Shown here one piece after another: positions 1-37,264 of a stretch of DNA of 37,264 nucleotides (positions are counted from its first letter, which is position 1; the number at the start of each line of letters is the position of its first letter). Both the position numbers and the translations under genes were made by a program. The DNA is from Pseudobdellovibrionaceae bacterium (GTDB taxonomy: Bacteria; Bdellovibrionota; Bdellovibrionia; Bdellovibrionales; Bdellovibrionaceae): contig JBDHWW010000030.1 of the NCBI GenBank assembly GCA_039810425.1, positions 1 through 37,264 of the forward strand, read 5' to 3'. The notes beneath the pieces were generated by a model that did no database searches, was not told the origin of the DNA, and saw only the letters and a list, made by a program, of their open reading frames with translations.

Positions 1-97
1 CAAAACCGCTCCCAGCACCTACGAAGTCGTCAAATCGCGAAAGTCATAACGCCAGGCATGTGGATATGGAGGTTTCAATAATTTAGAGGTTTTTAGC

Positions 98-766
98 ATG
101 AATGAAAAATCTCAAATTAAGATGAACAAAAGCACCTCGAAGGATCAGACCAAGGACCAAAGCAAGACTAAGAAAAGAGACAGATCAGCCTCAGAACGGT
201 CTCTTTTGAAGGCTGCTGAAGAGGTCTTTTCAAAGCACGGCTTTAAGGGTGCAACAACCCGTATGATTGCAAAGAAGGCCGGCGTGAATGAGTCCCTGAT
301 TGGTCGTTACTTTGAAGGTAAAATGGGCCTCCTTGTCGCTATCATTGAGCGCTATGTCCTGGAAGAGGACGTCCACACAAAACTGACCTACCCTCCTCAG
401 GAAAGCTTGGAGGCGGAGCTCTTGGGTTTTGCCAAGTTTAAATACGAGTTAGATTGTAAAAAGAATTTCGACTTTTTTAAAATTGTACTTTCGCAGGCAA
501 TCGTCGATGCGAAGTTTTGCAAACGCATTCGCGAAAAAATTCCGATGTTCTACCAGCCCCACCTGGAAGAGCGCCTGCTGGACTTACAAAAAAACGGCAA
601 GATACATCGCGACACCGACGTGAAAAATCTGATTAAGGGTCTTGATATCTTCATGTTCGGAAATATCATCTCGCAGCGCCTGATTGCCGGAGTCTCAGAC
701 CTTGAAGCCTATAAAACTCTCGAAGATTTCATCAAACGCTACACCCGCTCTCTCAGCGGGCTCTAA
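98..766 (+). CDS. TetR/AcrR family transcriptional regulator
   Basis: N-terminal HTH 'LLKAAEEVFSKHGFKGATTRMIAKKAGVNESLIGRYF'; GAGGT SD upstream. Confidence 0.93.
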   Translation: MNEKSQIKMNKSTSKDQTKDQSKTKKRDRSASERSLLKAAEEVFSKHGFKGATTRMIAKKAGVNESLIGRYFEGKMGLLVAIIERYVLEEDVHTKLTYPPQESLEAELLGFAKFKYELDCKKNFDFFKIVLSQAIVDAKFCKRIREKIPMFYQPHLEERLLDLQKNGKIHRDTDVKNLIKGLDIFMFGNIISQRLIAGVSDLEAYKTLEDFIKRYTRSLSGL

Positions 767-2595
767 GTGTTCGACGTCTCCCCGGAATGAGCTTCGGTTT
801 TTCCGAGCGTCGATGGGGTTTCAATATAAGTCTTCTCTATGTCTTCACGCAAAACCCGCGCGAGCTGCTCGGCTCCTTGGCGCGAAATATCGATAAAAAT
901 CTTTTCATCGTGACGGACCTTGTACTGCTCTTCGATCATCAGCAAATCATGAGTACGAAAGCGATCTATCAACGAATTCGTGCGTTCGCGGGGAAAGCCG
1001 AGCTCCAATAACAAAGTCTTCGTCAACGCGAGGCTGGATTCAAACGTCTCGCGCTGGATAACGTGGACGCCGAGATCCTTAAGGTCAAAGACATGCTGGC
1101 GGTTGCGAGCCCGCGCAAAGATTTTCAAATTCGGGAACTCTTCACGAACGACGCGCGCGATATTCAGAGCCGTCTCGGTATCGTCAACGGCGATCACGAG
1201 GAATTTGGCGTTTTTTGCGCCGGCAGATTCCAGCAGCTCCGCCCGGGAGGCGTCTCCGAAATAAACCTTCTGACTAAAGCGTCCCAGCAATTCAATTTGC
1301 GTTGAATCGTGATCAATCGCCGTGAAAGGAATGTCCTGCGTCCGCAAAATGCGGCCGAAGATCTGGCCGAAGCGGCCAAAGCCGGCGATTATCACCTGGC
1401 TGTTGTTATCTTCAATATCGTCGTACTTCGGCATCGGCGCTTTCAGGGCGCGCCACTCATCCAGTTTGTCATGGGCTAAAATAATAAATGGACTCAGAAT
1501 CATCGACAGCGTCACAATCAAAGTCAGGTAGTCCGAAACCTCGTGCGATAAAACGCGCGAGCCTTCACCGACACCGAAAATAACAAAAGCGAATTCCCCG
1601 CCCTGCACCAGATACACCGCCAAGTTGCGCGAGCCGCCCGCGTTTAGCCGCATCATGCGGCCGACAGCATAGACCAGCACGCCCTTCACCACCATATAGA
1701 GCAGCACGAGGCCCACGATTTTCGCCGGATCCTCCATGAAGAACTTCCAGTTCACAGCCATACCCACCGATATGAAAAATAGCCCCATCAGCAGACCCTT
1801 GAAAGGTTCTAGGTCCGCTTCCAGTTCGTGGCGGTATTCAGACTCTGACAAAAGCACGCCGGCGATAAACGCGCCCAACGCCATCGAAAGCCCGATTTTG
1901 AGCATGAGAAACGCCACCCCCATGACAATCAACAAGGTGACGCCGGTGAAAAGCTCGCGGCTTTTGGCTGAAGCCACAAGACGCAAGAACGGAGTCATCA
2001 CAAAACGGCTTGTCAGCAAAAGCGCTACGACGACCATCCCCGCCTCTAGCCAATTCGCTTTAGGCATGGAGTCCGTCATCACCCCGAGCGTCGGAATAAT
2101 CGCAAGCGCCGGGATCGCCGCCACGTCTTGCATCAACAGAACCGCAAATGACGAGCGGCCATATTGGGTATTTAAAACCTTGCGTTCTGCCAAAGTTTGC
2201 AGCGCAAAGGCCGTCGATGACAGTGCCAGCGAAAAGCCAATCACAAAGCTCGCAGGGTTCGTGAGATCCCACAGCTTCCCCAGAAGAAAAAATGCCAAAG
2301 TACAAATCAGAATCTGCAATCCGCCAAAACCAATCAGTGTCTTACGCAAACTCCAAAGGCGTTTTGGTTGAAGCTCAAGACCGATCACGAAAAGCAGGAA
2401 CACAACCCCGAACTCGGAGTAGTGGCGCACATTTTCGGAGTCCGAAACCCAGCCGAGAACCTGTGGCCCAATAAGACTCCCCGCAGTCAGATAGCCGAGA
2501 ACTGTTCCCAGCCCCAAACGAAGAAAAAGAGGGACGAGGATCACAGTGGCACCCAGGAAAACCAAGGCTTCTTGCAGAGGCGTATGAAGTGTCAT
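763..2595 (-). CDS. KefB/KefC-like CPA2 K+/H+ antiporter with C-terminal KTN (TrkA-N) domain
   Basis: Multi-TM N-half (FGVVFLLFVIGLEL, SSTA, LLMQD, QGGEFAFV), KTN Rossmann motif IIAGFGRFGQ, YFGDAS. ATG 2595 preferred over TTG 2604. Confidence 0.92.
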   Translation of the reverse strand: MTLHTPLQEALVFLGATVILVPLFLRLGLGTVLGYLTAGSLIGPQVLGWVSDSENVRHYSEFGVVFLLFVIGLELQPKRLWSLRKTLIGFGGLQILICTLAFFLLGKLWDLTNPASFVIGFSLALSSTAFALQTLAERKVLNTQYGRSSFAVLLMQDVAAIPALAIIPTLGVMTDSMPKANWLEAGMVVVALLLTSRFVMTPFLRLVASAKSRELFTGVTLLIVMGVAFLMLKIGLSMALGAFIAGVLLSESEYRHELEADLEPFKGLLMGLFFISVGMAVNWKFFMEDPAKIVGLVLLYMVVKGVLVYAVGRMMRLNAGGSRNLAVYLVQGGEFAFVIFGVGEGSRVLSHEVSDYLTLIVTLSMILSPFIILAHDKLDEWRALKAPMPKYDDIEDNNSQVIIAGFGRFGQIFGRILRTQDIPFTAIDHDSTQIELLGRFSQKVYFGDASRAELLESAGAKNAKFLVIAVDDTETALNIARVVREEFPNLKIFARARNRQHVFDLKDLGVHVIQRETFESSLALTKTLLLELGFPRERTNSLIDRFRTHDLLMIEEQYKVRHDEKIFIDISRQGAEQLARVLREDIEKTYIETPSTLGKTEAHSGETSNT

Positions 2596-2768
2596 AGGGC
2601 TCAAGGTTAGGGCCTTTTAAAAAATCTTTGAAGCTATTTCCGGTGTATTTTTGATAAATACAATCAATAGCCTCATTCTTCAGCAGCCTATGGACCGCAT
2701 TGGGTTTACTCTCCAAGTCAATTGCAGATTGTTGGACTTTGCTCGGCCTGGGTTATTATCATCGGCTT

Positions 2769-3137
2769 ATGAAAAATCTACTTCCCATGATCCCGGCCCT
2801 CATTCACCTCTACATCTTTGTTCTAGAAAGCTTCCTCTGGGGAAGAAAGCGCACCAACAAGATTTTCGGGGTTCGTCCCGAAGATGTCGCGGTCACAAAG
2901 CCGCTGGCATTCAACCAAGGGTTCTATAATCTCTTTCTTGTGATTGCGATTTTTCTGGGGCTTCACCTCCACAGCGCCGAAATGACTCGCGCCGCCGGGG
3001 CCACCCTCGTCATCTATGCTCTGGCATCCATTTGTGCCGCGGGCCTGGTCTTGTTAATTTCAAAACCGAAACTCTGGCGAGGAGCCCTGCTGCAAATCGT
3101 CCCAGCTTTAGTTGCAGTTATCCCCTTTTTAGCCTAG
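2769..3137 (+). CDS. DUF1304 family membrane protein
   Basis: 'ALIHLYIFVLESFLW' and 'AFNQGFYNLFL' motifs, four hydrophobic segments; ATG at 2769. Confidence 0.85.
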   Translation: MKNLLPMIPALIHLYIFVLESFLWGRKRTNKIFGVRPEDVAVTKPLAFNQGFYNLFLVIAIFLGLHLHSAEMTRAAGATLVIYALASICAAGLVLLISKPKLWRGALLQIVPALVAVIPFLA

Positions 3138-3140
3138 ATT
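3112..3140 (+). promoter_or_regulatory. sigma70-like promoter of the fnr-like gene (TTGCAG-N17-TAGATT), predicted +1 at the ATG
   Basis: TTGCAG 3112-3117, TAGATT 3135-3140, ATG 3147; no SD. Confidence 0.6.
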
Positions 3141-3146
3141 ACTAAG

Positions 3147-3848
3147 ATGAGTTCCCCTCCAAAAACTCCACTCTGCGAGCCCCAGAGGCCGAGTTGCGAG
3201 AACTGTGGCTCGAAAGCACAAAACATCATTTGTGCCAGCAACCCGAATATTCCCCTTAGCCTTGAGAAGGCTAAAATCCCCTGCCATTTCAAGCGTGATC
3301 AAATTATTTTCTATGCGGAAAACGAACCTCTCGGCTTGTTTTTCGTGCAAAGCGGGCTCGTTAAACTCGAAAAGGTTTCTGAGGACGGCTCCGCTCATAC
3401 GCTGAGAATCATGGGGCCTGGCGGAATTCTGGGCTATCGTTCGCTTTTTGCCAATGAGCCTTACCATGCGACAGCCCTCGCGGTGGATGATGTAGAACTT
3501 TGTTTCGTCCCGAAAGCGGAAATCCTTTCCGTGTTTAAAGATCATCCGGAAGTCGCGTTGCGATTGCTGAACCATGTCGCGAAAGACCTTCGCCAAGCCG
3601 AGGAGCGCTGGGTTGGCCAAATGGATAAGGGGGCTTCCGAAAGAATCGCGGAGGCCTTGATTTTCTTACAGGAACATTTCCACAGTCAAAGTTGGACCCG
3701 GCGCGAGATCGCGGAGTGGGCCGGCACGACTCCTGAAACCGTGATGCGGACTTTGGCCCAATTTGAGAAGGAATCTCTGATTGGCCAAAGCGGCCGCCAT
3801 ATAAATATACTAAACAAAACATTGCTGAAGGAGAGGACTTGCTTTTAG
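3147..3848 (+). CDS. Crp/Fnr family regulator, FNR-like probable Fe-S oxygen sensor
   Basis: N-terminal Cys cluster (CENC-x8-C), internal Cys in 'VELCFVP', cNMP-type beta-roll, HTH 'TRREIAEWAGTTPETVMR'; directly upstream of the cco operon. Confidence 0.9.
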   Translation: MSSPPKTPLCEPQRPSCENCGSKAQNIICASNPNIPLSLEKAKIPCHFKRDQIIFYAENEPLGLFFVQSGLVKLEKVSEDGSAHTLRIMGPGGILGYRSLFANEPYHATALAVDDVELCFVPKAEILSVFKDHPEVALRLLNHVAKDLRQAEERWVGQMDKGASERIAEALIFLQEHFHSQSWTRREIAEWAGTTPETVMRTLAQFEKESLIGQSGRHINILNKTLLKERTCF

Positions 3849-3861
3849 TCTTTATTTCTCC

Positions 3862-3883
3862 AAACATGACCGCCGTCATGTTT
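3862..3883. promoter_or_regulatory. Palindromic Crp/Fnr-type operator AAACATGAC-N4-GTCATGTTT
   Basis: Perfect 9-bp inverted repeat with TGA-N6-TCA core, centred 41.5 nt upstream of ccoI ATG; -10-like TAGTCT at 3902-3907. Confidence 0.7.
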
Positions 3884-3913
3884 CATTTTCCAGAATCTCT
3901 TTAGTCTGGGAAC

Positions 3914-6136
3914 ATGGAAAGTCTCGGTCTCCAAGCCTCAAAATGCCTTTATTGCAAGACTCTGCTTGCGGAACTCGGCAACTCGTTTTGTTGTTCGGCG
4001 TGTGAAGCTCTTTATAAGTTAGAGAACTCTAACGATAAAGGCATTAACGCCATCCATTTTCAACGATTGCTGGAAAAACATCAGGCATTGTCACGGGTCA
4101 TGGCCGAAAGCCTCACCTTTTATGCCGAGGGTCTGCACTGTTCTTCGTGCGTCCACCTCTTAGAACGCCTGCCCGAGTTCAGCGCCCATATTTCTGAGGC
4201 GCGGGTCCATTTCGGCGAATCGACCGTGCACGTGATTTTAAAACCCGGCGCGCCCTCAGCGGCGTGGATGGAAGTCGCGGCAATGATTGAAGAACTCGGC
4301 TATCACCCGACCGCTTTGATTGCGAGCCAAGAGGTGCGCGAAAAGCAAAGACAAGAAAACCGCCGCGCTTTACAGCGCATCGGTGTTGCCGGCGCATGCG
4401 CTGGCAACATGATGCTCTTCGTGGTGCCTGTCTATGGCGGGCTTGAAGGCCCGATGGCGGCACTTTTTAACTGGGTGAGCTTTGGCCTCTTCTTACCGAT
4501 CCTTTTCTACTCCGCCCGCCCGTTTTATCAAGGGGCTTGGAACTTCCTTAAATACCGAGTGATCAATGTCGATTTGCCAATCGTGATTGCGATGTTTTCA
4601 GGCTTCTTGCTTTCGACTTACAACTTGGTGCGGGGCGAAGGACCGGTCTATTACGACTCGACGGCAAGCTTCTTGTTTTTAATTCTTGCCAGCCGATACT
4701 TGTTAAAACGCGTTCAGCAGAAATATCTGCATCAAGACGCGATGCTTGAAGGCATTGAAGGCCGCCGCGACCTGCAGCCCGGCGCTGAGGTCCGCGTTCT
4801 TCAAGGCGAGAAAATTCCTGCGGACGGTGTTTTGCTCAGCGCCCAAGCTGAAGTGGACATGTCCCTTTTTAACGGGGAATCGCTGCCCGAGCAATTCCGC
4901 GAAGGAATGACTCTGTTCGCCGGAAGCCGCCTCTTAAGCCCTGAAGCCCGGCTGCGCATTGAAAAGACCGCTCTCGACACCCGCTGGGGGAAAATCCTGC
5001 AACAGCTTCGTTCTGATTCGGTTCAAAAAAGCCGCTTTATCACTCTGTCAGACAAACTGGCTCAAGCCCTGATTGCCGGAGTTACCGGCCTGGCCATTTT
5101 GTTTTTCATTTTCTACTCACAAGTAAATTTCAACGAGGCCCTTGAAAGAGCGCTCGCCTTGATTGTGATCGCTTGTCCTTGCGCGCTGGCGTTCGGCTCC
5201 CCTCTGGCGTACGGGCTTTCGCTTCGCAAAGCTCAGAAAAAAGGGATTCTCATCCGCCACTCCGATGTTTTTGAAAAGTTGCGGGAGACTAAGAACCTCT
5301 TTTTTGATAAAACCGGCACTCTGACGGAAGGCACTCTCAAATTGGCTTTGGTCGAAGGCGCGCTTTCGGAGGAAGATAAAAAAATCATCCTGGCCCTAGA
5401 AAACCAAAGCACGCATCCGGTGGCCTTTGCACTTCGCCGGGAATGGCCGGGCCTTGGGAGCCTCCCTCTGCAAGACCGCCAAGAAACCCTCGGCCAAGGT
5501 GTCTTTGGCCGCTTCGATGGCAAGCTCTATTCACTGACTCGCAGCCAAGAACTAAACATCCTTGATTACCTCGTTGTCGAGTATCGCGGCGAGGGTCTTT
5601 TAAAGGCTCATCTCTTTTTTGAAGACCCCTTGCGGGCTGAAAGCAAATTCGTGCTCGAAAAATTGCGGGGCTTCAAACTGCACATTCTTTCTGGCGATCG
5701 CAAACGGCGTGTCGCTAAAATCGCCACCTTGTGCCAAATTCCTGAAAGCCAATGTCATGCCGAAATGAGTCCTGAAAAAAAACTCGACGTAGTTCAACAC
5801 TCTTTCCAGAGCTGTATGATCGGCGACGGCGCAAACGATGCCTTGGCATTGAAAGCGGCGGACATCGGGATTGCCGTCAAAGGCAGTGTCGATCTCAGCC
5901 TGATGTCGGCGGATGTGTACTTTACCCGCGGCGGTTTGATGCCGTTCTATGAGCTTTTGCAAATCGCCCGTGACGCCCGCTTCACGGTCCGACGCAATCT
6001 CGCAATTTCGCTTATCTATAACACTTTAGGCGGAGCGCTCGCGCTTGGCGGATTTGTCAGCCCCATGGTGGCTGCGATCTTAATGCCGGTGAGTTCCGTT
6101 TTGATTCTTTTGTCATCACTCCGGGGGACCCGGTGA
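3914..6136 (+). CDS. ccoI: cbb3 oxidase assembly P1B-type (Cu) ATPase CcoI/FixI
   Basis: N-terminal CxxC...FCC, HMA-type CSSC, CPC in TM6, DKTGT, HP, GDGAND, YN and MPVSS; cco operon context. Confidence 0.92.
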   Translation: MESLGLQASKCLYCKTLLAELGNSFCCSACEALYKLENSNDKGINAIHFQRLLEKHQALSRVMAESLTFYAEGLHCSSCVHLLERLPEFSAHISEARVHFGESTVHVILKPGAPSAAWMEVAAMIEELGYHPTALIASQEVREKQRQENRRALQRIGVAGACAGNMMLFVVPVYGGLEGPMAALFNWVSFGLFLPILFYSARPFYQGAWNFLKYRVINVDLPIVIAMFSGFLLSTYNLVRGEGPVYYDSTASFLFLILASRYLLKRVQQKYLHQDAMLEGIEGRRDLQPGAEVRVLQGEKIPADGVLLSAQAEVDMSLFNGESLPEQFREGMTLFAGSRLLSPEARLRIEKTALDTRWGKILQQLRSDSVQKSRFITLSDKLAQALIAGVTGLAILFFIFYSQVNFNEALERALALIVIACPCALAFGSPLAYGLSLRKAQKKGILIRHSDVFEKLRETKNLFFDKTGTLTEGTLKLALVEGALSEEDKKIILALENQSTHPVAFALRREWPGLGSLPLQDRQETLGQGVFGRFDGKLYSLTRSQELNILDYLVVEYRGEGLLKAHLFFEDPLRAESKFVLEKLRGFKLHILSGDRKRRVAKIATLCQIPESQCHAEMSPEKKLDVVQHSFQSCMIGDGANDALALKAADIGIAVKGSVDLSLMSADVYFTRGGLMPFYELLQIARDARFTVRRNLAISLIYNTLGGALALGGFVSPMVAAILMPVSSVLILLSSLRGTR

Positions 6137-6309
6137 ATATCCTTGCTCTCATGATCCCGATGGCACTGATCCTTGGCTTCGGTTTTACGGCGGCCTTTTT
6201 CTGGGCGACCGCCCGAGGACAGTTTGATGACGTTGAAACCCCGGCACACAGAATTTTATTAGATGATCCACAAGAAAGGACTGACCGTGAAAAACCCCGC
6301 ACTCCATAA
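6133..6309 (+). CDS. ccoS: cbb3 oxidase assembly protein CcoS/FixS (58 aa; not in ORF track)
   Basis: Hand translation from GTG: MNILALMIPMALILGFGFTAAFFWATARGQFDDVETPAHRILLDD..., with the W-x4-GQFDD signature; GTGA overlap with ccoI. Confidence 0.9.
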   Translation: MNILALMIPMALILGFGFTAAFFWATARGQFDDVETPAHRILLDDPQERTDREKPRTP

Positions 6310-8434
6310 CAATACGATTCTGGAGAAAATCTTCTACGATGATGACATCGTTAAAAAGTTTCTCCTGGCGACTATAATCTGGGCCGGAGCCGCCTTTATC
6401 TTCGGCTTGATCGCCGCCCTGCAATTGGCCTGGTGGCCGATGAATATGAATTTGGAGTGGGTGACTTTCGGCCGCCTTCGTCCGCTTCATACCAACGCCG
6501 CGATCTTTGCTTTTGCCGGGAATGCGATTTTTGCCGGGATCTATCACTCATCACAAAGGCTGCTAAAGACCCGGATGTTCTCGGACGCCCTCAGTCGCTT
6601 GCACTTTTGGGGCTGGCAGCTGATTATTTTATCCGCTGCGATCACTTTGCCACTGGGCTATTCCCAGTCCAAAGAATACGCGGAGCTTGAATGGCCGATT
6701 GATATCGCGATCACGGTGATCTGGGTGGTCTTTGCCGTGAACTTTTTTGGAACTATCAGCAAACGCCGCGAAAGACATCTCTATGTTGCGATCTGGTTCT
6801 ATATCGCAACAATCATCACCGTCGCGGTTTTGCATATCGTAAACTCGATTGAAATCCCCGTGAGCTTCTTGCAAAGCTATCCGGTCTATGCCGGCATTCA
6901 AGATGCACTGGTACAGTGGTGGTATGGTCACAATGCGGTGGCGTTCTTCCTGACCACTCCGTTCTTGGGCCTGATGTATTACTACGTGCCCAAGGCGGCA
7001 AATCGTCCGGTGTACTCTTATCAGCTTTCGATCATTCACTTCTGGAGCTTGGTCTTTCTTTACATCTGGGCCGGTCCTCACCACTTGCTTTACACTTCTC
7101 TCCCGGAGTGGGCCCAAACCTTGGGCATGGTTTTCAGTCTGATGCTGTGGGCCCCAAGCTGGGGCGGTATGATCAACGGCTTGCTGACTCTGCGTGGAGC
7201 TTGGCACTTGCTCAGAACCGATCCGATCATTAAGTTCTTTGTCACCGCTTTAACTTTCTATGGGATGGCGACCTTTGAAGGTCCATTGCTTTCGATTAAA
7301 TCTGTCAGTGCTCTGGGGCACTACACGGACTGGATTATCGGGCACGTTCACGCCGGCGCCCTCGGCTGGAACGGGATGCTGACTTTCGGCATGATTTACT
7401 TCTTGGTACCACGCCTTTGGAAAACAAAACTCTACTCGGAAAAGCTGGCGACCAATCACTTTTGGATCGCGACTCTCGGAGTCTTGCTGTATTACATTTC
7501 CATGGTCACCGCAGGGATTACGGAAGGTCTCATGTGGCGCGCGCTGACTCCGGAAGGCAAGCTCGTTTATCCGGACTTCATTGAAACCGTTGTGCGTATC
7601 GTACCCCTTTTCTGGGTGCGCGCTCTCGGCGGAACGTTTTTCATCGCCGGCTTCTTCATGATGGTCTACAATGTCTGCAAAACCATCCAGGCCGCGCCGG
7701 CAGAGCAGTCTGACAGTGAAGCCCAAGTGCCCATGCGCAACGCCGTTTTTGCAGAACCAGATCCAAAAGTGGGTCACAGTAAACTTGAAGGCATGGCCAC
7801 GGTTTTCTCAGTCCTTGCATTTATTGCGATTGCTGTAGGCAGTATCATTGAGATCTATCCGACTCTGTCATTACACAAGTACATCACTCCCGCCAATATG
7901 GTCGAGCCTTACACCCCGCTCGAGCTTGCTGGCCGGGATCTCTATGTCAGCGAAGGCTGCTATGTCTGTCACTCCCAGCAGATTCGCCCGATTGCTGCTG
8001 AGGTATTGCGTTACGGAAAAGCGTCAACCATAGAAGAGTCCATGTACGATCGTCCCTTCCAATGGGGCTCAAAACGTATCGGACCGGACCTCGCCCGGGT
8101 TGGCAAGCGGTATCCAAACCTCTGGCACTTCCAGCACATGATCGATCCACGCGCGGTGACTCCGAAATCCATCATGCCGTCCTATGGCTGGATGGTGGAA
8201 AAGGAGACGGATTTCATCATGCTTCGTAAAAAACTTTCGGTGATGAAAACTTTGGGTGTGCCTTATGATGAAGACACCGTGGCGAACGCCGATATTAAAG
8301 CTCAGAAAGAGGCCATGGTGATCGCCGAAGATCTCAAAGCCAACGGCGTGAACATTCCGAAGTTGGAGCAAAAGCAAATCATTGCTCTCATCGCATACTT
8401 GCAAGCATTGGGACAAAAAGGAAAACAGCCATGA
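6287..8434 (+). CDS. ccoN: cbb3-type cytochrome c oxidase fused subunit I/II (CcoN-CcoO)
   Basis: GRLRPLHT, QWWYGHN, WAGPHH, GHVH ligand motifs, then CYVCHSQ heme-c motif and WGSKRIGPDL in one frame; GTG 6287 after AAAGGA SD. Confidence 0.96.
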   Translation: MKNPALHNNTILEKIFYDDDIVKKFLLATIIWAGAAFIFGLIAALQLAWWPMNMNLEWVTFGRLRPLHTNAAIFAFAGNAIFAGIYHSSQRLLKTRMFSDALSRLHFWGWQLIILSAAITLPLGYSQSKEYAELEWPIDIAITVIWVVFAVNFFGTISKRRERHLYVAIWFYIATIITVAVLHIVNSIEIPVSFLQSYPVYAGIQDALVQWWYGHNAVAFFLTTPFLGLMYYYVPKAANRPVYSYQLSIIHFWSLVFLYIWAGPHHLLYTSLPEWAQTLGMVFSLMLWAPSWGGMINGLLTLRGAWHLLRTDPIIKFFVTALTFYGMATFEGPLLSIKSVSALGHYTDWIIGHVHAGALGWNGMLTFGMIYFLVPRLWKTKLYSEKLATNHFWIATLGVLLYYISMVTAGITEGLMWRALTPEGKLVYPDFIETVVRIVPLFWVRALGGTFFIAGFFMMVYNVCKTIQAAPAEQSDSEAQVPMRNAVFAEPDPKVGHSKLEGMATVFSVLAFIAIAVGSIIEIYPTLSLHKYITPANMVEPYTPLELAGRDLYVSEGCYVCHSQQIRPIAAEVLRYGKASTIEESMYDRPFQWGSKRIGPDLARVGKRYPNLWHFQHMIDPRAVTPKSIMPSYGWMVEKETDFIMLRKKLSVMKTLGVPYDEDTVANADIKAQKEAMVIAEDLKANGVNIPKLEQKQIIALIAYLQALGQKGKQP

Positions 8435-8598
8435 AACAAGATGGACTGGCTTTTTTCACTGACACCCAATTAACAGGCCTCGGTTTGGTTATCTTTTTTA
8501 GTTTCTTCATCGGCGTCCTGATTTGGACGTCGCTAAAAGAAAATAAGGCGAACTATCGAAAAATGGAACAAATCCCCCTGACCGACGGAGACAACTAA
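8431..8598 (+). CDS. ccoQ: cbb3 oxidase subunit CcoQ/FixQ (55 aa; not in ORF track)
   Basis: Hand translation MKQDGLAFFTDTQLTGLGLVIFFSFFIGVLIWTSLKENKANYRKMEQIPLTDGDN; one TM; ATGA and TAATG couplings to neighbours. Confidence 0.85.
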   Translation: MKQDGLAFFTDTQLTGLGLVIFFSFFIGVLIWTSLKENKANYRKMEQIPLTDGDN

Positions 8599-9173
8599 TG
8601 AGCGACGATATCAAAAACCAAATCAATGATCCCCTGACAGATCATGAATATGACGGGATTCAAGAGTACGACAACCCCTTGCCGACCTGGTGGCTTTGGA
8701 CGTTCTTTCTGACAATCATCTTCGCCTTTCTTTACGTCCTTCACTATGAAGTGGGCGGCGGACCGACTTTAAAAGATGAACTCGCGGCCTCTATGAAAAA
8801 TCTGGAATCAGCGGCCGCTCAGCACGCGCCGGCTGTGACAGAAACCGAAGAGATGCTTGCTGAGGAAATGAAAAATCCGAAGCTCGTTGAACTTGGGGCG
8901 GTGGCCTTCAACAGCAAATGTGCCGCTTGTCACGGCCCCCAACTGGGTGGCTTGATCGGCCCGAACTTGACTGATAACTTTTGGCTCCATGGCAAAGGAA
9001 CCCGCATGGCTCTCGTTGACGTCATCCGTAAGGGCGTCCCTGAAAAAGGAATGCCGCCCTGGGAAAGCATGTTGTCAAGAGATGAGGTTTACGGCTTAGC
9101 GGCGTATATTTTATCTAAAAAAGGTAGCAACCCGCCAAATGCGAAGGCTCCCCAAGGGGACGAGATCAAATAA
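8598..9173 (+). CDS. ccoP: cbb3 oxidase subunit III CcoP, short monoheme form
   Basis: 'HEYDGIQEYDNPLPTWW' N-terminal signature, single CAACH, GPNLTD, GMPPW. Confidence 0.92.
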   Translation: MSDDIKNQINDPLTDHEYDGIQEYDNPLPTWWLWTFFLTIIFAFLYVLHYEVGGGPTLKDELAASMKNLESAAAQHAPAVTETEEMLAEEMKNPKLVELGAVAFNSKCAACHGPQLGGLIGPNLTDNFWLHGKGTRMALVDVIRKGVPEKGMPPWESMLSRDEVYGLAAYILSKKGSNPPNAKAPQGDEIK

Positions 9174-9184
9174 ATGAGGAAAGT

Positions 9185-10588
9185 ATGGCTTTAGATCCGG
9201 AAAGACTCACAAGTATCGATGAATTCGGCGACCGTGCATACATCATTCCCGCAGAAGTCCGGGGATTTTTCCACAAGCACCGTCGCTGGACACAGTTCGT
9301 TTTGCTTGCGATCTTTCTGGGCCTGCCTTGGACCCAAATCAACGGCGAACAAAGTATTTTGCTCAACATCCCCGCCCGCAAGTTTGCGATTTTTGGAATC
9401 ACATTCTGGGCCCACGATGCCCCGTTGATTTTCTTCGTTCTCGCCACCGTCACACTGGGCCTTGCCTTTGTAACTTCCATCTGGGGACGTGTGTGGTGTG
9501 GCTGGGCGTGCCCCCAGACCGTGTTTATTGATGCGGTTTTCCGTCGTATTGAGCAGCTCGTTCAAGGAAACTACATTCAACGGCGGCAACTTCGCCAAGC
9601 AGATATGAGTTTCAAGAAATTTATCAAACTCACATTGACTTGGATTCTTTTTACCCTGGTTTCATCGCTCATCGCGCATAGCTTTGCCGCGTACTTCGTG
9701 GGATCGGAAGCGCTGGTTAAAATGATTCAGGAAAGTCCTTCGCAGCAATGGGATACTTTCTTATTCGTGAGCTTTATGACAGCCGCCGTGCTGTTTGATT
9801 TTGGCTGGTTCCGTGAACAGTTCTGTATCATCATGTGCCCTTACGGCCGCTTCCAAAGCGTCTTACTTGACCAGAAATCGCTTGCGATCGTCTATGACGA
9901 ATCCCGCGGCGAACCCCGCAAAGGCAAAGTTCCTCCGGGGGAAAAACAAGGCGATTGCGTCAGCTGCAATCGTTGCGTGCAAGTCTGCCCGACGGGAATC
10001 GACATCCGCAAAGGCCTGCAAATGGAGTGTATCGCCTGCACGGCCTGTGCTGATGCCTGCGATGAGATCATGACGAAGGTCAAAAAACCGACAGGGTTGA
10101 TTGGTTACAAAACTCTGGATCGCAGCCCGGTGAGTTTGAAAAAACCCCGTTCGATCATTTACATGATCCTTATTCTTCTGTCGGTTTCAGGACTGGCTTA
10201 CAACGTCGCGACCCGCGAAACGGCGCAGGTCTTTGTTCTGCGCGCTAAAGAAGCGCCTTATACTCAAATTAAAAGCGAGACCGGTGAAGATCTGATTCTC
10301 AACCACTTCCGCTTGCAGATTCAAAATCAGAACTTTAAGAAAGCTATTTACTTGCTGCGCCCACCGGCCGACTGGGCAGCGCAAGGCATTGCACTCACGA
10401 TTGCGCAAAATCCGCTCGATCTCGATCCGGGTAAAATGACAGAGTGGCACTTCTTTGTGCGCTTTAAACCGGGCCTTGTTGCCAAAACTGGCCAGCTCAA
10501 AACAAAAATTTTGCTACTTGACCAGAACGAAGTTGAAAAACCGTTTGAAACCGAAAAAGAAATTATTCTCGTAGGACCCAAACAATGA
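9185..10588 (+). CDS. ccoG: cytochrome c oxidase accessory protein CcoG/FixG (4Fe-4S, Cu reductase)
   Basis: GRVWCGWACPQT, FCIIMCPYGRFQ, CVSCNRCVQVCPTG and CIACTACADAC motifs, C-terminal Ig-like domain. Confidence 0.95.
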   Translation: MALDPERLTSIDEFGDRAYIIPAEVRGFFHKHRRWTQFVLLAIFLGLPWTQINGEQSILLNIPARKFAIFGITFWAHDAPLIFFVLATVTLGLAFVTSIWGRVWCGWACPQTVFIDAVFRRIEQLVQGNYIQRRQLRQADMSFKKFIKLTLTWILFTLVSSLIAHSFAAYFVGSEALVKMIQESPSQQWDTFLFVSFMTAAVLFDFGWFREQFCIIMCPYGRFQSVLLDQKSLAIVYDESRGEPRKGKVPPGEKQGDCVSCNRCVQVCPTGIDIRKGLQMECIACTACADACDEIMTKVKKPTGLIGYKTLDRSPVSLKKPRSIIYMILILLSVSGLAYNVATRETAQVFVLRAKEAPYTQIKSETGEDLILNHFRLQIQNQNFKKAIYLLRPPADWAAQGIALTIAQNPLDLDPGKMTEWHFFVRFKPGLVAKTGQLKTKILLLDQNEVEKPFETEKEIILVGPKQ

Positions 10589-11217
10589 GTTCGCTCCTGT
10601 TGCCTCTTGCGATCCTCACTTCGAGTTTTCTCGGAAGCTGGCACTGCGCCGGGATGTGCGGGCCCTTCGCGGCTCTGACGGGATCGCGCGGGCAGCTCTG
10701 GCACTATCACCTCGGCCGCTTGCTGGTGTACGTGGGCCTTGGCGCGCTTGCCGGCTTCTTCGGTGACTTCGTGATGAGTTCGGAATTCCGCTGGGTCCGT
10801 CTGGTCGGCGCGGGTCTGCTGGGCTTCACCCTTATTGCTTTGGGTTTACAGTATTTTTTTTCTTTTGATTGGGGTGCGCGTTCGCATTTTTTTGCGGCGG
10901 CGTTTTTTCAAGATCTCTATCGCCGCCTTCGCGCCTGGAAATTCGGCCGCAGCAGCTTTGTGATTGGGCTCCTGGCGGGTTTGCTGCCCTGCATGTGGCT
11001 TTACACCTACGTGACGGCGGCTGCGGCGAGCAAAAGTCCGTTTGCCGGCGGCCTCCTGATGGCTTTGTTCTGGCTGGGCGGCCTCCCGGCATTGAGCGCC
11101 GTTTCTCTCATGGTGCGCCCATCTATGCTAAAAGCAAATATACGCAAGCAGAAAATTGCCGGCGGAGTTCTTGTCGTGTCTGGGCTCTATGCCTTGGGCT
11201 CCCACTGGCTGGTCTAA
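10585..11217 (+). CDS. DsbD_2 / TauE-SafE-like membrane protein of cco clusters
   Basis: 'GSWHCAGMCGP', 'YHLGRL', 'GLLPC' motifs; ATGA overlap with ccoG. Confidence 0.88.
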   Translation: MSSLLLPLAILTSSFLGSWHCAGMCGPFAALTGSRGQLWHYHLGRLLVYVGLGALAGFFGDFVMSSEFRWVRLVGAGLLGFTLIALGLQYFFSFDWGARSHFFAAAFFQDLYRRLRAWKFGRSSFVIGLLAGLLPCMWLYTYVTAAAASKSPFAGGLLMALFWLGGLPALSAVSLMVRPSMLKANIRKQKIAGGVLVVSGLYALGSHWLV

Positions 11218-11318
11218 GCTCTGCACTCCTGCAATTTTAACAATACCCCCTTGCTTCCATAGTATCTCCCCTCAACCCATGCTAAAAAACAAAAACTTAT
11301 CTAAAAAGAGGAGTTTCT

Positions 11319-12161
11319 ATGAAGGTATGGAGCTTGGCGGGTCTGTTTTTGGCGGGATCTGTTTCATGGGCGGCGACAGACACGACTCCGGTCGTGCAAA
11401 TTAAAAAAGTCGAACTCACGGAAAACTCTGAGTCTTTGTCCTACCCTGCCCGCGTGGAGTCGAGGGTGAGCGGAGCCATCTTAGCCGAAGTTGAGGGCGT
11501 AGTGCGCGAGGTGGTGACCTTAGGTGCGCACGTCAAGAAAGGCCAAGTGCTTTTCAAAATTCAGCAGCTCGATCCGGTTTATCAATACGCTCCGGCAAAA
11601 ATCGTGGCTCCCGTGAGCGGCGTTGTCAGCCAAATCGAAGTGACGGTGGGTACGCAAGTGACTCGCGGTCAACGTATTGCGACGGTGGTTGATCCAAGCC
11701 AATTACGTGTGACTGCTGAAATTCCAGGCAGTGATCTTGAAAAGATCACGCACAAGGCCCAAGTCGCTTTCACAACAAGCTTAATGGAAAAAGCAGAAGA
11801 TCTCTCATTCGAAGGCATCAGCCCGTTGGTGAACCCAACGACGGGGACTGCGACGGCGAACTTGCTTTTCAAAAATAAAAACCCGCGGCTTTCGGCTGGC
11901 AGCATCGGTAAAATTCAAGTGACGTTGAAAAATGGCACTGCGATCCGTGTTTCCGAGCAAGCGGTTGTGTACAAGGGCGCGGTCCCTTATGTGCGCATCG
12001 TGGATGACAAGAGCATTGCGAAGTACAAAGAGGTGGAGCTCGGTTCACGCCAAGCAGGCCTTGTTGAAATCAAAAAGGGACTCTCGGCCAACGACGCTCT
12101 GATCGAGCGTGCAAGCCAGTACGTACAAGACAATAAAGCCGTTAAAATCGAAAAAGACTAA
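11319..12161 (+). CDS. RND efflux periplasmic adaptor (MFP), alpha-hairpin apparently absent
   Basis: Lipoyl half-motifs 'GAHVKKGQVLFKI' and 'IVAPVSGVV', beta-barrel and MP domain ('VELG...VEIKKGL'); Sec-type signal peptide; GAGGAG SD. Confidence 0.88.
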   Translation: MKVWSLAGLFLAGSVSWAATDTTPVVQIKKVELTENSESLSYPARVESRVSGAILAEVEGVVREVVTLGAHVKKGQVLFKIQQLDPVYQYAPAKIVAPVSGVVSQIEVTVGTQVTRGQRIATVVDPSQLRVTAEIPGSDLEKITHKAQVAFTTSLMEKAEDLSFEGISPLVNPTTGTATANLLFKNKNPRLSAGSIGKIQVTLKNGTAIRVSEQAVVYKGAVPYVRIVDDKSIAKYKEVELGSRQAGLVEIKKGLSANDALIERASQYVQDNKAVKIEKD

Positions 12162-12163
12162 AA

Positions 12164-15100
12164 ATGAAATCTCTGTATGCAAGCCCGCTTCGCGTTTATC
12201 TTCTTCTCGGGGTCTTAAGTCTTATTGGTATTGTCTGCGGTCTCAGTCTTCCGGTTTCGCTTTTTCCCAACAGTAGCAAGCCCGTCATTCAGGCGCAGAT
12301 TCCATACGGCGACATGACGGCGCGCCAGTTCCTGGATAGCTATGGCCGCAATCTCGAGTACAGCTTAGGCTCGCTCAATACCAAGTTAGTAAAAACCGAG
12401 GGTATCGAGGCCAATTACAACAAAGGCCAGGTTTCTTACCGCATTGATTTTCCGTGGGACACTCCCCCGAACGATGCCATCAAAGAGGTTGAAAACCTGG
12501 TGAACCAAGTAACGGCTTCCATGCCGGAAGAAGTTCGGCGTGGCACCGGCGTTTTCACCTGGAATGAAAACACCGGCTTTTTTGCGGCGAGCTTCTATAG
12601 CCCCAAGCGCAACCTTGATGATCTTTACAAAATTTTAGACCCGATCCTGAGTCCCGATCTTAAAAAAGTTCAAGACGCGGCGGAGGCGACTCTGTGGAAT
12701 CCGGCGAAGAAGGAAATCCAGATTGAAATCAATCCTGACGCGTTGACGGAGTACCAGCTCTTGCCGGTGGATATCACTCGCGCGGTGATGGTGGCGATGG
12801 AAAGCTATCAGGGCGGCAACGTTCAAATCGCGACAAAGTGGCTGCAAGTCATCGTTCGCAGCGCTGTGATGGACATCGACGATCTGTCGCGCGTTTTAAT
12901 TACGACTCCGCAGGGCCGCACCATTCACCTGACTCATGTGGCAAAGATCGATTACACGACTCCAGTTGACCAAACCCGCGTGATTCGTACCAGCGGTGCG
13001 CTCAGTGTGATTCTGTTTGCCTCGCCAAAATCCGGCGGCAATATCAAGAAAATGTCTGAAGAGATCGTTCAGATCGTCGAATCTAAAAAACATCTCTTGC
13101 CGCCGGATATCGAATACAAGGTGATGGTCGATCCATCGGAGTTCATCCGCTCATCTGTGAGTAACGTGCTTCACGAGGTTGGCATCGCTGCGGGACTTGC
13201 GGTTTTGGTTTTGTTCTTATTCATCGGAAGCTTTAAGAACGTCGTCACCGCGGCGATTGAAATTCCGATGAGCATCGTGTTGGCTTTTATTTTAATGAAG
13301 CTCACCAATATGAACTTGAACTTGATCTCGCTGGGCGGTTTGGCGCTGTCGGCGGGAATGAACGTCGACGGCTCGGTCGTGGTGATGGAAAACATTTTCC
13401 GCCACTTTGAAAAGGCCAACGCCAATATCAGCTATAAAGAAAAGCTCGATATTTTGCTTGAGGCCGTGAACGAAGTAAAACTCCCGATTATTGCCTCAAC
13501 GGTTGCGTCGATTGTGGTGTTTGCGCCCCTGATCTTTACCCGCGGGCTGAGCTCAGCGATTCTGGGTGACTTGGCAAAAGCCGTGGTATTTTCACACGGC
13601 CTTTCGGCGATAGTCGCTTTGGTTCTCGTGCCGACGGTGCGTTTGCAAATGATGAAGAGCGAAAGTCATTTCCATGTGACTTCGCCGATCGAGAAGTACT
13701 TCGTCATGCTGGAAAATTTCTATGCACGCACTTTGGATTTATTTTTGCAAAAATCAAACTGGCGAAAAGGCGTTTATGCCGGCCTCGTCGTTTTATTGCT
13801 CGTATTGGTTCAGTTCGTGCTTCCGCGCTTACCGAAAGAAATCATCGGGACCCCGGATACCGACTGGGTGATTGTCGGCATGAGCGTGCAAGGCAATACC
13901 CTGGTCCGCCAGATGGAAACACAGAGTGAGGAAACCGAAGCAAGGCTCCTGAAGTATCTTGAGGGACAAGTGCTTTACACTTTCACTCAAATCAACAGCC
14001 CTGGCAATTGCACCATCATGCTTCGCCTCAAAAACAAAAAGGACGTTGCCAAGACCGTCAAGGACATCGAGAGCGAGTTCCCCAACTCGCCGACCGTGAA
14101 TTACTGGGTCAACCAATGGAATCCATCGGAGTTGCCCCTGCCCGATCCAGAAAACCTGTTGATTTCCGTTCGTGGTGATGACGCCGGTAAAATGGTGCTC
14201 GCCACAAAAGAAATCAACGACACGCTTCAAGAAAAGCAATACTACCGCAGGCTTTGGGCCCGCCCTGAGACCGACAATCCTGAAGGTATTGCCGTTCAAC
14301 CGCGCTTGGAACTGTGGCCCGAGATTGCTAAGGCCGGCTCCCGCGTCAGCCCGTCAGACTTAGCGGATTACAGCCGTGTCGCGACCGAGGGCCGAACGAT
14401 CGGCTACCTCACGATGGATAACCGTTTAACGGCGATCCGCCTGAAATACCCGACGGAATACGTAAAAAGCGCTGAAGACCTGGGCGCCTTGCCACTCAGC
14501 GTGGCGGGTAAGTTAATTCCGCTCAAGGCGCTCGCGAATATCACGATTGAAAAAATCCTTCCTTCTATTTTGCGCGTGGATCAAGAGCCGCAGTACTTGA
14601 TCTATGGACGCCTGAAGAAAGAAGAAAAATCGCAATCAAAAGATTTTCTTAAAAAAGCGCAGGCCGATGTTGAGGAATGGAAAAAGAAAAGTGCGGTCGC
14701 TAAGGACGTCTCGGTCAGTTTTGAAAATCCTGAAAAAGAAGTCGACGAGGCCATTCATCAGCTGACTTGGGCGCTAGCGATCAGTACCGGTTTGATTTTG
14801 CTGACGATGATCCTGCAGTTGGGGCACGTCGCGAACTCCGTTCTGGTATTTATGGCGGTGCCACTGGGTCTCATCGGTGTTCTTCTGTCGCTCTTTATCT
14901 TTAGAAGTACATTGTCATTGAACTCTCTGCTCGGCGTGATTCTGCTCAACGGGATTGCCGTGGCAAACAGTATTATCCTGGTCGACTTCCTGACCCGGCT
15001 TGTGGAAAAGGGCAGGAAACCCCATGAAGCAGCCCTTGAAGCGGCTCGCACGCGTTTGCGTCCGATTCTGATGACATCTCTGACGACAACTCTGGGAATG

Positions 15101-15265
15101 TTGCCGATTGCTTTGGGATTTGGCGAGGGCGGAAGAATTTTGCAGCCGCTCGGGATCGCAGTGAGCGGCGGTTTAGGTGTTTCGATGCTGTTAACCCTGT
15201 ACGTTGTCCCGGCTCTGCAGGTGAGTTATTTGAATTGGACGGCGAAAAGGAATCAGAAACAATGA
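12164..15265 (+). CDS. RND transporter permease (AcrB/AcrD/AcrF family)
   Basis: 1033 aa; TM4 'GMNVDGSVVVMENI', 'RLRPILMTSLTT', two large periplasmic loops. Confidence 0.95.
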   Translation: MKSLYASPLRVYLLLGVLSLIGIVCGLSLPVSLFPNSSKPVIQAQIPYGDMTARQFLDSYGRNLEYSLGSLNTKLVKTEGIEANYNKGQVSYRIDFPWDTPPNDAIKEVENLVNQVTASMPEEVRRGTGVFTWNENTGFFAASFYSPKRNLDDLYKILDPILSPDLKKVQDAAEATLWNPAKKEIQIEINPDALTEYQLLPVDITRAVMVAMESYQGGNVQIATKWLQVIVRSAVMDIDDLSRVLITTPQGRTIHLTHVAKIDYTTPVDQTRVIRTSGALSVILFASPKSGGNIKKMSEEIVQIVESKKHLLPPDIEYKVMVDPSEFIRSSVSNVLHEVGIAAGLAVLVLFLFIGSFKNVVTAAIEIPMSIVLAFILMKLTNMNLNLISLGGLALSAGMNVDGSVVVMENIFRHFEKANANISYKEKLDILLEAVNEVKLPIIASTVASIVVFAPLIFTRGLSSAILGDLAKAVVFSHGLSAIVALVLVPTVRLQMMKSESHFHVTSPIEKYFVMLENFYARTLDLFLQKSNWRKGVYAGLVVLLLVLVQFVLPRLPKEIIGTPDTDWVIVGMSVQGNTLVRQMETQSEETEARLLKYLEGQVLYTFTQINSPGNCTIMLRLKNKKDVAKTVKDIESEFPNSPTVNYWVNQWNPSELPLPDPENLLISVRGDDAGKMVLATKEINDTLQEKQYYRRLWARPETDNPEGIAVQPRLELWPEIAKAGSRVSPSDLADYSRVATEGRTIGYLTMDNRLTAIRLKYPTEYVKSAEDLGALPLSVAGKLIPLKALANITIEKILPSILRVDQEPQYLIYGRLKKEEKSQSKDFLKKAQADVEEWKKKSAVAKDVSVSFENPEKEVDEAIHQLTWALAISTGLILLTMILQLGHVANSVLVFMAVPLGLIGVLLSLFIFRSTLSLNSLLGVILLNGIAVANSIILVDFLTRLVEKGRKPHEAALEAARTRLRPILMTSLTTTLGMLPIALGFGEGGRILQPLGIAVSGGLGVSMLLTLYVVPALQVSYLNWTAKRNQKQ

Positions 15266-16512
15266 AAATCATCGCAGCTATCGGAATTTTGACACTGGCC
15301 ATGCAAACGTCTGCGCAGGTAAAGCTGGGCTTTGAGGACGCCGTGAACGGTGCCGTCAAAAAAATCGAAGAAGTTCAAGCCAAGGAATCCGAACTCCGTT
15401 CTGCTGAAAGTGCCCGCCTGCAATCGCAAATGCGTTTCTTGCCTGACTTGAGTCTTTCAGGAACTTATTTGGAGATCGGCCCCGATCTCGACAATCATTA
15501 TGTTTCACGCAGCTATGGACTTCGCTCGAACTGGAATCTCTTCCGTTTTGGCGGTGATTACTTCTACTACCGAGCCGCCGATTCAGCAACCACCAGTCTT
15601 CGCTGGGATTTGCAGGCCACCAAGATCCGCATGGAGGGGGCCATCGCGGGAAAAGCCTTGGATTATATCTCGGCTCACTTAGAAACCGAGATCCGCAAAA
15701 AAATCACCGAGGCACAAAGAGTTTACTTGAATGTCGCTGAAAAGCGTTACAGCAAAGGGATCCTTTCGCGCCAAGAATTAGATCAGGTCACCATCGACTT
15801 AAAGAATGCCGAAGCCCGCGTAACAGATGCTGAGTTGGCTGAAGTTCAAGCTAAAGAAGCACTTCAGGTCTACATCCCAGGTGTTGAAATTGAAACAGCT
15901 TGGCCGTGGGCTGTTCAGCTTAGAAAAATGAAAAAGAAGACTTTGAGTTTTTCTGCGCAAAACCATCCCGAGTGGCAGACATTCCAAAACAAAACGGACG
16001 CTGCGGACTATGCACGCAAGAGCAAGTTTGCTGAGATCTTCCCGTCTTTGGACTTTACCCTCACATACGGCAACGAGCGCAGTGCTGCGACCAACGATCT
16101 TTGGACTCCGCAATGGGTGGGCGGCGTGACCTTGACAGTTCCGCTGTTCAGCCGTTTAGAAAACTACACCGCTTACCGCCAGGCGGCCGAACTCAAACTT
16201 CGCAGCGAACTGGACCTGCAACGTTCGCAACGAGACCTCGAGGCGCAATGGAAGGTGTCTGAAAACGACTTTCGCGTTCAGCTCGATTCGGCCCTGACCC
16301 GTGAGCAGACTTTGAAAATTTCCAGCAACCTATATCAGGACAACTTGAAGCGCTTCCAGGCCGGCCGCAGCACCGCCAATGATCTCTTGAATGATCAGGA
16401 GCGCTACTACCAGTCACAGCTCTTATCCATCCAAGGCTGGAAGGCCGCGCACTCGTCGTATATCCGCCTCTGTCACTCGCTCGGCCAACTTGCCAGCGAG
16501 TGCAGACTTTAA
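15262..16512 (+). CDS. TolC family outer membrane protein
   Basis: Two OEP-like repeats ('FLPDLSL...RYSKGILS', 'FPSLDF...RFQAGRST'); signal peptide; ATGA overlap with the pump gene. Confidence 0.9.
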   Translation: MKIIAAIGILTLAMQTSAQVKLGFEDAVNGAVKKIEEVQAKESELRSAESARLQSQMRFLPDLSLSGTYLEIGPDLDNHYVSRSYGLRSNWNLFRFGGDYFYYRAADSATTSLRWDLQATKIRMEGAIAGKALDYISAHLETEIRKKITEAQRVYLNVAEKRYSKGILSRQELDQVTIDLKNAEARVTDAELAEVQAKEALQVYIPGVEIETAWPWAVQLRKMKKKTLSFSAQNHPEWQTFQNKTDAADYARKSKFAEIFPSLDFTLTYGNERSAATNDLWTPQWVGGVTLTVPLFSRLENYTAYRQAAELKLRSELDLQRSQRDLEAQWKVSENDFRVQLDSALTREQTLKISSNLYQDNLKRFQAGRSTANDLLNDQERYYQSQLLSIQGWKAAHSSYIRLCHSLGQLASECRL

Positions 16513-16585
16513 AAACGGCCCCTTTAATGTTGATAAGGGGGAGCTGGCCCACGCCGACGCCGACGCCGACCGTCCGCCATCCTGT
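16511..16585. repeat. Intergenic repeat element copy A (left terminal motif AAAAACGGCCCCT plus core, with ACGCCG x3)
   Basis: Core GAGCTGGC...CCGACG.CCG.CC...CC.TCCTGT shared with 26148-26187; CCCCTT/AAGGGG hairpin 16519-16540. Confidence 0.5.
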
Positions 16586-16648
16586 ATCTTAAAGACAAGT
16601 ACTAGATAACTAAAAACGTCTTCGAATTCACGCGCTTTTGGTCAGATC

Positions 16649-16999
16649 TTAGACGAGATCACGGCCGTTAAACTTCATGATTTCGAACTTATCGATATCA
16701 ACATGGTCGAGGCAGCGGGCATTGATCGCGCGCGAGACTTCACCGCCCGGCTTTTTACCCATGCCGAAAGGGCCGATTCCGCAGTTCGTGCAGAAGTAGT
16801 GATGAATCACTTTCTTATTGAACAAATATTCTTTTAAAGAGTCTTCACCCTTTAAAAGTTTAAACTGACTTTCTGGCGCAAACGCCAGCAAGTGGCCTTT
16901 CTTGTGACAGATAGAACAGTTGCAAGAAATGAGCTTATCAATCTCCATTTCAACTTCGAAGCGGACATTGCCACAGTGACAACCGCCGGTGTATTTCAT
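16649..16999 (-). CDS. GFA / CENP-V family Zn protein
   Basis: MKYTGGCHCG, CNCSIC, FCTNCG motifs; AGGAG SD before ATG 16999. Confidence 0.92.
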   Translation of the reverse strand: MKYTGGCHCGNVRFEVEMEIDKLISCNCSICHKKGHLLAFAPESQFKLLKGEDSLKEYLFNKKVIHHYFCTNCGIGPFGMGKKPGGEVSRAINARCLDHVDIDKFEIMKFNGRDLV

Positions 17000-17046
17000 A
17001 TTTTTCTCCTTGAATTCAAAAATTTTAAGCTGGCCATCGTATTGAT

Positions 17047-20000
17047 TCAATAAAAATACTGCGTGGGCTCTAGCGGCAACGGTGTCGTATCCAAGTGCGC
17101 GGTATTCCATACGGGCTTAATCCTATCGACGAGTAAACTCGTGGTATTTCCGTCCTTCTGCACCACTCCGCCCACTGTAATGAAGCAATGATTCAGAAAT
17201 ACTTCGCGGTATTTTTCAAAATTCTTGCGCCACAGAATAATATCAATGAACCCGAACTCATCTTCCATTGTGCAGAAGCAAACGCCCTTTGCGGTCGGCG
17301 GTTTTTGTCGGATCAAAACCAAACCCGTCACGGTGAGCCTTCGGCCATTTACAGATTCGCGCAATGTTTTAGAAGTGTCTTTAGCAATCCCCGGCAGGTT
17401 CTTACGGATTTCTGCCATTGGATGACCGTGGGTGGAAATCGAAAAGGCCTCGTAATCGGTTTGAATTTTTTCAAAACCATCCAGCTTCTGAAACCCAATT
17501 TGCGTCGATGACATCGGAACGACTTCTAGATCACTAAAAAAGCTCAACTGGTTTCCAACCGGCTTTTGAAACATATTTTGATATTCAAGCACAGCCCACA
17601 GCGCTTCGCGCGTGTCCCATTGGAATTCTTCAAAACGGCCGGCCATGGCCATCCTATGTAGAACCTCCTTTTTCAGCTTTGAGCGGCGAACAAAATCCCC
17701 GAGGCTGCGGAATCGCTCGCGCCTCCGCTCTTGTATCAAAAAATCGACATCTTTCTTGGCAATACCGTTTGTCACCCGAAAGCCCAGGCGAATCGTATGG
17801 GGCCCCGCAATCGCGCAATCCCATTCAGAGTGCAGCACCGACACTGGCAAAACTCTGACACCATGCCTAAGGGCATCGTAAATAATCGTATCGTTACGAT
17901 AGAATCCCATCGGCTGGCTATTCACAAGCGAGCAGGCAAACTCCGCCGGATGATGGCATTTCAAATAGCAACTGGCGTAGGCGAGCAGCGCAAATGAGGC
18001 CGAGTGGCTTTCTGGAAAACCGTAATGGCTGAAACCTTGAATCTGATCAAAGATCTGATTGGCAAAGGCCTCGGTCATTCCGTTATTGAGGAGTCCTCGC
18101 TTAAGTCGGTCGGCCATAACACCAATAGGAGCACTACTACGCCAAGCATTGATAGATTTACGAAGGACATCGGCTTCTCCTGGGGTAAAGTTCGCGAGAT
18201 CAATCGCGAGTTTCATAATCTGTTCTTGGAACAAGGGTACGCCCAATGTTTTACCAAGCACGCGTTTCACGACTTCATTGGGATATTCAATTTTTTCAAG
18301 TCCCCGCCGGCGCTTAAGATACGGGTGAATCATATTGCCGACAATGGGACCAGGACGGACAATGGCGACTTCGACAACAAGATCATAAAAATTCCGTGGC
18401 TTAAGCCGTCCCAGCATCTGCATCTGCGCCCGCGATTCGATCTGAAAGGTTCCGACGGTGTCGCGCTCACAAATCATATCGTAGGTTGCTTTGTCATCCT
18501 GTGGAATTTCATAGAGCTTCTTTCCCGTCAGTTTCAAAGATTTTTGTAAACAACTGAGCATTCCGAGCGAAAGAATATCCACTTTGATAAGCCCTAAAGT
18601 ATCTAAGTCATACTTATCCCATTGAATAATAGTGCGCCCATCCATACGAGCAGGTTCAACAGGCACAATATCCACAATTGGGTCTGCACTGAGTGTGAAC
18701 CCTCCGCTATGAATGGAAATATGGCGTGGGAAATTAATAATCGCATCGGTAATTGTGTCGATTTTTTGGCGTAACTTCCCGGGCTCTGGCGTATCTTTAA
18801 CGAGTTCATTGAAATCCCTTTCTACTTTCTTTGCTGAAAGCGCGCCGACAGACAGTCCAAAAGCTTTGCAAACCTCACGAAAAGCGCTGCGATTCTGATA
18901 AGTAATCACAGCACTCACCATGGCCGCGCGATGGCGACCATACTTTTCGTAAATGTACTGAATCACCTCTTCCCGGCGTTCATGCTCAAAATCGATATCA
19001 ATATCCGGCGGCTCACCACGCTCGACACTAATAAAGCGTTCAAATAAAAGATCCATCTGTATCGGATCAATCGCCGTAATTCCCAGCACGTAACACACCA
19101 CCGAGTTTGCTGCCGAGCCACGGCCCTGGCAGAGAATATCTTTTTTCTTTGCGAACTCGACGATGTCATAAATCGTTAAAAAATAATCTGCGAATTTAAG
19201 CTCCTGAATGAGGCTAAGCTCATGCAGGAGCTGCTGCTTTACCCGGTCGGACATCCCCTTCGGGTAGCGCTCCGGCGCATTTTTCCAAATCAGGTGTTCC
19301 AAGTAAGACTGAGCCTCGAACCCCACTGGAATCCATTCCGACGGATAGCGATAGCGCAATTCCGACGGAGAAAATGTACAGGCTTGTGCGATTTCCAGGG
19401 TCTTTAAGAGCGACCCCGGAAAATCCTTATAGAGTAATTCCATTTGCGCAGGTGTTTTGAGGTATCTCTCGGCGTTCGGCTGAAGTTTAAAGCCGATTTC
19501 CTGCAATGTTTTTCCTTCACGGATTGAAATCAAAACATCCTGAATCATCTTTCGCTTATTCTCGTGATACTCCACATCATTTGATGCCACAAGTGGCAGA
19601 TCAAAATACCGTGAGTACTCTGTCAGCTCCGCGACCCGCTTCTTGTCGTTGCCATCCAAATAAATGGTCAAAGGCAAAGACACTTGCGCGGCACCGAAGA
19701 CTTCTTTCAGATCACCGACGCGAGTTTCTTTAGAAACTCTTGGCAAGACAAAAACCTCTGGCGACTTTTGCATTCCCAAAAACTCTAAAAAGGTCGAAAA
19801 CTCCAAATGAGTTTTTCCTTTTTCATTGCCGCGCTTTGCTTTTGTCAGCAACTGGCAGATGCGGCCATAGGATGCGCGGGTTTGAGCGAGCACCGTGATA
19901 TTCGGATGATCTACAAACACGCATTCAGTACCGACAAGATACTTAAAATCAGGATGACCTTTAGCAACCTGGTAACCTCTTGGCATTCCATACACACCAT

Positions 20001-20124
20001 CCAAATCCGTGATAGCAATTCCACTCAATCCCTGAGCAATCGCAGTTTCAACAAGCTCCGCCGGGTGAGAGGCTCCGGTTAAAAAGCTGAAATTCGATTT
20101 TGCGCGTAACTCGACGTAACTCAT
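17047..20124 (-). CDS. dnaE2: Error-prone DNA polymerase DnaE2 (ImuC)
   Basis: Degenerate PHP ('ELRAKSNFSFL'), GRGSAANS, PPDIDIDFE, KVDIL, GFPESHSASFA, C-terminal OB fold 'RQKPPTAKGV'; imuAB context. Confidence 0.96.
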   Translation of the reverse strand: MSYVELRAKSNFSFLTGASHPAELVETAIAQGLSGIAITDLDGVYGMPRGYQVAKGHPDFKYLVGTECVFVDHPNITVLAQTRASYGRICQLLTKAKRGNEKGKTHLEFSTFLEFLGMQKSPEVFVLPRVSKETRVGDLKEVFGAAQVSLPLTIYLDGNDKKRVAELTEYSRYFDLPLVASNDVEYHENKRKMIQDVLISIREGKTLQEIGFKLQPNAERYLKTPAQMELLYKDFPGSLLKTLEIAQACTFSPSELRYRYPSEWIPVGFEAQSYLEHLIWKNAPERYPKGMSDRVKQQLLHELSLIQELKFADYFLTIYDIVEFAKKKDILCQGRGSAANSVVCYVLGITAIDPIQMDLLFERFISVERGEPPDIDIDFEHERREEVIQYIYEKYGRHRAAMVSAVITYQNRSAFREVCKAFGLSVGALSAKKVERDFNELVKDTPEPGKLRQKIDTITDAIINFPRHISIHSGGFTLSADPIVDIVPVEPARMDGRTIIQWDKYDLDTLGLIKVDILSLGMLSCLQKSLKLTGKKLYEIPQDDKATYDMICERDTVGTFQIESRAQMQMLGRLKPRNFYDLVVEVAIVRPGPIVGNMIHPYLKRRRGLEKIEYPNEVVKRVLGKTLGVPLFQEQIMKLAIDLANFTPGEADVLRKSINAWRSSAPIGVMADRLKRGLLNNGMTEAFANQIFDQIQGFSHYGFPESHSASFALLAYASCYLKCHHPAEFACSLVNSQPMGFYRNDTIIYDALRHGVRVLPVSVLHSEWDCAIAGPHTIRLGFRVTNGIAKKDVDFLIQERRRERFRSLGDFVRRSKLKKEVLHRMAMAGRFEEFQWDTREALWAVLEYQNMFQKPVGNQLSFFSDLEVVPMSSTQIGFQKLDGFEKIQTDYEAFSISTHGHPMAEIRKNLPGIAKDTSKTLRESVNGRRLTVTGLVLIRQKPPTAKGVCFCTMEDEFGFIDIILWRKNFEKYREVFLNHCFITVGGVVQKDGNTTSLLVDRIKPVWNTAHLDTTPLPLEPTQYFY

Positions 20125-20209
20125 TATTGTCTCGCTTGTTGATAACTTAAAAACTTCTACTGTCTTCGAACTAGCCTGAGCGTCCTGTCATTCGAAGCTT
20201 CCTGCCGGC

Positions 20210-21493
20210 TCAATCAAACTCTCCCTGCAAAAAATCCCCCTGGGCCGTCCGGTACAACCAGAGCTGGCGTCCCTTGCGGGTCGTCAGCCGGTAGTACACT
20301 CTTTCGAGAGAGTTTTCCCACCATTCTGAGAAAACAATCTCGCGGTTTTCGAGGCTTACCACCTCGTCGACATTGTCATCCCAGCAGAGATGCTTACCCC
20401 AGAAGTGCACCTGGCTCGGCGACGGCAGAAGTCGTAGGGGACGCTCCGCCAGGCGGTCCACGGGAGGGGGAATCTTGGGTGGCTCGGCTTCCCTCTCCCA
20501 GGTCTTCTCGGGTATATAACTCTCCCGTATCCGCGTGAAGAAAACTGCTTTTTCTCCAATTCGCGTCGCGACTCGCGATACGAATTGAAAAAAAGACTCT
20601 TCGTTCTCCTCCCGACGCTGATTAAATAAACTCTTTTGGTTCATGGCATACGGGATTTCTTCGGTGACAACTAACGAGAACTCCGTGATACGGTGCCGGA
20701 TCGGCTTTGCCGCCATTTGCGCGTCAACCATTTCCTTTGCCACTTGCAGAATCACTTTTTGCGATACATATGGAAGCTGCAGACAGATCGAAATTTTATA
20801 ATCTTGCTCTGCCGGATTCAGCGCATGTTCTTGACGAAGAATAATATCAAACTGGCGAGCCCGCTTGCCTTTGCCTCGCAGCCGTAACTGCATGCGATCC
20901 AGCATCGTCTTCATCTTGAAATAAACCGGCTCGAGATTGTCGACCGGACTTTCCAGATCAAATTCATGACGCTCCGTAATCACTTCACTGGGCTTAAACG
21001 CTTTCCATGGCACCGGGCTTTCACCCATCACACGGTAATAAGCCATCAGCCCCACAGTACTAAAACGCGTACTGATCTCACGCACGGAAAACTTCAAAAA
21101 ATCTTTCAGAGTGCGAACGCCGAGGCTTTTTAAAAGCTCCGTCATTTTTACGACTTTCTGAGTGAGTTCCACTTGTTCCCCGAGCGGATCGAAATAGTAT
21201 TTCAAAGTGTCAATCGGCAGCGCGAGTTTGTCCCGTTGGTCCAACACCGCAAACGACAAGGCCGTGGGCACATCCTCACCAACTCCGATCTTGGCCCGCA
21301 CTCCCGCTTTTCGCAGTGTAACCAGCGTCCGTTGAATAAAGGTATTCACCGAATAAAGCCCTAAGCACTTCGATATATCCATGAAGAGGAAGCGGTCCCC
21401 CCGGGTCATCACCTGAGGAGTTGCACGATAAAAAATTTCTGCAAGGGCTTGCAGGTTTTGCGGTTGTTCGAATTCTAAGCATACGACTGTCAT
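20210..21493 (-). CDS. imuB: ImuB, catalytically inactive Y-family polymerase homolog
   Basis: Y-family palm/thumb remnants lacking catalytic acidic motifs, clamp-type motif QKSLF, ImuB-C signatures 'RPLRLL', 'WW', 'RVYYR', 'LWLYR...GEFD'. Confidence 0.88.
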   Translation of the reverse strand: MTVVCLEFEQPQNLQALAEIFYRATPQVMTRGDRFLFMDISKCLGLYSVNTFIQRTLVTLRKAGVRAKIGVGEDVPTALSFAVLDQRDKLALPIDTLKYYFDPLGEQVELTQKVVKMTELLKSLGVRTLKDFLKFSVREISTRFSTVGLMAYYRVMGESPVPWKAFKPSEVITERHEFDLESPVDNLEPVYFKMKTMLDRMQLRLRGKGKRARQFDIILRQEHALNPAEQDYKISICLQLPYVSQKVILQVAKEMVDAQMAAKPIRHRITEFSLVVTEEIPYAMNQKSLFNQRREENEESFFQFVSRVATRIGEKAVFFTRIRESYIPEKTWEREAEPPKIPPPVDRLAERPLRLLPSPSQVHFWGKHLCWDDNVDEVVSLENREIVFSEWWENSLERVYYRLTTRKGRQLWLYRTAQGDFLQGEFD

Positions 21494-22032
21494 CCCATCC
21501 TCCTTTTTTCGGTTTCAATATTGAAACCAAGTTTTTTCTTCGAAACCTTTAATTGTAAATTCGGCACCCAGCATTGATGCATATCCTCAGACAAAAGAAA
21601 AAAGTGGGCACCGCATCTCTCAGAGAGAAGCTGATAGCGTCTTAAATCTTTTTCGTCAGTCGGTCGGTCTACATCAAGATTAGTTACTAAGGCTTGAAAA
21701 CATCCTGATTGGAGAGCTTGATTGACACACCAAGCAAGTTGCTTTCCAGCTTCAATAAATAATACATTTTCTGTCTTCACCCCTTTTTGAAAAAGCGCGT
21801 AGGGGTTGATCGTTAACTCCTTTTCGATCCAAACCACTTTCATGTCTGGATGTTCTTTCAGAAACAAACTCACTAACTCCGTTTTGCCAAAACCGCTGAT
21901 TTCAATAATCGAGCCCTTTGGGAAACCCCCGCGAAACAAAGAAAAATCGCTCTTTTCCCTCTCAAGGTGCTGGGCCGAGCCAATAAGCTGCCTTAGCTCC
22001 TCGAGAGAGGGCTTCACTAGAACTAAGCTCAT
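21490..22032 (-). CDS. imuA: ImuA, RecA-like mutasome protein
   Basis: 'GGFPKGSIIEISGFGKTE' degenerate Walker A, 'LRRYQL'; position between lexA and imuB. Confidence 0.85.
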   Translation of the reverse strand: MSLVLVKPSLEELRQLIGSAQHLEREKSDFSLFRGGFPKGSIIEISGFGKTELVSLFLKEHPDMKVVWIEKELTINPYALFQKGVKTENVLFIEAGKQLAWCVNQALQSGCFQALVTNLDVDRPTDEKDLRRYQLLSERCGAHFFLLSEDMHQCWVPNLQLKVSKKKLGFNIETEKRRMG

Positions 22033-22047
22033 ATGTTTTATTACCTG

Positions 22048-22641
22048 TTATTGGAAGCGCAGCAGTCCGCAGTAAATTCCTGAGATCTTCAGTTGCCGAT
22101 CCTCTTCCACAATAATGGGCTTGTATTGAGGATTGGCGGAATGTAATTCGACATGATCCCGCTTCTTGTAAAAACGTTTGATCGTCGCTTCATCATCAAC
22201 TTCAGCAACGACGATCTCGCCGTTGGTGGCAGATTCTTGGCTGCGGATCACAACGTAATCACCATCAAGAATGCCCTCACCGATCATCGAATCCCCGGAA
22301 ACCTGCAGAGCAAAATACTCGCCGGCCCCCTTAAGCATACTGAGAGGCACTTCGATGCGTTCGTTAAATTTACGGTTCTCGATAGGGCGGCCCGCGGCCA
22401 CCTTACCGAGCAGAGGAACCAAGTTCCCCTCTTTGTGAACGGTCAGACTCTGAGAAAGATGGCGCTCCTTGGTCAGGTAACCTTTCTTTGTCAAAGCTTC
22501 GACATAGTGCTGTACCGAAGACTTTGTCGCATAGCCAAAATGCTTCGCGATGGTTTCGTAGGTCGGAGGGAAGCCGTTTTTTTCTTGATACTTCTCGATG
22601 TACTCGAGAACTTTCTTTTGATTTGCAGTTAAATTTTGCAT
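22048..22641 (-). CDS. lexA: LexA repressor
   Basis: wHTH 'LTANQKKVLEYI...GFPPTYETIA', VAAG cleavage site, GDSM Ser, TIKR Lys; AAGGAG SD favours ATG 22641 (GTG 22644 possible). Confidence 0.96.
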   Translation of the reverse strand: MQNLTANQKKVLEYIEKYQEKNGFPPTYETIAKHFGYATKSSVQHYVEALTKKGYLTKERHLSQSLTVHKEGNLVPLLGKVAAGRPIENRKFNERIEVPLSMLKGAGEYFALQVSGDSMIGEGILDGDYVVIRSQESATNGEIVVAEVDDEATIKRFYKKRDHVELHSANPQYKPIIVEEDRQLKISGIYCGLLRFQ

Positions 22642-22716
22642 CACACTCTCCTTACTACTTTCTTCATCCCACGTTGCTTCTCTGGCTAGGTCTCGCGGGC
22701 GGCCTCTTTACACACT

Positions 22717-22785
22717 CGTACTTTTAACGCACCTTCGTGCCCGTACATTTCCCGTACTTTGAATATAACCGTACATTTCCCGTAC
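22717..22785. promoter_or_regulatory. Three candidate LexA operators, CGTAC-N6-CGYAC (GTAC-N7-GTAC)
   Basis: Exact 17-mer CCGTACATTTCCCGTAC at 22741-22757 and 22769-22785; one-mismatch box CGTACTTTTAACGCAC at 22717-22732. Confidence 0.75.
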
Positions 22786-22791
22786 CGGCAA
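22762..22791 (-). promoter_or_regulatory. lexA cassette promoter TTGCCG-N18-TATATT
   Basis: -35 at 22791-22786, -10 at 22767-22762; one repeat fills the spacer and one lies just downstream. Confidence 0.65.
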
Positions 22792-22830
22792 GAGGGGTCT
22801 CGTGTTTTTTTTAACTTTTTTCGTAAACCT

Positions 22831-22859
22831 TTGAAATCACGTGATAGATGCACTACGGT
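22831..22859 (+). promoter_or_regulatory. Candidate SRAP promoter TTGAAA-N17-TACGGT with palindrome ATCACGTGAT
   Basis: Hexamers at 22831-22836 and 22854-22859; perfect 10-bp palindrome 22836-22845. Confidence 0.45.
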
Positions 22860-22867
22860 AGGACCTT

Positions 22868-23536
22868 ATGTGTGCACAATACATTGTGAAGCTCCAGGCC
22901 CTAGATCTAGAAACCCTCTTTGGAATTTCCATTTCGAGCGGCACTCCTCCCTGGGTTGAACGGATCACCCCCTACACCAACGCCCCGGTTTTGACCCACG
23001 ATGGAGCGCACCTGATGAACTTCTCTCTGATCCCTTCCTGGGCGGCTGAGAGGAAACAGAAATTCGCCACTTATAATGCACGGATTGAAACGGTGATTGA
23101 GAAGCCGACGTGGCGGCAGCCTTTCGAGAGTAAGCGCTGCCTCGTTCCCATGAGCAAATTCGTTGAACCGATCTATGAACATGAATACGCCGGCAACATG
23201 GTGGCCTTTGAACGCAAAGATCACGAGCCTCTTTTCGCTGCGGGAATTTATGATCACTGGATGGATAAAAAAACCGGCGAAGAGGTCGCAAGCTTCGCCC
23301 TTCTGACCTCGCCGGCTCTAGCCTTCGTTCATCGCATCGGCCACGAGCGCAGTCCGATCTTTCTGCCGAAAGAGTCTTTCGCCGCGTGGACAAAGCCGGA
23401 GAAACAAAATCCGCAAAAGCTGGTGCAGTACTTACGTGAGCATCGCCTGAATCCGCCGCTCATAGTGGAGAAAGATCGCCCCATGAAAGTCGGCTGGGAA
23501 AAGCACAAACCCCCAAGGAGACTTGCGTCTCAATAG
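22868..23536 (+). CDS. SOS response-associated peptidase (SRAP; YedK/HMCES family) abasic-site protector
   Basis: Cys2, 'TYNARIET', 'RCLVP..FVEP' Glu, 'GHERSPIFL' His; adjacent to mutasome. Confidence 0.93.
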   Translation: MCAQYIVKLQALDLETLFGISISSGTPPWVERITPYTNAPVLTHDGAHLMNFSLIPSWAAERKQKFATYNARIETVIEKPTWRQPFESKRCLVPMSKFVEPIYEHEYAGNMVAFERKDHEPLFAAGIYDHWMDKKTGEEVASFALLTSPALAFVHRIGHERSPIFLPKESFAAWTKPEKQNPQKLVQYLREHRLNPPLIVEKDRPMKVGWEKHKPPRRLASQ

Positions 23537-23577
23537 AAAATCCTTTACGATCAATTCTCCAGGAAGGACGTACAGCC

Positions 23578-24657
23578 ATGATGAACGGACGCATTCTTAT
23601 CTACCGCGTATTTGATATCGGCCGCGATGTGAATCTCGAGGCCGCTCAAAAGATTTTTGAAACCACCACTACGGCCCAAAGGTTCCGCTTAAATCGTTCT
23701 TCCAAGGCCATGATCATCAACAATGCACCGCTGTCCCTCAACATCGAAGTTTCCAAGTACGATGCTTTGGGGCATCCGCTCGATCTTGAGATCTCAGCAA
23801 AGATCTGGCACTTCGGCGCGCTGTCGATCACGATGTCTTTCGGAATGCCCGATAATTTGTCGTGGAACCGGCTGATCGAGCTCGGGAACTTCCTTGAAAA
23901 CGACAACAACCTCGATTTACTCGCAAAACAAAAAGTCGAACAAATTCTTCTGACAATGAATCCCGAGCGCGTACAAACCACGAACTGGGAAACTTACGAA
24001 GATTACATCTGCTACTTCTTCCGCAAACTGGATGGCTGCGAAAAAAATACGATGGAGATCTTTAACCGCTACGACATCTTCCGTCTGATCTTGTCAGAGA
24101 ATAACGAGAACCTCTCGGAACAAACCAAGAAGACGATCTTAGACAGCACCTTCCAGTACAGCAACGACGACCTTGCAGTGATTGACTGGAACTCCGCTCT
24201 GATTATCGAGCCTTCGGGCTCTCTGGATATCGTCGATGTGATCGAGTTCTCCCTCTGCCAGCTTTTAGAGATGCGTTACTATGATGACTTGCTCGATGAG
24301 AAGTTGACGTATCTTTATAACTCACTTGAAAAGCAGAAGTTCAATATCTTCCAGAGCTACTACAACCGTCTTTCCAAAGAGGCGGCGAAGTTTTACCTGG
24401 ATATTGCCGACACGGTTGAGAGTGTTGAGAACAGCATGAAAGTCGTGGGGGATTTCTATCTTGCCAAGATTTTCCGCGCGGCTTCCCTGCGTTTCCGATT
24501 CAAAGACTGGCAAGACAGCGTCAATCAAAAGCTCGAGAACTTGGCGCAGATTTCAAAGATCTTCGTCTCGGAAGGCAATGAAAAGAAAAATCAGCTTTTG
24601 GAGCTCATCATTATCTTTCTGATTGCCATCGAAGTTATTCCTTTGTTCTTTAAGTAA
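23578..24657 (+). CDS. Uncharacterised RMD1/DUF155-like protein with C-terminal TM
   Basis: 359-aa ORF; 'LLEMRYYD' helix and terminal 'LLELIIIFLIAIEVI' resemble RMD1 family; family call tentative. Confidence 0.65.
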   Translation: MMNGRILIYRVFDIGRDVNLEAAQKIFETTTTAQRFRLNRSSKAMIINNAPLSLNIEVSKYDALGHPLDLEISAKIWHFGALSITMSFGMPDNLSWNRLIELGNFLENDNNLDLLAKQKVEQILLTMNPERVQTTNWETYEDYICYFFRKLDGCEKNTMEIFNRYDIFRLILSENNENLSEQTKKTILDSTFQYSNDDLAVIDWNSALIIEPSGSLDIVDVIEFSLCQLLEMRYYDDLLDEKLTYLYNSLEKQKFNIFQSYYNRLSKEAAKFYLDIADTVESVENSMKVVGDFYLAKIFRAASLRFRFKDWQDSVNQKLENLAQISKIFVSEGNEKKNQLLELIIIFLIAIEVIPLFFK

Positions 24658-24732
24658 GCGTGGCAAATAAGACCCCATTTGCGCTTTCTTAGTACCTGTC
24701 TCACGTCATACATGGTAGATTGGGCCTTCACT

Positions 24733-26148
24733 ATGATGGATTCCTTTACAAATACAAAACCGCTCAAAGCCCTCTTAGTTGGCGTGCAATTGCCCCGAGT
24801 TTCCGATGAAGAGATTCAAGGGTCTCTGGCGGAGCTTTCTCGCCTTGTCACCACCTTGGGTTACAACGTGACCGGACAAACCTCCCAGCGTCGGAGCTCC
24901 GAACGCGGCGCCACCGTTCTCGGCGATGGCAAACTCAAAGAACTCGCGACGTGGACGGGCGGCTCCGGCGTTGTCGGCCCGATGGCTGTAAAGAAAAAAC
25001 ATAAAGCCGCATTGAAGTTTGAAAAGAATCAAGTGGCTGATAAAGACGGCGAATCTCCCGAAGACCCTGAAACTGAAGAGGAAGATCTCGATAATAGCTT
25101 GGATGAAGCGCCGAAAGAGCGCGCCGAGGTCGTGATCTTTGACTGTGATCTTTCCCCGTCTCAGTTGCGCAATTTAGAAAGTGCCACCGGTGTGCAGGTT
25201 TTAGACCGCACCGGCGTGATCATTGAAATCTTTAGCCGTCATGCGCACACCCGCGCGGCCCGCTTGCAGGTTGAAATCGCGAGACTCACCTACGTGGCCC
25301 CTCGCCTGCGCGAAACCGGTGGCGGCGAAGACCGCGGGGGCGGTGGTGTTGGCGCCAAAGGCGCCGGTGAATCCACTGTGGAACTGGACCGCCGCAAAAT
25401 CCGCGATCGTATTAAGGAACTCAAACAAGAGCTCTCATCGATTTCACAAGAGCATGATACGCGCCGGGCCCGCCGTGGCCAGGAAATCTCGGTGGCGCTT
25501 GTCGGCTACACCAATGCCGGAAAGTCTTCGTTGATGCGTGCCCTGACCGGCAGCGAAGTGCTGGTCGCTGATAAACTTTTTGCGACACTCGATACAACCG
25601 TGCGCGTTCTTTATCCGGAATCCGTGCCGCGCATTTTGATTTCAGACACGGTCGGCTTTATCAAAAAACTGCCGCATGATCTCGTCGCGTCGTTCAAATC
25701 CACTTTAGATGAAGCCTTGAACGCATCGTTGTTGTTGTACACCGTCGACTCGTCAGATCCGACCTTTCGTTCGCAATTACAGGTGACGAAAACCGTTCTT
25801 GGTGAAGTCGGTGCGAGCGGAATTCAAAATTTATTGATTTTAAATAAAGTCGACCGCCTATCGAAAGAAGAGCGCACAAAGCTTGAACAGGAGTTTCCGC
25901 ACGCGCACTTCATGTCAGCGACAAATCCGAAAGACGTGGCGGAACTTCGTTTAAAACTCATCAGTTATTTTGAAACCGACATGGTCGATGAAGACCTGCT
26001 CGTCCCCTACGATGTTCAAGGGGCCATCGGCGAAATCCGCTCAAAGATGCGCGTCCTCGGCGAATCCTACGATGGTAAAGGCGTTACGCTGAAAGTGCGC
26101 AGCCACCCCGATACACTCGCAAAAATAAAATCACGTTTCCGCCTTTAG
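24733..26148 (+). CDS. hflX: GTPase HflX
   Basis: 'LSPSQLRNLE', 'DRTGVIIEIF..HA', GYTNAGKS, LFATLD, DTVG, NKVD; start ATG 24733 or 24736. Confidence 0.95.
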   Translation: MMDSFTNTKPLKALLVGVQLPRVSDEEIQGSLAELSRLVTTLGYNVTGQTSQRRSSERGATVLGDGKLKELATWTGGSGVVGPMAVKKKHKAALKFEKNQVADKDGESPEDPETEEEDLDNSLDEAPKERAEVVIFDCDLSPSQLRNLESATGVQVLDRTGVIIEIFSRHAHTRAARLQVEIARLTYVAPRLRETGGGEDRGGGGVGAKGAGESTVELDRRKIRDRIKELKQELSSISQEHDTRRARRGQEISVALVGYTNAGKSSLMRALTGSEVLVADKLFATLDTTVRVLYPESVPRILISDTVGFIKKLPHDLVASFKSTLDEALNASLLLYTVDSSDPTFRSQLQVTKTVLGEVGASGIQNLLILNKVDRLSKEERTKLEQEFPHAHFMSATNPKDVAELRLKLISYFETDMVDEDLLVPYDVQGAIGEIRSKMRVLGESYDGKGVTLKVRSHPDTLAKIKSRFRL

Positions 26149-26203
26149 GGAGAGCTGGCTCCGACGGCCGGCCTGCTTCCGTCCTGTGCAGGGGCCCGTT
26201 TTT
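26148..26203. repeat. Intergenic repeat element copy B (core plus right terminal motif AGGGGCCCGTTTTT)
   Basis: Core similar to 16537-16585; the terminal 14-mer is the reverse complement (1-nt indel) of 16511-16523. Confidence 0.5.
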
Positions 26204-26211
26204 GATTTTTT

Positions 26212-27075
26212 CTACGGCAGATATGCGGCGATTTGTTTTAGCACGCGTTCCACGAAATCCTCTTGGGTGGCTTCAATTTTTTCTTTGGAACTGTCCGATG
26301 GAATGTCAACCGAAGTCAGTTCCTTGATTCTTGCGACTTTACCATAACCATTTTCCAAGAAGCCCAAGTCCAACAGCGCACACTTCATGCGAATGCGTTT
26401 TGCATCGGTGTACTGGGCGATATCAACCTGCTGGCGCTTGCCGATGCGGAAAGAAAGCAAAGCCCAGTGCTCGGTGTTCATAAAACGCTGATAAGGCGAA
26501 TCCGAGCCCACACGGGCCGCCACCGTCACCTCGGGCACGCCTTTGGATACAATCAATTTTAAGATCCCTGAAGATAACGCATAAAAGCTGAGTTTCGGCG
26601 CAAGCTCCATCTGTTCCCAAAACGGCGGATTGTGGGGCTCGCTGTGCGCGATGGAAACGACAATTTCTTTTTTAAAAAGATTTGCCAGGTCCGACGTCAG
26701 AATTCCCAAATGCACTGCGAGGGAACTCTTCCAGCTGTCCGTAATACGAAAGCGGGCCTCTGGATAAAAAACCGCGCACAATTCGTTAAAAGAAAATTTA
26801 TAGCGACACTGCTTTCCAGGATCCTGGATCGTTATTTGCGCGGAGTTTTCGTGCCCGTCTCCGCTCACGATTTTTGCGAATGAAACTTTTTGAGGCGCGA
26901 AAATATCCATCGTGCGGGTCACAGCCGCCGGAGCCGTATCCAGATTGTACTCGTGGCTGGTTCTTAAAAAGTGAATCGGCGACTGCACTTTTGAACAAAA
27001 TTCTTCTAAAATGACAGCGTCAAACTCATTTGAAAGCACCTGATCGATAGATTTGCCAAGTTCTTGCATTTGCAT
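26212..27075 (-). CDS. Hypothetical protein (287 aa)
   Basis: Long ORF filling the gap, globular composition, no motif recognised. Confidence 0.75.
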   Translation of the reverse strand: MQMQELGKSIDQVLSNEFDAVILEEFCSKVQSPIHFLRTSHEYNLDTAPAAVTRTMDIFAPQKVSFAKIVSGDGHENSAQITIQDPGKQCRYKFSFNELCAVFYPEARFRITDSWKSSLAVHLGILTSDLANLFKKEIVVSIAHSEPHNPPFWEQMELAPKLSFYALSSGILKLIVSKGVPEVTVAARVGSDSPYQRFMNTEHWALLSFRIGKRQQVDIAQYTDAKRIRMKCALLDLGFLENGYGKVARIKELTSVDIPSDSSKEKIEATQEDFVERVLKQIAAYLP

Positions 27076-27148
27076 GTTAAGACTTTTACATTGAATGGCC
27101 CCGTTGTCTACCTAACCTCGGCACGCGGCAGTAGGACTTTAGCCTCCC

Positions 27149-27418
27149 ATGAAGATACTTTTTCAAGACGAACATTTTTTTGCCATTGATAAGCCCGCGG
27201 GTCATTTTGATCGCATCGCCCACCCGCTTTAGGGGGATATTGAACATGGCGACTCTTACCACAATCGCTTCTTTAGGGATGATTTGGGAATTCCCGGTCT
27301 TTGCCTCAAAGCCTCCTGCCTGCAGTTCACTCACCCCTGGACCGGCCAAGAAATGAAAATTGAAGCCACCGCTTGTGAAAAGCGGAATAAAATTTATTCC
27401 CTCTTTGCGCATTCCTAG
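27149..27418 (+). pseudogene. truC: TruC/RluA-family pseudouridine synthase remnant (internal deletion plus premature stop)
   Basis: MKILFQDEHFFAIDKPAGHF joined to RIAHPL*GDIEHGD..HNR...LCLKASCLQFTHPWTGQEMKIEA; catalytic HRLD core missing; TAG at 27230-27232. Confidence 0.82.
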
Positions 27419-27431
27419 ACATACTAACCCC

Positions 27432-28049
27432 ATGCGATCAGTCAGACTTGTTCCCATCATCATTGTTTTGAATATCTTAGTCTTTCTCATGTGGTCCACC
27501 GGAGGCGACGACCGCCTGTGGTTCATGCATAATAATTTTGCCGTCAGCTGGGAAGCTCTTCAGCAAGGGCGCTGGTGGGTGCTGGTCACTTCGGTGTTTT
27601 CTCATGAAATGTTTTTTCACTTGTTGCTGAACATGTATGTGCTGCATGGCTTTGGCGACGCGATCGAATCGATCTTAGGCGCGAAAATATTTTTCGTATT
27701 CTATATGGCGGCGGGCATTTTTAGTTCTTTCGCCCACGCCGCAGTTTCAGCCTTTGTACTTGGCAAGCCGGAACTTCCTGCTGTCGGGGCCTCGGGCGCG
27801 ATTGCTGCCGTCTTGATTTTGTTTTGTTTGCTTTACCCTAAAGAGAAGTTGCTTTTGTTTGGGGTTGTTCCGCTGCCTGCAATGTGGGGCGCGCTGGCTT
27901 TTGTCGGCCTTGACGTCTGGGGACTTGCCAGCCAAGCTGAAGGCGGCGGCTTGCCGATCGGTCATGGAGCCCATTTAGGCGGCGCCCTGTTCGGGCTTAT
28001 TGCTTATTTTATTTTGCGTCCCCGCCTCGTTCGCGTTCAAAGGCACTAA
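27432..28049 (+). CDS. Rhomboid family intramembrane serine protease
   Basis: 'HLLLNM', 'VGASGA' Ser, 'AHLGG' His; multi-TM. Confidence 0.94.
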   Translation: MRSVRLVPIIIVLNILVFLMWSTGGDDRLWFMHNNFAVSWEALQQGRWWVLVTSVFSHEMFFHLLLNMYVLHGFGDAIESILGAKIFFVFYMAAGIFSSFAHAAVSAFVLGKPELPAVGASGAIAAVLILFCLLYPKEKLLLFGVVPLPAMWGALAFVGLDVWGLASQAEGGGLPIGHGAHLGGALFGLIAYFILRPRLVRVQRH

Positions 28050-28064
28050 ACTTATGAGCCGCGC

Positions 28065-28100
28065 AAAATAAATGAGGGAAGAACTTATGTCTTCCCTCAT
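28065..28100 (-). terminator. Intrinsic terminator (11-bp stem, TTATTTT tail on minus strand)
   Basis: ATGAGGGAAGA 28072-28082 / TCTTCCCTCAT 28090-28100, 7-nt loop. Confidence 0.8.
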
Positions 28101-28204
28101 CCGCTACCGAACTATTAAGCGTTTTGGTTATCAAAAAAGCCGTTTGCGTTCTAAGCTAGGACCTTAAGTTATCCATTCTACGCTTTCACAGTAGCTTTCT
28201 TACA
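28065..28204 (-). ncRNA. Candidate ~140-nt small RNA
   Basis: Promoter-like TTGCAG-N18-CATACT (28240-28211), nested stems GCUACUG/CGGUAGC and AAGCGU/ACGCUU, terminator; no credible ORF. Confidence 0.45.
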
Positions 28205-28297
28205 AGAGTGAGTATGCCTGTTTTTTACACCTCACTGCAAGACTAAAAAGTATAAACAACGATCCTCTTTTCACGACTTGTGGAGCCATCGCGGGCC

Positions 28298-29152
28298 CTA
28301 CGCCGCCTTGTCTCGCAGCAGGCTCTCGCAGCGCTCAATGATGGTCGTTCGGATGCTTTCCCTGTGTTTCAACAAATCCGGGTGTTGCGCGTTTTGCACA
28401 ATCCGGTACAAATCAATCGCCCGCTGCAGCTCTATCAGGCGTTGCTTCTGGGGGCCGCGCGACAGGGGAAACTTCGGCATCGGCGCCGATGTCACTGCCG
28501 CCTTATGAACCGCGACCGTCCAATCGATCTCGGTTTGAGTTAAATAAATGGTTGGATAAAAACCTTTTTCCTTGGCCTCATCGTCGGCTTCGCGAAGCTG
28601 CGCATTTAACCAGCGCAACTCACGCAAGATGGCGTTCAGTTCAGAATCATATTTCTTGCCGAAAACTTTGTAGACGGTCCTCTTCCAGGCGTCACAAAAA
28701 TCTTCGAATTCAATATTCTGGTCTTTCTCAAAGTGCGGCGGATTCGTGATGTAGTTCAAAGTTTTCGTAAAAATATCTTCCGAAATAATCACGCTGTTCG
28801 TTTTGTAGCCGACACGCACGAGATGATGGGCCCAACTTGCGATATCAAGCAGTGATCTATTACTGACAAGCGCCGTTCTGAATGTTAAGTGAAAATCGGC
28901 GTAAACTTCGCTGCCCATCGGCCTTTCAAGATAGGCGTCAAAAAAACTCTTCTTACGATCTGCTTTAGGCACGGCAAAAAAGTCACGCAAGTGATTGGAG
29001 AATTTTTCGAAAGTGCCCATCCAAAGCTTCTCTGCCTGACAGGCTTTATAGAGATGAAACGCCTTCATGGCGGTCGGCTCCGCCTCATCAAGAAGACCGT
29101 TGATCCGTTCAACCAGCATACGTGGGAAAGCATTCCATAGCTCTGTGATCAT
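28298..29152 (-). CDS. Hypothetical helical protein (284 aa)
   Basis: Long ORF with natural composition; TAAAAT -10 six nt before ATG. Confidence 0.85.
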   Translation of the reverse strand: MITELWNAFPRMLVERINGLLDEAEPTAMKAFHLYKACQAEKLWMGTFEKFSNHLRDFFAVPKADRKKSFFDAYLERPMGSEVYADFHLTFRTALVSNRSLLDIASWAHHLVRVGYKTNSVIISEDIFTKTLNYITNPPHFEKDQNIEFEDFCDAWKRTVYKVFGKKYDSELNAILRELRWLNAQLREADDEAKEKGFYPTIYLTQTEIDWTVAVHKAAVTSAPMPKFPLSRGPQKQRLIELQRAIDLYRIVQNAQHPDLLKHRESIRTTIIERCESLLRDKAA

Positions 29153-29260
29153 GCATTCATTTTACCCCGATCCGCACTAAAACTCGAACTTCGCCATTTT
29201 GTCGAAAGAGTGGGCGAGTTTCTCAAACTGAGAAATGGCGGCTTCCGCACCACGATCATC

Positions 29261-29288
29261 CCCACCGCCACAGATGCTTGGCGGTGGG
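29261..29288. terminator. GC-rich 10-bp stem-loop downstream of the 29300-29722 gene
   Basis: CCCACCGCCA / TGGCGGTGGG; no U-tract, so function uncertain. Confidence 0.4.
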
Positions 29289-29299
29289 TAAAATACATT

Positions 29300-29722
29300 C
29301 TATTTCATTTTCTTAAGGAGGCGTTCCCAGGCCGCCGCATCCTTGGGCGCGACCCAATTATTGCCAACCCGTTTCAGATCCGCATCCTCCGCGTCAATAT
29401 TAAGACGGTTGACGTAGTGAATGTCACAGATGAAAAACTGTTTTTGATAGGGCAACAGAAAGCGGTCTGCGCGCTGATTCAGATCGCGAACGGCCTCCTC
29501 ATACGACGAGTACCAAACATTCCAGACTGAAGGCCCAAGGTGCCGCACAAGAATAGCATTGGCATCGAGATTCTCTTTGAGCTCGCGCCACGAAGCGAAG
29601 TTCGCGTGCTTCGCGATGATCTCAAGAGCGTCTTTGAGCGCAATCGACTTTCCGGCTTTAGCTTTGGCCTTTTGCAGTAGTTTCGCTTTGTTTTTTAAAT
29701 GTTGGATTTGTGAAATGGCCAC
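29300..29722 (-). CDS. Hypothetical protein with N-terminal 'glyoxalase-associated' helical domain (LK..AK.L...ALE.IA...F..W..L)
   Basis: 140-aa ORF, GTG after AAAGGAG SD; N-terminal pattern recognised by eye. Confidence 0.8.
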   Translation of the reverse strand: MAISQIQHLKNKAKLLQKAKAKAGKSIALKDALEIIAKHANFASWRELKENLDANAILVRHLGPSVWNVWYSSYEEAVRDLNQRADRFLLPYQKQFFICDIHYVNRLNIDAEDADLKRVGNNWVAPKDAAAWERLLKKMK

Positions 29723-29886
29723 AAAATCTCCTTTGTCTTGTTACCTGTAACCGCGTTGGTAACCAAAAGAGTTTATTTGTGTCGGCGCAGCGGCGCCTGT
29801 CTTCACGAGGTGAGCTTCTCTTTGGCGGTAGAGGCGTCCTCGTCAGCCTCAAGAACGAATATAACCGAAACGCCCTCAGAAGTCAA
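29723..29886 (-). promoter_or_regulatory. sigma70 promoter TTGACT-N17-TATATT plus ~130-nt structured 5' leader
   Basis: -35 at 29886-29881, -10 at 29863-29858; four stems in the leader. Confidence 0.6.
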
Positions 29887-30016
29887 CGTGGGCAATAAAC
29901 CCCTTCGATACGGGGAAGGCTTATTATACAATACATTGAATAATGTTTCTATATTATACCGACTAGTCAGGGCTCCCAAAAAACAGTATATTAGCTTTAA
30001 CAGAAAGGACGGTTTT

Positions 30017-30871
30017 ATGAAGAAACTATTATTCACCCGCAAAAATGAACAACGCCACTGGGTTGGCGATGGCTTTCCCGTCCGCTCAATCTTTACTTAT
30101 AATGATTTGGCCAAAGAGATTTCGCCATTTCTGCTGATGGATTACGCGGGCCCGGCAACCTTTCCGCCGACGAACGAGCGCAAAGGTGTTGGTGAGCATC
30201 CTCACCGCGGCTTTGAAACGGTGACGATTGTTTACTCCGGTGAAGTCGAGCATCGCGATTCCGCTGGCGGTGGGGGCGTGATTGGCCCGGGGGACGTGCA
30301 GTGGATGACCGCCGCTTCGGGACTTGTGCATGAAGAGTTTCACGGCCCCGAGTTCGCAAAACGCGGCGGCAACTTTGAAATGATTCAGCTTTGGGTGAAC
30401 TTGCCAAGAAAAGACAAAATGTCAAAACCTCGCTATCAAGGTTTGAAAGACGAGAACATCCCGGCGGTGGCACTGCCAGAGGGGGCTGGAGTTTTGCGCG
30501 TGATTGCCGGAAACTATCAGGACGCCAAAGGCCCTGGCATGACATTTACTCCGATCAATCTTTGGGACCTGAATTTGAAAGCCGGTCACCACGTCACGTT
30601 GAAAGTTCCCGCCGGCCACACCTCCGCTGCCTTTGTCTTAAGTGGCAAAATCGAAGTCGGTACTGGTGAAAAAATCGGCGAAGCCGCGCTGGCGGTGTTT
30701 GAACGTGACGGCGCTGAACTCACGTTCAAAGTCCTTGAAGACACGAAGTTGCTCTTTATGGGTGGAGAACCGATTGAAGAACCGATCGTCGGCTATGGCC
30801 CCTTTGTCATGAACTCCATCGGTGAAATTAAGCAAGCCTTTATCGATTTCGAGGAAGGCCGCATGCAATAG
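30017..30871 (+). CDS. Pirin family protein
   Basis: 'SPFLLMD', 'HPHRGFETVT', 'QWMTAASGLVHEE', 'GPFVMN'; AAAGGA SD before ATG 30017. Confidence 0.95.
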   Translation: MKKLLFTRKNEQRHWVGDGFPVRSIFTYNDLAKEISPFLLMDYAGPATFPPTNERKGVGEHPHRGFETVTIVYSGEVEHRDSAGGGGVIGPGDVQWMTAASGLVHEEFHGPEFAKRGGNFEMIQLWVNLPRKDKMSKPRYQGLKDENIPAVALPEGAGVLRVIAGNYQDAKGPGMTFTPINLWDLNLKAGHHVTLKVPAGHTSAAFVLSGKIEVGTGEKIGEAALAVFERDGAELTFKVLEDTKLLFMGGEPIEEPIVGYGPFVMNSIGEIKQAFIDFEEGRMQ

Positions 30872-30897
30872 AAGAAACCCTCTCGGGCATCAGAGTC

Positions 30898-32349
30898 CTA
30901 CTCGGCCCGATCTTGGGTGACAACAGTTCTGCGCACCGTGGGTTTTTTACCCGCCGCCCCCTGCTGAGGAGCCGCGTAACGCTGTTGTGATCGCTGAACG
31001 GCCCGTGCCGGCACCCGCCGCGCCGGGGCCGCCATAGGGGCCGGAGCCGCCGCTTGGGCTTGTCCCGCCATCTTGCCTTGCGGAATCAAGAAATTAAAGA
31101 AGCCATAAGACTCATCTAACTTCAACATGATCACCGACAGCAGATAGAATGCAAAAAGCATATAGTGGCGAGCCGACGCTTTTTCTTTCATCATCTTTTC
31201 GATACCACGCAGACGCTGGTCGACATCGATGGCGGGGCTCACTGCTTTCTGTGAAGCTGGCGGCGGAGAAGCGTGAGCGTGAACCAAAACTGTTGCCGCC
31301 GCTTCGGCATTCGCGGAAAGGGCCGCCGAATTGCTCAATGAAAGCTGCACATTCGTATTGAGAAGGCGGACTTCATTACGCTCCTGCTCAATCTCAGTCT
31401 CAAACATTTTCTGCAGCAGGCGCGCGTTTTCGGAATAAGAGTAGTCCGGGAAATGGGTTTGCATGACCCGGCGAAGGGCCGCCTGGAATTCTGCAGCACT
31501 TGCGTATCTTTCACTGGGATTCTTGCGAAGTGCTTTAAGAATAACCTGATCAAGCTCCGGGGGAATTGCACCATTGTAGTAAGACGGCGCTTTGATATTG
31601 TAATCACAGTTCGAGATCGTTGCGAGGATCGTCATCTCCGAATCGCCGGTACGATAGAATGGGCGACGATTTGTGAGCAGCTCCCACGCGACGATACCCA
31701 GCGCAAAAATATCCACGCGAGCATCGAGATGCTCACCGGTGATTTGCTCTGGTGACATATAGGCGAATTTTCCCTTAATTGTGCCGGCACGGGTGGCCTC
31801 GATCATGGTGCTGGCGGCCTTTGCGATACCAAAATCAATGACCTTCAAATTGCCATCATAACTCACCAACAGATTGTGCGGAGAAATATCGCGATGAATC
31901 GCTTTCACTTCCTCCCCGGTGATTTTGTTCACAAAAGTATGGGCGTAACTCAAGCCGGAAGCCGCTTGCGCGAGCAGGCTGAGCGCCATCGGTATCGGCA
32001 TGAGTTCGCCCTTTTCTGCAAATTTACAAAGAACATCTTTAAGATTTTTACCTTCGATATACTCCATGGAAATGTAGGGTTGGCGGTTGCATTCCCCGAA
32101 ATCGTGGATTTGCACCGTGTGGGGATGGTTAAAGCCCATACAAACCCTAATTTCACCCTGGAACATTTTAATAAACTCAATGTCACTGGCGGCATGGGGC
32201 AGAATGCGTTTAATAACGACCACACGGCCATTGCCTTTATGACTTGCCGGACGGGCCAAGAACACTTCAGCCATTCCTCCGATAGCGATTTTCTTCAGTA
32301 ATACATAGTTGCCGAAGTTCTCAAAGTTTGGAAAATCATTTGAGTTCAT
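30898..32349 (-). CDS. Hanks-type Ser/Thr protein kinase with C-terminal TM and short low-complexity tail
   Basis: GGMAEV, VVIKR, HRDISPHN, DFGIAK, YMSPE; GGAGGT SD before ATG 32349. Confidence 0.94.
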   Translation of the reverse strand: MNSNDFPNFENFGNYVLLKKIAIGGMAEVFLARPASHKGNGRVVVIKRILPHAASDIEFIKMFQGEIRVCMGFNHPHTVQIHDFGECNRQPYISMEYIEGKNLKDVLCKFAEKGELMPIPMALSLLAQAASGLSYAHTFVNKITGEEVKAIHRDISPHNLLVSYDGNLKVIDFGIAKAASTMIEATRAGTIKGKFAYMSPEQITGEHLDARVDIFALGIVAWELLTNRRPFYRTGDSEMTILATISNCDYNIKAPSYYNGAIPPELDQVILKALRKNPSERYASAAEFQAALRRVMQTHFPDYSYSENARLLQKMFETEIEQERNEVRLLNTNVQLSLSNSAALSANAEAAATVLVHAHASPPPASQKAVSPAIDVDQRLRGIEKMMKEKASARHYMLFAFYLLSVIMLKLDESYGFFNFLIPQGKMAGQAQAAAPAPMAAPARRVPARAVQRSQQRYAAPQQGAAGKKPTVRRTVVTQDRAE

Positions 32350-32470
32350 GTTCGGACCTCCGTGTGTACCCCGCTCTTTAATATCCATTGTAGACCATCT
32401 TTGAAAAAATATTTAAGTTTCTACAATCGTCTCTTTTTTTGACAGTGAGTCTACCCAATCAGTCAAAGTT

Positions 32471-32839
32471 TCAGACAGTCCGTTTTTGATGTTTATGACT
32501 AAATCTTTCCGAGAAATACGCGGGGACGTTTGTGATCTCCTGAAATCTTTTTAAGTCAAAATACTCATATATGCGGCTTGCATAAAACACGAGGAATTCA
32601 TTTTTCTCGTGACACCAAGCGGTTATGACCCAGTCTTGGCCTCTTTTCTTGACGGACTCAATGGTGATTTGCCAGATGAATCTTTTCCCAGACATATTCA
32701 TATAGCAAATACGGGCGTCCGGACCGTGGATGCTGATTCTATTGATGCGTTCCGTACGCGCCTGAATTTTTCTGCTATTCGTACGGTACCAGGTATAAAA
32801 AACCACCACACATGCGATGGCGATATCTAACGAGTTCAT
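32471..32839 (-). CDS. Small membrane-anchored protein with degenerate WYL-like domain
   Basis: N-terminal hydrophobic helix; 'ICYMNMSG...ITIESV...WVITAWCHEKNEFLVFYASRI' matches the WYL pattern; AAGGAG SD. Confidence 0.65.
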   Translation of the reverse strand: MNSLDIAIACVVVFYTWYRTNSRKIQARTERINRISIHGPDARICYMNMSGKRFIWQITIESVKKRGQDWVITAWCHEKNEFLVFYASRIYEYFDLKRFQEITNVPAYFSERFSHKHQKRTV

Positions 32840-33059
32840 GACTCACTCCTTGTGTCTTGCTTTTAGTATAGAAGCCCGAACACTAGCTGGGAAACCCGTC
32901 GCCTTCATTTTTTCAGAATAAAACACGACAGTTTTGAAGTTTTACACTTCATAAAAAAATGCTGAAAAGTATTTTTACATAACCCAGAAAAAGCAAGTGA
33001 ATGCCGCAAGGATCAAATCCCCAATTGACACGCTTTCATTTTCGTTAGAATAATTTTGC

Positions 33060-34472
33060 ATGATTCAAGCACTCACCCTTCCCCTTCTTTTCGCTCTGGC
33101 GGGGGCTCCGCGCGGGGCACACGCCGCCTATGATAAAGAAAACCCTCTGAAACGCCGGGTAGCCAGCGTTTTCATTTCAAAAGCCTTCATTAACGAACAA
33201 CTCCAAGCCCGCGTTGCAAAAGCTCAGATGTTCAAAGCCCTCAAGATTGAACTCAATGACAAAAGTGACGAGCTGTATTTAACCGGTAAAATTCAGGTGC
33301 CGCTCGAAGAAATGCGGACGATGAATGTCGAACCGGGTCTCGGCGAATTTAAATTCCGCTTGACAATGAAACCTTCAGTCACCAAAGACGGCCATCTCGT
33401 TTTAGAGTTTCCCCTCAAAGAAACTTATTTTTACCCTGCAAGCTCCAATGATGGTAAAAACGATCGCATCATAGTGCCAACGGAGCTTTTGTCGTTGGGC
33501 CTGGCCTCCGCCCGGGGCTATCTGTCCGCTCTTTCGGGCGACATGTCGACCTATGACCGTAAAACGGCCAAGCTAAAGTCGGAGATGGCGGTTCTCCGGC
33601 GTGATATCAGGGACGAAAAAGATCCCGTAAAAATTGAGGACCTCAAACTGCAAAAAAAATTGCTCGAATTGCAAATCCAAGCCATTCCAATGGAACAGGC
33701 CCGGATGGAAGCCACTGCCAAATCGGTGAATACGATCCTCGCCTTTAGCGGCGAAAAAGAAATGAACCTCAATGACGAAATCAGCGCCCGTAAAAACGCC
33801 CTTACGCTCAAACTGCAGCTGAGTAAACTTCTGCCCTACCTTAAAGACATCGCGCTCGGCGGCCTGCGCGTCAGTCATGACAAGGTGGATGGCGGCGGCG
33901 AAGACTACTTGGTCATTGACGTCGATTCGCAGCTAGAAGAGGTTCCCGCGCCTTCTCAGCGCGGTCCTCGGCAGCAACGTGTCGCCCTGAAGACCGCGCC
34001 TTCGCTTTTGATTCGTTTGAATCAGAATATCTTTAACAGCAAGGCCCTCGGCGATATCAAAAAAAACAAGATGGCTGATATCCGTGACTTCGAGATGGCT
34101 TTAAAGGACGACGGCCTTCATGTCTCAGGAAAGTGGCACAAGTACTTCATTAACATCCCCTTCGACACGACGGTGGATTTTGAAACCACGGCACCGGATG
34201 TTTTTGAAATCCGCCTGCGTAAACTCAGTGTCGAAGGGATCGACCTCAAGTTCTTGACGAAATTCGCATTGGATGCGGTGAAAGATCGCCTTGATGCCGC
34301 GCTTGTCGGCATTTGCACGTTTGAGTACCTCGGGGAAGATAAATACGAAAACCACGTTTTAAAAGTGATGGTAGAGCCTAAAAAGCTCGTCCCTGCTTAC
34401 CCGAACCTCCACCTAGTCGCGGTGGACGTCGGCAACCGCCAATTCATGCTCAAGATCGGCCATGTTGAATAG
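33060..34472 (+). CDS. Secreted hypothetical protein, two tandem alpha/beta domains with coiled-coil insert
   Basis: Signal peptide ending AHA; internal similarity between halves; TTGACA at 33025-33030. Confidence 0.85.
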   Translation: MIQALTLPLLFALAGAPRGAHAAYDKENPLKRRVASVFISKAFINEQLQARVAKAQMFKALKIELNDKSDELYLTGKIQVPLEEMRTMNVEPGLGEFKFRLTMKPSVTKDGHLVLEFPLKETYFYPASSNDGKNDRIIVPTELLSLGLASARGYLSALSGDMSTYDRKTAKLKSEMAVLRRDIRDEKDPVKIEDLKLQKKLLELQIQAIPMEQARMEATAKSVNTILAFSGEKEMNLNDEISARKNALTLKLQLSKLLPYLKDIALGGLRVSHDKVDGGGEDYLVIDVDSQLEEVPAPSQRGPRQQRVALKTAPSLLIRLNQNIFNSKALGDIKKNKMADIRDFEMALKDDGLHVSGKWHKYFINIPFDTTVDFETTAPDVFEIRLRKLSVEGIDLKFLTKFALDAVKDRLDAALVGICTFEYLGEDKYENHVLKVMVEPKKLVPAYPNLHLVAVDVGNRQFMLKIGHVE

Positions 34473-34480
34473 GAAAAATC

Positions 34481-35857
34481 ATGAAAAACATATTCACAAA
34501 AAACCCTCAAGATCCTGATGAACAAAGAGAATACCGCTATGGTCTCCGCACCATCATGGAGCTTTTCGACATCGGCCCCACCGTCGCCATCACGGTTTTG
34601 TCGATGGCCTTGCTGGTAATCCTTGGTGGCGTGGTTGCCTTTGTGCGAAGCGCTCCTCCATCAACGATCACCTTCTCGGCGGGCCCTGAAGAAAGTTACT
34701 TTCAAAAAACCGCGCTTCGTTATGCTAAAGCACTTGCCAAGAATGGCGTCACCGTCAATGTTTTGACTTCGAATGGCTCCTTGCAAAACCTTGAGCGCCT
34801 CGCCGATCCAAAATCCAAAGTGGATATCGGCCTCGTCCAAGCCGGCATTCGCGACAAAGAAATTAAAACCGACAACCTGGTTTCTTTGGGCAGCATCACT
34901 TACATGCCGTTGATGGTGTTTTACCGCGGCAAAAAGATCGAATTGCTTTCTGAACTTGCCGGCAAGGCCATCGCCGTCGGCTCTGACGGGTCCGGCACTC
35001 GTAAGTTTGCCCTTAGACTTTTGAGCTCCAACGGTATTAAAGAAAAAGAACCGGGCACGACAAAGCTCCTCAGTTTGGATGCGGACGACGCTATTGCCGC
35101 TTTGGATAAAAAACAAATCGATGCGGCTTTCATTATGACCGAGAGCGCCTCCAACGACGATGTTCGCAAACTGCTCAAGTCTGACGACGTGAGGCTTTAT
35201 AACTTTAAGCAAGCCGCGGCCATCAACCGTAAGATTGACTATCTCAATGTGCTGGAGCTGCCTGAAGGAGTGATTGACCTGGGTCAAAACATTCCTGATC
35301 ACTATATCCAGCTCGTGGGCCCCATGGTGGAGCTTGTTGCCACCGAAAATCTGCACCCGGCTTTATCGGACCTAATCCTCGATGCGGCAACCGAGATCCA
35401 TAGCCGCCCAAACCTTTATCAAAAACGCGGCGAGTTTCCTGTCGCCGCAGAACATGCCATCAAAATCAGCGAAGATGCGCAAAGATTTTATAAATCGGGA
35501 AAGTCTCTCTTTTACCGAAGCCTGCCATTCTGGCTTGCGAGCCTGGTCAGCCGCTTCGTCGTGGTCTTCTTGCCCATTGCGGTGTTGTTAATTCCGGCTA
35601 TCCGCGCGGTGCCCGCGTTCTTTCGCTGGCGCACGCAAATCAAGATCCGCCGCCGTTACCGCGAGCTTTTGATTTTGGAAGAAAAATTTAAAAACGAAAA
35701 CAATCCGGAGCGTCTGAAAGCTCTTCGCCGGAGCTTCGAGCGTATTGATGCCGAGATCAGCAAGATGCGTGTCCGTGCCGCTTTCGCCAACGATTTCTAT
35801 TCCCTGCGTGGCCATATTGATTATGTAAGAACTCTGATGATGAGCAAATTCGCTTAA
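34481..35857 (+). CDS. TAXI family solute-binding protein with N- and C-terminal membrane anchors
   Basis: 'TSNGSLQNLERL', 'DIGLVQ', 'IAVGSDGSGT', 'A.RFYK' TAXI motifs; AGGA SD, 8 nt after upstream gene. Confidence 0.88.
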   Translation: MKNIFTKNPQDPDEQREYRYGLRTIMELFDIGPTVAITVLSMALLVILGGVVAFVRSAPPSTITFSAGPEESYFQKTALRYAKALAKNGVTVNVLTSNGSLQNLERLADPKSKVDIGLVQAGIRDKEIKTDNLVSLGSITYMPLMVFYRGKKIELLSELAGKAIAVGSDGSGTRKFALRLLSSNGIKEKEPGTTKLLSLDADDAIAALDKKQIDAAFIMTESASNDDVRKLLKSDDVRLYNFKQAAAINRKIDYLNVLELPEGVIDLGQNIPDHYIQLVGPMVELVATENLHPALSDLILDAATEIHSRPNLYQKRGEFPVAAEHAIKISEDAQRFYKSGKSLFYRSLPFWLASLVSRFVVVFLPIAVLLIPAIRAVPAFFRWRTQIKIRRRYRELLILEEKFKNENNPERLKALRRSFERIDAEISKMRVRAAFANDFYSLRGHIDYVRTLMMSKFA

Positions 35858-35908
35858 AATAAGTCTCGGGCATAAAAACGATCGTGTGTCACCCGCACGG
35901 CTTCGTTT

Positions 35909-36430
35909 TTACTTACCGGATGCCGCCGCCGGAGGAACGGCGGGATCCGCGGTGGCGCTTTCTTTTTGTGGGCCTTCAGAAGGGCCCTCTTGCGACTCAT
36001 CCGCCTTGTCATCATCGTCAGACTCTGCGGCCTCATCCGGTGGAAGCTCTTGCTTTGCGTCCTTCAGGAGCTTATTTGCAGATGAAGGCGTTTTCGCCAG
36101 AACCGTGTTGCAGGCGCTTTTCGAATTGAAAAAATGCTTCCACATTTCCGCTTCGTCTTTACTCTTGATCTCGAATGTTTGTACTTCCGAACCCAAGTAA
36201 GCACCGGCTTTAGCGTACTCCTTAAGATGCTTCATCCTGCGGGGAATTTTGCGTTCCCCATCGCATTCTTCCTGAGAGGCCTTGCCGCCTTCCATGAAAA
36301 AGCTGAAGGCCCGCGGTGGTCTCTTCCTTGCCAGAGCGAAGGAGCCAGGGGTCCACATCGGTTGAAGGAATAATACGCCCGCCAAGAGCATTAACAAATT
36401 CACTGATTTTTTTAATCTGATATTCAACAT
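35909..36430 (-). CDS. Hypothetical exported protein with acidic disordered tail
   Basis: Basic-hydrophobic N-terminus, two Cys, D/E/A/P-rich C-terminus; extended -10 TGcTAGTAT upstream. Confidence 0.7.
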   Translation of the reverse strand: MLNIRLKKSVNLLMLLAGVLFLQPMWTPGSFALARKRPPRAFSFFMEGGKASQEECDGERKIPRRMKHLKEYAKAGAYLGSEVQTFEIKSKDEAEMWKHFFNSKSACNTVLAKTPSSANKLLKDAKQELPPDEAAESDDDDKADESQEGPSEGPQKESATADPAVPPAAASGK

Positions 36431-36577
36431 TTTAAAAAATACTAGCAGGACTTACCTTTTCTTAACATAGAAAATCAGGCACTACGGCAACGTTTTACCG
36501 TTTCAGCAGGGCCGAATTAGCGGAAGTCACCCGCCAAGACGGCATTATGTTACCCAAAATGAGGTTGCGACCCAATC

Positions 36578-37264
36578 TTAAAGCCCCGGCAATGGCACCG
36601 TAGCCCCCGAGCGTGGAGTCACGTTCCAAGGCAAGTCTTCGCCGGCGAAAGCTCCTTTAGGGCGCGCATTTGTATTGAGCCAAGTCCACGCGGCGGCTCC
36701 GCCAGATTCGTTGGCGGTATAGGCGGCGGCGCAGGTTTCCAGGATCGGATAATAGTTGCTTTGCCCGTAAGTCGTTTTAGTAGAATCGATTTGCGCAGGG
36801 GTGAAACCATTTTGCTGTATTTCAGTCCAAGATTGGAAGTATGTGCCATCCTTCTTTTTAATTGGCATGGCATATGCGGCACCAAGATGCGGGTCAAACT
36901 GTGGTTCAATAAATTGGCTATTGACGAGAACTGAAAGCCAGCTGAGGTTACCACTGGTTAAAAACCCTTTTTCTTTGCCGATGCCCAAGATCGCTAAAAA
37001 GTAGTAGTGCATCCACGGAGGCGTCACCGCACTCACATTCGTAGCGTTGACTTCCCCGGCACTCACTCCGGCATTCCCCTCATCCCAAAAATGCATTGGT
37101 GAAAAACCCATGGCAGGCTTTAAATTCTGATTCGCCCAGGCCCAGTTAGCGTTGGATTGCAGTGGGGTCCCAGTAATACCGCGAGCTCCTTCCCACAAAG
37201 CCAAGGCATCGTTCACACCCATCAAGAAGTAAGCTCTTTCCGGAGTCCCGTCGGGAGAAAAGAA
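36578..37264 (-). CDS. Partial hypothetical protein (5' end outside window), Trp/Tyr/Asn-rich
   Basis: Frame stays open to the window edge (FFSPDGTPERAYFLMGV...). Confidence 0.75.
   Translation of the reverse strand, partial: FFSPDGTPERAYFLMGVNDALALWEGARGITGTPLQSNANWAWANQNLKPAMGFSPMHFWDEGNAGVSAGEVNATNVSAVTPPWMHYYFLAILGIGKEKGFLTSGNLSWLSVLVNSQFIEPQFDPHLGAAYAMPIKKKDGTYFQSWTEIQQNGFTPAQIDSTKTTYGQSNYYPILETCAAAYTANESGGAAAWTWLNTNARPKGAFAGEDLPWNVTPRSGATVPLPGL

Follow-up and report, generated by a model that had tools for sequence, protein, structure and literature searches.

LexA boxes are highly variable, with 17 motifs reported by 2021, and new motifs have been tied to duplication of lexA (PMC8565304). 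The box of Alphaproteobacteria (Caulobacter) is GTTC-N7-GTTC (PMC9578287, Table 1; PMC8565304), and that of cyanobacteria is given as RGTACNNNDGTWCB (PMC3091678). Pseudomonas LexA2 has the box GTAC-N4-GTRC (PMC5544203), and in Pseudomonas putida a second LexA is encoded within, and controls, the lexA2-imuA-imuB-dnaE2 operon (PMC3901139). The LexA of Balneolaeota has an EMSA-validated direct repeat with the printed consensus TTACACATATTTTWTACATA (PMC7739468), and its regulon contains translesion polymerases together with an SOS peptidase (PMC7739468; PMC8565304). For Bdellovibrio bacteriovorus, the LexA box is cited as TTAC-N3-GTAA (PMC8565304; PMC3323433).

We analyzed a 37,264-nucleotide stretch from a Pseudobdellovibrionaceae bacterium (contig JBDHWW010000030.1; hereafter, the window), in which boxes built on GTAC-N7-GTAC precede a lexA paralogue (lexA2) at the head of a mutagenesis cassette; the other lexA of this genome is called lexA1. 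The alphaproteobacterial box is like the window boxes in being a direct repeat with an 11-bp period and a G-T-x-C half-site, and exactly this box is carried by a sister clade of LexA2 with His44; however, the middle base in the window is A and not T, GTTC halves are found only in the His44 relatives, and the window LexA2, with Gln44, lies outside the alphaproteobacterial clade and has no recA or uvrA site. Alphaproteobacterial LexA tolerates the variant GAAC-N7-GTAC. The P. putida system has the same operon design and also a GTAC half-site, but its box is N4-spaced whereas the window box is an N7 direct repeat; the cyanobacterial box, again with a GTAC half-site, is a pseudo-palindrome with N4 spacing. 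The Balneolaeota box, like the window box, is a direct repeat with TAC cores, and it is close to the lexA1 box; nevertheless, its half-site is TTACA instead of GTACG, its consensus as printed exceeds the 11-bp period of the window by two bases, and the phylum is a different one. B. bacteriovorus belongs to the same order, but its TTAC-N3-GTAA box belongs to the other paralogue, LexA1, and is absent from the window boxes and from the whole promoter region (22642-22867). The B. bacteriovorus LexA is said to have a small regulon around a mutagenesis cassette.

A GTAC-N7-GTAC LexA box was not found in the literature searched, the scope of which left most subscription papers, CollecTF and RegPrecise outside. 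The preliminary description of this DNA had considered the motif unlike known boxes, and within this scope no published GTACG form was found; such a box could still stand in a figure or supplement of the literature beyond it.

The lexA2 promoter and its cassette

The features of the locus are as follows.

22868..23536, plus strand: SRAP (SOS response-associated peptidase) gene, PF02586 E 4e-35; divergent from lexA2, with a common intergenic region
22786..22791, minus strand: predicted -35 hexamer TTGCCG (promoter scan)
22770..22785, minus strand: box 1, GTACG-GGAAAT-GTACG, occupying the spacer between -35 and -10
22762..22767, minus strand: predicted -10 hexamer TATATT (promoter scan), between boxes 1 and 2
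22742..22757, minus strand: box 2, GTACG-GGAAAT-GTACG, covering the predicted start of transcription
22717..22732, minus strand: box 3, GTGCG-TTAAAA-GTACG, a weaker site in the leader
22048..22641, minus strand: lexA paralogue (LexA2), 197 aa, ATG start at 22641; TIGR00498, helix 3 TKSSVQHY with Gln44
21490..22032, minus strand: imuA-like gene, NF033429 E 8e-17, below cut-off
20210..21493, minus strand: imuB-like gene, weak Pol IV matches only, between imuA and dnaE2
17047..20124, minus strand: dnaE2 (imuC), error-prone polymerase, PRK05672 1180 bits (cut-off 939)

The LexA2 protein (queries covered 22048-22638, lacking the initial Met only) matched TIGR00498 over its full length with 184 bits against a cut-off of 110.95, and its LexA DNA-binding (PF01726) and S24 peptidase (PF00717) domains were above cut-off. 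In alignment to E. coli LexA, the cleavage site Ala83-Gly84 and the dyad Ser118/Lys155 are intact. The cassette had been named lexA-imuA-imuB-dnaE2 from the letters and reading frames, and the profile matches for LexA and DnaE2 agree with this naming, with weaker matches on the imuA- and imuB-like genes. A family search found recA and two uvrA genes in the window genome. The genome also has two lexA genes, the second of which is on contig C58 and encodes a protein 45% identical to LexA2; neither this second lexA nor the SRAP gene figured in the preliminary description. The design is a lexA before imuA-imuB-dnaE2 and a second lexA elsewhere in the genome. A GFA-family gene (16649-17110, minus strand) directly follows dnaE2 and may belong to the same operon. 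Farther away, at 3147-11217 on the plus strand, the window has an ordinary-looking cbb3-type oxidase cluster with FixG, a P-type ATPase and a Crp/Fnr regulator, and with a fused subunit I-II gene at 6263-8434.

The exact 17-bp repeat CCGTACATTTCCCGTAC occurs twice in the window (22741-22757 and 22769-22785), and the third box with one mismatch, CGTACTTTTAACGCAC, is at 22717-22732, as first described. Two GTAC-N7-GTAC matches in the window compare with 0.07 expected, a count reached by 0 of 100 shuffles, and the half-site spacing is seven in all three boxes and in the orthologues. The sole promoter-like match in 22600-22900, where 0.2 would be expected, was TTGCCG-N18-TATATT on the minus strand (22791-22762), which places the predicted transcription start at ~22755, under box 2. 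The autorepression geometry put forward earlier thus stands on these predicted elements, with the boxes covering the spacer and the predicted start of the lexA2 promoter. In most relatives the -35 is TTGAAG and overlaps the first half-site, and part of the conservation of box 1 could come from the overlapping -35/-10 elements.

Conservation across orthologous loci

For comparison, lexA loci were drawn from 121 family, 384 order and 301 phylum genomes, along with metagenome contigs and titled genomes; a quick tree was made for a 93-row set and a careful tree for 42 rows. The homologues of the window LexA2 are named Bdellovibrionaceae or Bdellovibrionales, and the closest titled record is that of Bdellovibrio sp. 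HCB337 (85% identical), a named, completely sequenced strain which has the GTACG form. The LexA2 clade is well supported (99 SH-aLRT with 22 rows in the quick tree; 100/99 with 10 representatives in the careful tree) and was found, at E below 1e-80, in 21 of the 384 order genomes, spread over four families.

After removal of identical loci and of one locus with no upstream DNA (L154), 26 core-clade loci remained, and boxes were found in all of them (GTAC in 18, GTTC in 8), so that a direct-repeat box is kept upstream of orthologous lexA genes. Each of the 18 distinct loci with Gln44 shows two or more GTAC-N7-GTAC boxes, in a constant promoter register, and at the corresponding place the eight sister loci with His44 each show two GTTCG-N6-GTTC boxes. 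The position of box 1 is the same in 26/26 loci; in relatives, it follows a TTG at a distance of a few bases and closely precedes a TA-rich, -10-like hexamer. The distance from the start of box 1 to that of box 2 is 26-28 bp in 21 of the 22 tabulated loci and 38 bp in the remaining one, and one locus (L148) has three overlapping box matches. Box 3 occurs as a full box elsewhere only in a 99%-identical relative (L003). In another locus (L268:1501-1954), a lexA2 duplicate has lost most of its DNA-binding domain, with both GTACG boxes kept.

Conceivably, the repeat could be a local 17-bp duplication, or a constraint of the promoter sequence, with no operator function. The two window copies are identical down to the spacer, short and close exact repeats are common in this genome (282 seeds), and bare GTAC-N7-GTAC is not enriched genome-wide, where its 15 matches against ~11 expected are at background and other spacings from 0 to 15 give 5-35. 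Yet in many relatives the spacers differ between the two boxes while all four half-sites are kept, which argues against neutral duplication, and in one genome (G194), in which lexA2 stands apart from the cassette, the box recurs before both lexA2 and the detached imuA-imuB. We regard a repeat without operator function as exceedingly improbable; the boxes are conserved and probably a functional operator of the cassette-specific LexA.

Symmetry of the box

The preliminary description had taken the motif as both a direct and an inverted repeat, possibly bridging the two classes of LexA boxes, and this was not borne out. Self-complementarity of GTAC would allow an inverted repeat intermediate between palindromic and direct-repeat boxes, and GTAC half-sites do occur in the N4-spaced boxes printed for cyanobacteria (PMC3091678) and Pseudomonas LexA2 (PMC5544203). 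However, among the sites of 14 Gln44 loci, the base after GTAC is G in 29/29 first halves and 28/29 second halves, whereas the C which a palindrome requires before the opposite half was found in 0/29 on either side; over the four flank positions, agreement was 65/116 as a direct repeat versus 6/116 as an inverted repeat. In the His44 sister clade both halves have changed to GTTC in the same orientation (GTTC...GTTC, not GTTC...GAAC), and the halves found with related Bdellovibrionota LexAs, TTACG or TTACA, are non-palindromic and have the same period. An inverted repeat is accordingly very unlikely. From the flanks and the sister clade, the self-complementarity of GTAC is incidental and the boxes are head-to-tail direct repeats, for which the position weight matrices (PWMs) give the repeat unit GTACG, an 11-bp period and an A-rich spacer. 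The GTACG box is a new sequence variant inside the known direct-repeat class of LexA boxes.

Distribution of the box and a probable private regulon

A PWM made from 23 sites of 11 other loci returned the three window boxes as the top three matches in 3.5 Mb (31.9 for box 2, 23.9 for box 1 and 18.5 for box 3, the next match being at 17.3 inside a gene). With a larger PWM of 31 sites, the lexA2 promoter came first among 3173 upstream regions with a score of 32.0, and the runner-up reached 14.6. Across the matrices, made without the window genome for box 1, box 1 scored 23.9-24.2, box 2 remained the top match of the genome with 31.9-32.0, and box 3 fell to 16.3 with the larger one. Sites before recA and uvrA, which had been suggested, were absent in the PWM scan of the window genome, in which no LexA2-type site was found before recA (-6.4), the two uvrA genes (-4.0, -2.6) and lexA1 (-0.7), nor before ruvB, recN and uvrB (-5.9 to -8.3).

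Among relatives, GTTCGA-N4-TGTTCGA occurs exactly twice per genome in 5/5 His44 genomes, only before lexA2, and a loose GTWCK pattern in five distant genomes was at control level with lexA sites only. The exact 16-mer pattern was found at lexA2 alone in genome G020, and at lexA2 and four other places in G050, where an extra perfect box (L229:1501-1516) lies beside unrelated genes, and the 1.5 kb around it showed no SOS gene; G366 has two extra box matches inside or beside unrelated genes. In G071, the same pattern occurs 11 times as one repeated sequence, GTACGATGCGGGTACG (L214, L218, L222, L225, L228), and the spacing of several copies at ~1.49 kb suggests a tandemly repeated unit. The box is near-exclusive to the lexA2-cassette promoter, which is indicative of a small private SOS circuit with putative LexA2 binding, insulated from LexA1.

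The second LexA and its TTACA boxes

In the lexA1 promoter of the window genome (L002:1439-1476; G000:C58 ~15914-15951), two TTACA-N6-TTACA repeats converge on an N4 junction, and the forward one closely resembles the Balneolaeota consensus. With a LexA1 PWM, these two boxes rank first and no strong site was found outside the lexA1 promoter in the window genome (next 14.2), so that LexA1 may have lost the cassette as a target to LexA2 in the genus of the window genome. Across the family, among the 82 of 85 LexA1 loci with enough upstream DNA, the repeat, forward or reverse, is present in 80 and is steadier than the strict TTAC-N3-GTAA palindrome, present in 54; the N4 form occurs in 5. The usual arrangement is a forward TTACA-N6-TTACA, often followed by a reverse copy, and several promoters have one repeat only. 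The published TTAC-N3-GTAA palindrome may mark the point where two direct repeats converge; what speaks against this reading is that the reverse copy in most lexA promoters of genus g10 has a 12-bp period.

As the genome has two lexA genes, the window boxes might be bound by the LexA of contig C58, or else by an unrelated regulator, and in genus g10 a detached cassette does share its box type with the single lexA. Nevertheless, lexA1 has TTACA boxes of its own and the LexA1 PWM scores -9.7 at the lexA2 promoter; the box changes with residue 44 of LexA2 while LexA1 of the same genomes keeps a constant helix 3 (SFNSVQNY); and in four of the five GTACG genomes tested the LexA2-type gene is the only full lexA. 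Binding by another regulator is highly improbable on these grounds, and LexA2 remains the candidate by far preferred. Cassettes without the LexA2 paralogue carry the other type of box: TACA-N7-TACA is exact and forward in 13 of 14 promoters of genus g10 and reverse in the fourteenth, and elsewhere a TTACA repeat was found in 8/14 loci, several of the six misses being cut by contig ends. Box type therefore follows the paralogue.

Residue 44 and the type of box

When the 14 GTAC loci are compared with the 8 GTTC loci, a single column of the DNA-binding domain, position 44, has no residue in common, and the other 11 separating columns are all at residue 75 or later. Gln44 of LexA2 aligns to Glu44 of E. 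coli LexA, one of the five helix-3 DNA contacts listed in PMC3091678. In a wider set of 56 rows (63 minus seven without a direct-repeat call, with motif classes partly assigned by eye), TAC or TAT cores accompany Gln44 in 42/42, and TTC cores accompany His44 in 9/10 and Asn44 in 2/2; the single Ser44 (L015) and Thr44 (L016) rows have TAC-type boxes. L152, with His44, has TAC boxes as well; taken with the Ser44 and Thr44 rows, it shows that TAC boxes do not depend on Gln44 and that His44 is not enough for TTC boxes. Among 51 rows of the Bdellovibrionota clade, TTC needs three changes, namely in the sister clade, in L280 (His44, GTTCGG repeat) and in L289/L042 (Asn44, TTTCA-N6-TTTCA repeat). The link between residue 44 and the box rests on two to three independent events and is not significant: well-supported branches offer only two independent pairs, for which the sign test gives p 0.5-1.

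We also considered Lys/Arg40 as the reader of the first G, which fits many rows, but L015, L027 and L285 have the G without Lys/Arg. Two further loci (L293, L294) encode a LexA with the helix SLGHVQHF and have no clear repeat upstream, whereas in a Gribaldobacteria-titled locus and a metagenome locus (L168, L054, L049) His44 proteins go with GTTCG or TTCGG repeats of 11-bp period.

It is a tentative proposal, to which we give somewhat less than an even chance, that Bdellovibrionota LexAs read 11-bp direct repeats by a small residue code, that Gln44His turns GTAC-N7-GTAC into GTTC-N7-GTTC, and that the alpha-type box re-arose at least twice in the phylum from TAC-type ancestors.

Relation to alphaproteobacterial LexA

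Three alphaproteobacterial LexAs that we compared have the helix ASKSGIHRL or RSKSGIHRL and GAAC-N7-GAAC in their promoters. The likeness of the LexA2 recognition helix to this type, drawn in the preliminary description, holds in part: Lys40-Ser41 is common to both, but the alphaproteobacterial proteins have His in place of Gln44, as the GTTC sister-clade relatives do, and the DNA-binding domains are only 22-25% identical. The tree splits alphaproteobacterial LexA from the Bdellovibrionota rows (99/95), with one long Xanthomonas row falling among the latter, and a joint clade of the three alphaproteobacterial rows with 10 core rows was rejected (AU p=0.0025). Owing to the low identity, the split and this rejection, the sister clade's GTTC boxes are best taken as convergent with the alphaproteobacterial box. 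The LexAs of Bacillota, Actinomycetota, Geobacter and Brocadiaceae, on the other side, are split (100/98; 97) from those of Alphaproteobacteria, L049 and all Bdellovibrionota rows, which hints at one origin of direct-repeat reading instead of several in a thinly sampled, unrooted tree whose only gammaproteobacterial row is the long Xanthomonas one, inside this group.

The SRAP side of the intergenic region

Control of the SRAP gene, too, by these boxes would be compatible with LexA2 autorepression. The divergent arrangement of SRAP and lexA2 recurs in at least three lineages (window, L003 and L032; L016 and L041; L312), and an SOS peptidase is described in the Balneolaeota LexA regulon (PMC7739468; PMC8565304). 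Against this, a plus-strand hexamer pair read by eye at 22831-22859 is 45 bp beyond box 1, the promoter scan found no plus-strand promoter in 22600-22900, and most core-clade loci have no SRAP match; we hold such co-control to be rather unlikely. The hexamer pair, TTGAAA-N17-TACGGT, is a possible SRAP promoter, and a perfect 10-bp palindrome, ATCACGTGAT, lies within it at 22836-22845.

Discussion

We consider it very probable that the boxes are a head-to-tail operator, GTACG-N6-GTACG, bound by the LexA2 encoded downstream; as long as DNA is undamaged, this protein would keep its own lexA-imuA-imuB-dnaE2 operon repressed. The observed side of this explanation consists of the boxes, their promoter register and conservation, the direct-repeat symmetry, the near-exclusive site and the intact LexA residues. 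By analogy with the LexA family, a LexA2 dimer would sit on each box, with the half-sites one helical turn apart; occupancy of box 1 would block the spacer and that of box 2 the start site. RecA on single-stranded DNA would then bring about self-cleavage of LexA2 at Ala83-Gly84 by Ser118/Lys155, and the promoter would be freed. Going by covariation, residue 44 of helix 3 may read the central half-site base, Gln going with TAC and His with TTC. The outcome would be the private circuit, insulated from a LexA1 that has TTACA boxes.

A mutagenesis cassette controlled by LexA2 is a known design, which the present finding extends and does not overturn. Both products of a lexA duplication are present here, and each paralogue has a direct-repeat box to itself; the added value is a natural Gln/His pair at residue 44. 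Between close orthologue groups the boxes differ by one base and the DNA-binding domains consistently at one contact residue, and the change in specificity is therefore testable with two proteins and two probes. If the residue code is true, proteins that are 65-69% identical would offer a one-residue, one-base handle on the divergence of SOS boxes and on the recognition of direct repeats by a LexA dimer.
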